From positions 3,853 through 67,852 of the forward strand of contig DASYRJ010000017.1 in assembly GCA_036004525.1 (NCBI GenBank): 64,000 nucleotides of DNA, in the 5' to 3' direction. The notes beneath the pieces were generated by a model, which saw nothing but the letters and a program-made list of their open reading frames with translations, was not told where the DNA came from and ran no database searches. The number at the start of each line of letters is the position of its first letter. Within the stretch, counting starts at the first letter, position 1. Below are positions 1-64,000 of this stretch, one piece after another. Source of the DNA: Gemmatimonadales bacterium. GTDB lineage: Bacteria > Gemmatimonadota > Gemmatimonadetes > Gemmatimonadales > GWC2-71-9. Position numbers and translations under genes: made by a program.

Positions 1-20
1 TTATGCAACAAGATGCATAA
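1..20. promoter_or_regulatory. AT-rich inverted repeat TTATGCA-N6-TGCATAA, possible operator upstream of the sugar-oxidation operon
   Basis: Perfect 7-bp arms in an otherwise GC-rich window; truncated by the window edge. Confidence 0.35.
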
Positions 21-68
21 ACATACAGCCCGCTCGTGACCGGTGTCAACGCCCCCGGGAGGCTCGGC

Positions 69-662
69 ATGAATCGGCGCGATTGGCTCACGGTGTTCGG
101 GGCGGCGCTGGTGGTGCCCCTCCCCCTCCCCCACGACCTCCTCGCCCTGGGCCGCCGGCTGCGCGCCCGCGCCACGCCGGCGGGGGGAGCGCCGCTGCAG
201 GTCCTGAGCCCGCAGCAGAGCGAGCTGGTAGCGACGATTGCCGAGCTGATCATTCCGCAGACCGACACGCCGGGAGCGCGCGGCGCGGGGGTCCCCCAGT
301 TCATCGACCTGGCGCTCGCCGAATGGCTCGACATCGACGACCGCCAGCGGTTCCTGGCCGGCCTGGCGGAGGTGGACGCGCGCAGCCGCAAAGCGTTCGG
401 CCACGAGTTTACCGCCTGCACGCCCCAGCAACAGACCGACTTCCTCACGCTGCTCGACGCCGAGGTGGCCGGTCTCCGGGATGCCGACAAACAAGGCACG
501 CACCGCGAGCCCACCCCGTCGCAAGGCTTCTTCCGCATGATGAAACGGCTGACGCTGTTCGGCTATTTCACGTCGGAGGTGGGAGTCACCGAGGAGCTGC
601 ATAACCCGATCATCCCGGGCCGGTACGACGGCTGCGTCCTGCTCGAACAGAGAGGGAAATAG
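69..662 (+). CDS. Gluconate 2-dehydrogenase subunit 3 family (Tat hitch-hiker subunit of a GMC dehydrogenase)
   Basis: MNRRD Tat-like N-terminus; IIPxTDTPGA, FF..MKRLTL.GYFTSEVG motifs; directly upstream of a GMC gene; ATG 69 preferred over GTG 36. Confidence 0.85.
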   Translation: MNRRDWLTVFGAALVVPLPLPHDLLALGRRLRARATPAGGAPLQVLSPQQSELVATIAELIIPQTDTPGARGAGVPQFIDLALAEWLDIDDRQRFLAGLAEVDARSRKAFGHEFTACTPQQQTDFLTLLDAEVAGLRDADKQGTHREPTPSQGFFRMMKRLTLFGYFTSEVGVTEELHNPIIPGRYDGCVLLEQRGK

Positions 663-664
663 CC

Positions 665-2329
665 ATGCCCGCTAAGACGTACGACGCGATCGTCGTCGGC
701 TCGGGAATCAGCGGCGGGTGGGCCGCCAAGGAGCTGTGCGAGCGTGGGCTCAACACGCTGGTGCTCGAAGCGGGCCGGCCGATCAATCCCGAGACCGATT
801 ACGTGGAGCACGTCCCGGTGTGGGAGATGAAGTTCCGAGGCCAGGGCGATCGGAAGGCCCGGATGGCGACGCAGCCGATCCAGCAGCAGTGTTATGCCTG
901 CGATGAGATGGCCTACAAGTTCTTCGTGAACGACCTGGAAAACCCCTATACCACGCCCGAGGGCAAGCCGTTCTCCTGGATCCGCGGACGCCAGGTGGGC
1001 GGCCGCTCCATCATGTGGGGCCGTCAGGTGTACCGCTGGAGCGACCTCGACTTCGAGGCCAACGTCAAGGAAGGCATCGGCGTCGATTGGCCGATCCGCT
1101 ATGCCGACATCGCGCCGTGGTACGACCACGTGGAAGAGTTCGTGGGGATCACGGGCCAGGCCGAAGGGCTGCCGCAGCTCCCCGATGGCAAGTTCCTGCC
1201 CCCGATGCAGCTCAATTGCGCCGAGCAAGTCGTCAAGGACGGCATGGCGAAGCATTTCGGCCGCGAGCGCATCCTCACCATCGGGCGCGCGGCGGTGCTC
1301 ACGCAGGATCACCGCGGCCGCTCAGCGTGCCACTACTGCGGCCCCTGCCACCGCGGCTGCATCACGCGGTCGTATTTCTCGAGCGTGAACGCGACGCTCC
1401 CGGCGGCGCGGGCGACGGGCCGGCTGACGCTGCGACCCTACAGCGTGGTGCACAGCGTGATCTACGATGCCAAGACGGGCAAGGCCACCGGCGTCCGGGT
1501 GGTCGACGGCCAGACCAAACACGCGCTCGAGTTCAAGGGCCGCATCATCTTCCTCTGCGCCTCGACCCTCGAGTCCGCTCGCATCCTGCTCAACTCGGGG
1601 ATCGCGAATTCGAGCGGGCAGCTGGGCAAGAACCTGATGGACCACATCATGGGCGGAGGGGCGAACGGGCGCATCGACGCCCCCGCCGACAAGATCGACT
1701 TCGGGCAGCGTCCCAACGGCATCTACGTCCCGCGCTTCCGGAACGTGACGGACCAGTCGAAGGATTTCGTGCGCGGCTACGGATTCCAGGGCGGCGGCGG
1801 GCGGGGTGACTGGGGCCGCGGGAGCGACATGATGGGGTTCGGCGCCGACTTCAAGAAGGAGCTGCGCAAACCCGGCCCCTGGGGCTTCGGCTTCTACGGC
1901 TTCGGCGAGATGCTGCCGCGGCCCGAGAACTACTGCGAGATCGACAAGACCAAGGTGGACGCGTGGGGCATCCCGGTGCTCAGGATCAGCTGCGCGTACG
2001 GCGAGAACGAGAAGAAGCTGCTCAACGACATGGCCATCACCGCCGCGGAGATGCTCGCCGCCGTGGGGGCGCACGAGGTCGAGCCCTTCACGAGCGACAA
2101 TCCGCCAGGGCTCGTGATCCATGAGATGGGGACCGCGCGCATGGGGCGCGATCCGAAGACCTCGGTCTTGAACGGTAACAACCAATGCTGGGACGTGAAG
2201 AACGTGTTCGTGACGGACGGCGCGTGCATGGCGTCCACGGCGTGCCAGAATCCATCCATTACCTACATGGCGCTCACGGCGCGCGCGGCCGCATTCGCCG
2301 TGGACGCGATGAAACGGAGGGAGCTATGA
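665..2329 (+). CDS. GMC family FAD oxidoreductase (glycoside 3-dehydrogenase large subunit-like)
   Basis: YDAIVVGSGISGG FAD motif, CHYCGPCHRGC Fe-S motif, HEMGTARMG, QNPSITYMALTAR. Confidence 0.9.
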   Translation: MPAKTYDAIVVGSGISGGWAAKELCERGLNTLVLEAGRPINPETDYVEHVPVWEMKFRGQGDRKARMATQPIQQQCYACDEMAYKFFVNDLENPYTTPEGKPFSWIRGRQVGGRSIMWGRQVYRWSDLDFEANVKEGIGVDWPIRYADIAPWYDHVEEFVGITGQAEGLPQLPDGKFLPPMQLNCAEQVVKDGMAKHFGRERILTIGRAAVLTQDHRGRSACHYCGPCHRGCITRSYFSSVNATLPAARATGRLTLRPYSVVHSVIYDAKTGKATGVRVVDGQTKHALEFKGRIIFLCASTLESARILLNSGIANSSGQLGKNLMDHIMGGGANGRIDAPADKIDFGQRPNGIYVPRFRNVTDQSKDFVRGYGFQGGGGRGDWGRGSDMMGFGADFKKELRKPGPWGFGFYGFGEMLPRPENYCEIDKTKVDAWGIPVLRISCAYGENEKKLLNDMAITAAEMLAAVGAHEVEPFTSDNPPGLVIHEMGTARMGRDPKTSVLNGNNQCWDVKNVFVTDGACMASTACQNPSITYMALTARAAAFAVDAMKRREL

Positions 2330-2335
2330 ACGGCA

Positions 2336-2367
2336 GGTATCGGGTGTCGGGTATCGGGGGTCGGGTA
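2336..2367 (+). repeat. Tandem heptamer TCGGGT(A/G) array, single arm
   Basis: gta tcgggtg tcgggta tcggggg tcgggta between two genes; same unit at 49697, 49931 and 61749. Confidence 0.8.
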
Positions 2368-3203
2368 TGATGGACCGGCGCACGTTTCTCCAAGCCGCCG
2401 GCGGCGCGGCGCTCGCGACGGTCGCACACCGCGTACCGCTCCCTGCGCACCGCGCACGCCTCGAGAAGATCGGTCTCCAGCTCTACACGGTGCGGGATCT
2501 GATGAAGAAGGACGTCGAGGGCACCCTGGCGGCGGTGGCGGCGGCGGGATACACGGAGGTCGAGTTCGCGGGCTACTTCGACAAGAGTCCCGCCGACATC
2601 CGGGCAATGCTGGACCGCCACGGGCTGACCGCTCCGTCGGTGCACACGGGAGACATCGCCCCTGATGCCTGGGCGAAGGCGCTCGACGCGGCCAAGGTCA
2701 TCGGGCACCAGTACATCGTCGTGCCATGGATCCCCGAGGGACGGCGCAAGACCTTGGCCGATTGGAAGGCCGTGGGGGCTGACTTCAACCGGGCGGCCGC
2801 AGCCGCCAAGGCCGCCGGCGTGCAATTCGCTTATCACAATCACGACTTCGAATTCCCGCTCGTAGAAGGGCGCATCCCGTACGACGTGCTCCTCGCCGAG
2901 ACGGATCCCACTCTGGTGCAACTCGAGATCGACCTGTATTGGATCACCAAAGGCGGCCAGGATCCGCTGGCCTACTTCGCCCGCTGGCCCGGCCGCGTGC
3001 CGCTCGTGCACGTGAAGGACTCGCTCGGCCCGCCGGACAACAAGATGGTGGATGTCGGCGCCGGAAAGATCGACTGGAAGCGCATCTTCGCGCGGAGCGG
3101 CCAGGCAGGGATCAAGCACTACTTCGTGGAGCACGATCAGCCGGCTGACCCGATCGCGTCCATCAAGGCCAGTTGCGCATACCTGAAGCAGCTGGAGTTC
3201 TAG
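2367..3203 (+). CDS. Sugar phosphate isomerase/epimerase (AP-endonuclease-2 TIM barrel), Tat-exported
   Basis: MDRRTFL Tat motif; GLQLYTVR, YHNHDFEF, EIDLYW, HVKD, FVEHD. Confidence 0.88.
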   Translation: MMDRRTFLQAAGGAALATVAHRVPLPAHRARLEKIGLQLYTVRDLMKKDVEGTLAAVAAAGYTEVEFAGYFDKSPADIRAMLDRHGLTAPSVHTGDIAPDAWAKALDAAKVIGHQYIVVPWIPEGRRKTLADWKAVGADFNRAAAAAKAAGVQFAYHNHDFEFPLVEGRIPYDVLLAETDPTLVQLEIDLYWITKGGQDPLAYFARWPGRVPLVHVKDSLGPPDNKMVDVGAGKIDWKRIFARSGQAGIKHYFVEHDQPADPIASIKASCAYLKQLEF

Positions 3204-3205
3204 AC

Positions 3206-4066
3206 GTGCGGCGGCGCGCGTTGATCGGAGCGGTTGGGGCAGCCTTCGTTGGTTCCCACGCTGAAGCGTGGGCTCGGCGCGGCGTGGCCCTGAAGGGCGC
3301 CGCTGGCCGGCTCAAGCAGTCGGTCTCGCGCTGGCCGTACTCGCGCATCCCGCTTCCTGAATTCTGCCGCGCCTGCGCCGCCATGGGCCTCGCGGCGATC
3401 GATCTCCTGCAGCCCGAGGACTGGCCCGTCGTGCGCGAGCACGGGCTGGTGTCGTCGATGGGTTATCCGACCAAGCGGCGCGATTTCATCCCCACCGGGT
3501 TCAACGACCGCGCCAATCACGCGATGCTGCTCAAGGAGCTCGAGGACACGATCCCGCTCGCCGCGCGGGCGGGCGTGCCGAACGTCATCGCGATGTTCGG
3601 CAACCGAAAAGGCAAGAGCGATGCCGAAGGCATTGACGCCTGCATCGAAGGACTCAGCAAGATCAAGGCGCTCGCCGAGGAGCAGAAGGTGACGGTGTGT
3701 GTCGAGCTGCTCAACAGCAAGGTCGACCACGCCGACTACCAGGGCGATCACACGGCGTTCGGCGTCGCCGTGGTCAAGGCCGTCGGCTCGCCGCGTGTGA
3801 AGCTGCTGTACGACATCTATCACATGCAAATCATGGAAGGCGACATCATCCGCACCATCCGCGACAACCGCGAGTACATTGCCCACTTCCACACGGGCGG
3901 CGTGCCCGGCCGCCACGAGCTGGACGGCACGCAGGAGCTGAACTGGCACGCCGTCGCGGCCGCCATCGCCGACACCGGCTTCCAGGGATACGTGGCGCAC
4001 GAATTCGTCCCGAGCCGCGACCCGCTGCGCTCCCTGCGCGAGGCCATGGAGACTTGCACCGTATGA
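3206..4066 (+). CDS. Hydroxypyruvate isomerase-like TIM barrel protein, Tat-exported
   Basis: RRRALIG leader; ELLNSKVDH.DY, KLLYDIYHMQIMEGD, HFHTGGVPGRHE; start uncertain. Confidence 0.85.
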   Translation: MRRRALIGAVGAAFVGSHAEAWARRGVALKGAAGRLKQSVSRWPYSRIPLPEFCRACAAMGLAAIDLLQPEDWPVVREHGLVSSMGYPTKRRDFIPTGFNDRANHAMLLKELEDTIPLAARAGVPNVIAMFGNRKGKSDAEGIDACIEGLSKIKALAEEQKVTVCVELLNSKVDHADYQGDHTAFGVAVVKAVGSPRVKLLYDIYHMQIMEGDIIRTIRDNREYIAHFHTGGVPGRHELDGTQELNWHAVAAAIADTGFQGYVAHEFVPSRDPLRSLREAMETCTV

Positions 4067-5793
4067 ACCGGATACCGACCATGCGACCGCCCCAGTCCTC
4101 AACCCCCAGTCCCCAGTCCCGGGTCTACGACGTCTGCATCGTCGGCTCCGGCGCCGGCGGCGGCATGGCCGCCTACGCGCTCACGAAGGCGGGCGCCGAC
4201 GTCATCGTCCTCGAGGCCGGGAGACCGTGGGACAACGCGACCGACTCGGCGATGCTCACCTGGCCGTACGAGTCGCCGCGCCGCGGCAAGTCGACGCCGG
4301 AGCGGCCCTTCGGGGAGTTCGACGCCTGCATCGGCGGCTGGGACATCGACGGCGAGCCCTACACGCGCGCGCCCGGCACCGAGTTCCGGTGGTGGCGGGC
4401 CCGCATGGTCGGCGGCCGCACCAACCATTGGGGCCGGATCTCGCTGCGCTTCGGCCCCTACGATTTCAAGCGAAAGAGCCGCGACGGCCTGGGCGACGAC
4501 TGGCCGATCGGGTACGAGGACGTCGCGCCCTACTACGACAAAGTCGACCGGCTGATCGGGATCTTCGGCAGCAAGGAAGGCCTCCCCAACGAGCCGGACG
4601 GCGTGTTCCAGCCGCCCCCGAAGCCGCGCTGCTACGAGCTGCTGGTCAAGCAGGCCGCCGACCGGCTGCACGTCACGTGCATTCCCGCACGGCTCTCGAT
4701 CATCACGCGGCCGCTCAACGGCCGTGCCGCGTGCCATTACTGCGGCCAGTGCAACCGGGGTTGCAAGGTGAACGCGAACTTCACGTCCACCAACGTGCTG
4801 ATCGCGCCGGCCCGCGCGACCGGCAAGCTGACCCTGGTGACGAACGCCATGGCGCGCGAGGTGACCGTGGATCGGGCGGGCCGGGCCACGGGCGTCGCCT
4901 ACGTGGACAAGGCGACCGGGACCGACCAGCACGTCCGCGCCCGCGTGGTCGTGCTCGCCGCCAGCGCCCTGGAGTCGGCCCGGCTGCTGCTCAACTCGAA
5001 ATCGGCGCTGTTCCCCAACGGCCTGGCGAACGCGAGCGGGACCGTCGGCAAGTACATCACCGACACGACGGGGACGGACGTCGCCGGGTTCGTTCCCAAG
5101 ATGATGGACCACGTCCCGCACAACCACGACGGCGTGGGCGGCATGCACCTCTACATGCCGTGGTGGCTCGACAACAAGACGCTCGACTTCCCGCGCGGCT
5201 ATCACATCGAGGTGTGGGGCGGCGCCGGCATGCCCGGGTACGGCTTCATGGGCGGCATCCACCGCTACCCGCCGGGCGGCGGCTACGGCAAGGACCTGAA
5301 GAACGACTACCGGCGCTACTACGGCGCCACGGTCGGCTTCTCGGGCCGGGGCGAGATGATCCCCAACGACGACACCTATTGCGAGATCGATCCGCGCACC
5401 GTGGACCGCTGGGGGATCCCGGTGCTGCGCTTCCACTGGAAGTGGACGGACCACGAATACAACCAGGTGAAGCACATGCAGGAGACGTTCCGGGCGCTCG
5501 TCGCGGAAATGGGAGGCGAAGTGTTCTCGCCCATGCCGACGGCCGAGCAGGGCTACGGCATCGCGGCCGGCGGCACGATCATCCACGAGCTGGGCGGCAC
5601 GCGCATGGGAGACGACCCGAAGACGTCGGTGGTGAACCGCTGGGGCCAGGCACACGACTGCAAGAACCTGTTCGTGGCCGACGGCGGGCCGTTCGTGTCG
5701 CAGGCCGACAAGAACCCGACGTGGACCATCCTCGCGCTGTCGCTCAGGACCAGCGAGTACATCGCCGACCAGATGAAGAAAGGGGGGGTGTGA
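4063..5793 (+). CDS. Second GMC family oxidoreductase
   Basis: YDVCIVGSGAGGG, RARMVGGRTNHWGR, CHYCGQCNRGC, HELGGTRMG, KNPTWTI; ATG 4063 overlaps the upstream stop. Confidence 0.9.
   Translation: MNRIPTMRPPQSSTPSPQSRVYDVCIVGSGAGGGMAAYALTKAGADVIVLEAGRPWDNATDSAMLTWPYESPRRGKSTPERPFGEFDACIGGWDIDGEPYTRAPGTEFRWWRARMVGGRTNHWGRISLRFGPYDFKRKSRDGLGDDWPIGYEDVAPYYDKVDRLIGIFGSKEGLPNEPDGVFQPPPKPRCYELLVKQAADRLHVTCIPARLSIITRPLNGRAACHYCGQCNRGCKVNANFTSTNVLIAPARATGKLTLVTNAMAREVTVDRAGRATGVAYVDKATGTDQHVRARVVVLAASALESARLLLNSKSALFPNGLANASGTVGKYITDTTGTDVAGFVPKMMDHVPHNHDGVGGMHLYMPWWLDNKTLDFPRGYHIEVWGGAGMPGYGFMGGIHRYPPGGGYGKDLKNDYRRYYGATVGFSGRGEMIPNDDTYCEIDPRTVDRWGIPVLRFHWKWTDHEYNQVKHMQETFRALVAEMGGEVFSPMPTAEQGYGIAAGGTIIHELGGTRMGDDPKTSVVNRWGQAHDCKNLFVADGGPFVSQADKNPTWTILALSLRTSEYIADQMKKGGV
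4091..4120 (+). repeat. Tandem heptamer CCCAGTC in the N-terminal coding region of the GMC gene
   Basis: cccagtc ctcaacc cccagtc cccagtc cc, read as PQSSTPSPQS. Confidence 0.65.
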
Positions 5794-6416
5794 TGGCGGA
5801 CGGACGGAAGGGCGGACGGGCGGACGGAATGACCCGGCGAGAAGCGGTTCATCTCCTCGCGATCGCTCCCGTGGCGGCGGCATTCCAGTGGGCGCCCGCC
5901 GCGGTGCGCGGCGCCGCGCTCTCGGCACGCGAGGCGCTCAAGCGTGGCGCCCTGTATGAGCCCAAGAACTTCACCGCCCACGAGTGGGAGACGGTGCGCA
6001 TGCTGGTGGACCTGATCATTCCCAGGGACGCCCGCTCCGGCAGCGCCACCGATGCCGGCGTGCCCGAGTTCATGGACTTCATGCTGGGCGACGACCGGGA
6101 CCTCGAGACGCCCGTGCGGGGCGGGCTCGCCTGGCTCGACCACGAGTGCGACGACCGCTACGGCAAGACGTTCGTGACCGCGACCGATGCCGAGCGCGCC
6201 GCGCTACTCGACGACATCGCCTGGCCGAAGAAGGCGAAGCCGGAGCATGCCGCGGGCGTCGCCTTCTTCACCAGCTTCCGGAACCTGACCGCGTCGGGCT
6301 TCTGGTCCAGCAAGATGGGGATCGAGGACCTGCAATACCAGGGCAACACCTTCGTCCCGGAGTGGCGGGGATGCCCGCCCGAGGCGTTGGCGAAGCTCGG
6401 GGTGCGCTACCCGTGA
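5793..6416 (+). CDS. Gluconate 2-dehydrogenase subunit 3 family, Tat-exported
   Basis: MTRREAV Tat motif; LIIPRDARSGSATDAGVPEFMD, FF..FRNLTASGFWSS; start 5793 or 5829. Confidence 0.85.
   Translation: MADGRKGGRADGMTRREAVHLLAIAPVAAAFQWAPAAVRGAALSAREALKRGALYEPKNFTAHEWETVRMLVDLIIPRDARSGSATDAGVPEFMDFMLGDDRDLETPVRGGLAWLDHECDDRYGKTFVTATDAERAALLDDIAWPKKAKPEHAAGVAFFTSFRNLTASGFWSSKMGIEDLQYQGNTFVPEWRGCPPEALAKLGVRYP
5796..5828 (+). repeat. Tandem octamer GCGGACGG
   Basis: gcggacgg acggaagg gcggacgg gcggacgg; related units at about 21189 and, as reverse complement, at 47889. Confidence 0.7.
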
Positions 6417-7648
6417 AGCGACTCGGCGTGGGGTTCATCGGCAGCGGCTTCAACGCGCGGTTTCATCTGCAGGGCTTCACCACCATCCGGGACGCGGACG
6501 TCCTGGGGGTGTGGAGCCCCAATCACGCCCACGCCGCCGACACGGCGGCGCTGGCGCGCCGGCTCGACGTGGGGGAGGCCAAGCCGTTCCGGTCCATCGC
6601 GGAGATGGTGGCGGATCCGGTCATCGACGCGATCTGGCTGTGCGGCCCGAACTTCGCGCGTATCGAGAACGTGGAGGAGATCACTCACACCATTACCAGC
6701 GGGAAAGGCGCCCTGAAAGGGATCGCCTGCGAGAAGCCGCTCGCCCGCAACGTCGCCGAGGCGACCAAGGTCACGACCCTGGTCAAGGGCGCGGGGCTCA
6801 TGCACGGCTACCTCGAGAATCAGGCGTTCGCCCCCGCCGTCGAGCACGGCCGGCGGATCATCTGGGCGCGAGGCGCGTCGCTCACGGGCCGGCCCTACCT
6901 CGCGCGCGCCGCCGAGGAGCACAGCGGTCCCCACATGCCCTGGTTCTGGCAGGGCAAGCTCCAGGGCGGCGGCGTCTTGAACGACATGATGTGCCATTCG
7001 TCGCTCGTGGTGCGGCTGTTGCTCACCAAGCCGGGCGCGCCCGCCTCGTCGCTGCGTCCGGCGCGCGTCACGGGTCACATCGCCAGCCTCAAGTGGAGCC
7101 GGCCCGAGTACGCCAAGAAGCTGGCCCAGGCGATGGGCAAGGACGTGGACTACACCAAGCATCCCTCGGAGGACTTCGCCAGCGTGCTGATCGAGTTCGA
7201 GGGAGAGGACGGCCGGCGAGTATTGGGGGAGGCCACCACCTCCTGGAGCTTCGTCGGTGCCGGGCTGCGCCTGTCGGCCGAGCTGCTCGGCCCCGAGTAC
7301 TCGATGTCGTGGAACTCGCTCGACAGCGGGCTGAAGCTGTTCTTCAGCCGGGAGGTCAAGGGACAGACGGGTGAGGACCTGGTCGAGAAGCAGAACGCGG
7401 AGATGGGGCTGATGCCGGTCGTCGCGAACGAGGCGGCGGCCTACGGGTACGACGCCGAGGACCGCCATTTCGTGCGGGTGTTTCTCGGCAAGGAGCGGCC
7501 GGCGCTGACGTTCGACGACGGGCTGGAGGTCGTGAAGGTGTTGATGACCGCCTACCAGAGCGCCGAGCTGGGGAAGACGCTCGATTTTCCGCCGCCGGGG
7601 ATCGAGACGTTCGTGCCGGCGGTCGCGAAGGGAACATGGAAACCATAG
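6413..7648 (+). CDS. Gfo/Idh/MocA family oxidoreductase
   Basis: GVGFIGSGFNA Rossmann fold, CEKPLA, GGGVLNDMMCH. Confidence 0.88.
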   Translation: MKRLGVGFIGSGFNARFHLQGFTTIRDADVLGVWSPNHAHAADTAALARRLDVGEAKPFRSIAEMVADPVIDAIWLCGPNFARIENVEEITHTITSGKGALKGIACEKPLARNVAEATKVTTLVKGAGLMHGYLENQAFAPAVEHGRRIIWARGASLTGRPYLARAAEEHSGPHMPWFWQGKLQGGGVLNDMMCHSSLVVRLLLTKPGAPASSLRPARVTGHIASLKWSRPEYAKKLAQAMGKDVDYTKHPSEDFASVLIEFEGEDGRRVLGEATTSWSFVGAGLRLSAELLGPEYSMSWNSLDSGLKLFFSREVKGQTGEDLVEKQNAEMGLMPVVANEAAAYGYDAEDRHFVRVFLGKERPALTFDDGLEVVKVLMTAYQSAELGKTLDFPPPGIETFVPAVAKGTWKP

Positions 7649-8469
7649 TGCGGGGTGCGGGGTGCGACGTGCGGCGTATCGGGGTTGGGTCCGAGGGCGA
7701 CGCCACGCCTCGGCGCTCGCCCTTAGACGCCGCACTCTGCGTTATCGGGATGCTCCTTCCAACGACCATGACTGCCCAGCAATGGCCCGTTCACTCGATG
7801 GACCGCCCCCGGCCACCGGTCGTGCAGCCGGGACCGGAGCAGCCGCCCGTGCCGCCACCGTCGGACGCGGTCGTGCTGTTCGATGGCAAGGACCTGTCGC
7901 AGTGGGTGGGCGGGGACAGCGCGCCAGCCAAGTGGCTCGTGAAGGACGGCTCCATGGAGGTCGTCGCCCGCACCGGAGCGATCATGACCAAACGGGCGTT
8001 CGGGTCGGTGCAGCTGCACATCGAGTGGCGGGCGCCGCTGCCCGCCACGGGCGAAGGGCAGGATCGTGGCAACAGCGGCGTCTTCCTGATGACCCACTAT
8101 GAGATCCAGGTACTCGACTCCTACCACAGCGACACGTACGCCGACGGCCAGGCGGCGGCGATGTACGGGCAAGTGCCGCCGCTCGTCAACGCAAGCCGCC
8201 CGCCCGGGCAGTGGCAGACGTACGACATCGTGTTCCACCGCCCGAGGTTCGCACCGGACGGCTCGGTGCTCTCGCCCGCGCGCGTCACCATGCTTCATAA
8301 CGGGGTGCTGGTACACGACAACGACTCGTTCACGGGGAGCACCGTGCACGGCCGGCGGGCGCAGTATTCTCCCCACGCCGACCGACTGCCGCTCGCGTTG
8401 CAGGATCACGGGCATCCTGTGAGGTATCGGAACATTTGGATCCGCGAGCTGTCCGACTCTCCCGAGTGA
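7636..8469 (+). CDS. DUF1080 (3-keto-disaccharide hydrolase) domain protein, secreted
   Basis: PPSDAVVLFDGKDLS.W, QLHIEW, GQDRGNSGVFL..YEIQVLD, LQDHGHPVRYRNIWIR; start uncertain (7636-7750). Confidence 0.85.
   Translation: METIVRGAGCDVRRIGVGSEGDATPRRSPLDAALCVIGMLLPTTMTAQQWPVHSMDRPRPPVVQPGPEQPPVPPPSDAVVLFDGKDLSQWVGGDSAPAKWLVKDGSMEVVARTGAIMTKRAFGSVQLHIEWRAPLPATGEGQDRGNSGVFLMTHYEIQVLDSYHSDTYADGQAAAMYGQVPPLVNASRPPGQWQTYDIVFHRPRFAPDGSVLSPARVTMLHNGVLVHDNDSFTGSTVHGRRAQYSPHADRLPLALQDHGHPVRYRNIWIRELSDSPE
7646..7677 (+). repeat. Tandem heptamer GTGCGGG element starting at a TAG stop
   Basis: tagtgcggggtgcggggtgcg (7646-7666) is identical to 42369-42389. Confidence 0.8.
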
Positions 8470-8474
8470 CTCCG

Positions 8475-10739
8475 ATGCATCGCGTGCCGCTGCTCCTCGC
8501 GACCGCCCTGGCCGCCGCGCGGGGCTTGCCGGGGCAGGTCCCTCCCGCCGCAACCGAGATGCTGCGCCGCATCTACGCGTCGCGCGAATTCGCACCCGAT
8601 CGCTTCGGCCCCGCCCGTTGGATCGAGCGCGGCACGGCGTACACGACGCTCGAGCCCTCGGAGGCCGTCCGGGAGGGGGGCGCGTCCGACATCGTGCGCT
8701 ATGAGACCGCGACCGGGGCCCGCAGCGTGCTGGTGTCGGCGCGGCGCCTCGTCCCCCCCGGCGATAGTGTGCCCCTCGAGATCGACGATTACAGCTGGTC
8801 GGGCGACGGCACGCAGCTCCTCTTGTTCACGAACTCGCGCCGGGTGTGGCGGCAGAACACGCGCGGCGACTACTGGGTCTTGAACCGCACCACCTGGGCG
8901 CTGCGCCGGCTGGGCGGCCGCGACGCGCCCGAATCATCCCTCATGTACGCCAAGTTCTCCCCGCAGGGCGACCGCGTCGCCTACGTCCGCCAGGGCGACG
9001 TGTACGTGGAGCGCGTGGCCGACGGCACGATCACCCGGCTGACCACCGGGGCCGACTCGCTCCACGTGAACGGCATGAGCGACTGGGTCTACGAGGAGGA
9101 GTTCGACCTGCGCGACGGATTCCGCTGGTCGCCCGACGGGACGAGAATCGCCTACTGGCACTTCGACATGACCGGCGTGCGGACCTTCACGCTGATCAAC
9201 AACACCGACTCCCTGTACCCCTTCACGACGCCGATTCAGTACCCCAAGGCCGGTACCGCGAACTCGGCCGTGACGGCGGGAGTCGTGAGCGCCGCCGGCG
9301 GGCCCACCACCTGGCTCCGCCTCGAGGACGACCCGCGCGACAACTACCTGCCGCGCATGGAGTGGGCGGGCACGTCCAGCGAGCTCGTGCTGCAGCGCGT
9401 GAATCGCCTTCAGAATACCGATCGCGTGCTGCTCGCCGACGCGACCACCGGCGCGGTCCGAACCGTCCTCACCGAGCGCGACAGCGCGTGGCTGGACGTG
9501 GTGGACGACCTGCGGTGGCTGGGAGGAGGCGCGCGGTTCGTCTGGGTGAGCGAGCGCGACGGGTGGCGTCACGTGTACCTGGTGTCGCGCGACGGCCGGA
9601 CCGTGCGCCTCGTGACGCCGGGGGCCTTCGACGTGATTGCCGTGGCCGCCATAGACGAGCCGGGCGGGTGGCTCTACTACGTCGCCTCCCCGGACAACGC
9701 GACGCAACGCTATCTCTTCCGGACGCGACTCGACGGCGCCGGCGCGCCCGAACGCGTCTCGCCGGCCCGCCAGCCCGGGACCCACCGCTACGACATCTCG
9801 CCGGACGCCCACTGGGCATTTCACACCTACTCCACGTTCGACACGCCCCCCGTAATCGAGCTGGTGCGGTTGCCGGGACATCAGGTCGTGCGCTCGCTGG
9901 CGACGAACGCCGTATTGCGGGACCGGGTCGCCCCCCTGATCACCCGGAGGACGGAGTTCTTCCAGGTGACGCTCGAGGACGGCGCCACGCTCGACGGCTG
10001 GATGGTCCGGCCGCGCACCTTCGATTCGACCAGGACCTATCCGCTGCTGATGCATGTGTATGGGGAGCCGGCGGGTCAGACCGTGCTGGACTCCTGGGGC
10101 GGGGCCGGGCAGCTGTGGCACCGCATGCTCGCCGACCAGGGCTATGTCGTGGCCAGCGTAGACAACCGCGGCACGCCGGCACCCAAGGGTCGCGCGTGGC
10201 GCAAAGTCGTCTATGGCGAGATCGGCGTGCTCTCCTCCCGCGAGCAGGCCGACGCCGTGCGCGCGCTGGTACGCTCCCGCTCGTACCTCGACTCGACGCG
10301 CGTCGGCATCTGGGGGTGGAGCGGCGGGGGGTCGAGCACCTTGCAGGCGCTGTTCCGCTATCCCGGCGTCTACCAGGTGGGGATGAGCGTTGCGCCCGTG
10401 CCCGACGAGCGGCTGTACGACACGATCTACCAGGAACGCTACATGGGGCTGCCGCAGCAAAACGCGGCGGGTTACGACTCGGCCTCCGCCATCAACCACG
10501 CGGATGGCCTGCGCGGCCGGCTGCTGGTCGTGCACGGCTCGGGCGACGACAACGTGCACTTTCAGGGGACGCAGCGGCTGCTCAACCGCTTGATCGTGCT
10601 GGGCAAACCGGTGGACTTCATGGAGTACCCGAACCGTAGCCATTGCATCTGCGAGGGCCGCGGCACCACGCTGCACGTGTACACGCTGCTCACGCGCTAC
10701 CTGCTCGAGCATCTGCCGCCCGGGCCGAGGAACAGGTGA
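8475..10739 (+). CDS. S9B dipeptidyl-peptidase IV family serine peptidase
   Basis: Signal peptide; DWVYEEE, YPKAG, GWSGGG nucleophile, DDNVH. Confidence 0.92.
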   Translation: MHRVPLLLATALAAARGLPGQVPPAATEMLRRIYASREFAPDRFGPARWIERGTAYTTLEPSEAVREGGASDIVRYETATGARSVLVSARRLVPPGDSVPLEIDDYSWSGDGTQLLLFTNSRRVWRQNTRGDYWVLNRTTWALRRLGGRDAPESSLMYAKFSPQGDRVAYVRQGDVYVERVADGTITRLTTGADSLHVNGMSDWVYEEEFDLRDGFRWSPDGTRIAYWHFDMTGVRTFTLINNTDSLYPFTTPIQYPKAGTANSAVTAGVVSAAGGPTTWLRLEDDPRDNYLPRMEWAGTSSELVLQRVNRLQNTDRVLLADATTGAVRTVLTERDSAWLDVVDDLRWLGGGARFVWVSERDGWRHVYLVSRDGRTVRLVTPGAFDVIAVAAIDEPGGWLYYVASPDNATQRYLFRTRLDGAGAPERVSPARQPGTHRYDISPDAHWAFHTYSTFDTPPVIELVRLPGHQVVRSLATNAVLRDRVAPLITRRTEFFQVTLEDGATLDGWMVRPRTFDSTRTYPLLMHVYGEPAGQTVLDSWGGAGQLWHRMLADQGYVVASVDNRGTPAPKGRAWRKVVYGEIGVLSSREQADAVRALVRSRSYLDSTRVGIWGWSGGGSSTLQALFRYPGVYQVGMSVAPVPDERLYDTIYQERYMGLPQQNAAGYDSASAINHADGLRGRLLVVHGSGDDNVHFQGTQRLLNRLIVLGKPVDFMEYPNRSHCICEGRGTTLHVYTLLTRYLLEHLPPGPRNR

Positions 10740-10740
10740 C

Positions 10741-12327
10741 ATGCACATCGCGCTCATCGCCACGCTCGCGCTCGCTCTCCCCCAGGACCGAGGGGCAGAG
10801 CCGGCCATCATTCCGGCACCCGCCCAGCTGACCCTGGGCACGGGCACGTTCACCCTGACGGCGTCCACGGTCATCACTACCGACCCGGCGATGCGGGAGG
10901 TGGGATACGGCCTGGCCGCGTATCTCTTCCCCTCCACCAGCTATCGCCTTCCGGTTCGGGCTGCTGCCGCGGGCGCGACCCGCGTCATCGCCATCCGCAG
11001 CGATGCCTCGCTCGCCCGGCTCGGCGACGAGGGATACCGGCTCGAGGTCACGCCGAGCCGCGTGACGATCCGCGCCTTCTCGCCGGCGGGCGCGTTCTAC
11101 GCCGTGCAGACGCTGCGGCAGCTCCTGCCGGTGGCGATCTTCCGCCAGGCCACGGTCGCAGGTGTGCGGTGGACGATTCCAGCCGTCGTGATCGAAGACA
11201 CCCCGCGGTTCGCGTGGCGCGGCGCGCACCTCGACGTGGCGCGACACTTCATGCCGAAGGAGTTCGTCAAGAAATACATCGACCTGCTGGCGCTCCATAA
11301 GCTCAACCGGTTCCACTGGCACCTCACCGACGACCAGGGCTGGCGCATCGAGATCCTCAAGTACCCGCGGCTCACCCAGGTCGGCGCGTGGCGCACGCAG
11401 ACCATCGTGGGCAAGCCCGACGACGATTCGACCAAATGGACGTTCGACGGCCGCCCGCACGGCGGGTTCTACACGCAGGATGACATTCGCGAGATCGTCG
11501 CCTACGCGCGGGCGCGGTTCATCACGGTCGTGCCCGAGATCGAGATGCCCGGGCACTCTCAGGCGGCGATCGCGGCGTACCCGGAGCTCGGGAATACCGG
11601 CAACCCGATCCCCGTCTGGACGGCGTGGGGCGTGTCCGAGAACATCCTGAAGCCCGAGGACGCAACGATCCGGTTCTACCAGGACGTCCTGACCGAAGTG
11701 ATGGCCTTGTTCCCGAGCCGCTGGATCCACGTCGGTGGCGACGAGGCCGACAAGGCGCAGTGGCTCGCGCTGCGCGGGCTCAGCCTCCCGGACGCGCAGG
11801 CGATGCAGAGCTGGTTCATCCATCAGATGGATGCGTTCCTGACGGCGCGCGGCCGCACGCTCGTGGGATGGGACGAAATCCTCGAAGGGGGCCTCGCGCC
11901 CAACGCGGTCGTGATGTCGTGGCGGGGAACGGAGGGGGGTATCGCGGCGGCCCAGGCGGGGCACGACGTGGTCATGGCGCCCGGCTCACACACCTACTTC
12001 GATCATTACGAGACGCTGGACACGGCGCAGGAGCCGCTCGCGATCGGCGGCTATCTCCCGCTCGACACCGTGTACTCCTACGACCCCGTCCCGGACACGC
12101 TCACCGCTGCCGAAGCGCACCACGTCCTCGGCGCGCAGGGCCAGCTCTGGACCGAATATGTGCCCGATCCCAAGCAGGCCGAGTACATGGCGTTCCCCCG
12201 GTTGTGCGCGCTCGCCGAGGTCGTGTGGACGCCGCCCGCCAGGAAAGACTTTGCGGACTTCACCGCGCGGCTGACGACGCACCTCCGGCGGTTGTCCATC
12301 CTGGACGTCAAATACCGCCCGCGGTAG
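10741..12327 (+). CDS. GH20 beta-N-acetylhexosaminidase
   Basis: PRFAWRG.HLDVARHF, HWHLTDDQGWRIEI, PEIEMPGH, HVGGDE catalytic pair, LWTEY. Confidence 0.93.
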   Translation: MHIALIATLALALPQDRGAEPAIIPAPAQLTLGTGTFTLTASTVITTDPAMREVGYGLAAYLFPSTSYRLPVRAAAAGATRVIAIRSDASLARLGDEGYRLEVTPSRVTIRAFSPAGAFYAVQTLRQLLPVAIFRQATVAGVRWTIPAVVIEDTPRFAWRGAHLDVARHFMPKEFVKKYIDLLALHKLNRFHWHLTDDQGWRIEILKYPRLTQVGAWRTQTIVGKPDDDSTKWTFDGRPHGGFYTQDDIREIVAYARARFITVVPEIEMPGHSQAAIAAYPELGNTGNPIPVWTAWGVSENILKPEDATIRFYQDVLTEVMALFPSRWIHVGGDEADKAQWLALRGLSLPDAQAMQSWFIHQMDAFLTARGRTLVGWDEILEGGLAPNAVVMSWRGTEGGIAAAQAGHDVVMAPGSHTYFDHYETLDTAQEPLAIGGYLPLDTVYSYDPVPDTLTAAEAHHVLGAQGQLWTEYVPDPKQAEYMAFPRLCALAEVVWTPPARKDFADFTARLTTHLRRLSILDVKYRPR

Positions 12328-13785
12328 CTACGGCAGGGTAGGCGCACACGGATTCCGCTCGATCCGATAGACGGCCACCTCCCCGTTGCGCCAGAGCGGG
12401 CGGAGGTCGTCCGGGTATTGGTCCACGAACCGGTGCAGGTAGGCGACGTCGAATTCGGGCTGATCGGGACCGGTGACGACGTAGGATGCGCCGATCTCCG
12501 CGAAGTAACGCCACAGGAGACAGGGATCGGCGGGGTCGAACGGGGCGGACGCTTTTCGCCCGGTGTACAACGCCAACGCCCGCGGCTTGCTGAAGACGAA
12601 CACCGCGTTCGAATCCGTGGCCGTCTTGACGAAATCGAAGAACGCCACGTTTTCCGGCCGGGCGACGCCGGTCGGAAACCCGCCGAACTGCACCCTCGAG
12701 TACTGAGCGGCGTACGTCACCGCCGCCGCGGCCGACAAGCCGGCGAGGACGAGATGCTTCCTCCCCCAGCGGCGTGCGACGGTTTCATCCAGATCGCGCG
12801 TTCCGCGGAGACAATAAAGCAAGTAGAACGGGATCACCGGGATCAGGAAGCGGATGCCCTGAAACGACGGCCAGGCGATGACGGGAGCGAGGTACAGCCA
12901 GGGGAACACGTCCGGCCAGCCCGCCTCCCGCATGCCCACCCGGAGCGCGTTGGCGTAGCCCAGCGCAGCGAGACCGCTCGAGGCCAGGAAGAACGCCTTC
13001 CGCGCGACGTCGGAGTACCCGTTCGTCCACAAGTCGGAGAGAGACCGGGCGTAATCGAGCGCGTTCCGCTCGAGGAGGGCCGGCGTCACCGTCAGCTGAT
13101 CGAGGTAGCTGCGATCGCCGAGCCACACGAAGTATTGCGCGGCGGCCAGGAGGACGAAGACGGCGCATGCGGCCATGGCCGGCGCGCCGACCCGCCGGCG
13201 GCGAATCAGGTCGTGCGCCAGGAAGGTCGGGACCAGCACGACACCCAGCACCCTCGTCGCGTAGGCGGCGTAGGCGAAGAGCCCCGCCAGCAGTCCTGAG
13301 ATCATGCGACGCCGTCCGGGCGCGTCCGCCGCTGACGCCTGGGCGAACCAGGCGAAGCTCGACAGGACAAGGCAGAGAAACGGCAAGTCCGCGAGCACGT
13401 GGTCCTTGGCGTCCCACACGACCGGATTGAGGCCGGTGAGCAGGACGAGCACCTCGAGGTGCGGCGAGGGCAGCACGCCGCGAAACAGATGGAGGAGCAA
13501 GAGGAGCGATCCGGCGAGCGACAGGACGACGAGGACCTGCATGGGCCACAGGGCCCGCCCGAATAGTCTTACGATGGGCGCGAGCAGCAGCGGGAACCCG
13601 GGGGGATAGGTCCGCGGGCCGACCACGGGATTGTGGAGGTTGTAGATGTAGCCCGTTTCGGCGTACGGGATGCCGCGGGCCAGGTTCTCAGCATGATGGA
13701 TGTACATGCTGAAGTCGTCGCCCCAGTCCTGACCCGCCCTGATCGTCGCGAGGTGGAAAGCGCCGACGAAGGCGACGCAGAGCAC
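12328..13785 (-). CDS. Multi-pass membrane glycosyltransferase (GT-C, ArnT/PMT-like)
   Basis: WGDDFSMY...YPPGFPLLL N-terminal motif and many TM helices; start uncertain (GTG 13785 or CTG 13836). Confidence 0.65.
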   Translation of the reverse strand: MLCVAFVGAFHLATIRAGQDWGDDFSMYIHHAENLARGIPYAETGYIYNLHNPVVGPRTYPPGFPLLLAPIVRLFGRALWPMQVLVVLSLAGSLLLLLHLFRGVLPSPHLEVLVLLTGLNPVVWDAKDHVLADLPFLCLVLSSFAWFAQASAADAPGRRRMISGLLAGLFAYAAYATRVLGVVLVPTFLAHDLIRRRRVGAPAMAACAVFVLLAAAQYFVWLGDRSYLDQLTVTPALLERNALDYARSLSDLWTNGYSDVARKAFFLASSGLAALGYANALRVGMREAGWPDVFPWLYLAPVIAWPSFQGIRFLIPVIPFYLLYCLRGTRDLDETVARRWGRKHLVLAGLSAAAAVTYAAQYSRVQFGGFPTGVARPENVAFFDFVKTATDSNAVFVFSKPRALALYTGRKASAPFDPADPCLLWRYFAEIGASYVVTGPDQPEFDVAYLHRFVDQYPDDLRPLWRNGEVAVYRIERNPCAPTLP

Positions 13786-13832
13786 TCCGCGCGAGAGGCC
13801 GGCGCGCCGCCGCGCCCGCGGCGGCGCTTCCG

Positions 13833-15167
13833 TCAGACGCTCCAACCCGTGCGGTACTCCGGCCGGATGTACTCGGGCGGCACGGCCGCATTCGCGACCT
13901 CGCCGCTCTGCGCATTGATCTCGAGCACCTGTGCGGTGCGCAGTGCGAGGTTGCCGAAGAGCACCATCTCGGTCAGCGGACCCGCGTGGTCCGGGAAGTT
14001 GGAGCCCGCCGGTGTCCCGCCCTTGCACGCCGCGATCCACTCGGCGTACACGCCCTCGGTGCGCGGGTACTTCTGCGCCGGCGGATGCGCCGTGATGTCG
14101 GCCATGCGTGCCTCGTCCAGGAGCTTCGGGTTCTCCCCGTAAATCCCGGCGATGAGCTTGCCCTGGTCGCCGATCCACAGCTGGCCGCTCGTGTCGAACG
14201 GCCACGCGAGCGGGTCGGCGATTTCCTTCGGCCGCGGCGGGTACAGGCTGCCGTCGCGCCACACGACCTTCACCTCGGGCCGGTTGCCCTTCGCTGGGAA
14301 GAAGTAGGTGAGGCGGGAGACGGCCGGCGCCGTCTCACTGAACAGCTTGGTCGATTCGGGCTCGATGCGCGTGGGATATCCGAGGTCGAGCGCCCAGAAC
14401 GACGCGTCCATCGCGTGGCACGCGATGTCGCCCAGAGCGCCCGTGCCGAAGTCCCACCAGCCGCGCCACTTGAACGGCGCGTACGCGGGGTGATAGGGCC
14501 GGGCGGGGGCGGGGCCGAGCCACAGGTCCCAGTCGATCCAGGGCGGCGTGTAGTACTCCTCGAGCGGCCGCTCGATCGCCTGCGGCCAGATGGGCCGGTT
14601 GGTCCACAGCTGGATCTCCCGCACCGTGCCGATGGCGCCGGCTTCGACCCACTCGCGGATGAGGCGCGTGCCCTCCTCCGCGTGGCCCTGATTCCCCATC
14701 TGGGTCGCGATCTTGTGCCTGCGCGCCTCCTGCACCAGCTGGCGCACCTCCCACAGGCTGCGGGCGAGCGGCTTCTGGATGCGGGTGTGCTTGCCAAGCT
14801 TCATCGCCATCATGCCGGCGACGGCGTGCACGTGGTCGGGCGTCGAGACGGTCACCGCGTCGATGTTCTTGGCTTCCTTCTCCAGCATGACCCGAAAGTC
14901 CTTGAAACGCTTCGCTTTGGGGAACGCCGCGAACGACTGCGCCGCCTGCTTGTCGTCCACGTCGCACAACGCGTAGATGTTCTCCGTCTTGCCGACGCCG
15001 CGGACGTCGTTCGCTCCCATGCCGCCCACGCCGATGCACGCGATGTTCAGCTTGTCGCTGGGCGCAGTGAATCCGCGCCCCAACACGTGGCGCGGCACGA
15101 TGGTGAAGCTCATGCCGGCCGCGACGTCGCCTACGAACTTGCGCCTCGAGATCCGCTTGCGCGCCAT
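13833..15167 (-). CDS. Tat-exported Gfo/Idh/MocA oxidoreductase
   Basis: ISRRKFV Tat motif; APSDKLNIACIGVGGMG, STPDH.H, QMGNQG, WRGWWDFGTGALGD. Confidence 0.9.
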   Translation of the reverse strand: MARKRISRRKFVGDVAAGMSFTIVPRHVLGRGFTAPSDKLNIACIGVGGMGANDVRGVGKTENIYALCDVDDKQAAQSFAAFPKAKRFKDFRVMLEKEAKNIDAVTVSTPDHVHAVAGMMAMKLGKHTRIQKPLARSLWEVRQLVQEARRHKIATQMGNQGHAEEGTRLIREWVEAGAIGTVREIQLWTNRPIWPQAIERPLEEYYTPPWIDWDLWLGPAPARPYHPAYAPFKWRGWWDFGTGALGDIACHAMDASFWALDLGYPTRIEPESTKLFSETAPAVSRLTYFFPAKGNRPEVKVVWRDGSLYPPRPKEIADPLAWPFDTSGQLWIGDQGKLIAGIYGENPKLLDEARMADITAHPPAQKYPRTEGVYAEWIAACKGGTPAGSNFPDHAGPLTEMVLFGNLALRTAQVLEINAQSGEVANAAVPPEYIRPEYRTGWSV

Positions 15168-15171
15168 AGGG

Positions 15172-16410
15172 CTAATCCTCCCCGTGTGCTGCCGTCGCCG
15201 CGGCGACGGGCTGGGACCGAAACAGCGTTGCGAAAAAGAGCAAGACGACGGCGGCAAAGCCGGCCGGCAGGATCCAGAAGCTGGACCACTGCTGGAGGGT
15301 CAGGCTCGTCGCGCCGCCGAGGAACCGGTTGTACACGTTGCCGGCCACCTGTGCGCCGATGAGCATGCCCACGCCGTAGGTGACCAGCACGAGAAATCCC
15401 TGCGCCTGGCCGCGAACCGCGGGGGTCGACTTCTTGTCCACGTAGATCTGGCCGGTCACGAAAAAGAAATCGTAGCAGACGCCGTGGAGCAGAATACCGA
15501 CGAAAATCAGCGGGAAGACGGCGGCGGGCGCCGCGAGAGCAAAGAGCGCATAGCGCAGCACCCACGCGCCCATGCCCACGAGCAGCATCTTCTTCACGCC
15601 GAGCCGCGCGAAAAAGAGCGGCATGAGGAGCATGAAGCCCGTTTCGGAGATCTGGCCCCAGGTCTGCGTCGCCGCAATCTTCGTGACGCCGGCGTCGCCC
15701 AGGAAGATTTGCGTGAAGTTGTAGTAGGCAGCGAGCGGGATGCACAACAGCAACGATGCGACGATGAAGACGTAGAAGGCGCGGTCACCGAGCTGGCTCA
15801 GCGCGTCGAGACCGACAATGCTGCGCAGCGAGACGCGCTGGCCGGCGCCCGGCGGGGGCGTGTGGGGGAGCGTGAAGCTGAAGAGCCCCAGCAGTACGCT
15901 CGCGGTGGCGGTGGTGTAAATGGGAAGCGGCGTTTGTTCCGCCACGGCGCCCATGAGTGGGCCGAGCACCCAACTAATGAAGAGCCCGGCCACGATCCAT
16001 CCAACGGTGCCGAAGACGCGGATGAGCGGGAACTGCTGCTCCTGCGACTGGATGTGGTGGAACGCCAGGCTGTTCGCGAGGCCGAGCGTCGGCATGTAGC
16101 ACAGGTTGTAGAGCAGCAGGAGCAGAATAAACACGGTCGGCGCGCCGGAAGCCTGCGGCACCACGAACATCACGACGGCGCCCAGCAGGTGGAGCACCCC
16201 CAGCACTTTCTCGGTCGCGAAGTAGCGGTCGGCGACGAGCCCGAGGAAGAACGGCGCGGCAATGGCCGCGATGGGGTTCACCGTATAGGGCCAGTGCGTG
16301 AGCGTCGCCATCCCATGGTGGGTCATGTACACCGCCATCGTCGTATACCAGGCACCCCAGATGAAGAACTGGAGGAACATCATCGTCGACAGCCTGGCGC
16401 GCACGCTCAC
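15172..16410 (-). CDS. MFS nucleoside:H+ symporter family permease (NupG/YegT-like)
   Basis: LSTMMFLQFFIWGAW, FP.IRVFGTVGWI, LHGVCYDFFFVTGQIY. Confidence 0.88.
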   Translation of the reverse strand: MSVRARLSTMMFLQFFIWGAWYTTMAVYMTHHGMATLTHWPYTVNPIAAIAAPFFLGLVADRYFATEKVLGVLHLLGAVVMFVVPQASGAPTVFILLLLLYNLCYMPTLGLANSLAFHHIQSQEQQFPLIRVFGTVGWIVAGLFISWVLGPLMGAVAEQTPLPIYTTATASVLLGLFSFTLPHTPPPGAGQRVSLRSIVGLDALSQLGDRAFYVFIVASLLLCIPLAAYYNFTQIFLGDAGVTKIAATQTWGQISETGFMLLMPLFFARLGVKKMLLVGMGAWVLRYALFALAAPAAVFPLIFVGILLHGVCYDFFFVTGQIYVDKKSTPAVRGQAQGFLVLVTYGVGMLIGAQVAGNVYNRFLGGATSLTLQQWSSFWILPAGFAAVVLLFFATLFRSQPVAAATAAHGED

Positions 16411-17123
16411 GGCAGCACGCGGATCTTGATGTTCCGGAACGCCACACGGAACTCGTGCTCCTGCAGCCCGATGTACCCCTCGGCGTTGCGCCCGTAGTGC
16501 GGATGCGGCGCGAATTTGCTCGCCTTGACCTTCGCCTCCCAATCCGGGCTACCCAACTCGTACTCGACGACCTTCACGCCGTTGAGCCAGTGCTCGATGT
16601 GATTCCCATTCGCCACGATGCGGACCTGGTTCCATTGGCCGGCGGGCTTCACGACCCCCGGCGGCGACGGATACAAGCCGTAATCGGCTCCGGCCGACGT
16701 GAGGCGCGACTGGCCATCGGGGTGCCCGGCATCGTCCAGGATCTGCATCTCGGGCGCGGTCCAGTAGATCGCGTCGTCATCCTCGCTGGCGCGGTAGAAG
16801 ATCCCGCTGTTGCCGCCGGGCGCCACGTTCCACTCGAGCGACAGCTCGAAGTTCTTGAACTTCTCGGTCGTGATGATGTCGGCGGCGGGGCGCACCCGCG
16901 TGAGCGCGCCTTCCCGGACCCCCCACCCCGACGGCATCGAGTCCATTTGCCACCCGCGCCAACCGACCGTACTGTGACCGTCGAACAGCAGGCGCCAGCC
17001 GGCGGCGCGTTCTTCCGGCGTGAGCGTGTTGAGCCGCGCGGCGGCGCTCCCCGAAGCCGCCTGCTGGGCGAGGGCCATGTGGGGCGCGATCAAAAGCAGG
17101 GCCGCCGCCTTCAAGTGGTTCAT
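16407..17123 (-). CDS. Second DUF1080 domain protein, secreted
   Basis: Signal peptide; GWRLLFDG, FELSLEW, GNSGIFY, PEMQILD, HWLNG, GLQEH..VAFRNIKI. Confidence 0.88.
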   Translation of the reverse strand: MNHLKAAALLLIAPHMALAQQAASGSAAARLNTLTPEERAAGWRLLFDGHSTVGWRGWQMDSMPSGWGVREGALTRVRPAADIITTEKFKNFELSLEWNVAPGGNSGIFYRASEDDDAIYWTAPEMQILDDAGHPDGQSRLTSAGADYGLYPSPPGVVKPAGQWNQVRIVANGNHIEHWLNGVKVVEYELGSPDWEAKVKASKFAPHPHYGRNAEGYIGLQEHEFRVAFRNIKIRVLP

Positions 17124-17206
17124 GTTCTGCTCCTCTCGCTTGGGGGGGGATGGGGCTCAACACTACGTCCCGCCGGGCGGCAGCGGAAGTTGCACAGGCG
17201 CCACGG

Positions 17207-17665
17207 TCAGGCGGGGATGCCGGCCAGTTCTTTCAGCCGGGTCTGGACGGCCCGCCGGGCCCGCTCGCCGCGGGCGATGACCAGGATGGCATCGTCGCCC
17301 GCGATGGTCCCGATGATTTCCGCCCATCCCGCCCCGTCGAGCGCCAGAGCCAGCGCCTGGGCCGCCCCCGTTGCGGTCTTGAGAACCAGTAGGGGCCCCA
17401 CCCCGTCGGCCGAGACCAGCATCGTGGGGAGGAGCTGCTCGAGATGGGGCCGCACGCCCGCGGGACCCTCGGCAGGGGGAGAGTAGTGGGAGCCGCCGTC
17501 GGGGGCCGAGACCTTGGCGAGACCCAGCTCGCGGATGTCCCGCGACAACGTCGCCTGGGTGACGTCGAACCCTTCGGCCACGAGCAGCTCGCGGAGCTGC
17601 TCCTGGCTGCCCACCCGGTCCCGCCGGACGATCTTCAGGATGGCCGCGTGCCGCTGGGTCTTCAT
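17207..17665 (-). CDS. argR: Arginine repressor
   Basis: SQEQL, VTQATLSRDIREL, GTIAGDD. Confidence 0.93.
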   Translation of the reverse strand: MKTQRHAAILKIVRRDRVGSQEQLRELLVAEGFDVTQATLSRDIRELGLAKVSAPDGGSHYSPPAEGPAGVRPHLEQLLPTMLVSADGVGPLLVLKTATGAAQALALALDGAGWAEIIGTIAGDDAILVIARGERARRAVQTRLKELAGIPA

Positions 17666-17700
17666 GGGGGGCAAATCTAGCGCGCCCCGCGAGATCCGGC

Positions 17701-18906
17701 TCAGGCCCGATACACGATGCGGCCGGCGAGCACCGTCAACCGGGCGGTAAGGGGCGGTAAGAGACGGGAAGGGGCGGTAGAGGCAAACACTACGAGGTCT
17801 GCCGCCTTCCCGACGTCCAGTGAGCCGATCTCGCCTTCCCAGCCGAGGGCCCGGGCGCCGTCGATCGTGAGCGCGCGGAGGGCTTCCTCCCCCGCCAGTC
17901 CCGCCGCCTGAGTCTCGGCCCACAGATCGAGGTCAGGGACGCTCACCACGGAGTCCGTCCCGATGCCGACGGGGACGCCCGCCGCGCGAAGCGCCGCCGC
18001 GGGCGCGACACCGTGGCGGTGGGCGGCGTTGGACCGGGGGCAATGAGCAATCGTGGCCCCGGCCTGCCGGAGCAGGGTGATATCCGTCCCGTCCACCTGC
18101 ACGCAGTGAATGCAAAGAGTTCCACGTTGTAGGACGCTACGTTGTACGAGGTAGGCGACCGGCGAGCAGTTTCGCGCCTCGACTGCGATCCCGCGTGCCC
18201 GGAGGGCGTCGGCGAAGGGGCCGGCGCCGTCCCGCACGAGCTGCGTCTCCTCCCGGGACTCCGCCAGGTGCACCGCCATCGGCAGACGCTCGCGCCGGGC
18301 GAACGCGGCGACCGCTTCGTACAGCGGCGCGCTGACCGTGTACGGTGCGTGGGGGGAAACGCCGGGCTTCAGTTGCGAAGTTGCAAGACGGCGAAGTTTC
18401 AAGACGGCGGCCTCGAGCTCCGACATGCTCGGAGCGAGCTTGGCAGGGTCGGGACCGAACACCTCCTGAAAGACCATGCCGCGGCCGTGGAGATCGTGCA
18501 GCGCACGCATCACCGCGCCCGTACTGCCGGTCTCCGCGACGCACGTGACCCCCCGCGCCCAACAGTCCTTCAGGCCCGCCACTGCCGCTTCGTAGAATGC
18601 TTCGATCGGGGTCGCGTCCTTCAGCTCGCGGATCCGGCGGATCCACGGCCAGAAGTCGGGCTCGGCGTTCTGGCCGCCGAGATGCGTCAGCTCGAGGTGT
18701 GTGTGACAGTTGACGAGGCCGGGGACGAGCACGGCGTCGCGGAACTCGACGACGTCCGTCTCGGAAGGGGTGGGGACGTACGCGTGGGGACCGACGGCGG
18801 CGATCCGGCCGGTGCCATCCACGAGAACGGCGCCGTCCTCGATCGGCGGCGCCGTTACTGGGTGGACGACGCCGGCTCGTATTCTCAGCGCACGCTGCGA
18901 AGTCAT
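17701..18906 (-). CDS. Metal-dependent amidohydrolase (5'-deoxyadenosine/aminodeoxyfutalosine deaminase-like)
   Basis: PGLVNCHTHLE, SPHAPY, HLAES, HCV, HCPRSN, GTDS; contains repeat insertions. Confidence 0.8.
   Translation of the reverse strand: MTSQRALRIRAGVVHPVTAPPIEDGAVLVDGTGRIAAVGPHAYVPTPSETDVVEFRDAVLVPGLVNCHTHLELTHLGGQNAEPDFWPWIRRIRELKDATPIEAFYEAAVAGLKDCWARGVTCVAETGSTGAVMRALHDLHGRGMVFQEVFGPDPAKLAPSMSELEAAVLKLRRLATSQLKPGVSPHAPYTVSAPLYEAVAAFARRERLPMAVHLAESREETQLVRDGAGPFADALRARGIAVEARNCSPVAYLVQRSVLQRGTLCIHCVQVDGTDITLLRQAGATIAHCPRSNAAHRHGVAPAAALRAAGVPVGIGTDSVVSVPDLDLWAETQAAGLAGEEALRALTIDGARALGWEGEIGSLDVGKAADLVVFASTAPSRLLPPLTARLTVLAGRIVYRA
17741..17780. repeat. Tandem 10-mer GGGGCGGTAA inside the amidohydrolase CDS
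   Basis: cgggcggtaa ggggcggtaa gagacgggaa ggggcggtag, read as STAPSRLLPPLTAR. Confidence 0.7.
18124..18148. repeat. TACGACGC/TACGTTG family fragment inside the amidohydrolase CDS
   Basis: acgttgtaggacgctacgttgtacg matches the 38714 hairpin arm. Confidence 0.7.
18371..18408. repeat. AAGTTGCG/AGACGGCG family fragment inside the amidohydrolase CDS
   Basis: agttgcgaagttgcaagacggcgaagtttcaagacggc resembles the 18929 hairpin. Confidence 0.65.
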
Positions 18907-18928
18907 CAGCGTCAAGCTAGAAGAGCCA

Positions 18929-18986
18929 AGAGAAGTTGCACAGACGGCGAAGTTGCGAAGTACTTTGCCGTCTGCGCAACTTCTCT
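18929..18986. repeat. 25-bp stem hairpin (AAGTTGC family), intergenic
   Basis: agagaagttgcacagacggcgaagt / actttgccgtctgcgcaacttctct, 2 mismatches, 8-nt loop. Confidence 0.85.
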
Positions 18987-19019
18987 AACGACTCAGACCT
19001 TGAGACTCCGAGCTTGGAG

Positions 19020-21245
19020 TTACGGCGTGATGCCCACGCCGAACGGCGGGTGCACGGGGCAGACCTGCGTCGGCTCGGTCCCCGGGTAGAACCACTCCCA
19101 ACGCCGCACCTCCAGGGGACAGAACGGCGTCGCCAGGTAGCCGTTCGACCAGTCCACCTCGCGGGTGATCAGCGAGTCGGGCCGGCCCCAGTCGGGGGGC
19201 GCCGGGCGCCGCTCGTAGACGTCGCGCATGAACTTGGTCCACGCGGGCGCCACGATCCGGCCGCCGCCCGCGTTGGCCATGATGCGCTGCTGCAGATCGT
19301 AGCCGATCCAGATACCGGCGACGATCTCGGGCGTGAACCCGACGAACCAGGCGTCGGTGTAGTCGTCGGTGGTTCCGGTCTTGCCGCCCATGGGCACGCG
19401 CAGTCCGGCCACGGCGCCGGCCGCGGTCCCGCAGCGGTTGACCCCCGTCCCCGGCTGGCAGCGCATCACGTCGCGCAGCATGTCGAGCATGAGCCAGCTG
19501 TGCTCGGGGTCCATGACCGGCTCTTTCTGGACCGTCGACTGGTAGAGAATGGTCCCCTGCCGGTCCTCGATGCGCTGGATGCCGATCGGCACGACGCGCG
19601 TGCCCAGGTTCGCGAAGGCGGTGTAGGCCGCGATGATCTCGAGCGGCTTCACGCCCTTCGCGCCGATGTGGATCGAGGGATAGGGCGGCAACGCCGTCGT
19701 GATTCCGTAGCGGCGCACCTCGCCGATGACCGTCTGCTCGCCCAACGCCATCCCCAGCTTGATGGTGGAGAGGTTGCGTGAGAGGTAGAGCGACATCCGC
19801 ATCGGGATTGCGCCGAGCGTGGTGTCGTCGTAGTCCTTCGGCTGCCACAGCGAGCTGTCGAGCTGGATGACCGGCGGGTTGAGGGGCGAGTCGTCCAGCA
19901 TCGTGTCCACGGGCCATCCGGCGCGGACCGCCGCCGAATAGACGAACGGCTTGAAGGTGGAGCCGGGGGGGCGGACCGACTGGGTGGCGCGGTTCCACTT
20001 CGAGTCCACGAAGTCGCGGCCGCCGACCATCGCGAGGATGTTGCCCGTCTTGGCGTCGAGCGCCACCAACGCGCCCTGCAGGTAGGGTGAGAACGGGCCT
20101 TGATCCTCGCCCGACGCCCGCCCCCGCTCGATGTACTCGCGGTAGGTCGAGCGCCCCTCGAACTTGCCGTTCGAGTACACACCCGCCTCGATTTCGTCGA
20201 GCTGCGACTGCAAGGCCCGCTCGGCGGCCTCCTGCATGTCCAGGTCGAGCGTCGTGTAGATGCGCAGGCCCTTCTCGTACAGATCGCGGCCGAACCGGGG
20301 CCCGAGGAAGTCGGTCCGCAGCCACTCCACGAAATAGGGCGCGACGTCCCCGTAGCTCGTTCGCCGCGAGGTCAGGACGAGCGGATAGGCCTTCCACTGC
20401 TCGGCATCCTCGGGCGTCAGGAATCCCTGCTCGCGCATCAGACCGAGGACGATGTTGCGGCGGGCCACCGCGCGGTCGGGGTGGGTCCGCGGGTTGTACG
20501 TGCCGGGCGCCTTGGGGAGCGCGGCGAGGGTCGCCGCCTCCGCCACGTTCAGGTCGCGCGCCGACTTGCCGAAGAACACCTGCGCCGCCGCCTCGACGCC
20601 GAAGATGTTCGGGCCGAGCCCGATCTGGTTCAGGTACAGCTCGAGGATCGTGTCCTTGGGGAAGTTCCGCTCCAGCTCGACCGCGACCCGGGCCTCCTTG
20701 AGCTTCCGCGTCGGGGTCTTCTCCCGGCTGATCTGGTCGGGGAAGACGTTGCGCGCCAGCTGCATCGTGATCGTCGAGAAGCCCTCGGCCCACGAGAGGG
20801 AGAGGATGTCGGCCTTGAGCGCGCCCAGCACGCGCAGGTAGTCGATGCCGTGGTGCGAGTAGAAGCGCTTGTCCTCCACCGCGATGAACGCCTGCCGCAC
20901 GTGCAGGGGCATCTCGGCGAGCGGGACGACCGTGCGCCGCTCGATGCCCAGCTCGGTGATCAGCCGGCCGTCGGCCGCGAACACCTTGGACGTCTGCTGC
21001 GGCCCCTGGGACCCGATGATGCGGGAAATGCTGGGGCAGCGCTCGGCGGCGCAGACCCGGGTCCACGACCCGTAGCCGAGGCCCCCGGTGAACAGGCAGG
21101 CGAGGGCGGCGCCCGTCGCGACCTGCTTGCGGTGGTGCGGCTGCCGCCACCAGCTCCGCAGCAGCGACAGGCCGAAGGGAGCGGCAGGCGCGGACGGGCG
21201 GAGGGCGGCGGAGGACGGAGCGGGGGGGCGGATCGGCGCGGCCAT
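19020..21245 (-). CDS. Class A penicillin-binding protein (PBP1A family)
   Basis: TG motifs EDKRF..H.G, G.STITMQL, RKLKE, LELYLN; TP motifs STFK, SRN, KTG. Confidence 0.92.
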   Translation of the reverse strand: MAAPIRPPAPSSAALRPSAPAAPFGLSLLRSWWRQPHHRKQVATGAALACLFTGGLGYGSWTRVCAAERCPSISRIIGSQGPQQTSKVFAADGRLITELGIERRTVVPLAEMPLHVRQAFIAVEDKRFYSHHGIDYLRVLGALKADILSLSWAEGFSTITMQLARNVFPDQISREKTPTRKLKEARVAVELERNFPKDTILELYLNQIGLGPNIFGVEAAAQVFFGKSARDLNVAEAATLAALPKAPGTYNPRTHPDRAVARRNIVLGLMREQGFLTPEDAEQWKAYPLVLTSRRTSYGDVAPYFVEWLRTDFLGPRFGRDLYEKGLRIYTTLDLDMQEAAERALQSQLDEIEAGVYSNGKFEGRSTYREYIERGRASGEDQGPFSPYLQGALVALDAKTGNILAMVGGRDFVDSKWNRATQSVRPPGSTFKPFVYSAAVRAGWPVDTMLDDSPLNPPVIQLDSSLWQPKDYDDTTLGAIPMRMSLYLSRNLSTIKLGMALGEQTVIGEVRRYGITTALPPYPSIHIGAKGVKPLEIIAAYTAFANLGTRVVPIGIQRIEDRQGTILYQSTVQKEPVMDPEHSWLMLDMLRDVMRCQPGTGVNRCGTAAGAVAGLRVPMGGKTGTTDDYTDAWFVGFTPEIVAGIWIGYDLQQRIMANAGGGRIVAPAWTKFMRDVYERRPAPPDWGRPDSLITREVDWSNGYLATPFCPLEVRRWEWFYPGTEPTQVCPVHPPFGVGITP

Positions 21246-21287
21246 CTTGGCTACAACCTAGTCAGGGCGCTCTGCGCTTGCCAGCGC

Positions 21288-21316
21288 TTGCCAGTATACG
21301 GGGCGCTTCGTACGAT
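21288..21316 (+). promoter_or_regulatory. Sigma70-like promoter for tyrS (TTGCCA-17-TACGAT), probably leaderless
   Basis: -35 at 21288-93, -10 at 21311-16, ATG 8 nt later, no SD; overlaps tandem gcgcttgcca x2 (21274-21293). Confidence 0.55.
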
Positions 21317-21324
21317 TCGCGGCC

Positions 21325-22581
21325 ATGGCCGACCTCCTCACCGAACTCGAGTGGCGCGGCTTCGTGCAAGAGGCGACGCCGGGCCTGGATGCCCACCTCG
21401 CGCGCGGACCGGTGACGGCGTATTGCGGGTTCGATCCGACCGCGTCCAGTCTCCAGGTGGGCAACCTGATGCCGTTGATGCTGCTCGCGAACCTGCAGCG
21501 GCACGGCCACCGGCCGATCGTGTTGATGGGCGGCGGCACCGGCATGATCGGCGACCCCTCCGGCAAGGACCGGGAACGTCCGCTGCTCTCGAAAGACGAG
21601 ATCAAGGAAAACGTGCGACGCCAGCGGGACCAGGTGGCGCGGTTTCTGGAGTTCGGCGCAGGCCCGACGGCGGCGTTGCTGCTGGACAACGCCAAATGGC
21701 TGGTCGAGCAGCGGTTGATCGATTTCCTGCGGGACGTCGGCAAACATTTCACCATCAACGTGATGCTCCAGAAGGAATCCGTTCAGGCGCGCATGCAGGC
21801 CGGGCTGTCCTACACCGAGTTCAGCTACATGTTGCTCCAGGCATACGACTTCCTGCACCTCTATCGCGAGCGGCAGTGCACGCTTCAGGTGGCGGGGAGC
21901 GATCAGTGGGGGAATATCACCGCGGGCGTCGAGCTGATCCGACGGGTGGAGAACGCCGAGGTGCACGGTCTCGTCGCGCCGCTCGTGACGCGGGCGTCGG
22001 GCCAGAAATTCGGCAAGACCGAGAGCGGTGCGATCTACCTCGATCCGGCGCTCACGTCACCGTACAAGTTTTACCAGTTCTGGATCAACGTGGACGACCG
22101 CGACGTGGCCGCGTACCTCAGGCTGTTCACCCTGAAGCCGCGCGCGGAGATCGACGACCTGCTCGCCCGCCACGCGAAACAGCCGGCGGCGCGCGAGGCG
22201 CAGGTCGCGCTGGCGCAGGACGTGACGATCCGGGCGCACGGCCCCGACGCCGCAGCGAGCGCGGCGGCGGCAGCGGGGATCCTGTTCGGCGACTTCGACC
22301 CGCGGCGCGCCGACGCGCGCACCGTGGCCATCCTGGCGCAGGAGATCCCCACGACCGCGGTCGCACGGAACGAGCTGACGCTCGTGGACGCCGTGGTGCG
22401 GGCGGGCCTCGCCAAGTCGAAGAGCGAAGCCCGCCGCGCCATCGAGCAGGGCGGTATCTACGTCAACCAACAGCGCGCGCAGGACGCCGAGCGCACGATC
22501 GGCGACGGCGACTGGATCGCGGGCGCCAGCCTCCTCCTCCGCAAAGGCAAGAAGGACTACGCGCTGCTCAAGGCCGAGTGA
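21325..22581 (+). CDS. tyrS: Tyrosine--tRNA ligase
   Basis: YCGFDPTA.SLQVGN, QAYDF, GSDQWGNI, KFGKT, C-terminal S4 domain. Confidence 0.96.
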   Translation: MADLLTELEWRGFVQEATPGLDAHLARGPVTAYCGFDPTASSLQVGNLMPLMLLANLQRHGHRPIVLMGGGTGMIGDPSGKDRERPLLSKDEIKENVRRQRDQVARFLEFGAGPTAALLLDNAKWLVEQRLIDFLRDVGKHFTINVMLQKESVQARMQAGLSYTEFSYMLLQAYDFLHLYRERQCTLQVAGSDQWGNITAGVELIRRVENAEVHGLVAPLVTRASGQKFGKTESGAIYLDPALTSPYKFYQFWINVDDRDVAAYLRLFTLKPRAEIDDLLARHAKQPAAREAQVALAQDVTIRAHGPDAAASAAAAAGILFGDFDPRRADARTVAILAQEIPTTAVARNELTLVDAVVRAGLAKSKSEARRAIEQGGIYVNQQRAQDAERTIGDGDWIAGASLLLRKGKKDYALLKAE

Positions 22582-23054
22582 TGGATCGACGCATCCGGCT
22601 GCTGCTCGAGATGTTCGACCAGGCCTATGCGAGCCCGGCGTGGCACGGCACGCCGCTCTCGGGAACGCTGCGCGGAGTCACGGCGCGTGAGGCGCTGTGG
22701 CGCCCGCGGCCCGGCCGGCACAACATCTGGGAGCTGGTCCTGCACACGGCGTACTGGAAGTGCCAGGTCCGCCGACGCCTGCTGCGCGATCCGGACATCC
22801 ACTTTCCCCGGGCCGGGGCCAATTGGCCGGCGCTCTCGCCGCGGCCTGACGACGCCGCCTGGAAGCGCGATCGGGCGCTCCTGGCGGAGCAGCACGCGCT
22901 GCTGCGCCGCGCGATCGTGCGGGTCGAGCCCGCGCAGCTCGGCCGCCGCGCCTGGCGCTCGCGGTGGACCAACGCCCAAAACATCTACGGCATCGCGTCG
23001 CACGATCTGTATCATGCAGGGCAGGTTCAGTTGATCAAGCGACTCATGAAATAG
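22581..23054 (+). CDS. DinB/YfiT family protein
   Basis: AWHG, HNIWELVLH..YW, HDLYHAGQ. Confidence 0.85.
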   Translation: MDRRIRLLLEMFDQAYASPAWHGTPLSGTLRGVTAREALWRPRPGRHNIWELVLHTAYWKCQVRRRLLRDPDIHFPRAGANWPALSPRPDDAAWKRDRALLAEQHALLRRAIVRVEPAQLGRRAWRSRWTNAQNIYGIASHDLYHAGQVQLIKRLMK

Positions 23055-23055
23055 A

Positions 23056-23112
23056 AGGCGTTGTACGACGCTACGACGCTACGTTTTGTGCGTACAACGT
23101 GGCGTCGTACAA
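23056..23112. repeat. TACGACGC-family hairpin element
   Basis: Arms ttgtacgacgctacg (23061-75) and cgtggcgtcgtacaa (23098-112); just after a TAG stop. Confidence 0.85.
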
Positions 23113-23129
23113 TCTAGAACGGATCCGTC

Positions 23130-23780
23130 ATGTTCATCGGCCACTACGCTCTCGGCTTCGCGGCGAAACGCCTGGCGCCCCGCACGTCGCTCGGCACGCT
23201 GTTCGCCGCGCCGACCCTCGCCGATCTGCTGTGGCCGGTGTTCCTCCTGCTCGGGTGGGAGCAGGCGCGCGTCGTTCCGGGGCCCAATCCGTTCCTCAAC
23301 TTGTGGCTCGACAACATTCCCATCTCGCACAGCCTCCTGACTCTGATCGGGTGGGGCGTGCTGTTCGGCTATCTGTACCGGACGCGCACCGGGTACGCGC
23401 GTGGCGCGCTCGTCGTGGGGCTGCTCGTCGTGAGCCACTGGGTGCTCGACGTCGTCACCCACCGCCCCGACATGCCGCTCTACCCGAGCAGTGTGAAGGT
23501 CGGGCTCGGTCTGTGGAACTCGGTGGCCGGCACGCTGATCGTCGAAGGGCTGCTGTTCATCACCGGCATGGTGATCTACATGCGGACCACCCGCCCGCGG
23601 GACGGCATTGGGCGCTGGGGCTTCTGGGCGTTCATCGTCGTACTGGTGGGGTCCTACGTGAGCACGCTGTTCGCGCCACCGCCGACGAACATGACCGCGG
23701 TCGCCGTCTTCGGGATCGTGTTCGGGTGGCTGTTCGTGCTGGTCGGCTGGTGGGTTGATAAACATCGAGAGGCGTTATAG
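23130..23780 (+). CDS. Membrane protein, metal-dependent hydrolase (YdjM-like) superfamily
   Basis: MFIGH, D.LWP, SHSLL, SHWVLD...HRPD; multiple TM segments. Confidence 0.7.
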   Translation: MFIGHYALGFAAKRLAPRTSLGTLFAAPTLADLLWPVFLLLGWEQARVVPGPNPFLNLWLDNIPISHSLLTLIGWGVLFGYLYRTRTGYARGALVVGLLVVSHWVLDVVTHRPDMPLYPSSVKVGLGLWNSVAGTLIVEGLLFITGMVIYMRTTRPRDGIGRWGFWAFIVVLVGSYVSTLFAPPPTNMTAVAVFGIVFGWLFVLVGWWVDKHREAL

Positions 23781-23832
23781 GACGCTACGACGGTGCGTTG
23801 TACGTATGACGTAACGACGTAACGTCGTACAA
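23770..23832. repeat. Degenerate TACGACGC-family element
   Basis: aggcgttataggacgctacgacg is 21/23 identical to 23056-23078; same cgtcgtacaa end. Confidence 0.8.
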
Positions 23833-23838
23833 CACACA

Positions 23839-25026
23839 TCACGTCGCGTCGTCGAGCACCTCGACGACCTTTTCCATCTCCTCGACCGTGTTATAGACAT
23901 GCGGCGATAGCCGGATCGCGCCCTCGCGCAGGCTGCACACGATGCGGGCGCGCTTCACCGCATGGAACGCCTCGGCGGCCTTGGGCGGGGCCACGCACAG
24001 GATCGCCGAGCGGTGGCGTTCCTCGAGCGGCGACACGATCCGCACCCCGTTCTCCTGCGCCCATTTCACGACCGGCTCGTGCGCCGCGCGCGTCACCTCG
24101 GCGATGTCGCGGATCCCGATCTCCAGCAGCAGCCCGAGCGACTCGGTCATCCCGAAGAAATCCTGGAACGGCAGGGTGACCATTTCGAAGCGGCGCGCGT
24201 CGGCGCGGAAGGTGGGGTTGTACTCGGTGAGGCGGGAGAAGTCGTCGGTCCCTTCGAACGCCATCCAACCGGTGATGGCGGGCTCGAGCGAGGCGATCAG
24301 CTCCTTGCGCACGTATACGAACCCCGAGCCCCACGGCGAGAGCAGCCACTTCTGGCCGCCGCAGGCGAGGATGTCCACCGGCGTCTCGCGCAGGTCGAGG
24401 ACCGAGTTCCCCACGCCCTGGATGCCGTCCACCACCAGATACGTCCCGTTGGCGCGGCAGGCCGCGCCCAGCTTTTTCAGGTCGGCGCGGTAGCCGTTCG
24501 AGAACTGCACGAACGACACGGCGAGCACCCGCACGCGGGGATCGCGCAGGCGCTCGAGCAGGTGCTCTTCGTCGGGCCAGCCCTCCGGCCCGCACCGCGC
24601 CATCTCCACGGTGATGCCCCGTTTCTTGAGCAGCAGCCACGGATAGACGTTGGCCGGGAACTCCTTGTCGGACAGCAGCACGATCTCGCCGGGCTGGAGG
24701 GGAAGCGCGCGGGCGGCGAGGTGCAGGCCGAAGCTCGTGTTGGTGGCGAGGGCGATCTCCGACGGGTCGGCGTTGAGGAGCTGGGCCAGGCCGAGCCGCG
24801 CCGCGGCGAGCCCCGCGAACAGCTCGCGATCGGGGAGCAGGTGCGGCGCCGTACGCTTGGCGGTGAACTGATCGAGGGCCCGGCGGGTGCGCTCGGGGAT
24901 GGGGCCGATGCTGGCGTTGTTCAGGTAGACGGTGTCGGCGGTCCAGGGGAACTCGGCCGCGCGCAGCGCGCGGAAGCTCTCGCGCAGGGCGCGCACGCGC
25001 GTCGGATGATACGCGATGTCGGTCAT
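23839..25026 (-). CDS. Class V PLP-dependent aminotransferase/cysteine desulfurase-like
   Basis: YLNNASIGP, NTS.G, EFPANVYPW, VDGIQ, GGQKWLL, IRLSPHVYN. Confidence 0.88.
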   Translation of the reverse strand: MTDIAYHPTRVRALRESFRALRAAEFPWTADTVYLNNASIGPIPERTRRALDQFTAKRTAPHLLPDRELFAGLAAARLGLAQLLNADPSEIALATNTSFGLHLAARALPLQPGEIVLLSDKEFPANVYPWLLLKKRGITVEMARCGPEGWPDEEHLLERLRDPRVRVLAVSFVQFSNGYRADLKKLGAACRANGTYLVVDGIQGVGNSVLDLRETPVDILACGGQKWLLSPWGSGFVYVRKELIASLEPAITGWMAFEGTDDFSRLTEYNPTFRADARRFEMVTLPFQDFFGMTESLGLLLEIGIRDIAEVTRAAHEPVVKWAQENGVRIVSPLEERHRSAILCVAPPKAAEAFHAVKRARIVCSLREGAIRLSPHVYNTVEEMEKVVEVLDDAT

Positions 25027-25862
25027 GCGGCGCGACCCCGGACGTCCAGCGCGTCGCGCAAGCCGTCCCCCAAGAGATTGAGGCCCAGCACCGCGACGCC
25101 GATCGCGAGTCCGGGAACGAGCGACACCCACGGCGCGACGCGGAGCAGGTCGCGCCCTTCGGCCACCATCGCGCCCCACGACGGCGTGGGCGGCTGGGCG
25201 CCCAGCCCGATGAACGACAGTGCCGCCTCGGCCATGATCGCCCCGCCGATGCCCAGGGTGGCGGCGACGATGACGGGGGCGACGACGTTGGGCAGGAGGT
25301 GGTGCGCGATGATGCGCAGGTCCGACGCGCCCAGGGCGCGCACCGCCTGCACGTACTCGAGGCCGCGCACCACGAGCACCTGCCCCCGCACCAGCCGCGC
25401 CATCCCGGCCCAACCCACGAGGCCGATCACCACGAACACGACGGGGAGCGACGGTTTGACGGCCGCCGCGATCGCGATCAGCAGCAGCAGCGAGGGAAAG
25501 GCGAGCGTCACGTCGGCGGCGCGCATCACCAGGCCGTCCACCCAGCGCCCGTAGTAGCCCGCGACGAGACCGAGCGTCACGCCCAGGGCCAGCGCGATCC
25601 CCTGGCTGATGAGACCCACCGCCAGCGAGAGACGCGCGCCGTACAACACGCGCGACAAGACGTCCCGGCCCTGCGCGTCGCTGCCGAGGAGAAAGGCGCG
25701 CGAGGGCGTCACGAGGCTCGCCGCGAGGTCGCCCCGGAACGGATCGCCCGGCGCGAGCCACGGCGCGGCGACGGCCGCGATCGCCAGCACGGCGACGATC
25801 GCGAGCCCGGAGCGGGCCCAGCGATCATGTGCGAGTCGGGTCCAGACGAGTGGCGCCGGCAT
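25023..25862 (-). CDS. Peptide/nickel ABC transporter permease (OppC/DppC-like)
   Basis: LGSD..GRDVLSRVLYGARLSL, EAA-loop region (EYVQAVRALGAS..RII..HLLPN), EAALSFIGLG. Confidence 0.9.
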   Translation of the reverse strand: MPAPLVWTRLAHDRWARSGLAIVAVLAIAAVAAPWLAPGDPFRGDLAASLVTPSRAFLLGSDAQGRDVLSRVLYGARLSLAVGLISQGIALALGVTLGLVAGYYGRWVDGLVMRAADVTLAFPSLLLLIAIAAAVKPSLPVVFVVIGLVGWAGMARLVRGQVLVVRGLEYVQAVRALGASDLRIIAHHLLPNVVAPVIVAATLGIGGAIMAEAALSFIGLGAQPPTPSWGAMVAEGRDLLRVAPWVSLVPGLAIGVAVLGLNLLGDGLRDALDVRGRAA

Positions 25863-25918
25863 GGGGGACCCGACTACGTTACTCGGACGTTCACCCTCCG
25901 GGCAAGCGGACACACGAC

Positions 25919-27004
25919 GTGAAGCGGGACACACCATTCACCCTGGTGCTGGGCGGCGGCGGCATGAAGGGCCTCGCCCACATCGGGGTACTCCAGGCGC
26001 TCCTCGAGCGCGGCCTCCGGCCCACGCGCATCGTCGGCTCGAGCGTCGGCGCGCTGGTGGGCGCGGCGTGGGCCGGCGGCATGGGCCTCGCCCGGCTGCG
26101 CGAGATCGCCCTGTCCTTGAAGCGCAAGGACGTGTTCGCCGTGGCGCACGCCGACATGGCGTTCAAGCGGATGCACTCCCCCGCCCTGTTTCGCCGCGAG
26201 CCGCTCGAGCAGCTGATCCAGCGGCTCGTGGGCGAGGCCACGTTCGCGCAGCTCGACCCGCCCGTCGTGGTCAGCACGGTGGACATCAACTCCGGGATGC
26301 AGGTCTTCTGGGGCCTTCCCGGCCTCGACGACATCCGGGTCGCGGACGCCGTGTTCGCCTCGTGCGCGCTCCCGGGCTACCTGCCGCCGCACGAGATCGC
26401 CGGGCGCTTCTACGTGGACGGGGCGGTCGTGGCCAACCTGCCGTTCCCCGCCGCGCGCGCCCTGGGGGGCGAGCTGATTCTCGCGGTGGACGTGTCCGCC
26501 TCGAGCGCGTTCCGCGCCGACACGCAGGACGAGGGCTTCGCCGGGGTGTTCGCACGCGCCACCGAGATCCTGATGGAGTCGCTGCTCGAGATGCGGTTCA
26601 AGACGTGGACCACGCCGCCCATCTACTACGTCCACCCCCGCGTCGAGCACGTCTCGCTGTTTTCGTTCGACCACCTGCGCGAGGTGGTGGAGGAGGGGTA
26701 CCGCTCCACGATCGCGGCGCTCGACCGCCCCGAAGAGTGGCCCGCGCCGGGAGAAGAAGGAGTATTCCCGAAGCGCCGCGTGGTGGTGCGGGTGGAGCGC
26801 GACCGGTGCATCGGCTGCGGGGCATGCCTGGTCCACGCACCGCAGGGGATGTTCGTACTGGACGCCGAGCGCAAGGCGGTGGTGACGCAGGCGGAGCAGG
26901 ACTGGTCGCCGGTCGACGGCGGATTCATCCGCCACTGCCCGACCTACGCGATCACCGCGCGGCCGACGGCGCAGGCGAGCGAAACGCTGCGTCGATCCGG
27001 ATGA
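25919..27004 (+). CDS. Patatin-like phospholipase with a C-terminal ferredoxin-like domain
   Basis: GGGGMKG, GSSVG, DGA; C-terminal CIGCGAC...CPTYAI. Confidence 0.85.
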   Translation: MKRDTPFTLVLGGGGMKGLAHIGVLQALLERGLRPTRIVGSSVGALVGAAWAGGMGLARLREIALSLKRKDVFAVAHADMAFKRMHSPALFRREPLEQLIQRLVGEATFAQLDPPVVVSTVDINSGMQVFWGLPGLDDIRVADAVFASCALPGYLPPHEIAGRFYVDGAVVANLPFPAARALGGELILAVDVSASSAFRADTQDEGFAGVFARATEILMESLLEMRFKTWTTPPIYYVHPRVEHVSLFSFDHLREVVEEGYRSTIAALDRPEEWPAPGEEGVFPKRRVVVRVERDRCIGCGACLVHAPQGMFVLDAERKAVVTQAEQDWSPVDGGFIRHCPTYAITARPTAQASETLRRSG

Positions 27005-28139
27005 GGTCGGCGGCCACCCGATCCCAATTGTAGTACGTCTCCACGGCGCGGCGGCCGGCTGCACCGAGCCGCTGCCGCAGGCCGGCGTCGGCGAGGAGGG
27101 TGTTGATCCCGGCGGCGACCGCGTGCGGGTCGTCTGGGTCCACCAGGATCCCCGTCTCCCCCTCCCGCACCGCGTCGGGCACGCCCCCGGAGCGGCCGCC
27201 CACCACCGCCAGCCCGCAGGCCGACGCTTCGACGAGCGAGATCCCGAATCCTTCGACCAGCAGCTCGTGGCGCCGCGAGGCGCCGACGTAGAGATCCGCC
27301 GCGTTGTATACGGCGGGCAGGTCGGCGTCCGGAATCGCGCCGAGGAAACGCACGGCATCGGCGACTCCCATCTCGCGCGCCAGCCGCTCGAAGTGCGCTA
27401 GGCGGGGCCCGACGCCGGCGACGGCGTACCGCGCCGCCGGGTGCGCGGCGCGCACCGCGGGGAGCGCCTTGATCACGGTGTCGATCCCCTTGTGCCACTC
27501 GAGCCGCGCGACGGTGAGGAGCCACGGTCGCCCGCCGTCGAGTCCGTATCGCGCGCGCACCGCCCTCGCATCGACGCCCGGACGGAAATGGGTCGGTGTG
27601 GTGCCCAGCGGCACGACCTCGACCGGGACGTCGGGCCGGCCCAGGCCCTCGAGCACCGACCGCGCGAGGTCGCCGGTCCAGCGGCTGTTGGCGACGGCGA
27701 CCGCCGCGTGGCCAAGCAGGCTGCCGGCGGTGCGTCGCTTGAACAGGCTGCGCCGGCTTTTCTCCGCCAGGAGGAGGAGCTCGGTTCCATGCAGGATCAC
27801 GCCGTACGGAAGGCCGCGCCGGGCGCGGAGCCAGCGGGCGGGGTAGCCGGCCGGCTTGAGCTCGCCGCACCACACGAATCCCGGCCGCGACGCGCGGGCG
27901 AGCGCGCTCGCGCGCCAGGTCCACAGCGCCAGGCCGTGCAGGGTGCGGAGCCGCGTGGCGCGGATCCCGACGCGATCGATTTGTTGGGGGTAGCGCCCAT
28001 CCGACTCCGCGCTTCCGGCATGGGCGCCGGTCGAAACGACGAGGGAGCGCGGCGGGTAGCGCAGCGCCAGCTCGCTCATCATGCGGGCGATGCCGCCTCC
28101 GTGCGGGGGAAAGTTGAACGCTAGGAGGAGACTTGTGAT
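26952..28139 (-). CDS. GT4 glycosyltransferase (PimB-like); no canonical start nearby
   Basis: FPP..GGIA, ANS.WT, VARL..HKG, EGFGISLVEA; similarity to the upstream paralogue begins at ATC 28139. Confidence 0.8.
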   Translation of the reverse strand: MTSLLLAFNFPPHGGGIARMMSELALRYPPRSLVVSTGAHAGSAESDGRYPQQIDRVGIRATRLRTLHGLALWTWRASALARASRPGFVWCGELKPAGYPARWLRARRGLPYGVILHGTELLLLAEKSRRSLFKRRTAGSLLGHAAVAVANSRWTGDLARSVLEGLGRPDVPVEVVPLGTTPTHFRPGVDARAVRARYGLDGGRPWLLTVARLEWHKGIDTVIKALPAVRAAHPAARYAVAGVGPRLAHFERLAREMGVADAVRFLGAIPDADLPAVYNAADLYVGASRRHELLVEGFGISLVEASACGLAVVGGRSGGVPDAVREGETGILVDPDDPHAVAAGINTLLADAGLRQRLGAAGRRAVETYYNWDRVAADLIRIDAAFRSPAPSAAR

Positions 28140-29299
28140 TCGATGTCCCGCAGATCGCGGATGACGCGGTCCCAGTTGTAATACGTCTCGATCGCCTTGC
28201 GGCCGGCCTGGCCCAGCCGCCGGGCGAGCAGCTGGTCTTCGAGCAGGCGCTTGAGCGCGGCGACGACGGCCGCGGGATCGTCGGGGTCGACCACGAGCCC
28301 CGTTTCGCCGTCGTGCACCGCCTCGGCCAGTCCTCCCGACCGCCCCGCGATGACGGGCAGGCCGCAGGCGCTCGCTTCCGCCAGCGCGATCCCGAACCCC
28401 TCGACGCGCGTGCCGTCGGCGCGGCGCGAGACGCCCACGTACGCCGTCGCGGCGTTGAGCAGCGCGGGCAGATCCTGATCCGGCACGTTGCCGACGAACC
28501 GCACCGCGTTGGCGATGGCCAGATCCTCGGCGAGCTTCACGTACGCCGACCGTTTCTTCCCCGCTCCCACCACCAGGTAATTCACGTCCAGCCCGCCGCG
28601 GCGGCACTCCGCCACCGCCTTGAGGGCCGTGTCCACGCCTTTGTAGGTCTCGAGCCGCGCTACGGTGATGACCCAGGGATCGCCGTTCAACCGGTAGCGC
28701 GCCCGGACCTCCCGCGGGTCGAGCCCCGGCCGGAACTGCTCGGGGTCGGTGCCCAAAGGCACGAGCTTCACGTGCTCGGCGAGCGGATCGAGACCCAGCT
28801 CGCGCAGCACCTTTTGCGCCTGCTCGCGCGTCCACTGGCTGTTCGCGACCACGGACACCGCGGAGCCCAGGAGGGCCTTGGCGGTGCGGCGCGCGAAGCG
28901 GGAGTGATGGATGGCGTGCAGCTCCTTCAGGAGATCGCCGCCGTGGACGATGACCCCGTACTTCGTCCCCACGCGCTCGTGCATCCACTTCGCCGGGTAG
29001 GCGCAGGGCCGGATCGAGTCGCACCAGGCGAAGCGCGGCTTGTGCTGGCGTGCCAACGACGCCGCGCGACGGGACCAGAACAGCAGCCCGGCGAGGTTCT
29101 TCAGGGCGCGGGTGGGTATGGGGAGGCGATCGAGCGCGACGCCCGCGAACCGCACGTCGGAATCCTGGGAATCGCGGTGCTGACCGGTGGAGACGAGCAG
29201 TTCGCCGCGCGGATAGCGACGCGCGATCTCGCCCATCATCCGGGCGACGCCGGTCTGCATCGGCGGGAATTCGTCGGTCAACAGAAACGTCTTAGGCAT
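28121..29299 (-). CDS. GT4 glycosyltransferase (paralogue of the downstream gene)
   Basis: EFPP, ANSQWT, VARL..YKG, EGFGIALAEA. Confidence 0.9.
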   Translation of the reverse strand: MPKTFLLTDEFPPMQTGVARMMGEIARRYPRGELLVSTGQHRDSQDSDVRFAGVALDRLPIPTRALKNLAGLLFWSRRAASLARQHKPRFAWCDSIRPCAYPAKWMHERVGTKYGVIVHGGDLLKELHAIHHSRFARRTAKALLGSAVSVVANSQWTREQAQKVLRELGLDPLAEHVKLVPLGTDPEQFRPGLDPREVRARYRLNGDPWVITVARLETYKGVDTALKAVAECRRGGLDVNYLVVGAGKKRSAYVKLAEDLAIANAVRFVGNVPDQDLPALLNAATAYVGVSRRADGTRVEGFGIALAEASACGLPVIAGRSGGLAEAVHDGETGLVVDPDDPAAVVAALKRLLEDQLLARRLGQAGRKAIETYYNWDRVIRDLRDIESQVSS

Positions 29300-30044
29300 C
29301 GACCTTCTGCTGAAGCTCCCACAGGCGGGCGTACTTGAGGAAGACGCTGAGGGCCGCGAACCCGCACAGGAGGGCGCCGTGCCATCCGTCGAGCAGACCC
29401 AGCTGCAACACGTACATGCGGAAGAAGCGGGCGGGAGGCCGCAGCACCAGATCGGTCACGCGCGCCCGGCGGCCGCGGTCGGCCAGGTCGCGCGCCGCCC
29501 ACGCGGCGTAACGGTCCACCTTCTCGAGATGGTGCTCCAGATTGCGGTACGGCACGTGATCGAGCGGCGCGCGCAGCCGTCCCACGTCCGACTGCCGCTC
29601 GAGCGCCTCGTGCACGCGGCGCTCGACGAACCGGCTGGTCCGCTTGAACACGCGCACCACCCAGTCGCTGCCCCAGCCGGCGTGCGTGATCGCCCGCCCC
29701 AGATAGACGTTGCGCCGCCGGGCGGCGTACGCCTCGTGCGCCGGCGCCGCGACGACCGCCGCGATCTCGCGCGCCAGCTCCGGCGCCACGCGCTCGTCGG
29801 CGTCGAGGGCAAGCACCCACTCGTGCCGCGCGGCGGCGATCGCAGCGTTGCGCTGGGCCGCGATCGTGGCCCAATCACCGGTCAGCACCCGCGCCCCGGC
29901 CGTGCGCGCCCGCTCGGGCGTGCCGTCGATCGAGCCGCCGTCCGCCACGAGGACCTCGTCCGCCCACGCGACTCCGCGCACGCACTCGGCGATCTGGCTC
30001 GCTTCGTTGAGCGTGGGGATGACGACGGTGAGCGGCGCGGGCAT
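29292..30044 (-). CDS. GT2 glycosyltransferase (WaaE/KdtX-like LPS core)
   Basis: VVIPTLNE, DGGS.DGT, QRN.A, LDADE, VHE. Confidence 0.88.
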   Translation of the reverse strand: MPAPLTVVIPTLNEASQIAECVRGVAWADEVLVADGGSIDGTPERARTAGARVLTGDWATIAAQRNAAIAAARHEWVLALDADERVAPELAREIAAVVAAPAHEAYAARRRNVYLGRAITHAGWGSDWVVRVFKRTSRFVERRVHEALERQSDVGRLRAPLDHVPYRNLEHHLEKVDRYAAWAARDLADRGRRARVTDLVLRPPARFFRMYVLQLGLLDGWHGALLCGFAALSVFLKYARLWELQQKVDA

Positions 30045-30055
30045 TGTTCCCAATG

Positions 30056-31168
30056 TTAACGGGAACGTTCCCCGCCGAGCAATCGCCGCCGCTCCACCGC
30101 CTCCCGGTACACCGCCTCGGTCCGCTCCGCGGTCCGCTCCAGGGTGAAGTCCCGGCGTACCAGCTCCCGCCCCGCCCGCCCGATCCGCGCGCGGAAGGCG
30201 CCGTCGCTGAGCACGCGGTCGAGCGCCCGCGCCCACGCGGCGGGATCGAGCGGCGGCACGAGCAGGCCCGTCTCGCCCGACGTCACGAGGTCGGGGTTCC
30301 CGCCCGCCTCGGACGCAATCACCGGCAGGCCGAGGGCCATGGCCTCGAGCAGCGCCTGCGAGAGTCCCTCGATGCGCGACGGCAGAGCGGCGGCGCTGGC
30401 GAGGCGGTAGAACGCGAGCGGGCGCTCGGTGAAGGGCACGAAGGCAGCGACGTGGCGGCCGGGGAGGGCATCCCGCAACGCGGTCAGGTCGCGGTCGGGC
30501 TCGATGCCGACGAACGCCACCGCCACCGGCCGCCGGATGATCGGCAGGGCACGCAGCACGACGTCCTGATCCTTGCGCCGCGCGACCACGACGACGAGGG
30601 GGCGTCCGTCGAGCGCGCCGAGCGCGCTGCGGGCGGCCGCGAGATCGAGCTCCGACGGCTCGGCGTCCACGCGCTCGACGTCGATGCCGTTCGGCACGAC
30701 GCGCAGGCGGGCGGCCGGGTGCAGCCGCCGGCGCAGCGCCCGCGCCACGGCGGCGCTGACGGCGATCGTGCGGTCGGCCGTGTGGCCCACGGCGACCAGC
30801 TCGACCGGCGATGTGAGCGGCATCGTGCGGCGCGTGACCACGAGGGGCTGCGGCAGCTGCCCACTCCAGCGCAGCCATACGAGCGCCCGGCGGTCCCGGG
30901 TCGCGTGGCTGTTGACGACGTCGACACCCCGGCGTGAGATCGCGTCCGCGAGCGCCGCGGCGAGCGGCCGCACGCGGCGAAAGTCGAGCGGCAGGTGCTC
31001 CAGCCGCGCCTCCGCGCTCAATCGGGCCAGCAGCGTCCCGGCGGGGCAGCCCACGATCACGCGGTGGCCGCGACGCGCCAGGTGCAGGCTGAGACTGAAG
31101 ATGGACTGTGTGGAGCCGGCGCCCTGGCCCTGATGCGTAAGCTGCAGGATCGTGAGCGGAGGCGTCAT
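30056..31168 (-). CDS. GT4 glycosyltransferase
   Basis: AVS..V, VVPNGID, PS..EGLSQALLEAMA. Confidence 0.88.
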   Translation of the reverse strand: MTPPLTILQLTHQGQGAGSTQSIFSLSLHLARRGHRVIVGCPAGTLLARLSAEARLEHLPLDFRRVRPLAAALADAISRRGVDVVNSHATRDRRALVWLRWSGQLPQPLVVTRRTMPLTSPVELVAVGHTADRTIAVSAAVARALRRRLHPAARLRVVPNGIDVERVDAEPSELDLAAARSALGALDGRPLVVVVARRKDQDVVLRALPIIRRPVAVAFVGIEPDRDLTALRDALPGRHVAAFVPFTERPLAFYRLASAAALPSRIEGLSQALLEAMALGLPVIASEAGGNPDLVTSGETGLLVPPLDPAAWARALDRVLSDGAFRARIGRAGRELVRRDFTLERTAERTEAVYREAVERRRLLGGERSR

Positions 31169-31197
31169 GTCCCGAAGCTAGTTATACTGGTGCGCCC

Positions 31198-32148
31198 ATG
31201 CACGTCGTGGTCGCATCGCACCACCGACTGCCGGTCGAGGGCTACGGCGGCACGCAGCGCGTCGTGGTTGCGTTGGTTCGCGCGCTCGCGGCGCTCGGCC
31301 ACCGCGTGACGCTGCTCGCGCAGCCGGGCTCGCGGGTCGGCGAAGCCGCCAAAGTCGTCGAGGTGCCGCCGAAGGTCCTGAAGGATCCCGGCGCCGACCT
31401 GACGCCGTTCCTCCCTCCGGGCGCCGACGTCGTCCACGCGCACTTTCCTCTGAAGCAGGGACCTCCGGGACGGCCGTTCGTGCAGACGCTCCACGGCAAC
31501 GTGAAGCCCGGCGTAGCCCTCCCGCCCCACACGATCTTCCTCTCCCGCGACCATGCCAAACGGCACCACAGCGCCGCGTTCGTGTACAACGGGCTCGACC
31601 CGGCCGAGTTCATCTTCCGCCGCCGCAAGGAGCAGTGGGATTTGTTCCTGGGCCGGCTGCACAGCGCCAAGGGGTACCATTGGGCGATCGAGGCGGCGAA
31701 GCGCACCGGCCGGCGCCTGATCGTGGCGGGCGGCTGGCGGCCCAGTTTCACCGGCGCGGTCAAGTACGTGGGTGAGGTGGACGGCAACCGCAAGGCGGTG
31801 CTGCTGGCGCGGGCCCGCTGTCTCTGGATGCCGGCGCTGTGGGACGAGCCCTTCGGCCTTACGACCATCGAGGCCCTGTTCTCAGGAACACCCGTGCTGG
31901 GGACACATCGGGGAGCGCTGCCCGAGATCGTGACGTCCGAGGTGGGCGCGCTGTGCGACACGCTCGACGAGATCCTCGCCGCCGCCGAGACGATCGGCAT
32001 CCGCTCCCCTGACGCCTGCCGCGCTCACGCGGAGCGCTACTTCACGCACCTGGCGATGGCGGAAGAGTACGTGCGGATGTACCAGGGCATGATAGACACG
32101 GGCAAGCTTCCCGCCGGGCGCCCGACGCCTTACGCCTCCCGCCCCTAG
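31198..32148 (+). CDS. GT4 glycosyltransferase (divergently transcribed)
   Basis: YGGTQRVV, VYNGLD, LFLGR...KG, EPFGL..IEA. Confidence 0.85.
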   Translation: MHVVVASHHRLPVEGYGGTQRVVVALVRALAALGHRVTLLAQPGSRVGEAAKVVEVPPKVLKDPGADLTPFLPPGADVVHAHFPLKQGPPGRPFVQTLHGNVKPGVALPPHTIFLSRDHAKRHHSAAFVYNGLDPAEFIFRRRKEQWDLFLGRLHSAKGYHWAIEAAKRTGRRLIVAGGWRPSFTGAVKYVGEVDGNRKAVLLARARCLWMPALWDEPFGLTTIEALFSGTPVLGTHRGALPEIVTSEVGALCDTLDEILAAAETIGIRSPDACRAHAERYFTHLAMAEEYVRMYQGMIDTGKLPAGRPTPYASRP

Positions 32149-33014
32149 ATCACCTCGTAATTCCGGAACTCGAACACCCGCGCTCCCGTCAGCCGCTCGA
32201 TCCAGTCCGAGACGTAGAACCGGAGGTGCTCGAGCTTGAAGCGGCGCGGTCCGATCACCCGGTCGGGATCGTGCACCCGCGGCGCCAGCCAGTCGCGCGC
32301 GGCGCGCGGATGGTCGCCCGCGAAGGGCCGCAGCAGCGGGATCCACTCCAGGTAGCCGCGCTTCAGCTCCTCCTCGATGCGTTTCCTCCCCCACGGGTAG
32401 ATCGTCTTGGAGATCTCGAGCTTCTGCCTGATCGCCTTCGCGGGGCGGGCCCAGCCGTAGTGGAACATCTCGGCGTCGGTCACCCGGGCGCGGATCTTCC
32501 GGTAGCGCGGGCCGACGCGGAACCCCTGCGCCCCCTGGTAGGGACGGATGTCGCGGTCCCTGCCGAGTCGCACGCACCGCACCTCGCGCCGGTACCAGCG
32601 CCGGCTGGTCGCGACGGTGTCGAACCCGCCGTAGAAGTGCACGTACTTGACGAGCAACCCCTCCACGCGGTCGTCCCGGTCCCACTCGGCCACCTTCTCC
32701 TTCAGGAGACGCGCCCCGGTCTCGTGCAGCACCTCGTCGGCCTGGATGTAGATCCCCCACGCGCCCCGGCAGGCGTCCATCGCCCGCTGCGTCTCGATCG
32801 AGAGCATCAGGTTGCGCTTGGTGAAGTCCCACTCGGTGTCGAGGATGTGGATGCGCGGATCGCCGATCGACGCCACGACGTCGCGCGTCTCGTCTTCGGA
32901 CTTGCCCACGTTCACGACGACTTCGTCGCATACCTCGAGGACCGACCGGATCGCCGCTACGATGGGGAAGTCGAGCTTGACGGCGTTGCGCACGATGGTG
33001 AAGCCCGACAGCAT
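32145..33014 (-). CDS. GT2-like glycosyltransferase
   Basis: SGFTIVRNA..LDFP, YIQADE, HFYG, HYGW. Confidence 0.8.
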   Translation of the reverse strand: MLSGFTIVRNAVKLDFPIVAAIRSVLEVCDEVVVNVGKSEDETRDVVASIGDPRIHILDTEWDFTKRNLMLSIETQRAMDACRGAWGIYIQADEVLHETGARLLKEKVAEWDRDDRVEGLLVKYVHFYGGFDTVATSRRWYRREVRCVRLGRDRDIRPYQGAQGFRVGPRYRKIRARVTDAEMFHYGWARPAKAIRQKLEISKTIYPWGRKRIEEELKRGYLEWIPLLRPFAGDHPRAARDWLAPRVHDPDRVIGPRRFKLEHLRFYVSDWIERLTGARVFEFRNYEVI

Positions 33015-33015
33015 C

Positions 33016-34833
<1,818 letters not shown>

Positions 34834-34834
34834 T

Positions 34835-36439
34835 TCAGCGACTGCCTCCGGTCTTCCCGGCGCCGCTGCGCGGGGTCAGCAGGGCGACCGGCAGGATCAT
34901 CTCTTCCGGCGTGGCGCCGCCGTGCAGGAACGACCCGCGGTAGCGGGCCTGGTACTCGCGCAGCTTGGTCGGGTAGACGAAGAAGCGGTCGGCGGTGGCG
35001 AGCAACAGCCGCACGCCCAGGGCCATCCCGGGCAGCCCGAACGCCTTCAGGTCCTCCACCGTGATGGCGGCTTCCGGGTCCTCCGCCCGCAGATCCTCGC
35101 CGAACTTGTAGCGCAGGTTGGCGGTGGCGTCGCGCTTGGCGAACACCGTCGCCGGCGTCTCGCAGTGGATCGAGCCGTGGTCGGTGGTGAGCAGCACCGT
35201 CACGCCGCGCCGCTCCGCCTCCTCGAGCGCCGCGAGCACGGGCGAGCGCTCGAACCAGGTGCGCGTCAAGCCGCGCAGCGCGTCGGCGTCGCGCGCCACC
35301 TCGTACAGGATCGCGTTCTCCGACCGGCCGTGCGTCAACTGGTCGATGAAGTTGAACACCAGCGCCGTCACGCCGTCCTGGGCGAGGTGCGCCGGGAGGC
35401 GCCGCAGCAGGTCCGCCCCGTCGGCGGCGGTGAACAACTTCTCGTAGCGCACCGGCACCGGCTTGCCCACCAGCTCCTGGAGCTGCTCCATGAGCAACGC
35501 CGGCTCGTGCGCGTTGAGGCTTTCGTCGTCGGCCGGCGCACCCCACCACTCAGGGTGGCGCGCCGCGATCTCCATCGGGAACATGCCGCTGAAGATGGCG
35601 TTCCGGGAAAACGGCGTGGCGGTGGGCAGGATGCTGTAGTAGTGCGACTCCTCCACGTCGAACAGCGGGGTGATCAAGTCGCGCAGCACCTCCCACTGGT
35701 CGAGGCGCAGGCAATCGATCAGGACGAACAGCACCCGGCCGGTGCGCTTCAGCGCCGGCACGAGGAACTCGGCGCCCACATCCACCGAGAGCGGCGGCCG
35801 GTCCCCCTCCGGCTCGGCGAGCCAGCGCGGGTAATGCTTCGTGATGAACGCCGCGAAGTCCTTGCGCAGGCTCTCCTGCAGGTTGCGCAACGCCTCCGAC
35901 AGTCCCGGCTCATCCGCGGCGCCGAGCCGCACCTCCCAGCGCGAAAGCTCGACCACCAGCTCGATCCACTCGCGCCACGCGAGGCCCCCCCCCCCGCCGC
36001 CGACGCGGCGCCCCTCGAGCTCGCGGAACCGCGTGACGAAGTCGCGCGCCAACCGCTGCTGGCGGATGCGGTCGCCTTCGAGCAGCCGGGTCACCACCGA
36101 CAGGATCTGGCGCGAGTGGACCGGCTTCACGAGGTAGTCGTCCACCTTGATGCCGATCGCCTCGCGCAACAGCCCGTCGTCCTCGCTCTGGGTGACCATC
36201 ACGACCGGCATGGCGGGATCGATGGCGCGGATTTCGGGGATGAGGTCGAGCCCGCGGCGGCCGGGCATCTGCTCGTCGAGCAGCACGACGCTGTACGGCT
36301 GGCGCCGCAGCAGGGCGAGCGCATCGTCCCCGTGGGCCGCCTGCTCGACCGCGAAGCCCTGCCCCTCGAGGAACTTGCGGTGCGCCGCGAGGCCCTCGAC
36401 TTCGTCGTCGACCCAGAGAATGCTCTTCGGACGGGGCAT
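34835..36439 (-). CDS. PorX-like response regulator (REC + PglZ/alkaline-phosphatase domain)
   Basis: LWVDDE, LLDEQMPG, DYLVKP; then IDCLR.DQW, SILPTATP.SRNAIF, TTDHG, HGG...EEM. Confidence 0.85.
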   Translation of the reverse strand: MPRPKSILWVDDEVEGLAAHRKFLEGQGFAVEQAAHGDDALALLRRQPYSVVLLDEQMPGRRGLDLIPEIRAIDPAMPVVMVTQSEDDGLLREAIGIKVDDYLVKPVHSRQILSVVTRLLEGDRIRQQRLARDFVTRFRELEGRRVGGGGGGLAWREWIELVVELSRWEVRLGAADEPGLSEALRNLQESLRKDFAAFITKHYPRWLAEPEGDRPPLSVDVGAEFLVPALKRTGRVLFVLIDCLRLDQWEVLRDLITPLFDVEESHYYSILPTATPFSRNAIFSGMFPMEIAARHPEWWGAPADDESLNAHEPALLMEQLQELVGKPVPVRYEKLFTAADGADLLRRLPAHLAQDGVTALVFNFIDQLTHGRSENAILYEVARDADALRGLTRTWFERSPVLAALEEAERRGVTVLLTTDHGSIHCETPATVFAKRDATANLRYKFGEDLRAEDPEAAITVEDLKAFGLPGMALGVRLLLATADRFFVYPTKLREYQARYRGSFLHGGATPEEMILPVALLTPRSGAGKTGGSR

Positions 36440-36468
36440 ACTGCGGCAAAAGCTAGTACATTGGCCGC

Positions 36469-37458
36469 GTGTTGCGCATCCTCCTCGTGCGTTTCAGCTC
36501 GATCGGCGACATCCTCCTGACCACCCCGCTCGTCCGGGCGCTGAAGCGCCGCCACGAGGATGCCCAAGTCATCTACGTCACGAAGCGGGCCATGGCGCCC
36601 CTCGTGGCCGACAACCCGCACCTGGCCGAAGTCGTCGCGCTCGAGCCCGACGAGCCGATCGCGCACCTGGCGCGCCGCCTCCGCGCCCTCCACCCGACGC
36701 ACGGGCTCGACCTGCACGGCAGCCTGCGCAGCGCGGCGCTGCGGCTGCTGGTGCGGTGCCGCTGGTCGGGGTACGCGAAGCGCAAGCTAGCCCGCTCGGT
36801 CCTCATCAACACGAAGCTCGACCTGTACCGCGGCCGGGTGCCGGTGGCGGAGCGCTACTTCGAGGCGGCGCGGCGGCTCGACGTGCGGCCCGACGGCGCC
36901 CCCCCGGAGTTTTTCCTGGGCGCGGCGGCGCGGGAGCGCGTCGCCCGGTGGCTCGCGGAACGGGGGCTCGATACGGGGCCGCTCGCCGCGCTGGCGCCCG
37001 GCGCGGCGCACGCCACCAAGCGCTGGCCGGTCACGCATTGGCAGGCGCTCGCCGAGCGGCTCCGCGCCGCCGGCTTCCGCGTCGTGGCGCTGGGAGGGCC
37101 CGAGGACCGCGGCGCGGCCCGCCAGCTGGGCCCGCCCGTCGAGAGCGCCGCGGGGGAGTTCACGTTGCAGGAGACCGGCGCCTGCCTCGCGCGCGCGCGG
37201 GTGCTCGTCTCGGGCGACACGGGGGTGATGCACATGGCGACGGGCGTCGGCACGCCTGTGGTCGCGTTGTTCGGGCCCACCGTCGAGGCGTTCGGGTTCT
37301 TTCCCTACCGGGCGCGCACCGCCGTGCTGCAGCAGGACCTCGCCTGCCGCCCGTGTTCGGCGTCGGGGACGGCGCGCTGTCCGCTGGGGCACCACCGCTG
37401 CCTCGTAGACCTGCTCCCCGACGCGGTCGCCGCCGCCGTGGAGCGGCTCGTCGCATGA
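36469..37458 (+). CDS. GT9 ADP-heptose:LPS heptosyltransferase (WaaF-like)
   Basis: RFSSIGD, PGA...TKRWP, GDTG.MH.A, LFGPT. Confidence 0.88.
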   Translation: MLRILLVRFSSIGDILLTTPLVRALKRRHEDAQVIYVTKRAMAPLVADNPHLAEVVALEPDEPIAHLARRLRALHPTHGLDLHGSLRSAALRLLVRCRWSGYAKRKLARSVLINTKLDLYRGRVPVAERYFEAARRLDVRPDGAPPEFFLGAAARERVARWLAERGLDTGPLAALAPGAAHATKRWPVTHWQALAERLRAAGFRVVALGGPEDRGAARQLGPPVESAAGEFTLQETGACLARARVLVSGDTGVMHMATGVGTPVVALFGPTVEAFGFFPYRARTAVLQQDLACRPCSASGTARCPLGHHRCLVDLLPDAVAAAVERLVA

Positions 37459-37832
37459 TCCAGACGACCACGCCCGCCGAGGAGCGCCTCGTGGCGCTGA
37501 TCGCGGAAGCGGAGCGCGGCCCAAAACGGGACGGGCTCTTCGCCCTGTGGCTGGTGGTGCGCGCCGCGGAGGCGCTGCTGCCCCCGGCGCCGGTGAGCCG
37601 CAAGAACCATCAGCGCCGCCTGCAGGCGCTCGAGACCCGGCTGGGGGGCCTCGCCCTGCCGGCGCCGCTCAAGCGCGCGCTCACCGCGGCGCGCCACCAC
37701 CTCCAAGCCGCGTCGGCGCGCGCGGCGGCGATGGTGCTGAGCCAGCTCGTCGCGCCGGCCCGCGACGTGCTGGGGACGGACGCAGCGGAGGCCGTGGGCG
37801 TTGCCGCCCGCGCGGCCCGCGTACATTTATAA
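37455..37832 (+). CDS. Hypothetical alanine-rich helical protein
   Basis: ATGA coupling to the GT9 gene; native codon usage; fills the gap to the next gene. Confidence 0.6.
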   Translation: MIQTTTPAEERLVALIAEAERGPKRDGLFALWLVVRAAEALLPPAPVSRKNHQRRLQALETRLGGLALPAPLKRALTAARHHLQAASARAAAMVLSQLVAPARDVLGTDAAEAVGVAARAARVHL

Positions 37833-37835
37833 GCC

Positions 37836-38708
37836 ATGCGTGCACGTCGTTTGGAGCAACGGCCGTCCCTTGAGTCCCTGGTCGAGCGGGTCGATCGCCA
37901 GCATCCCGGGGACGTGCCCGGTGATACCATTCCCACGGGATTCCCGTCCGTCGACAAGATGCTGGGCGGCGGCCTGCGCCGGCGCGACCTCGTGGCCTTG
38001 GGCGGCGATATCGGCGCCGGCAAGTCGGCGCTGGCGCTCGGGATCGCCCTGCGCGTCGCCCAGCAGGGGTTGGGCGTGGCCTTCCTGTCGGGTGAGATGG
38101 ACGAGGAGCGGCTGATGGAGCGGGCCCTCGCGATCGAGGGGCGGGTGGCCGTGGACGAGCTGCGCGCGGCCAAGATGAGCGACCAGACGCGGGCCGGGAT
38201 CGGCGGGGCGGCGGTGCGCCTGCGCGGCCTGCCGCTCACCGTGCTGCCGCTCGCGGCCGACGACTTCGAGACGGTGGTCGAGCGGCTCGATCCACTGCGC
38301 CAGCTCGGCCTGATCGTGGTGGACTACCTGCAGCTCGTCCCGCCCCCGCGCGGCACCGCCCGGGTCACCCAAGATGAGGACACGGCGCTCGTGCTGCGCC
38401 GCCTCAAGGCGCTGGCCCTGGAGCGGCAGGTGGCGCTGCTCGTCGTCGCCCAGCTGCCGCGCTTCGAGGCGCAGCGGTCGAACCCGCGCCCCACCCTCGA
38501 CGACTACGGCGTGCTCGGCGCCCTCAAGCAGCACGCCGACGTCGTGCTGTCGATCTTCCGCGAAGACATGTACAACCCTGGGCGAGGAGTCGAGGGAGCG
38601 ACGGAGCTGCTCGTCGCCAAGAACCGCAACGGCCCGACGGGGTTCGTGGACCTGTACTTCTACCGGCGCTGGATGCGGTTCGAGGACATGCTGGATCCCG
38701 ACAGATAG
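37836..38708 (+). CDS. DnaB-like helicase, C-terminal RecA domain only
   Basis: TGF..VD..LGG, GAGKS, SGEM, VVDYLQL, KNRNG; no N-terminal domain. Confidence 0.8.
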   Translation: MRARRLEQRPSLESLVERVDRQHPGDVPGDTIPTGFPSVDKMLGGGLRRRDLVALGGDIGAGKSALALGIALRVAQQGLGVAFLSGEMDEERLMERALAIEGRVAVDELRAAKMSDQTRAGIGGAAVRLRGLPLTVLPLAADDFETVVERLDPLRQLGLIVVDYLQLVPPPRGTARVTQDEDTALVLRRLKALALERQVALLVVAQLPRFEAQRSNPRPTLDDYGVLGALKQHADVVLSIFREDMYNPGRGVEGATELLVAKNRNGPTGFVDLYFYRRWMRFEDMLDPDR

Positions 38709-38713
38709 ACGTA

Positions 38714-38763
38714 CGTTGTACGACGCTACGTTGTACGACGCTACAACGTAGCGTCGTACAACG
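38714..38763. repeat. Perfect 22-bp stem hairpin (TACGACGC family) between convergent genes; may also act as a terminator
   Basis: cgttgtacgacgctacgttgta-cgacgc-tacaacgtagcgtcgtacaacg. Confidence 0.9.
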
Positions 38764-38764
38764 C

Positions 38765-39169
38765 CTATTTGATCGTGTCCCCCGCCACCATCGCCCCCAC
38801 CAGGGTATACGTCGTCCCCGCCCCGCCGGCGTTCGCCCGCAACGTGAGCCACAACGGCCGCTTGCCCTTCTCGGCGTACATCGTCACGGCGCCGGCCCGG
38901 TCGACCTGATCGGTCTTCAGTTCCCAACCGTTGGCGGGGAGGTTGGTCCGGTACCACTGCGCGACGTCGGTCATCGCGACCGGCGTCGAAAGCACTACCT
39001 CGGCGGCTTCCTCTCCCGCCGCTACGCTGACGAGGCTCGACTGCGGAAAAGCGAGCACGCCCCGCAGTGCGCGAGCGGCGAAGGTGCGCTCTGGCTGGCT
39101 GTCGGCGCGGCGCTCGCAGCCGGCGACGAGGAGCGGCAGGACGAGCAACAAGGGAGCAGCGCGGGACAT
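38765..39169 (-). CDS. Hypothetical lipoprotein
   Basis: MSRAAPLLLVLPLLVAG-C lipobox. Confidence 0.7.
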   Translation of the reverse strand: MSRAAPLLLVLPLLVAGCERRADSQPERTFAARALRGVLAFPQSSLVSVAAGEEAAEVVLSTPVAMTDVAQWYRTNLPANGWELKTDQVDRAGAVTMYAEKGKRPLWLTLRANAGGAGTTYTLVGAMVAGDTIK

Positions 39170-39223
39170 GGGCGGGAATGCTACCTGTGGCGCGGTCGCG
39201 CGGTCAAGTTGTAAGTTGATGGC

Positions 39224-39970
39224 ATGGCGGGGCATAGTAAATGGAAGCAGATCAAGCGGAAGAAGGCCGTCACCGATCAGAAGCGCGGCGCCGCCTTCAC
39301 GAAGGTCATCCGCGAGATCACGATCGCCGCAAAGCAGGGTGGCGGCGACCCCGCCGGCAACCCCCGACTCCGCACCGCCATCGACGCCGCCAAAGCCGAG
39401 AACATGCCGTGGGACAACATCGAGCGCGCCATCAAGAAAGGGACCGGCGAGCTCGAGGGAGTCACGTACGAGGAAGTGCTGTACGAGGGGTACGGGCCGG
39501 GCGGCGCGGCGATCCTCATCCAGGCGACCACCGATAACGCCAACCGCACCGTCGCCGAGATCCGGCATCTGTTCACGCGCCACGGGGGCAACCTCGGCGC
39601 CGCGAATTCGGTGGCGTGGATGTTCGACCGCAGAGGGCAGATCGTGGTGGACGCCAAAGCCGACGAAGACGTGACCATGGAAGCGGCGCTCGACGCCGGC
39701 GCCGAGGACATGAACCGCGAGGGCGACGCCTTCGTGATCACCACGCCGCCGAACCAGCTCCACGCCGTGCACGAAGCGCTGCGGGCCAAGCGGCTTCCCG
39801 TGCAGAGCGCCGAGATCGCCATGATCCCGAAGAGCACCGTGAAGGTCGAAGGGGGCGACGCCAAGCGGCTGCTGCAGCTGATCGAGGGACTCGAGGAGAT
39901 GGACGACGTCGCCAAGGTGTTCTCGAACTTCGACATCGACGCCGAGGCGATGGCCGCGGTGACGGGGTGA
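39224..39970 (+). CDS. yebC: YebC/PmpR family regulator
   Basis: MAGHSKW, YEGYGPGG, TDN.NRT. Confidence 0.95.
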   Translation: MAGHSKWKQIKRKKAVTDQKRGAAFTKVIREITIAAKQGGGDPAGNPRLRTAIDAAKAENMPWDNIERAIKKGTGELEGVTYEEVLYEGYGPGGAAILIQATTDNANRTVAEIRHLFTRHGGNLGAANSVAWMFDRRGQIVVDAKADEDVTMEAALDAGAEDMNREGDAFVITTPPNQLHAVHEALRAKRLPVQSAEIAMIPKSTVKVEGGDAKRLLQLIEGLEEMDDVAKVFSNFDIDAEAMAAVTG

Positions 39971-39971
39971 C

Positions 39972-40448
39972 GTGAGGGTCCTGGGCGTCGACCCGGGCAG
40001 CTACGTCTGGGGGTACGGCGTAGTAGAAACAGGCAACGGTGCCCCCAGGTTTGGCGAGCTCATCGAGTGCGGCGTCGTATCGTTCAGCAGGCGCAGCCCT
40101 CTCCCCGAGCGTCTCGCGGAGCTGCACGAGGCCATCGGCAACCTGATCGAGCGACATCGCCCCACCGCCCTCGCACTCGAGAGCGCTTTCTATCATAAGA
40201 ACGTCCGGACGACGCTTGTCCTTGGGCACGCCCGTGGGGTGGTGCTCCTCGCCGCCCAGCAGGCCGGACTCGTGATCGCGGAATACGCGCCCGCGACCGT
40301 GAAAAAGACGGTCATCGGTAAGGGCGGTGCCAAGAAGGGGCAGGTGGCGGCAATGGTCGCACGGCTATTGCGGCTCGCGCAGGCCCCCCAACCCGACGAT
40401 GCGGCCGATGGGGTGGCAGTCGCATTGACGCACATCATCCGCTCGTGA
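39972..40448 (+). CDS. ruvC: Holliday junction resolvase
   Basis: LGVDPG, LE..F, LGHARG, DAAD. Confidence 0.92.
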   Translation: MRVLGVDPGSYVWGYGVVETGNGAPRFGELIECGVVSFSRRSPLPERLAELHEAIGNLIERHRPTALALESAFYHKNVRTTLVLGHARGVVLLAAQQAGLVIAEYAPATVKKTVIGKGGAKKGQVAAMVARLLRLAQAPQPDDAADGVAVALTHIIRS

Positions 40449-41041
40449 TCGCCCACCTGCGCGGCCGCCTGACCGCCAAATCCGCCGACCGCGTGGTCGT
40501 GGAGACCGCGGGCGGGGTAGGCTACGAGGTCGTCGTGCCCCTGGGCGTGATGGAGCGGCTGCCGGCACCGGGAGCGGAGGTCACGCTCAACACCGAGCTG
40601 GTGGTGCGCGAGGACGGGTGGTCGTTATACGGGTTTCTTGACGAATCTGAACGACGGTTTTTTCAACGCTTGACGACCGTATCGGGCGTTGGGCCGAAAC
40701 TCGCTGTTGCCGTGATGTCGGCGCTCGGCGTCGAGCGCGGCGCCCGCGCGGTGAAGGAGAAGAACATCGGCCTCCTGTCGTCGGTGAGCGGGATCGGCAA
40801 GAAGACGGCCGAGCGGCTCGCGCTTGAACTGGGCGACAAGGTGGACGAGTTTGTGGAGGGCGCGCCCGCCGCGCCGCTCGCGACGGGCGCAGAGGCCGCC
40901 TTGAAGGCGCTCGAGCGGCTCGGGTACGGCGCGGCCGAAGCCGACCGGGCCCTGCGTCAGGCGCTCACGGGCAACGGCGGCCTCGCCGGCGAGACCGAGA
41001 CCCTCGTGCGCCGCGCCCTGCAGATTCTCACGACGACGTGA
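40445..41041 (+). CDS. ruvA: Holliday junction branch migration protein RuvA
   Basis: MIA.L.G, GVGYEV, VRED...LYGF, VSGVGPKLA, GIGKKTAER. Confidence 0.95.
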   Translation: MIAHLRGRLTAKSADRVVVETAGGVGYEVVVPLGVMERLPAPGAEVTLNTELVVREDGWSLYGFLDESERRFFQRLTTVSGVGPKLAVAVMSALGVERGARAVKEKNIGLLSSVSGIGKKTAERLALELGDKVDEFVEGAPAAPLATGAEAALKALERLGYGAAEADRALRQALTGNGGLAGETETLVRRALQILTTT

Positions 41042-41226
41042 GCACCGAAAGGACGGGCACGATCACCGCCGAATGGATTTGCACCCGGTGCGGCTCGACC
41101 AACCGCCGGCTCGTGCCGGCGACGGCGACGCGCGCCGACGACGCGTGCGTGACGTGCCACGCCAGGCACGAGATCGAGGCCGACTCCCGGCCGGTGCGGT
41201 GGCGGGCGCGGCCTCAAACCAGGTGA
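41038..41226 (+). CDS. Small Zn-ribbon protein
   Basis: W.CTRCGSTN...C.TC; GTGA overlap with ruvA. Confidence 0.6.
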   Translation: MSTERTGTITAEWICTRCGSTNRRLVPATATRADDACVTCHARHEIEADSRPVRWRARPQTR

Positions 41227-41256
41227 TCTCTCGGGAGAGGCGTTTGGACTCGCGAA

Positions 41257-41337
41257 ATCCCCAGGCTGAAGCCTGGGCTCGGCACGGCGCTGTCCTTAAG
41301 GACAGGGATTGGCCGAGCCCACCCTTTAGGGTGGGAT
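41257..41337. repeat. REPIN/MITE-like nested palindrome, copy 1
   Basis: ATCC-ccaggc TGAA gcctgg-GCTCGGC ... ctgtcc TTAA ggacag ... GCCGAGC-ccaccc TTTA gggtgg-GAT. Confidence 0.8.
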
Positions 41338-41339
41338 AG

Positions 41340-42371
41340 ATGGCCCGTAGCGAGATCACCACGCCTCAAGCGTTGCCCGACGAGCGCCTCACCGACGCTG
41401 CCCTGCGGCCGTCGCGCCTCGACGAGTTCGTCGGCCAGGCAAAGGTCAAGGAATCGCTCCAGATCGCGATCGACGCGGCGAAGCAGCGCAAGGAGCCCCT
41501 CGACCATGCCCTGTTCTTCGGGCCGCCGGGCCTCGGCAAGACGACGCTGGCCCTGCTGATGGCCAAGGAGCTGGGCGTCGAGATCCGCACGACGTCCGGC
41601 CCCGTGCTCGAGCGGCCGGGGGACCTCGTGGGGATGCTGACGTCGCTCAAGGCGGGCGACATCCTGTTCATCGACGAGGTGCACCGCCTGCGGCCCGCGC
41701 TCGAGGAGTTTCTCTATCCCGCCATGGAGGAATTCCGCGTGGACGTGCGCATCGCGGACGGGCCGCACGCCCAGACGATCCCGATGCCCCTCGAGCGGTT
41801 CACGCTGATCGGCGCGACCACGCGCTTCGGCCTGCTCACCCCTCCCATGCGCGCGCGCTTCGGCCTGGTCGAGCGACTGCACTATTATCCGCCCGACGAT
41901 CTCGTCCAGATCATCACCCGCTCGGCGGGGATCCTGGGCGTTCCGGCCGACGCGGCGGGGGTCGCCGAGATCGCGCGCCGCAGCCGCGGCACGCCGCGCG
42001 TCGCCAACCGTCTGCTGAAGCGCGTGCGCGACTACGCTCAGGTGCGCGCCGCGGGCAAGATCACCGGGGCCGTCGCCGGCGAGGCGCTGAAACGGCTCGA
42101 CGTGGACGAGTTCGGCCTCGACGACATGGACGCGCGGATTCTCAAGACGATCATCGAGATGTTCGAGGGCGGCCCGGTGGGCGTCCAAACGGTCGCGGCC
42201 GCCGTGGGCGAAGACCCGGGAACGCTGGAGGAAGTGTACGAGCCATTCCTGATGCAGCAGGGGTTCCTCGCCCGCACGCCGCGCGGCCGCTGCGCGACGG
42301 CCGCGGCGTACCGCCATTTCGGATTCGTGCCGCCGAAGGCCGTTGAGCAACCGAATATCTTCGACGGCTAG
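41340..42371 (+). CDS. ruvB: Holliday junction ATPase RuvB
   Basis: [35 protein letters not shown]. Confidence 0.97.
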
Positions 42372-42449
42372 TGCGGGGTGCGGGGTGCGCAGGGCGGCGG
42401 AGTCGACGCCCACCGTTCTACGCGGCACCCCGCACTTCGCACCCCGCAC
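42369..42449. repeat. GTGCGGG-family hairpin between ruvB and queA
   Basis: gtgcggggtgcggggtgcg ... gcaccccgcacttcgcaccccgcac; starts at the ruvB TAG. Confidence 0.85.
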
Positions 42450-42453
42450 AGTC

Positions 42454-43497
42454 ATGCACCGCCCTTCCGACTTCGATTACGATCTTCCCCCGCGGCTGAT
42501 CGCCCAACACCCCCTCCCCGACCGCGCCGCGAGCCGGCTGCTCGTCCTCGAGCGGGGCACGGGCGCGATCCGCCATCTTCACTTTCGCGACGTGGTCGAT
42601 CTCGTCCCCGCCGGCGCGGTATTGATCCTCAACACCTCGCGCGTCATCCCGGCGCGGCTGCACGGGAAGCGGGACACGCCCAGCCGCGCGACGGGCGCCG
42701 CGACCCAGATCCTGCTCGTTCGCCAGCTGGCCGACGGCACGTGGCTGGCCATGGGCCACCCCGGGGGCAAGCTCAAGCCGGGCCGCCGGGTGAGCTTCGG
42801 TCCGGACAGCGCCGTCGAGATCGTCGAGCAGCTGGGCGGCGGCCTGCGCCGCCTGCGGTTTATCGGCCGACTTGACGGTCGGGCCACGCTGGCGAAGTAC
42901 GGCGAGGTCCCGCTGCCACCGTACATCCGCCGCCCGCCGACCCCCGCCGACCGCGAGCGCTACCAGACGGTGTACGCCGAGCACGATGGCAGCGTGGCGG
43001 CGCCGACCGCCGGGCTGCACTTCACGCCGGAGCTGCTCGACCGCCTGCGCGCCAAGGGCGTCACGATCGCGCCGCTCGATTTGCACGTGGGGCCCGGGAC
43101 GTTCAGGCCCGTCGAGGCCGAGGAGATCGGCACCCACACCATGCAGCCGGAGGTCTACGAGATCCCGGCCCGAACTGCGGAGATGATCAACGAGGCGCGG
43201 TCCGTGGGGCGTGGCGTCTGGTGCGTGGGGACGACCGTCGTGCGGGCGCTGGAGTCGGCAGTGGACGCTGCGGGGCTGGTCCGAGCGGGTGCGGCAGAAA
43301 CGAACCTGTTCATTTATCCGCCGTACCAGTTCAAGGTGGCGGACCGCCTGCTCACCAACTTCCATCTTCCACGCTCAACCCTACTGATGCTGGTATGCGC
43401 CTTGGGCGGCTACGAGGCGGTGATGGACGCGTATCGGGAGGCGGTGAAGGAGGGGTACCGGTTCTACAGCTACGGGGATGCGATGGCGGTGGTGTGA
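42454..43497 (+). CDS. queA: S-adenosylmethionine:tRNA ribosyltransferase-isomerase
   Basis: DFDYDLP..LIAQ, PLPPYI, YQTVYA, VAAPTAGLHF, TNFHLPRSTL, YRFYSYGDAM. Confidence 0.96.
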   Translation: MHRPSDFDYDLPPRLIAQHPLPDRAASRLLVLERGTGAIRHLHFRDVVDLVPAGAVLILNTSRVIPARLHGKRDTPSRATGAATQILLVRQLADGTWLAMGHPGGKLKPGRRVSFGPDSAVEIVEQLGGGLRRLRFIGRLDGRATLAKYGEVPLPPYIRRPPTPADRERYQTVYAEHDGSVAAPTAGLHFTPELLDRLRAKGVTIAPLDLHVGPGTFRPVEAEEIGTHTMQPEVYEIPARTAEMINEARSVGRGVWCVGTTVVRALESAVDAAGLVRAGAAETNLFIYPPYQFKVADRLLTNFHLPRSTLLMLVCALGGYEAVMDAYREAVKEGYRFYSYGDAMAVV

Positions 43498-43517
43498 CGC
43501 GCCACCGGGGGGGGGGC

Positions 43518-44069
43518 TCAGATCGGCCTGAACAGCTCGGCCAGCTCGAGCGCGAACGAAGACCCGGAGCCCGCGGGATGCCACACGAGCCGCTCCCGCT
43601 CGATCGCGGGAAACCGATCCTGGGGCCGCCACACCTCTGCCAACCGAGCCTCGCCGTCCACGATCCAGTAGAGCGGGACGCCCTGCTCCTGATACAGCCG
43701 TCGCTTCGTGAAGCGATCATACCGGACCGACGACGGGCTCAGGATCTCAACGGCGAGCAGGAGATTGCGAATCTGCGCCCAGTCGAGGGTTCGGACCTGG
43801 TCGAGTGGAGCCACGAACACGTCCGGCTCCACCAGGACGTCGTCCAGGCCCCATGAGATGTCGGAGCGCGAGGCGAAGACGTGGCCGACCGGTTCGCCTC
43901 GAAGGTAGCCGTCCAACGCGACGCCCAACCGCTGTGCAAGCAGTTGGTGCCACACACGAGGCGCCGGCGTCACCAGCAATTCCCCGTGCACCACCTCGTA
44001 CTTGTTCCCGTCGTCCGGCATCTGCCGAACCATGTCGGTGGTGTAATACGTCGGGGCAGCCATGCCCAT
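43518..44069 (-). CDS. Uma2 (DUF820) family PD-(D/E)xK endonuclease-like protein
   Basis: YEVVHGEL..PAP...HQ, VEPD, LAVEILSPS...D...K...Y...GV..YWIVD. Confidence 0.88.
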   Translation of the reverse strand: MGMAAPTYYTTDMVRQMPDDGNKYEVVHGELLVTPAPRVWHQLLAQRLGVALDGYLRGEPVGHVFASRSDISWGLDDVLVEPDVFVAPLDQVRTLDWAQIRNLLLAVEILSPSSVRYDRFTKRRLYQEQGVPLYWIVDGEARLAEVWRPQDRFPAIERERLVWHPAGSGSSFALELAELFRPI

Positions 44070-44197
44070 ACGATGGACTCCTCGGCGCGCGTGAGGCAAG
44101 GGTGCGGCACGCGCGAAGATGGGCCGGGCGGCTGCTGGCGACGTCATCGTTTCGTTGCGGGAGGGGGCTGAAAGACGCGGGCGACCGCGACGGGGGC

Positions 44198-44480
44198 CTA
44201 CCGCCCCGCGCCGGCAATCCGATCGGCGACATCCAGCGCTTTGAGCACCCCCGAGCGGATGGCCGCGCCGGCGTCCGCCAGCATCCTCGCGTTCACCTTC
44301 TTCTGGAACTCCCGAAAGCGGGCTCTCCCGTCGGGATCCTTGATCGCCAGTGGCGAGGCACTTCGCGCAGATGCCGTCGGGAAACGGCCACGGCGCGCCA
44401 AACCGCTGCTCCATGCGGGCGCGGGCTTCAGGGGACGGCGAGCCGACGGCCTCTCGCTCGTGACAGCGGGTGCAGAGCAT
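44198..44480 (-). pseudogene. Small CxxC...CxxC protein, apparently frameshifted near 44351
   Basis: MLCTRC...ICAKCL in one frame; coding-like LAIKDPDGRARFREFQKK...GAGR* continues in another frame. Confidence 0.45.
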
Positions 44481-44573
44481 GACTAGCATTATGCGCGTGA
44501 TGACACACTGGTTTCAATGTCCGCAACTTGGCGATGTGGGAGTGATCGCGTGATCCGGCGGATATCGCCGCCG

Positions 44574-44682
44574 ATCCGTGCGTTGAAGCGCCGGCTCGGC
44601 GACGGCGGGCGTCCTCAAGGACGCAGTGGCATTGCCCTTCAGGGCGCGCGGTTTGGCCGAGCCGGCCCTTCAGGGCACGGAT
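44574..44682. repeat. REPIN/MITE-like nested palindrome, copy 2
   Basis: 27-nt inverted ends atccgtgcgttgaagcgccggctcggc / gccgagccggcccttcagggcacggat (3 mismatches); internal gcgtcc TCAA ggacgc and gccc TTCA gggc. Confidence 0.8.
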
Positions 44683-44684
44683 AG

Positions 44685-46218
<1,534 letters not shown>

Positions 46219-46222
<4 letters not shown>

Positions 46223-46767
46223 CGGTCCGGAAGCTCCACCTCCTCGGCTCGCCGGTCCTGCGGCAGCACGCCGCGCGTATCGCCCGCGTGGACGACGACG
46301 TGCGCCAACTGGTGGACGACCTGTTCGAGACGATGCGCGCGGCGCGCGGCGTGGGCCTCGCGGCGAATCAGGTGGGCCTGGCGCGGCGGGTGGCGGTGGT
46401 GGACGTCGGCGAGGACGACCCGCCCCCGCTCGTCCTCATCAACCCCGTGATCGTCGAGCGCGGCACCGAGGTCGCGGTGGCCGAGGAAGGCTGCTTGTCC
46501 ATCCCGGAGATCTTCGGCGAGGTGGAGCGGGCGGCGCGGGTCGTCGTGGAAGCGCTCGATCGCGACGGCACGCCCTACCGCGCCGAAGCCCACGGCTACA
46601 AGGCGCGGGCGATCCAGCACGAGATCGACCACCTGGACGGCATCCTGTTCCTCGACCACCTGAGCGCGGTCAAACGCGGCCTGCTGCTAGCCAAATGGAA
46701 GAAGGCCCGGAAGGGCAAGAAGGGGTACCTGAAGGAGGTCACGCCCGAGCCGGCGGGCGAGCTGTAG
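46219..46767 (+). CDS. def: Peptide deformylase
   Basis: GVGLAANQ, EGCLS, QHEIDHL.G. Confidence 0.96.
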
Positions 46768-47727
46768 GTGCGCGTCGTCTTCTTCGGCACCCCCGAGTTC
46801 GCGGTTCCATCGCTCCGCGCCCTGGTGGGCGAGGGGTTCGACGTCGTCGCCGTGGTCACCCAGCCCGACAAACCGCAGGGACGCTCCCGCTCCCGGCTCG
46901 TTCCCCCGCCCGTGAAAATCGCGGCCGATGCCGAAGAGCTGCTAGTGCTCCAGCCCGACAAGCCCACCGACCGTGGATTCGTCGCCCGCCTGCAGGGGCT
47001 CGAGCCCCGCCCCGACATCGGGGTCGTCGTCGCCTACGGCCACATCCTGAAGCCCGAGGTGCTGGCGCTGCCGGCCCGTGGCATGGTCAACGTGCATCCC
47101 TCGCTCTTGCCCGAGCTGCGCGGCGCCGCGCCGGTCGAGTGGGCGATCATCCGTGGGCTCGAAGAGACCGGCGTGACGATCATGCAGATGACCGCCGGCA
47201 TGGACAGCGGCCCGATCCTGCATCAGATCCCGCACCACGTCGATCCCGACGTCACCGGCGGCGAGTTGTCCGACCATCTCGCCGAGGTTGGTGCGCTGGC
47301 GCTGGTCGAGACCCTGACGCTGGTCGAGGAAGATGCGCTTCGACCCGTGCCCCAGGACGACAGCCGCGCCACGTACGCCCCCAAGCTGACGCGGGAGATC
47401 GCACGCATTGACTGGACCAAGGGCGCCGCGGCGATCGCGCGCCTGATTCGCGGTCTCGACCCCCGGCCCGGCGCCTGGACAGAGCTGGACGGCGCGGAGC
47501 TGAAACTGTTCAGCGCCCGCGCGACGGGCAGCCGGGGCGAGCCCGGTGAGGTGCTGACCGCTGACGGTCCCCCCGGTCCCCCCCCCCTCCCCCCCAGACT
47601 GCTGATCGCCGCGGGGGACGGTGGGGCGGTGGAGGTGGAGGAGGTGCAGCCTGCCGGCAAGGAACGGATGCACGCGGGGGAGTGGCTGCGCGGCGCCCGC
47701 CTCGCCGCGGGCCGGCGCTTCGTGTGA
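46768..47727 (+). CDS. fmt: Methionyl-tRNA formyltransferase
   Basis: FFGTPEFA, VVTQPD, NVHPSLLP..RGAAP, MDSG. Confidence 0.95.
   Translation: MRVVFFGTPEFAVPSLRALVGEGFDVVAVVTQPDKPQGRSRSRLVPPPVKIAADAEELLVLQPDKPTDRGFVARLQGLEPRPDIGVVVAYGHILKPEVLALPARGMVNVHPSLLPELRGAAPVEWAIIRGLEETGVTIMQMTAGMDSGPILHQIPHHVDPDVTGGELSDHLAEVGALALVETLTLVEEDALRPVPQDDSRATYAPKLTREIARIDWTKGAAAIARLIRGLDPRPGAWTELDGAELKLFSARATGSRGEPGEVLTADGPPGPPPLPPRLLIAAGDGGAVEVEEVQPAGKERMHAGEWLRGARLAAGRRFV
47566..47595 (+). repeat. C-rich low-complexity insertion in fmt (C10 and C7 runs)
   Basis: ggtccccccggtcccccccccctccccccc, read as GPPGPPPLPP. Confidence 0.5.
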
Positions 47728-48332
47728 GGCCGCCCCTTCCCCGCCTGCACGCGATCACCGACGAGCGCATCGCCCGCCGAGCGGACCTGGACGACGTGGG
47801 CCGCGAGCTGGCCGAAACCAGCGGCGCGAATCTCGCGCTCCATGCGCGGGGACGGCAACTGAGCGGCCTCGAGCACTACGAGCTCGCGTTCCGTCTTTCC
47901 GTCCTTCCGTCGCCGTTGTTTGTGAACGATCGGTTGGACGTAGGCCTGGCCCTCCAGGCCACAGGCGTCCAGCTCGGCGGCGGCAGCTTGCCCGTCAGCG
48001 CCGCGCGCCAGCTGGAGCCGCGGTGGTGGATCGGCAAGTCGGTGCACGATTTGGCCGAGGCGGAGGCCGCACAGGCCGAAGGAGCCGACTATCTTGTGGT
48101 AGGGCCGGTGTACGCGACGGCTAGTCACCCCGACCGCTCCCCCCTCGGGCTCGAGCGGCTCCGGGAGATCGCCCGGCTCGACTTGCCGGTGATCGCCATC
48201 GGCGGCGTGAGCCCCGAGCGGGCCCGCGAGGTGAAGGCGGCAGGTGCGTACGGCGCCGCGGCCATCCGCGCGCTGTGGGACGCGGCCGAGCCCGCAGCGG
48301 CGGCTCGGGGGATGCTGGAGGCATGGCAGTGA
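47724..48332 (+). CDS. thiE: Thiamine phosphate synthase/TenI family
   Basis: FVNDR.DV, GKSVH, GADY...GPVYAT.SH, AIGG. Confidence 0.75.
   Translation: MRPPLPRLHAITDERIARRADLDDVGRELAETSGANLALHARGRQLSGLEHYELAFRLSVLPSPLFVNDRLDVGLALQATGVQLGGGSLPVSAARQLEPRWWIGKSVHDLAEAEAAQAEGADYLVVGPVYATASHPDRSPLGLERLREIARLDLPVIAIGGVSPERAREVKAAGAYGAAAIRALWDAAEPAAAARGMLEAWQ
47889..47911 (+). repeat. Tandem TTCCGTCY octamer within thiE
   Basis: ttccgtct ttccgtcc ttccgtc; reverse complement of the unit family at 5796. Confidence 0.6.
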
Positions 48333-48541
48333 ACGACACCATTGACGTCGTCATCAACGGGGAGCGTCGGGCGATCGCGCCGGGCGCCACCCTGCTCGAG
48401 GTGCTCGCCGAGCTGGCGCTCGACCCGCGGGCGGTAGTGGTGGAGCACAACCGCCGCATCGTGCGCCGCCCGGCGCTGGGCGACGTGCGCGTCGCCCCCG
48501 GGGATGCGATCGAGCTGGTGCATTTCGTGGGAGGAGGGTGA
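48329..48541 (+). CDS. thiS: Sulfur carrier protein ThiS
   Basis: [20 protein letters not shown]-terminus. Confidence 0.93.
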
Positions 48542-48545
48542 GCCG

Positions 48546-49343
48546 GTGACCACCGCGGTGGATCTGGTCCGCGACGCGCCGTTGACGATCGGCGGGCGCA
48601 CCTTCCAGTCGCGCCTGATGGTCGGGACCGGCAAGTACAAGGACCACGACACGATGACCCGGGCGATCGAGGCCTCGGGGGCCGAGATCGTCACGGTCGC
48701 CGTGCGCCGCGTGGACCTCGACCGCTCCAAAGAGGCGAGCGTCCTCCACTACCTCGACCCGAAGCGCTTCTTCCTGCTCGCCAACACGGCGGGGTGCTAC
48801 ACCGCGTCCGACGCAATCCGCTACGCGCGCCTCGCCCGCGAGGCCGGCTTCAACGACTTCGTGAAGCTCGAAGTGATCGGCGACGAGGAGACGCTGCTGC
48901 CCGACGTCCAGGGCCTGCTCGACGCGGCGGTCGTCCTCGTGAAAGAAGGCTTCCACGTACTCGCCTACACCAACGAAGACCTCGTGACGGCGCTGCGGCT
49001 CGAGGACGCGGGGTGCGCCGCCGTGATGCCGCTCGCGTCGCCGATCGGGAGCGGGCTCGGCCTCCTGAATCCGTTCAGCGTCCGGACGATCAAGCGACGG
49101 CTTCACGTGCCGGTGGTCGTCGACGCCGGAGTGGGAACCGCCTCGGACGCCTGCGTGACGATGGAGCAGGGCGTGGACGGGATCCTGATGAACACGGCGA
49201 TCGCGGCGGCGCAGGACCCCGTCGCCATGGCGCACGCCATGCGGCTCGCCGTGGAGGCGGGCCGCGCGGCGTTTCTCGCGGGCCGGATGCCGCGGCGCGA
49301 GGTCGCCATGCCGTCCTCTCCGGTCGAGGGGATGCTGGATTAG
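48546..49343 (+). CDS. thiG: Thiazole synthase
   Basis: [37 protein letters not shown]. Confidence 0.96.
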
Positions 49344-50625
49344 GACGGCGACGGCTGCGCGGCGGGCGGCGCTCGCGATTCTCGGCGCGGTCCGCACCGG
49401 CACGCCGTTCGGCGAGGCGCGTGACCGCCACCTGGGCGGCCTCGCCGAGCGGGACCGCCGGCTGGCGTACGAGCTGTCGGCCGGCGTGCTGCGCCGCCAG
49501 GCCGAGCTCGACCGGACGCTCGACTTGACCCGCGCCGATCCCCGCCTGCACGACGTCCTCCGCCTCGGCGCCTACCAGCTCCGCTGCCTGACGCGCGTCC
49601 CTCCCCACGCCGCGGTCGCGACGAGCGTGGAGCTGGCGCGGGAGACCGCGGGCGAGGGGCCGGCGCGGTTCGTGAATCAGGCGCTCAGAAAACTGACGGG
49701 TGTCGGGTATCGGGTGTCGGGTGCCGGGTCGACGCATCCCGAGTGGTTGGTGCGACGATGGGAGGCTCGATTCGGGAAAGCGGATACCCAGCGTCTCTTG
49801 ACGTGGAACGACACGAAGCCGGCGCTCACATTGCAGCCCGCTCGTTGGGATCGAGAGACGCTGGCGCGGCGGCTCCACGAGTCGGGTGTCAGGGTAACAG
49901 AAGCGCCACTCGGAGCCGGCCTGCACATCAACCCGGTACCCGGCACCCGACACCCGATACCCAGTCAGTTACCCGGCTTCAGCGAGGGTGGGTTCATCGT
50001 CCAAGACCCCGCCCACGCCCTGGTCTGCCGCTTTGCAGCGATCCCCGCGGGCGCCCGGGTGTACGACGCCTGCGCCGCCCCCGGTGGCAAGGCCGTGGCG
50101 CTCGAGGCGGCGGGGGCACGGGTGGTGGCCGGCGACGCCCGCCGCGACCGCCTGCCGCGCCTGGCGGAGACGGCGCGTCGCGCGGGAGTGGCGATTCGCT
50201 CCCTCGCGGCCGATCTTGAGGCGGCGCCGTTCGCACCGGGATGCTTCGACGCGGTGCTGGTCGATGCCCCGTGCAGCGCGACGGGGACGATGGCGCGGCA
50301 CCCCGACGCGCGCTGGCGACTCGACCCCGGGGTGTTCGCCCGCGCGGCCGCGCGCCAGGCGCGGCTCGTCGCCGCGGCAGCACCGCTGGTGCGGCCCGGC
50401 GGGCTGCTCATCTACGCGACCTGCTCGCTCGAACCGGACGAGAACACCGCCGTCGTGGAGGACTTCGTGAGCCGACATCCAGAGTTCTCGCGCGCGCCCG
50501 TTGCCCCTCTCCTCCGGGGCGCGGTGCCGGCCGAGCTGCTGACGGCGGCGGGCGACTTCCAGTCGCTCCCCCAGCGGCACGGGATCGACGGCGCCTACGC
50601 GGCGCGGCTGGCGCGGCGCGCCTGA
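49339..50625 (+). CDS. rsmB: 16S rRNA m5C967 methyltransferase RsmB/Sun
   Basis: NusB-like N-terminus ([14 protein letters not shown]) upstream of GTG 49486; [21 protein letters not shown]; probable ATT start 49339. Confidence 0.88.
49697..49962. repeat. Split TCGGGTR heptamer inverted repeat inside rsmB
   Basis: 49705-49729 is the exact reverse complement of 49938-49962; arms about 200 nt apart, frame preserved. Confidence 0.88.
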
Positions 50626-51389
50626 TGCGGATCCGGCGCCACCTGCCGCCGTTCGACGGCCTTACGGCGGGGCTCGACCGCCGCCGCGCCGGCCGCTGGG
50701 CGCTCATCGGCCTGGGCGTGCTCCTCGCCGGCTACCTCACGGCGTACCTGCTCCTCTTCCCGGCGCCGATCTTGCCGGGGCACCAGGTGGTGCCGCGGGT
50801 GCTGGGCCTCTCCCTCGCCGAGGCCCAGGCCCAGGTGCGGGAGGCGCAGCTCGAGGCGACCGACGGCGGCAGCGAGCCCCACCCCACGGCCCCCGAAGGC
50901 ACGGTGATCTGGCAGGATCCGCCCCCCGGCGTGATCGCCCCGCAAGCCCTGAAGGTGACCCTGGTGGTCAGCGCTGGGCCCCCCAAGATTCCGGTACCCG
51001 ACGTCGCGAGCCTCGATGCGAGTCTCGCCCAGCGGCTCGTCGCCGCGGCGGGGCTGGCGGTCACCCAGGTGGAGTCGGTGCAGGCGGCGGCGCCGCAGGG
51101 CCTCGCGATGATGACGCGGCCTCCCGCCGGCACCGCCCTGGCGCCGGGGGCGGGACTCACCTTGGTGGTGAGCCGCGGCGCGCCCACGATCACCGTGCCC
51201 GACCTGCTCGGCATGGCGGCCGCCGACGCGCGGACGCGGCTCGAGATGGAAGGGCTGCAGCTCGGCACCATGACGCGCCGCCGCACCTCCGACGCGACGG
51301 CCGGCACGATCGTGGCGCAGCGGCCGGCGGCCGGCACGCTGGCGTCGCCCGGCACCGTCGTCGATATCGTCGTCGCCCGGAGCCCGTGA
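50625..51389 (+). CDS. Membrane-anchored protein with 3 PASTA domains and no kinase domain
   Basis: TM helix, then VPRVLG/VPDVAS/VPDLLG repeats with G.V..Q.P..G. Confidence 0.85.
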   Translation: MRIRRHLPPFDGLTAGLDRRRAGRWALIGLGVLLAGYLTAYLLLFPAPILPGHQVVPRVLGLSLAEAQAQVREAQLEATDGGSEPHPTAPEGTVIWQDPPPGVIAPQALKVTLVVSAGPPKIPVPDVASLDASLAQRLVAAAGLAVTQVESVQAAAPQGLAMMTRPPAGTALAPGAGLTLVVSRGAPTITVPDLLGMAAADARTRLEMEGLQLGTMTRRRTSDATAGTIVAQRPAAGTLASPGTVVDIVVARSP

Positions 51390-51391
51390 CC

Positions 51392-52063
51392 ATGACCAAC
51401 GGCATCCGCATCGCCCCGAGCGTCCTCGCGGTCGACCTGACCCGGCTCGCCGAGCAGGTCGCGCAGGTGCTGGAGGGCGGCGCCGACTGGGTCCACGTGG
51501 ACGTGATGGACGGGCGGTTCGTGCCCAATCTGACGTTCGGGGCGAACATGATCGCCGCGCTGCGCACGTTGACCGACAAACCGATCGACGTGCATCTGAT
51601 GGTGGTCGAGCCCGAGCGGTACATCGAGCCGTTCGCCGGAGCTGGAGCGTCGGTGTTCACCTTTCACCCCGAGGCCACCGTGCACGTCCAGCGGCAGCTC
51701 GAGGCCGCGAAGCAACACGGGATGCTGGCGGGTTTGGCGCTCAACCCCGGTACGCCGCTCACCTATGCCGAGGAAGTCGTGGCCGATCTCGACCTCCTGC
51801 TCGTGATGACCGTCAATCCGGGCTTCGGCGCGCAGAATTACATCCCCGCGGCCACGGAGAAGATCCGCCGCGCCCGCGCGCTGCTCGCCGCGCACCGCTC
51901 CCAGGCGTTCCTGGAGGTCGACGGCGGGATCACGCGCCAGACGATCGCCACGGCGCATCAAGCGGGGGCCGATACGTTCGTGGCGGGGAACGCCGTGTTC
52001 GCGAGCGGCGACCCCGCCCGCGAGGTGCACGAGCTGCGCCGCCGCTGCCTGGTGACGGTGTGA
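51392..52063 (+). CDS. rpe: Ribulose-phosphate 3-epimerase
   Basis: IAPS, HVDVMDG.FVPN, DVHLM, MTVNPGFG, EVDGG. Confidence 0.96.
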   Translation: MTNGIRIAPSVLAVDLTRLAEQVAQVLEGGADWVHVDVMDGRFVPNLTFGANMIAALRTLTDKPIDVHLMVVEPERYIEPFAGAGASVFTFHPEATVHVQRQLEAAKQHGMLAGLALNPGTPLTYAEEVVADLDLLLVMTVNPGFGAQNYIPAATEKIRRARALLAAHRSQAFLEVDGGITRQTIATAHQAGADTFVAGNAVFASGDPAREVHELRRRCLVTV

Positions 52064-52599
52064 CGAACCGCCAGCAGTGGACCCTGATCAGCGGGATCGT
52101 GACCACGGTCGTCTTCGGCGTAGCCCTCGCGATCCGGCTGCGGCCGCAGATCGACCTGGTGGAGGTCGGCTCGCGGGCGCCGGCGTTTCACGCGACGAAC
52201 CTGCGCACCGGGCGGCCGGCGACGCTCGCGGACTACCGCGGCCAGGTCATCCTCGTCAACATCTGGGCGACCTGGTGCCCGCCGTGCCGGGTCGAGATGC
52301 CGTCGATGGAGCAACTGCACAAGAAGCTCGCCGGGACGGACTTTCGCATCGTGGCGGTGAGCGTGGACAAGGAAGAAGGACCTGATAAGGTCCTGGCGTT
52401 CGCGAACGACCTGGGGCTCACCTTCGACCTGCTGCACGACCCCGCCGGCGCGATCCAGCAGGTCTACCAGACCACCGGGGTGCCGGAGAGCTTTCTGATC
52501 GACCGCGACGGCGTCATCGTGAAGAAGGTGATCGGCGCGGCGCAGTGGGACGGGCCGGTCAACGAGACCATCATCCGGCGGCTGCTCGATGCGCGCTAG
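52060..52599 (+). CDS. TlpA/ResA thiol-disulfide oxidoreductase
   Basis: N-terminal TM; NIWATWCPPC; GVPESF. Confidence 0.9.
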   Translation: MTNRQQWTLISGIVTTVVFGVALAIRLRPQIDLVEVGSRAPAFHATNLRTGRPATLADYRGQVILVNIWATWCPPCRVEMPSMEQLHKKLAGTDFRIVAVSVDKEEGPDKVLAFANDLGLTFDLLHDPAGAIQQVYQTTGVPESFLIDRDGVIVKKVIGAAQWDGPVNETIIRRLLDAR

Positions 52600-53536
52600 C
52601 CTGATCCAGCTGATCACGCGAAACTGGCCGATCAAGGGCGCCGCCCTGTTTCTGTCGCTGATGCTGTACGTGGCGGTGCAGCTGCAGCAGCCGGTGACGA
52701 CCGACTTCGAGCTGGGGCTCAACGTCGAGCTGCCGCCGGGCCGGACGCTGCAGCAGAAGCTCCCCAAGATCCGGGCCCAGATCTCGGGCAAGGGGAGCCA
52801 GATCCTGAGGCTCCGCTCGCTGCGCGGCGACGTGAGCCGGCGCATGCCCGACACCCTATCGACCCCGACTTGGACCATCCGCCTCGAGCCGAGCGAGGTC
52901 GAGGCGCAGCTGCCCAAGGGCGCGGGCGACGTGCGGGTGCTCGAGATCCGGCCGCGCGAGATCACCGTCGCCCTCGACAGCGTGGCGCGGAAGGAAGTCC
53001 GCATCGTGCCGCTGATCAAGGTCGTACCCGAATCGGGCCAGGTGCTGCACGGCGGCGTGTCGATCTCGCCGACCATCGCGCGCCTCGTAGGACCCAACAA
53101 GAATCTCGCGGCGATCGAGTCCGTCACGACCATGTCCACCGAGATCACCGGTGTGTCGGGAGCGTTCTCGCGGGCCGTCTCGATCGACACGATGCCGCTC
53201 GGCATCGTGCGCATCTCGCCGAAGCAGGTCACGGTCACCGGCGAGATGGGAATGCTGGCCGAGCGGTCGTTCGCGGGGATCCCCGTGGAGACCGGCGCGG
53301 GTGCCATCACGGGCTTCATCGTGACCCCGCCGCGCGTTTCCGTGACGGTGCGCGGCCCCGAGGAACGCGTGCAGGCGCTCACCCGCGACAGCCTGCGCGT
53401 GGTCGCCCACATCACGGGGAGCACCGCCGAAGCGGGGGGAGGCGTCGCCCGCATCACCGTGGTCGCGCCGCCGGGCATCACGGCCCGCGCCATCCCCGAC
53501 TCGGTCACGCTGCGGCGCCGGACCCGCCGTGGCTGA
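52589..53536 (+). CDS. YbbR/CdaR-like membrane protein
   Basis: NW..K...L..SL.L TM, then repeated beta-rich P..V...GP modules. Confidence 0.7.
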   Translation: MRASLIQLITRNWPIKGAALFLSLMLYVAVQLQQPVTTDFELGLNVELPPGRTLQQKLPKIRAQISGKGSQILRLRSLRGDVSRRMPDTLSTPTWTIRLEPSEVEAQLPKGAGDVRVLEIRPREITVALDSVARKEVRIVPLIKVVPESGQVLHGGVSISPTIARLVGPNKNLAAIESVTTMSTEITGVSGAFSRAVSIDTMPLGIVRISPKQVTVTGEMGMLAERSFAGIPVETGAGAITGFIVTPPRVSVTVRGPEERVQALTRDSLRVVAHITGSTAEAGGGVARITVVAPPGITARAIPDSVTLRRRTRRG

Positions 53537-54572
53537 CGTCGTCCTCGGCATCGAGACGTCGTGTGATGAGACCTCGGCGGCCGTCCTGGTCTCGGGCGAG
53601 CTCGCGAGCGTGGTCATCCTGTCGCAGGACATTCACCGCGTGTTCGGCGGCGTCGTGCCCGAGCTGGCGAGCCGGGCGCACCTCGCCGCCCTGCCGGCGG
53701 TGGTGGACCGCGCGCTGGCCGAGGCCGGGCTCGCGCTGTCGGCGGTGGACGCCGTCGCGGTGACGGCCGGACCGGGCCTGGTCGGCGCGCTGCTCGTGGG
53801 CGTCGTGTACGCCAAGGCGCTCGCGTACGCGGGCGACCGTGCCCTCATCGGCGTGCACCACATGGAGGGTCACCTGTTCGCCCCGGCCGTCGAGGATCCC
53901 GACCTGGCCCCGCCGTTCGTCGCCCTGCTCGTCTCGGGCGGCCACACGTTGCTGCTCGACGTCCCCGCCTGGGGCCGCTATCGGTTGCTGGGGCAGACCC
54001 GCGACGACGCCGCGGGTGAGGCGTTCGACAAGGTCGCCACGCTGCTCGGGCTCGGGTATCCGGGGGGGCCCGCGATCGAGCGGCTGGCCCAGGAGGGCGA
54101 CCCGGCGCGCTTCACCTTCCCCCGCCCGATGCTGGGTGACGGCTTCGCCTTCTCGTTCTCCGGGCTCAAGACCGCGGTGCTGCACGCCGTGCGGGCCTCG
54201 GACGACCTGGCGCGCGACCGGGCGCACCTGGCGCGCGGATTCCAGGACGCCGTGCTCGACGTGCTCGTGACGAAGCTCGAGCGCGCGGTGCGCGCGACCG
54301 GCTATCGCACGGCGGTGCTGGGCGGCGGCGTGGCGTGCAACCGGACCCTGGCGGCGCGTGCGGCGGAGCGGCTCGCGGGCCTCGCCCGCGTGGCGGTGGC
54401 GAGCCCCCGCCTGAACGCCGACAACGCGGCGATGATCGCCCGCGCCGGCTGGTACCGGCTCGGCCTGGGCGAGCGCAGCGACTGGACCCTCGACGCTCGG
54501 GCCGACCTGCCCCTCCCGGGACTCGAGGCTGCCAATCCGCAATCGGCAATCCCCAATCCGCAATCACTATGA
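53529..54572 (+). CDS. tsaD: tRNA N6-adenosine threonylcarbamoyltransferase
   Basis: LGIETSCDET, GGVVPE.ASR.H, HHMEGH, LLVSGGHT, DDAAGEAFDK, DNAAM. Confidence 0.96.
   Translation: MADVVLGIETSCDETSAAVLVSGELASVVILSQDIHRVFGGVVPELASRAHLAALPAVVDRALAEAGLALSAVDAVAVTAGPGLVGALLVGVVYAKALAYAGDRALIGVHHMEGHLFAPAVEDPDLAPPFVALLVSGGHTLLLDVPAWGRYRLLGQTRDDAAGEAFDKVATLLGLGYPGGPAIERLAQEGDPARFTFPRPMLGDGFAFSFSGLKTAVLHAVRASDDLARDRAHLARGFQDAVLDVLVTKLERAVRATGYRTAVLGGGVACNRTLAARAAERLAGLARVAVASPRLNADNAAMIARAGWYRLGLGERSDWTLDARADLPLPGLEAANPQSAIPNPQSL
54533..54565 (+). repeat. Tandem heptamer CAATCCG forming the tsaD C-terminal tail
   Basis: caatccg caatcgg caatccc caatccg caatc, read as NPQSAIPNPQS. Confidence 0.8.
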
Positions 54573-55417
54573 CCGTCTATCCCCTCGTCCTCCGGCTCGG
54601 CCCCGTCGAGCTCACCGGCTACGGTCTGATGATGATGATCGCGTTCCTGATGGCGGGCTGGGCGATCCAGCTCGACCTCCGGCGCCGCCAGCTGGACGAG
54701 GAATACGCCGCCGACATCGTGATCGCCGGCGTGATCGGCGGCCTGGTGGGTGCCAAGATCTGGTACGTATTGCTCACCGGCGACTGGGACGCGCTGTTGC
54801 GGCGTGGCGGATTCGTGTGGTACGGCGGGCTGATCGGCGGCGCGGCCGGTGTCCTGCTGAACGGCTGGCGCAAGCGGGTGCCGGCCCGGCTCACGATGGA
54901 GCTGTGCGCCGCGCCGCTGATGCTCGGCCATGCCCTCGGCCGCGTGGGATGCTTCCTGGTCGGCGACGACTACGGGATTCCGAGCGCGCTCCCCTGGGCG
55001 ATGAAGTTCCCCCGCGGTCTGCCGCCCACGACGGTCGGGAGCCTGACCGCGCTGGGGGTCAAATTCCCCGCGACCGCCGATCCGCTGCAGGTGGTGGCGG
55101 TCCACCCCACCCAGATCTACGAGACGCTGCTGATGTTCCTGGCGTTCTGGTGGATCTGGCGGCAGCGCGACCACGGCCACGCGACCGGTTGGCTGTTCGG
55201 CTGGTACCTCGTGCTGGCGGGCCTGGAGCGCCTTCTGGTGGAGTTCCTTCGCGCCAAGGACGACCGGCTGCTCGGGCCGTTCACCGTGGCACAGGCGACG
55301 AGTGCGGTGCTGCTCGTGGCGGGGGTGATCTTGCTGCGGGCGTGGCGTGAGCCGTCAGCCGTCAGCGCTCAGCCAGCGGCCCTGGCCCCGAAGGCCGCTC
55401 CCCCGCCTCACCACTGA
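54569..55417 (+). CDS. lgt: Prolipoprotein diacylglyceryl transferase
   Basis: YG.M, G..WYGGLIG, GR.GCFL.G, HPTQIYE, R..VEF.R. Confidence 0.9.
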   Translation: MTVYPLVLRLGPVELTGYGLMMMIAFLMAGWAIQLDLRRRQLDEEYAADIVIAGVIGGLVGAKIWYVLLTGDWDALLRRGGFVWYGGLIGGAAGVLLNGWRKRVPARLTMELCAAPLMLGHALGRVGCFLVGDDYGIPSALPWAMKFPRGLPPTTVGSLTALGVKFPATADPLQVVAVHPTQIYETLLMFLAFWWIWRQRDHGHATGWLFGWYLVLAGLERLLVEFLRAKDDRLLGPFTVAQATSAVLLVAGVILLRAWREPSAVSAQPAALAPKAAPPPHH

Positions 55418-55433
55418 TGGCCGACGGCTGGCG
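55351..55433. repeat. Imperfect GCCGTCA heptamer hairpin at the lgt/FTR1 convergent overlap
   Basis: gccgtcagccgtcagcgctcag ... ctgatggccgacggctggcg. Confidence 0.6.
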
Positions 55434-57152
55434 CCCGACCGGCCTCATCGTCCAAACGAGCGCCACCAGTGCCAGGAGCACGAGCAGGCCCTGCAGGACG
55501 AGCGACTCGAGCGTGGGATAAATGCCCAGCACGGGGATGCGCGGGGCCCCATCGATCAGGGTGAGCGGCACGATTCTCCCTTCCTGCAGCTCGGCGACGC
55601 CCTTCCCCGCGAATACGAACGCCATGTAGTAGAGCATCACGCCGGTGACGGCGAAGAACGGCTTCATCGCCACGCGCAGGCCGAGCTGGTTGATCGCGAC
55701 GTACACCGCGACGAGCCCCACCGCGCCCGCCCCCAGCCCCCCGAGCACCGGAAGCACCGCCCCGCCCGACGAGGTGAACAGGGCCTTGTAGAACAGGATC
55801 GTCTCGAACCCTTCGCGGTACACGGCGAGGAACGCCACGGCCGTGAGCGCCAGCCCCGAGCCCGACGACAGGGCGCTTTCCATCTTGCTGCGCACGAACG
55901 CCGTCCACTTGGCCGCCTCGATCTTCGAGAGGAGCCAGTAGCTCACGTAAAACAAGACGGCGGCGGCGAGGAGCATCGTGAAGCCCTCGATGACCTCGCG
56001 CTGCCCGGGCGTGACCTGGAACAACAGCTCGACCAGCGCCCAGGTGACGAGGCTGGCGAGGACCGCGAGCCAGGCGCCGCGCCCCACGTCGCGGCGCCGG
56101 TGGGGCGCGCCGGCCTTGCTGAGGAACGTCATCAGCGCCGCGACGATGAGGATCGCCTCGAATCCTTCCCGCACCAGCAGGACGAACGACGACGCGAACA
56201 GGCTCATCGCCGACGGCCGGTCGGCCACGACGCGCTCGGCGCGCTCGAGCCCGCTCAAGAGCCGCTGCCGGATCGCCGCCAGCTCGGCGGAGTCGGCGCG
56301 CGCGACGCGCGTGCGCAGCCACGCGAACGCCCCCTCGAGGTCGCTCGCGAGCCCCGCGTTCTTCGCCCGTACCTCGGTCTCCACCTGCTCGAACGTGAGG
56401 TAGGCGTCGAACGCAATCTTGTCGGAACGCGTGACGAGGGCGGAGTCGATCTGGCGCCGCACCGCCGCGAAGGTGGCCGCCGTCGCGGAGCCGCCGTACT
56501 GCATCGTGGCGACGTAGGCCGCGACCGCCCAGCGGTCGTCCTCCGAGAGATCTTCCGCGAACTCCGGCATGGCTGTGCCGGGAACGCCGATCGCGGTCTT
56601 ACGGAAGATCTCGAGCAGCGAGGTGCGCCCCATCACCGCAGGGTCGGCGAGGTTGGCCGGCGGGGGACCTTTGAGCGACTTGGCCTTCGGGCCGTCGCCC
56701 CGGCCCGTTTCGCCGTGGCAGGCGGCACACTGCTCGCGGTAGACCGCGGCGCCGCGCGCCAAGGACGGCGGCCGCGACGGGGGCGGCTCGAGCGCCCCGC
56801 CGACCGCAGCGCTGATCCGGGCGACCAGCGCGTCGGCCACCCGCTCCACGGAATCGGGCGCCGCCAGACGATCGAGCAGAGCCGCGAGGACGCGGAGCGC
56901 GCTGTCGGCCGCGGGGCGGACGGCGGCGGGCAGCCCAGGGAGGTCGAACCGGGCCTGCTGAATGAACAGCTTGGCCTCGTCCACCTCCTCGGGCGCCACG
57001 ATGCGCCCGCCCTGGGGCGTCACGCCTTGGGCGTATTCCTTGGCCGAGAGGGCTGCGGCGGCGACGACGCGGCGGGAGGCAGCTAAAGAATCGGTCGCCT
57101 GCGGCGCGGTGAGGCAGGCGAAAGAGATGAGAATGGTTCTCAAGAAACTCAC
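55362..57152 (-). CDS. Cytochrome c-FTR1 iron/lead permease fusion (PbrT/EfeU-like)
   Basis: CAACHG heme motif; two REGFE motifs; TM helices. Confidence 0.9.
   Translation of the reverse strand: MSFLRTILISFACLTAPQATDSLAASRRVVAAAALSAKEYAQGVTPQGGRIVAPEEVDEAKLFIQQARFDLPGLPAAVRPAADSALRVLAALLDRLAAPDSVERVADALVARISAAVGGALEPPPSRPPSLARGAAVYREQCAACHGETGRGDGPKAKSLKGPPPANLADPAVMGRTSLLEIFRKTAIGVPGTAMPEFAEDLSEDDRWAVAAYVATMQYGGSATAATFAAVRRQIDSALVTRSDKIAFDAYLTFEQVETEVRAKNAGLASDLEGAFAWLRTRVARADSAELAAIRQRLLSGLERAERVVADRPSAMSLFASSFVLLVREGFEAILIVAALMTFLSKAGAPHRRRDVGRGAWLAVLASLVTWALVELLFQVTPGQREVIEGFTMLLAAAVLFYVSYWLLSKIEAAKWTAFVRSKMESALSSGSGLALTAVAFLAVYREGFETILFYKALFTSSGGAVLPVLGGLGAGAVGLVAVYVAINQLGLRVAMKPFFAVTGVMLYYMAFVFAGKGVAELQEGRIVPLTLIDGAPRIPVLGIYPTLESLVLQGLLVLLALVALVWTMRPVGRQPSAISGEAGERPSGPGPLAER
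57128..57142. promoter_or_regulatory. Fur-box-like 7-1-7 palindrome TGAGAAT-G-GTTCTCA
   Basis: Resembles TGATAATnATTATCA; lies at the 5' end of an iron permease gene in an AT-rich patch. Confidence 0.6.
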
Positions 57153-57182
57153 GACCAATACTAGAGTGAATTACTCGGGAAT

Positions 57183-57569
57183 TCAATCCGTCGAGAGGAC
57201 TGCGACCGCCACCGCCGCCTCGTGGGTGTGGGACAGCGAAAGCAGCACGCGCCGCACGCCCATCTCGCTCGCCCGGGCCGCGGCTACTCCGGTGAGCGTG
57301 ACGTCGGGCCGGCCGTCGGGCGCGCGGGTGACCTCGATCTCGCGCCATCCGATCCCGCGCGCCGCGTCACTGCCCTGCAGCGCTTTGTAGACCGCTTCTT
57401 TCGCGGCGAGCCGCACCGCAACGTGTTCGGCGGGGTCGGGACGCGAGCGACAGTAGTCGGCCTCCGCGGGCGTGAGCAGGCGGTCGAACACCTGCGCGCC
57501 CTTGTCGGCGAGCATGGCCCGCGTGCGCGACACCTCGACCAGGTCCACGCCGACCCCGGCAGCGCTCAT
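57183..57569 (-). CDS. acpS: Holo-[acyl-carrier-protein] synthase
   Basis: GVGVDLVE, AAKEAVYKAL, G.P, SLSH. Confidence 0.92.
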   Translation of the reverse strand: MSAAGVGVDLVEVSRTRAMLADKGAQVFDRLLTPAEADYCRSRPDPAEHVAVRLAAKEAVYKALQGSDAARGIGWREIEVTRAPDGRPDVTLTGVAAARASEMGVRRVLLSLSHTHEAAVAVAVLSTD

Positions 57570-59749
57570 GGACCTCGCCGCGCCACGAACAGCCGGCGCC
57601 GATAGCGCCGCCCGTCCACGTCCACCACCACGATGTAAGCGCCGTTCGCCACGTGCCGCGTGCCTCCGCCGAGCGTCAGGTCCCAAACATACTCGTTGGT
57701 GGGCGCCGGCACCGTGGCCAGATGCAGTCGCTCGCCGGTGAAGGCGTACACCACGACCCGCGCCACGCCGGTGCCGGCCGGCCACGAGATCACGACCTGG
57801 TCGCCGCGCACCGGATTCTCGGAGACCTCGGCTTCGCCCGGCCCGGCGAGCAGGTCGAACGCGGGTGTGGCGTCGGTCGCGAGCCCCACCGCGTCGAGCC
57901 ACCAGGCGAAGTTCTGCTCCGCGATGAATCGGACGCGAGCGCCCCGCCGCCCCGCCGCCTGCGGCAGGTCCACGCGCACCGGGTACCAGCCCGGCCCGTC
58001 GCCGGCGATCACCGCGACGTCGCTCCAACTGCTGCCGCTGTCGCCCGAGAACTGGATCCGGCCGCGTTGCGCGGGAGTGAACGTCGAGCCGCGGTGGCGC
58101 GTCCAGAGGTGCAGCCACACCGCGGTCCGGCCGCGCAGGTCGACGACGGGCGAGACGAGCGTGTCGTTCCCACCCACCGTGCTCCAGGCGAAGGCACCGG
58201 CCAACCGCACGGTGTCCCGCGTCCAGCCCGTCCAACCGGCGTCCAGCGGCTCGGCACCGGCGAGGAGAAGCAGCTCGGCGGCGACGCCCGTCCCGTCAGC
58301 CCGCAGCGCGCGCACCGTGTCGGTGCGGACGTCGGTGCGCCACACGGTGCGGATCGTGCCGCGCCGGAGCGAGTCGGTCTGGGCGCTCCGGAACGCCGGC
58401 GCGCCGGTGGCGGTGCGTAGCGTGAGCGAGAGCGGCCGCGGTGTCGCCTCGTCGAGGCTGAGCCACGCCTCGGGCCACAGCGACTCGAACCGCGGCGCCG
58501 CGGGCCGAAGCCCCGACGGCCCCTCCGCCGCGCGCAGGTCGCCCGCCGCCGCGATCAGCGCGATCGCGAACGGCAGATTGTCCCGGAACACACGCTCCAC
58601 GAGCGCACTGTCGTCGGGGAAGTCGAACCCGTAATACAGGCCGTTGACGCAGCAGCCGCTCGTCAGCTCGGTCGTGAACGCGATCGTACCGTGCGCGAGA
58701 TAGGCCCAGTCGGTGTACTCGCCGTTGGTGCGATACAGATTCCAACCGGGCCCGGGGTGATAATGCGCGTTGGGCGAGCCGGGAACGCTGTCCCAGACGG
58801 CGGGTGCGAGGTCGGTGCCGGCGAGCGCTTGATAGAGCGACAGATCGGGCGACAGCGCTCCTGGGCTGTAGCCGTACGGGTACAACTCCAAGCCGCTATA
58901 GCTGTGATACGACACTGCGACGACCGGGGGATGCGCCGCGTGGAACGCGATGACCGCCTGCGTCTCGGGCTCCGAAGCGGGCCCCGAGCCCCGGTAGATC
59001 TCGGTGACGGGCTGCGGGCTCGAGCCGACGTCGTCGAACCCCCAAAAGACGGGGTAATTGCGGTTCGGGTCCACGCCGTAGGTGCCGTCGCCGTTCGCGC
59101 GGCGATTCTTCCGCCAGAGGCGGTCGTCCGTGAAGGTGTACTGGTAGCCGTCGGGGTTTTCGACCGGAACGACCCACAGGTCGCGGGTGTCCCGCAGCGC
59201 CGGGGCGAGCGAGTCGGCGAGCCAGCGGATCAGCTTCATCGCCATCACCGTCGAGATCCACTCGCGCGCGTGATGGGTCGCCATGAACAGCACGTTGGGG
59301 CGCGCCGGGTCGTCCCCAGGTGGTCCCACCTTGACGGCGAGAATGGGCCGGCGTTCGACGGAGGCGCCGATCGAATCGAGCCGGATCGCCGTATCGGCCG
59401 CCGCCCACGCCTCGAGTGTGGCGCGGATGCCGGTGCCCGGTTTGTCGAAGGACTGATAGACCGTGAAGGTGTCGGCGGCGGCGGCGGCAGGCACCCACCC
59501 GATGGGGGGTGCGGCGGCGTAGCCGCGGCGCGCCAACAGCCCTTCGGTGCCGGGCCCGACGACGACGACGGCATAGAGCGCGCCGCCGATCGAGCGGACG
59601 TCAGCCACCTCGAAGCCCAGGGCGCCGAGCGAGTCCACGCCGGCGCGCCCGCCGATCGGCACCTGCACCACGCGAAGCTGGGCCGCCGCGGCAGTAGGGA
59701 CGGCGGCGAGGACGAGGAGCGCTAGAAGCCGAGGCGCGCGGCGAGCCAT
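57566..59749 (-). CDS. Secreted M14 zinc carboxypeptidase with a C-terminal Ig-like (T9SS-CTD/FlgD-like) domain
   Basis: Signal peptide; HAREW, NPDG, WRKNR, D.NRNY, SEPE, HSYS; C-terminal NPVR...VY...G...WD...G.Y. Confidence 0.85.
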   Translation of the reverse strand: MARRAPRLLALLVLAAVPTAAAAQLRVVQVPIGGRAGVDSLGALGFEVADVRSIGGALYAVVVVGPGTEGLLARRGYAAAPPIGWVPAAAAADTFTVYQSFDKPGTGIRATLEAWAAADTAIRLDSIGASVERRPILAVKVGPPGDDPARPNVLFMATHHAREWISTVMAMKLIRWLADSLAPALRDTRDLWVVPVENPDGYQYTFTDDRLWRKNRRANGDGTYGVDPNRNYPVFWGFDDVGSSPQPVTEIYRGSGPASEPETQAVIAFHAAHPPVVAVSYHSYSGLELYPYGYSPGALSPDLSLYQALAGTDLAPAVWDSVPGSPNAHYHPGPGWNLYRTNGEYTDWAYLAHGTIAFTTELTSGCCVNGLYYGFDFPDDSALVERVFRDNLPFAIALIAAAGDLRAAEGPSGLRPAAPRFESLWPEAWLSLDEATPRPLSLTLRTATGAPAFRSAQTDSLRRGTIRTVWRTDVRTDTVRALRADGTGVAAELLLLAGAEPLDAGWTGWTRDTVRLAGAFAWSTVGGNDTLVSPVVDLRGRTAVWLHLWTRHRGSTFTPAQRGRIQFSGDSGSSWSDVAVIAGDGPGWYPVRVDLPQAAGRRGARVRFIAEQNFAWWLDAVGLATDATPAFDLLAGPGEAEVSENPVRGDQVVISWPAGTGVARVVVYAFTGERLHLATVPAPTNEYVWDLTLGGGTRHVANGAYIVVVDVDGRRYRRRLFVARRGP

Positions 59750-60456
59750 GCGGGGGCGGGCAGGTACCCGCCGAGGACCAGGCCGAGCCATAGGAGCACG
59801 GCCGCGACCGGCGCCCACAGCACGACGAGGGGCCACACCGCTGGGCGCCAGCGGACCAGTGCTTCGAGCTCGGGGGCCCAGCGGCGGTGCTCCGCTTCGA
59901 CCTCCCCCTCGAGCGCCAACCACGCCGCCTCGAGGCGACGGCCTACCGTGCGGAGCGCTTCCTGCCAATCCGCCAGCGCCTCTTTGTCGAGCACCGACGC
60001 GTCGCGCACGCGCTCGGCGGCGGCCTCCAGATCGTCGAGCGCCGCAACGAACGCGGCCCCGCCCGTTCCGAGCCGCGCCGCGATGGCGCGCCGCTCCGCG
60101 CCCGCGAGGAGGTAACGGCGCAAGCGGCGGCGCGGGAGCCGCACCTGCCCGGCGGTGCGCCGGATCTCGGCGTCGAGGGCGTCGGCCACGCGCGCCGCGG
60201 CCCGCCGGACGGCGTGATCCCACGCCGCCGCCCACGCGCGCCGTCCCGTCACTTCGAGCACCACGTCGCGGTCTTCGCGCCCTCCCGCCGCCCGCCCCTC
60301 CCCGCCCAGCTCGAGCACCCGTGTGGCCAGCTCCTCGCGCACGTCGTCGAGCGGTACCCAGGGCGCCTGGCGGTGCCGCGGCACGATGACGCGGCCCAGC
60401 GACGGGGCCAGCTCCGGAACGCGGAGCGGCATCGGGAGCTTGAGCGGCGTGCTCAC
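59722..60456 (-). CDS. Hypothetical helical protein with a C-terminal TM segment
   Basis: GTGA coupling to the CYTH gene; hydrophobic C-terminus. Confidence 0.6.
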   Translation of the reverse strand: MSTPLKLPMPLRVPELAPSLGRVIVPRHRQAPWVPLDDVREELATRVLELGGEGRAAGGREDRDVVLEVTGRRAWAAAWDHAVRRAAARVADALDAEIRRTAGQVRLPRRRLRRYLLAGAERRAIAARLGTGGAAFVAALDDLEAAAERVRDASVLDKEALADWQEALRTVGRRLEAAWLALEGEVEAEHRRWAPELEALVRWRPAVWPLVVLWAPVAAVLLWLGLVLGGYLPAPAWLAARLGF

Positions 60457-61028
60457 GTGCGGCCTCGCGCGGTGCGGGCGGCGCGGCCCGTGCGCTGCTC
60501 GTACGCGGCGGTGAAATACGGGAGCGATTCGGGCAGGAAGGCGCCCCGCGGCAGTCCCATGACCGCGATGGCCCGCTCGATCGCGTCTGGCGCTCCCTCG
60601 ACCTCCGCCAGCACGTCCATGGCGGGGAACCATTCGAGGCGGACGGTGGCGTCGCCGACGCGGTACTGCTCGACCGCCCGATCGATGCGGCGCACGATCT
60701 TGTACCCGAGCCGACGCAGCACCACGAGCGTGGCCTGCGGGTCGTCCACCCGGGACTCCCACTCCTCGCGGTGTCGATAGGCGCCGCGCGTTCCCGCCGG
60801 ACCCTTCCAGCCCAGGACGCCCCACATCGCGGAGCCGTCCGCCGGTCGAAAGACGCGGAGGCGGACGACCTCGTCGCGCGCGTCCAGGCGTCCCTTCCGA
60901 TCGAACCGGCGATCGAGCATCGCTCCCCGGTACACGAGCCGCGCGTCCGCCGCGAGCAGCGCCTGCCGCAACGCCTCCGGATCTTCCACGCGCGCCTTCA
61001 GCTCCAGCTCGTCGCGCGACTCGTTCAT
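60453..61028 (-). CDS. CYTH (class IV adenylate cyclase-like) protein
   Basis: ELELK, RLR, KGP, EVEG. Confidence 0.8.
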   Translation of the reverse strand: MNESRDELELKARVEDPEALRQALLAADARLVYRGAMLDRRFDRKGRLDARDEVVRLRVFRPADGSAMWGVLGWKGPAGTRGAYRHREEWESRVDDPQATLVVLRRLGYKIVRRIDRAVEQYRVGDATVRLEWFPAMDVLAEVEGAPDAIERAIAVMGLPRGAFLPESLPYFTAAYEQRTGRAARTARGRT

Positions 61029-61726
61029 GCGAGCAGGGCGTGGAGCACGGCGGGCGTCTCCTGCAGGTGCTCGAACACGTGGGCCGCGCCGGCGGTGTGC
61101 AGCTGGGCGGCGGAGTAGAAGCCGGTGGCGACGGCGACGGCGCGCGCGCCGATCGGACGCCCGCACGCGACGTCGTCGGGCGTGTCGCCCACGATCACCA
61201 CGTCCGCCCCGGCGAACGTCCGGCCGGTGTGGCGGGCGGCGCGCTCCGCGGCGACCGCGGGCAGGTCGGCCCGGCGATGCGAGTCCGAGCCGAACGCCCC
61301 GACCTTGAAGCGGGCGGGGTCGAGACCCGCCGACCGCAGCTTCAGGGCGGCGCCATCGGCGAGGTTGCCCGTGAGGAGCCCGACGAGCGCCCGCCCGGCG
61401 GCTTCGTGCGGCTCGAGCGCCGCGAGCAGCTCCACCACACCCGGGAAGACCCGGGTCGCCTGCGTCGGCTTGGCAAGCTCGGCAGCGAGGAACACCACGT
61501 AGCGCCGGCACACCGCCGCGACGCGCTCGTCCGCCTCCGCCGCGGGATGGCCTGCCAACGTGAGCAGCTCCCGGACGATCTGCGGATCGGTCTTCCCGTC
61601 GAAGCGGTAGTCTTCGATCGGGCCGGCCGTGCCCGTTTCGTCGAGCAGGGCACGGTGGATCGCGCGGCGTCCCGCGCCGTCGGTCCAGAGAAGAGTGCCG
61701 TCGATGTCGAACAGGATCAGCTTCAT
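61025..61726 (-). CDS. HAD-superfamily phosphatase
   Basis: LFDIDGTL, GKTD, LTGN, VGDTP.D. Confidence 0.9.
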   Translation of the reverse strand: MKLILFDIDGTLLWTDGAGRRAIHRALLDETGTAGPIEDYRFDGKTDPQIVRELLTLAGHPAAEADERVAAVCRRYVVFLAAELAKPTQATRVFPGVVELLAALEPHEAAGRALVGLLTGNLADGAALKLRSAGLDPARFKVGAFGSDSHRRADLPAVAAERAARHTGRTFAGADVVIVGDTPDDVACGRPIGARAVAVATGFYSAAQLHTAGAAHVFEHLQETPAVLHALLA

Positions 61727-61748
61727 GCGAGGAATATCAGCGATCTCT

Positions 61749-61820
61749 CGGGTGTCGGGTATCGGGTATCGGGTGCCGGGTTTTGCACCACCCGACACCC
61801 GGCACCCGACACCCGGCACC
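61749..61820. repeat. TCGGGTR heptamer hairpin, intergenic
   Basis: cgggtgtcgggtatcgggtatcgggtgccgggt, loop, then acccgacacccggcacccgacacccggcacc. Confidence 0.88.
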
Positions 61821-61823
61821 GGT

Positions 61824-62885
61824 TCAAAGCCGCCGAACCCCAACCAGGCTCCCGGCCAGCCGCCGCATCCGCGGCTCGTTCCCGAAGAGGTCGTCGCTGC
61901 CGACGCCGCCCCGGGACAGCGCGGAATGCACGATCCGGCCGGCGCCCGCCCACAACGCGACGTGCGACACGCGCCCGCGCTCCACGAAGAACAGCAGGTC
62001 GCCCGCCTCGTAATTCGCGCCTTCGCCCGACAGAGGGACTTCCTCCCCTTGCGCGATTTGCAGGTCGCTGTCGCGCAGCAAACGGATCCCGCGCGCGGCG
62101 TACACCGCCTGAGTCAGCCCCGAGCAATCGATCCCCCACTCGGTGCGCCCGCCCCAGAGGTACGGCGCGCCGGCGTACCACCGCAACGCCAGTTCGGGGA
62201 GCGCGAGGTGGCGCGCCTCGGCGCGGAGCTCCGCCTCCGGCCGCACTGCGCCGCCCGCCACGGCGCCGGCCTCCCCGTTCGCCAGCTCGACGGCTCCCCC
62301 TCCTCCTCCTCCTCCCTTGCGGCCGCGCCGCAGCGCCAGCCGCGCCCCCGTCGGGAGCCGGCGCCGGCCGTCCGCGGTCTGGATCTCGGCGGCGAGCGAG
62401 CGCGCCGTGGCGCGCTCCGCCCAGTCGAGGGCCCACTCGGCCGGGCCCGTCGCCACGTAGCCCGCATGCAGCCAGGCGACGTACTCGTCCGGGGCGCGCA
62501 CGCGCAGCCAATCGTCGCGCCGCTCCAGGATTTCCAGGCACTCACCGTGTAACACCTCGCTCACCCGCGGTGCGCTGAGTGTCGGATCCCGCAGCAGCGG
62601 GGCGAGGGCCGCCGTGACTACCGCCGCCGCGTCCTGGCCGACCGTCGCGTCGGGGAGGAGACGCACCTCCTCGGCGATGCCGGCGTCGGTCGCGAAGCGC
62701 CGCAGGGCCTCCTGGGCCGAGCGGCTGGAGGTGACGCCGGTGAGGAGGGGCGCGGCAGGCCGTGCCTCTACATCACCGGCGCGTGCGCCCGCGTTGCCGG
62801 CGACGGTCACCTGAAACACGCCCAGCCGGTCATCCGGCACCCACTTCCGGCGGATGTCGTCGATCGCGCGCGCGACCTTGTCCAT
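61824..62885 (-). CDS. SH3 + NlpC/P60 (C40) peptidase, YkfC-like
   Basis: PYLWGG...GIDCSG, GDLLFF, HVAL; SH3-like W..V...D.Y..W. Confidence 0.85.
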   Translation of the reverse strand: MDKVARAIDDIRRKWVPDDRLGVFQVTVAGNAGARAGDVEARPAAPLLTGVTSSRSAQEALRRFATDAGIAEEVRLLPDATVGQDAAAVVTAALAPLLRDPTLSAPRVSEVLHGECLEILERRDDWLRVRAPDEYVAWLHAGYVATGPAEWALDWAERATARSLAAEIQTADGRRRLPTGARLALRRGRKGGGGGGGAVELANGEAGAVAGGAVRPEAELRAEARHLALPELALRWYAGAPYLWGGRTEWGIDCSGLTQAVYAARGIRLLRDSDLQIAQGEEVPLSGEGANYEAGDLLFFVERGRVSHVALWAGAGRIVHSALSRGGVGSDDLFGNEPRMRRLAGSLVGVRRL

Positions 62886-63814
62886 CAGCGCACCGCCCGC
62901 TCGACCGCTTCCGGCACGGCCAGCGCGGCCAGCGCTTCAGCCTGCAGCGGCGACGCCGCGGGGACGGCCGCGGTGCTGACCGCGAACACGACGTCGCCGT
63001 CGTACAGGGTGCCGTAGGGCGTGATGCGGCGGGCCAACGCGTCGCTTCCCGTCTGGGCGAGAGCCTCGAGCTGGACCCGGTCGAGCGCGGCGTTGGTGGC
63101 GATGACGGCGAGTGTGGTGTTGCGCACCAGGCGGCCGGGGTCGCCAAAAGGAGCCCCACCCTCGGCGAGGAACCGCAGGGAGTCGAGGAAGCGGCCGCCC
63201 TCCCCGCGCGCGCCGGCGATGATCTCGCCGCGGCCGTCGCGCACGTCACCCACGGCGTTCACCACGACCAGCGCGCCGACGACGACCGCACCGGCGCGCG
63301 CGCCGGAGGTGCCGAGGCCCGCCTTCATCATCTTGTCGAGACCCGCCGCCTTCCCGACGGTGGCGCCGGTCCCCGCGCCGACGCTCCCCTCGGCGACGTC
63401 GCTGCCGGCGGCTTCGCAGGCCCGGTAGGCATCGTCCGGGCTGGGCCAGCCGACCGGCTTGCCGGTGTTGCCGAGATCGAAGAGCACCGCCGTCGGCACG
63501 ATGGGCACGGTGCCCGCCGGGCCGACCGGGAGTCCGCGGCCGCGCTCGCGCAGCCAGCGCATCACGCCGTCGGCCGCGCCGAGTCCGTACGCGGAGCCGC
63601 CGGTCAGCAGGATCGCGTCCACGCGCTCCACGATGTGCCGGGGACTGAGCGCGTCGATCTCGCGCGTTCCCGTGGCGCGGCCGCGGACCGCCACCGCCGC
63701 CCGCAGGCCCGCCGCCGGGCCGAGCACGACGGTGCAGCCCGTGCCGTGGGCGGGAACGGTGGCGTGTCCCACGGTGATCCCGGGGACGGCGGCGAGCGTG
63801 AGGTGCGCGGTCAT
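62885..63814 (-). CDS. P1/S58 (DmpA-like) peptidase
   Basis: G..VGH, TGCTV, GTRE, LTGGSAYGL, GAGTGA, NTTL, DGD. Confidence 0.88.
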   Translation of the reverse strand: MTAHLTLAAVPGITVGHATVPAHGTGCTVVLGPAAGLRAAVAVRGRATGTREIDALSPRHIVERVDAILLTGGSAYGLGAADGVMRWLRERGRGLPVGPAGTVPIVPTAVLFDLGNTGKPVGWPSPDDAYRACEAAGSDVAEGSVGAGTGATVGKAAGLDKMMKAGLGTSGARAGAVVVGALVVVNAVGDVRDGRGEIIAGARGEGGRFLDSLRFLAEGGAPFGDPGRLVRNTTLAVIATNAALDRVQLEALAQTGSDALARRITPYGTLYDGDVVFAVSTAAVPAASPLQAEALAALAVPEAVERAVR

Positions 63815-63873
63815 CGACGCGCGAAGATACCTCCGCTTGCTGGCGTTGTGGAGTGCGCGTAACGTTCACGGCC

Positions 63874-64000
63874 ATGGCCGACAACGAGCGCACGACCGTG
63901 CTGGTGGTGGACGACGAGGACGGGATCCGGCAGGCGCTGGAGCGGTTCCTGACGCGTCTCGGCTATCGCGTGTCCCTGGCGGCGGACGCGAACCAGGCAC
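63874..64000 (+). CDS. Response regulator receiver domain (partial, runs off the window)
   Basis: MADNERTTVLVVDDEDGIRQAL..FL...GY.V. Confidence 0.8.
   Translation, partial: MADNERTTVLVVDDEDGIRQALERFLTRLGYRVSLAADANQA

Follow-up and report, generated by a model that had tools for sequence, protein, structure and literature searches.

Inverted heptamer arms bound a domain of the rsmB gene that is probably exchanged as a block between bacterial lineages

The rsmB locus and its arms

The window, a 64,000-nt stretch of DNA from a Gemmatimonadales bacterium, carries a gene of the rsmB family of 16S rRNA m5C methyltransferases; its top NCBIfam matches are RsmB models, all scoring under their cut-offs. 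Pfam comparison places the ferredoxin-like domain PF22458 at residues 131–189, between two inverted repeat arms; the NusB-like domain precedes these arms and the methyltransferase domain follows them. The features of the locus are as follows.

49345..50625, + strand: rsmB-family 16S rRNA m5C methyltransferase gene with NusB-like, ferredoxin-like and methyltransferase domains; homology from near 49348
49698..49729 (array 49697–49729), + strand: left, G-rich arm of about 4.5 units of GGGTRYC; exact core 49705–49729
49730..49930, + strand: enclosed coding segment, the exchanged interior; PF22458 match at about 49735–49911, rich in A or T at third codon positions
49931..49962 (array from about 49931), + strand: right, C-rich arm, reverse complement of the left; exact core 49938–49962
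49691..49697 pairing with 49964..49970, + strand: outer 7-bp stem of the predicted fold
49676..49974, no strand: position equivalent of the minimal exchanged unit, taken from the cleanest swaps among relatives
49593..50061, no strand: broader stretch of raised divergence in three older pairs of genomes, comprising the arms and about 75–100 nt on each side

The first-pass annotation had described exact 25-nt inverted arms at 49705–49729 and 49938–49962, both in the rsmB frame, and this is borne out by their complementarity, which is 100%, and by translation. The arms are separated by 208 nt, and their cores sit inside period-7 arrays of the unit GGGTRYC, with four GGG tracts in the rsmB arm. 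The left arm is translated in the linker preceding the ferredoxin-like domain and the right arm in the linker preceding the methyltransferase domain. The strand is predicted to fold with a z of −5.9, and none of 100 shuffles was equally stable. Contigs of three public DNA runs from soil metagenomes reproduce the stretch with 0–3 differences, and the best-covering run may be the source sample. No RNA run was listed as containing it. The open reading frames neighbouring rsmB are thiG-like, PASTA-like and rpe-like, labels that come from reading the translations.

The arms recur in relatives, which are labelled Gemmatimonadales or Gemmatimonadetes. Within the genus, 30 genomes were compared, and nearly all have arrays in these two linkers; the units differ from genome to genome, and the left and right arms match each other. 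For a broader comparison, 153 loci were reduced by motif and length filters (36 removed) and by removal of 11 duplicates to 106 alleles, of which 13 distant or partial ones were set aside; most of the resulting 93 alleles come from metagenome assemblies and the rest from genomes, and pairs among them are not independent. An arm matched its own partner (score of at least 12) in 73 of the 93 alleles, versus 12.7% of 3,000 random cross-pairs, and the pairs found in the two rsmB linkers represent at least 11 unit families. Most of the 20 alleles without matched arms are armless or decayed, two (L138 and L232) look mismatched, and in four others the left arm is reversed, so that the arms lie in direct orientation. 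No arms were found in 11 outgroup rsmB genes of a sister family (rows L009 and L042 were left out of this comparison), and the ferredoxin-like domain is variable in that armless outgroup too, with an amino-acid difference of 0.45.

Mismatches between the arms, read on the coding strand, comprise 41 G-U and 68 A-C cases over 74 alleles that are not independent. G-U pairs are thus not favoured, which points to DNA rather than mRNA as the molecule in which the arms matter; an mRNA stem cut by RNase III and an excised stem of the rRNA type were rejected on the same counts.

Exchange of the interior

Close pairs of alleles, with flanks less than 7% apart, number 34. In 18 of them divergence reaches 20% or more in all three 100-nt bins that span the gene from arm to arm, and each of the remaining 39 bins reaches that level in only 0–3 of the 34. 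The first-pass annotation had linked the arms to local rewriting of sequence, in which case divergence inside should exceed that of the flanks; in these 18 pairs it does so by far. Arm-to-arm blocks are 25–44% divergent between strains whose flanks are 0–7% apart, and in three pairs (L143/L245, L216/L249 and L192/L199) the interiors differ by 33–41% and the flanks by 0.0–0.4%. Two interior classes coexist in 9 of 14 close clusters. For pairs less than 1% apart the interior distance is bimodal, with 7 of 11 identical or nearly so and 4 of 11 more than 30% apart.

Donor-like alleles exist for some of the swaps. L249 and L236 differ by 3.7% inside the arms versus 12.5% in the flank, and L002 and L194 by 6.9% versus 21.6%. 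For most swapped alleles, however, the set of 93 contains no close donor, and the nearest neighbour of the interior is 24–37% away within that set for L143, L245, L206, L010, L021 and L139. In a tree built from the interior only, with the arms excluded, alleles cluster by arm family, in conflict with the flank tree. The interior rejects the flank tree by 313–328 lnL units, compared with 26–59 in nine 192-nt control windows, and the 96 nt just outside each arm give gaps of 121 and 146; only the size of the lnL gap is considered here, AU p-values having been discarded because all control windows rejected the flank tree too. The interior tree requires 18 changes of arm family, as against 33 on the flank tree and 33 on a flank control of equal length (71 of 73 rows labelled).

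The swapped alleles retain the conserved residues of the domain, and their differences are greatest at third positions, which indicates old alleles rather than mutational bursts. In 11 unswapped close pairs, selected for low inside distance, four-fold-site differences amount to 0.104 inside and 0.139 in the far flank. The suggestion that steady mutagenesis of a looped-out strand had generated the differences is therefore not supported: these pairs show no excess inside the arms, and the swapped alleles keep the conserved residues.

Junctions were located by painting L249 with a recipient-like and three donor-like alleles, which yielded a mosaic with two switches that fits 141 of 148 informative sites when L236 is the donor proxy. 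The switches lie about 13–20 nt before the left arm and 3–7 nt after the right arm with L236 and L233, and the interval is wider with L219. Overall, the cleanest junctions fall 3–20 nt outside the arms and differ between events. In three clean swaps the left switch falls in a common interval, at around −59 to −52 nt relative to the HPxW codon (49735); this interval, with a right switch 235–239 nt after that codon, defines the minimal unit listed above. Over all events, the junctions range from −37 to −139 and from +235 to +359 nt relative to the same codon, and the boundaries of the wide blocks coincide with conserved motifs. Junctions that lie outside the arms, vary, and sit in conserved sequence argue for homology-directed replacement and not for site-specific recombination; an integron-type fixed crossover inside the folded site was rejected for the position and variability of the switches. 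The raised divergence does not stop strictly at the arms: the cleanest swaps end near them, and in the older comparisons it extends 50–100 nt beyond each arm.

The allele of the window fits this pattern less sharply. Its closest flank relative, L214 (6.5%), has different arms and an interior that is 25% divergent, and L133 shares an identical left arm with interior and flank distances of 12.7% and 17%. The mosaic fit is weaker (100 of 133 sites). L214 and L222 share half of the interior (3% apart) under different arm families, the single case among 39 pairs with a close half, and in L001, L214 and L222 the register of the left arm differs while the adjoining interior is nearly common to all. 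The chimera inside L214/L222 hints that a left arm may be re-matched to a new right arm.

Together, the mosaic blocks, the grouping of interiors by arm family, the donor-like alleles and the sharp junctions uphold one proposal of the first-pass annotation, an exchange of patches bounded by repeats. That the interior is exchanged as a block between lineages is well supported.

The interior is also distinct in composition. An enrichment of A/T-ending codons between the arms had been noted from the sequence of the window, and the counts agree: 19 of 66 interior codons end in A or T, compared with 30 of the 333 codons in the rest of the gene, arms excluded (Fisher p = 4.8e-5). Nineteen such codons are reached by 0.3% of 10,525 array-free 67-codon windows. 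In all 30 genomes the interior has a lower GC3 than the flanks taken together. Interior GC4 is 0.71 in alleles with paired inverted arms (73 alleles), 0.85 in armless or decayed ones (8) and 0.96 in the direct-oriented ones (4 related alleles); the outgroup has 0.82 (11 genes) and far flanks have 0.84–0.95. At four-fold sites A and T rise equally, to 0.15 and 0.14 inside from 0.06 and 0.06 outside, and adenine-specific mutagenesis was rejected on this ground. In this genome, four-fold-site GC falls over 50–100 nt around arrays. Low GC4 is tied to paired inverted arms, and some mutational or compositional effect remains. It may arise from mutagenesis during transfer, or a segment that rarely pairs with other alleles may miss out on GC-biased conversion. 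Loss of GC-biased conversion has been hypothesized as a source of falling G+C; it leaves the dip just outside the arms unexplained.

Arrays at other loci and across the genome

The search for further split-arm cases that had been proposed for this locus was productive, and tgt, hflX and a leuB-like gene behave similarly to rsmB. Two further features of the window belong here.

45218..45312, + strand: in-frame 8-mer hairpin insert in tgt; optional, of several families in relatives, with a divergence halo
61748..61820, + strand: intergenic GGGTRYC arm pair with a short spacer (7 nt)

According to an alignment read by eye, the tgt insert is present in 15 and absent from 16 of 31 genomes, and the adjoining residues track its family; locally, divergence jumps to 0.17–0.42 in a pair that is otherwise mostly 0–8% apart. 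The same close pair has a block of 0.15–0.35 in hflX, a gene whose alleles either have matched arm pairs, of several families, or have the right arm only or no arms; the hflX results rest on the protein alignment, right arms and pair distances only. Matched split arms were found in the leuB-like gene in 9 of 29 genomes. The single-arm alleles of hflX and the half-shared interior of L214/L222 show that the unit is not always moved whole.

Beside arrays in general, divergence is about 0.3 and returns to background by 100–150 nt (three genome pairs, 97 kb), one series running 0.33, 0.20, 0.14, 0.11 and then 0.04. Divergent blocks with no detected array account for 11 of 22, 28 of 33 and 9 of 13 in three genome pairs, and an ordinary divergent tract of at least 600 nt lies in rpe in L143/L245; ordinary inter-lineage recombination is therefore common here.

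The genome examined comprises 2.9 Mb and is 74% complete, and all absences hold for that fraction. Exact inverted repeats of at least 20 nt within 1 kb occur at 20 genome sites versus none in two shuffled genomes. Over the whole genome there are 207 period-7 arrays and 124 period-8 arrays, the range for periods 4–12 other than 7 being 6–124, and the arms formed by arrays are about 4–4.7 units long. Opposite-oriented neighbours of the same family are ordered G-arm then C-arm in 56 of 61 pairs, 55 of those 56 with spacers of 6 to 1,042 nt; the 61 pairs are a lower bound, since the automatic pairing missed the rsmB pair itself.

Spacers near 470 nt contain four-helix-bundle genes (TIGR02436, PF05635). 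Three of the 13 TIGR02436 genes in the genome, forming one clade, lie between GGGTRYC arms like those of rsmB. In nine relatives, flanking inverted repeats (score of at least 14, counted without a shuffle control) accompany 50 of 54 TIGR02436 genes, and arm type tracks the protein clade. The TIGR02436 proteins are weakly similar to Avd of diversity-generating retroelements (DGR), the match (E 2e-5) scoring below the cut-off. Elsewhere in the genome, parts of host genes lie between arm pairs, as in hflX and the leuB-like gene, and the rsmB arms themselves, although they share a family with TIGR02436-gene arms, enclose the PF22458 domain of RsmB and not a four-helix-bundle gene. The site of a cassette beside pfpI is empty in most syntenic relatives, with no difference within any close pair. 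A four-helix-bundle cassette of the rsmB-matching arm family was found in only 2 of 10 genomes (G000 and G013; every TIGR02436 match was inspected except 3 of 11 in G034), and a cognate gene in the same genome was accordingly rejected as a requirement.

Searches for enzymes covered the same 74%-complete genome. No reverse transcriptase (PF00078) was found there, and DGR and retro-homing were rejected on that basis; rsmB gave a single match. For want of a Y1 transposase in the same fraction RAYT/IS200 was set aside as well, and no GxxExxY gene turned up in it. Neither an Ssn-like or DUF559 nuclease cassette with these arms nor a cognate nuclease for rsmB-type arms comparable to SsnA was found in it, and the one small GIY-YIG gene and the DUF559 genes have no period-7/8 arrays adjoining. 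The published SRM pattern has 23 genome matches, a count without shuffle control and unmapped relative to the GIY-YIG gene. The interior is host coding sequence, and among the families searched no endonuclease or maturase lies within it or linked to it. The genome has two comEC genes, dprA, a comM-like gene and mutS, and comEC occurs in 10 of 14 control genomes, so that competence genes are widespread.

Possible route of exchange and related systems

Based on these comparisons, a simple model would hold that the arms bound an in-frame cassette of about 290 nt, corresponding to one RsmB domain, that is replaced via incoming single-stranded DNA, with the arms looping out the interior; we give this reading a probability of roughly 0.6. 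Its folding, uptake and exchange steps are inferred from sequence comparison. Its starting point, that the blocks are old alleles under purifying selection that would have moved between lineages, is very probably right. The route would likely be natural transformation, with RecA pairing in the conserved flanks. The donor and resident interiors would then, as seems somewhat favoured, each fold out on their own arms, so that the flanks pair as if continuous. The loop would plausibly survive mismatch repair, and the donor bases of the flank would mostly be lost; folded loops are known to escape mismatch repair in yeast and bacteria. Repeated events with variable end points would produce the halo of 50–100 nt around arrays genome-wide. 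More speculatively, the arms might originate from four-helix-bundle cassettes, which would spread in the same way, and the interior might lose G+C via rare pairing with other alleles or via mutagenesis in transit. A donor flank of 3–20 nt is short for RecA, and trimming or another enzyme must therefore be assumed. The loop-out model explains only in part why donor flanks are so short and why arm polarity is so strict.

For these two reasons an account driven by a protein is kept alive, unlikely as it is. A dedicated homing or arm-writing protein, either Avd-like and four-helix-bundle or a structure-specific nuclease, would recognise the arms, cleave or hold the DNA at the base of the stem and promote replacement of the segment between them, and the rsmB domain would be a non-autonomous passenger. 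Such a protein would suit the one clade of three among 13 TIGR02436 genes within GGGTRYC arms, the inverted repeats at 50 of 54 such genes in nine relatives with arm type following clade, the weak similarity to Avd (E 2e-5, below cut-off), the left switch interval common to three clean swaps, and the G-then-C polarity of 56 of 61 pairs, which is unnecessary for plain hairpin folding; the cutting of NTS hairpins by SsnA in transformation provides a precedent in passages of PMC11893778. The same protein is harder to reconcile with a matching cassette in only 2 of 10 genomes, with junctions that vary from −37 to −139 and from +235 to +359, with searches of the 74%-complete genome that matched neither a reverse transcriptase nor a Y1 transposase nor a GxxExxY gene, and with small GIY-YIG and DUF559 genes that have no adjoining period-7/8 arrays. 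Moreover, co-transfer alone could give the match of protein and arm, as the rsmB interior also tracks arm family. The edges of the domain coincide with the arms, and it could be argued that ordinary recombination and balancing selection suffice: old domain alleles would be imported in long tracts and later trimmed as the gene recombines with conspecific DNA, with the arms as bystanders in tolerant linkers. The conserved motifs at wide-block boundaries, the frequent array-free divergent blocks and the variability of the domain in the armless outgroup (0.45) would follow from this. We consider it distinctly improbable, given that arrays in unrelated genes and in intergenic DNA have the same halo, that the loss of GC4 depends on arm orientation and is absent in the outgroup, and that many precise events would be required to trim both sides to 3–20 nt around an interior that is 3.7% away from a donor-like allele.

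The remaining alternatives have far smaller claims. Rewriting in place, under vertical descent, would have a looped-out strand mutagenised and the arms homogenised by slippage and arm-to-arm template switching, and it could accommodate the A/T enrichment tied to paired arms and the many alleles without a close donor; the arm register of L001, L214 and L222 against their shared interior suggests arm-to-arm copying as a secondary process. As the main cause it is already largely refuted, and we hold it very improbable: distances are bimodal in pairs less than 1% apart, conserved residues are kept with third positions dominating, interiors group by arm family across distant flank lineages, and donor-like alleles exist. 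Assembly chimeras between co-occurring species could make swaps only apparent, most alleles being metagenomic and L249, L245, L199 and L206 each having been seen once. This is scarcely credible where switch intervals of 2–7 nt, below the usual k-mer sizes of assemblers, recur against three donor proxies, and where several records agree, two for each allele of L139/L141, four for the core of L143 and three for that of L216; in addition, neither the tree pattern across the family nor the effect on GC4 rests on any single contig. An invertible, phase-variable segment, suggested in the first-pass annotation by the exact inverted arms, has a next to negligible chance of being correct. Of 123 loci, 121 have the interior on the coding strand and none has it on the opposite strand (it was undetected in 2), so that 0 of 121 are inverted. 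Of the joints inspected in public contigs, which drop rare variants, none changes strand, neither any of 15 among the 49 of one set nor either of the two of another. Precise excision was rejected in the same material: two arm-to-arm skip joints match copies with short spacers elsewhere in the genome, the motif of a third was not found in the assembly, and no skip joint carries rsmB flank.

The preferred reading, replacement through a looped-out single strand, has its closest relatives in Neisseria. As PMC1797815 and PMC11893778 describe them, NIME and NTS are hairpin-type repeats beside sequence of raised local divergence, and they have been proposed to favour or modulate exchange with exogenous DNA; 13 of 19 tbpB replacement fragments end at or near a NIME/dRS3 array (PMC1797815), and SsnA cuts NTS hairpins during transformation, lowers integration, and is encoded by a gene in a repeat-gene-repeat arrangement (PMC11893778). 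The Neisseria repeats in these passages are short self-contained palindromes, rarely genic (2% for NTS), by surface-antigen genes, with fragments of 1.5–9.9 kb, whereas the rsmB arms are translated tandem heptamers 200 nt apart, of many families, in housekeeping genes, with a domain co-exchanged over about 0.3 kb. In its units the rsmB type belongs with the G-rich heptamers: over-represented 7-nt arrays of about four copies, and convergent order in 56 of 61 pairs, were found here. The passages of PMC4692102 describe GGGNATC in Xanthomonas and GGGGA(C/T)T in Nostoc as mainly intergenic, at conserved locations and read as G-quadruplex or regulatory, with 70 and 75 convergent inverted pairs in two xanthomonads, and those of PMC4679880 describe TAACTGA repeats in Beggiatoaceae. 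Units of 7 nt, mostly about four copies, convergent pairs and a G-rich strand are shared between such repeats (PMC4692102, PMC4679880) and the rsmB arms; domain-flanking pairs, co-varying families and allele exchange are found in the rsmB arms and are not reported in those passages. Several rsmB arm families, such as GGCTATC and GGCGTGC, have only GG runs.

The four-helix-bundle cassettes or intervening sequences (TIGR02436, PF05635) share the arm families, the G-then-C polarity and an arm-enclosed passenger with rsmB. They differ in that the rsmB passenger is part of a host gene, in frame, and lacks the G-U sign of a cut-out RNA stem. Homing introns, inteins, endonucleases, minimal mobile elements and mosaic pbp genes undergo allelic replacement via flanking homology with variable co-conversion, and the rsmB replacement likewise occurs at a fixed site with variable co-conversion of the flanks; unlike them, it has no endonuclease inside the unit, no evident antibiotic or immune selection, and translated inverted arms as its limits. 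DGR rewrite a coding patch locally near a hairpin, and an Avd-like protein family is linked to the arms here. In contrast to DGR, searches of the 74%-complete genome yielded neither a reverse transcriptase nor a second template copy, the rise in A is matched by that in T, and the alleles are old and under purifying selection. The rsmB case is a variant of repeat-linked local recombination in which exchange is well supported and the mechanism is inferred. Exchange of a domain bounded by arms has no description in the literature searched, which lay outside subscription journals and supplements.

Here a single domain of a housekeeping enzyme moves between lineages at 25–44% divergence, staying in frame and ending sharply, which would seldom be expected of ordinary homologous recombination. 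For phylogenomics, this means that core genes of such genomes are mosaic at arm sites. The repeat class left unexplained in the passages from PMC4692102 and PMC4679880 thereby gains a measurable behaviour, in that arrays mark, and probably cause, short allele exchanges. If paired arms indeed raise the uptake of unmatched DNA, a simple testable rule for natural transformation would follow. More tentatively, and with doubt prevailing, the heptamer and octamer arrays of many bacteria might be the ends of a general exchange system, in which arms derived from four-helix-bundle cassettes would make host sequences, single domains of core proteins among them, swappable across species at 30–45% divergence, with near-precise junctions and a dedicated arm-reading protein, and in which the enclosed DNA would escape the force that keeps G+C high. 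For G+C-rich genomes the locus offers a natural test, the same domain having a GC4 of 0.71 between inverted arms, 0.85 when armless and 0.96 between direct ones.

Arms and interior of rsmB

Three of the rsmB alleles collected from related genomes and metagenomes, L214, L222 and L001, carry three different arm families, and the register of the left arm differs among them while the adjoining interior is nearly common to all, a pattern that suggests either arm-to-arm copying or the exchange of very short patches. In four other alleles (L165, L243, L247 and L253), the left arm is flipped, which places two C-rich arms on the coding strand; the interior of these alleles has a GC content at four-fold sites of 0.96, without A/T enrichment. 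Within the enclosed segment itself, two inner inverted repeats contribute to the predicted fold:

Window 49788-49798 and 49854-49864: exact 11-bp inverted repeat
Window near 49740/49906: shorter inverted repeat

No ATG, GTG or TTG start is present near the beginning of rsmB homology (window 49339-49345), where translation may begin at an ATT codon in the rsmB frame that shares bases with the end of the upstream gene.

Ordinary recombination and competence genes

L143 and L245 differ by about 20% over a recombination tract at least 600 nt long, which starts within the rpe-like gene, some 1,750 nt downstream from the rsmB HPxW codon. No array lies at its single observed junction, and the tract represents ordinary recombination. 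The source genome, G000, encodes two genes of the comEC family:

G000:C86:1050-1820: comEC-family gene
G000:C69:53708-54463: comEC-family gene

Split arms, cassettes and inserts at other loci

Six further split-arm pairs in G000 enclose host coding sequence, and one of the interiors, labeled from reading of its sequence, is presumably the lipoyl-domain region of a dehydrogenase E2 subunit. A four-helix-bundle cassette and an in-frame insert in tgt were also found:

G000:C31:257-985: split-arm pair
G000:C66:4062-5159: split-arm pair
G000:C101:41909-42143: split-arm pair
G000:C101:110327-110541: split-arm pair
G000:C69:35054-35199: split-arm pair
G000:C33:35424-35547: split-arm pair
G000:C97:17029-17554: four-helix-bundle cassette, 542 nt
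Window 45218-45312 (+): 8-mer hairpin insert, in frame, in tgt

In most relatives, the site of the cassette is occupied by a pair of genes whose stop codons overlap; near the same gene end, one relative carries a different four-helix-bundle cassette whose arms also differ. The tgt insert is optional in relatives and belongs to several families, with flanking residues that track the family. For hflX (G000:C94:519-1628), alleles with the right arm only occur in 6 of 25 genomes, and the left arm is tandemly expanded in two.

Other repeat families and longer periods

Four-helix-bundle genes in relatives are enclosed by arms similar to the longer-period arrays of the window, and the arm class is therefore not limited to heptamers. 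Repeats of other families were also present:

Window 17742-17779, 18375-18409, 38708-38767 and 23056-23850: arrays of period 8, 10, 15 and 16
Window 44574-44682, 41260-41336 and 3254-3303: second palindromic repeat family, non-tandem
G000:C79:3234-3515: DUF559 nuclease-like gene within inverted repeats of a different family

The arms of the DUF559 gene are about 30 nt long, with direct copies downstream.
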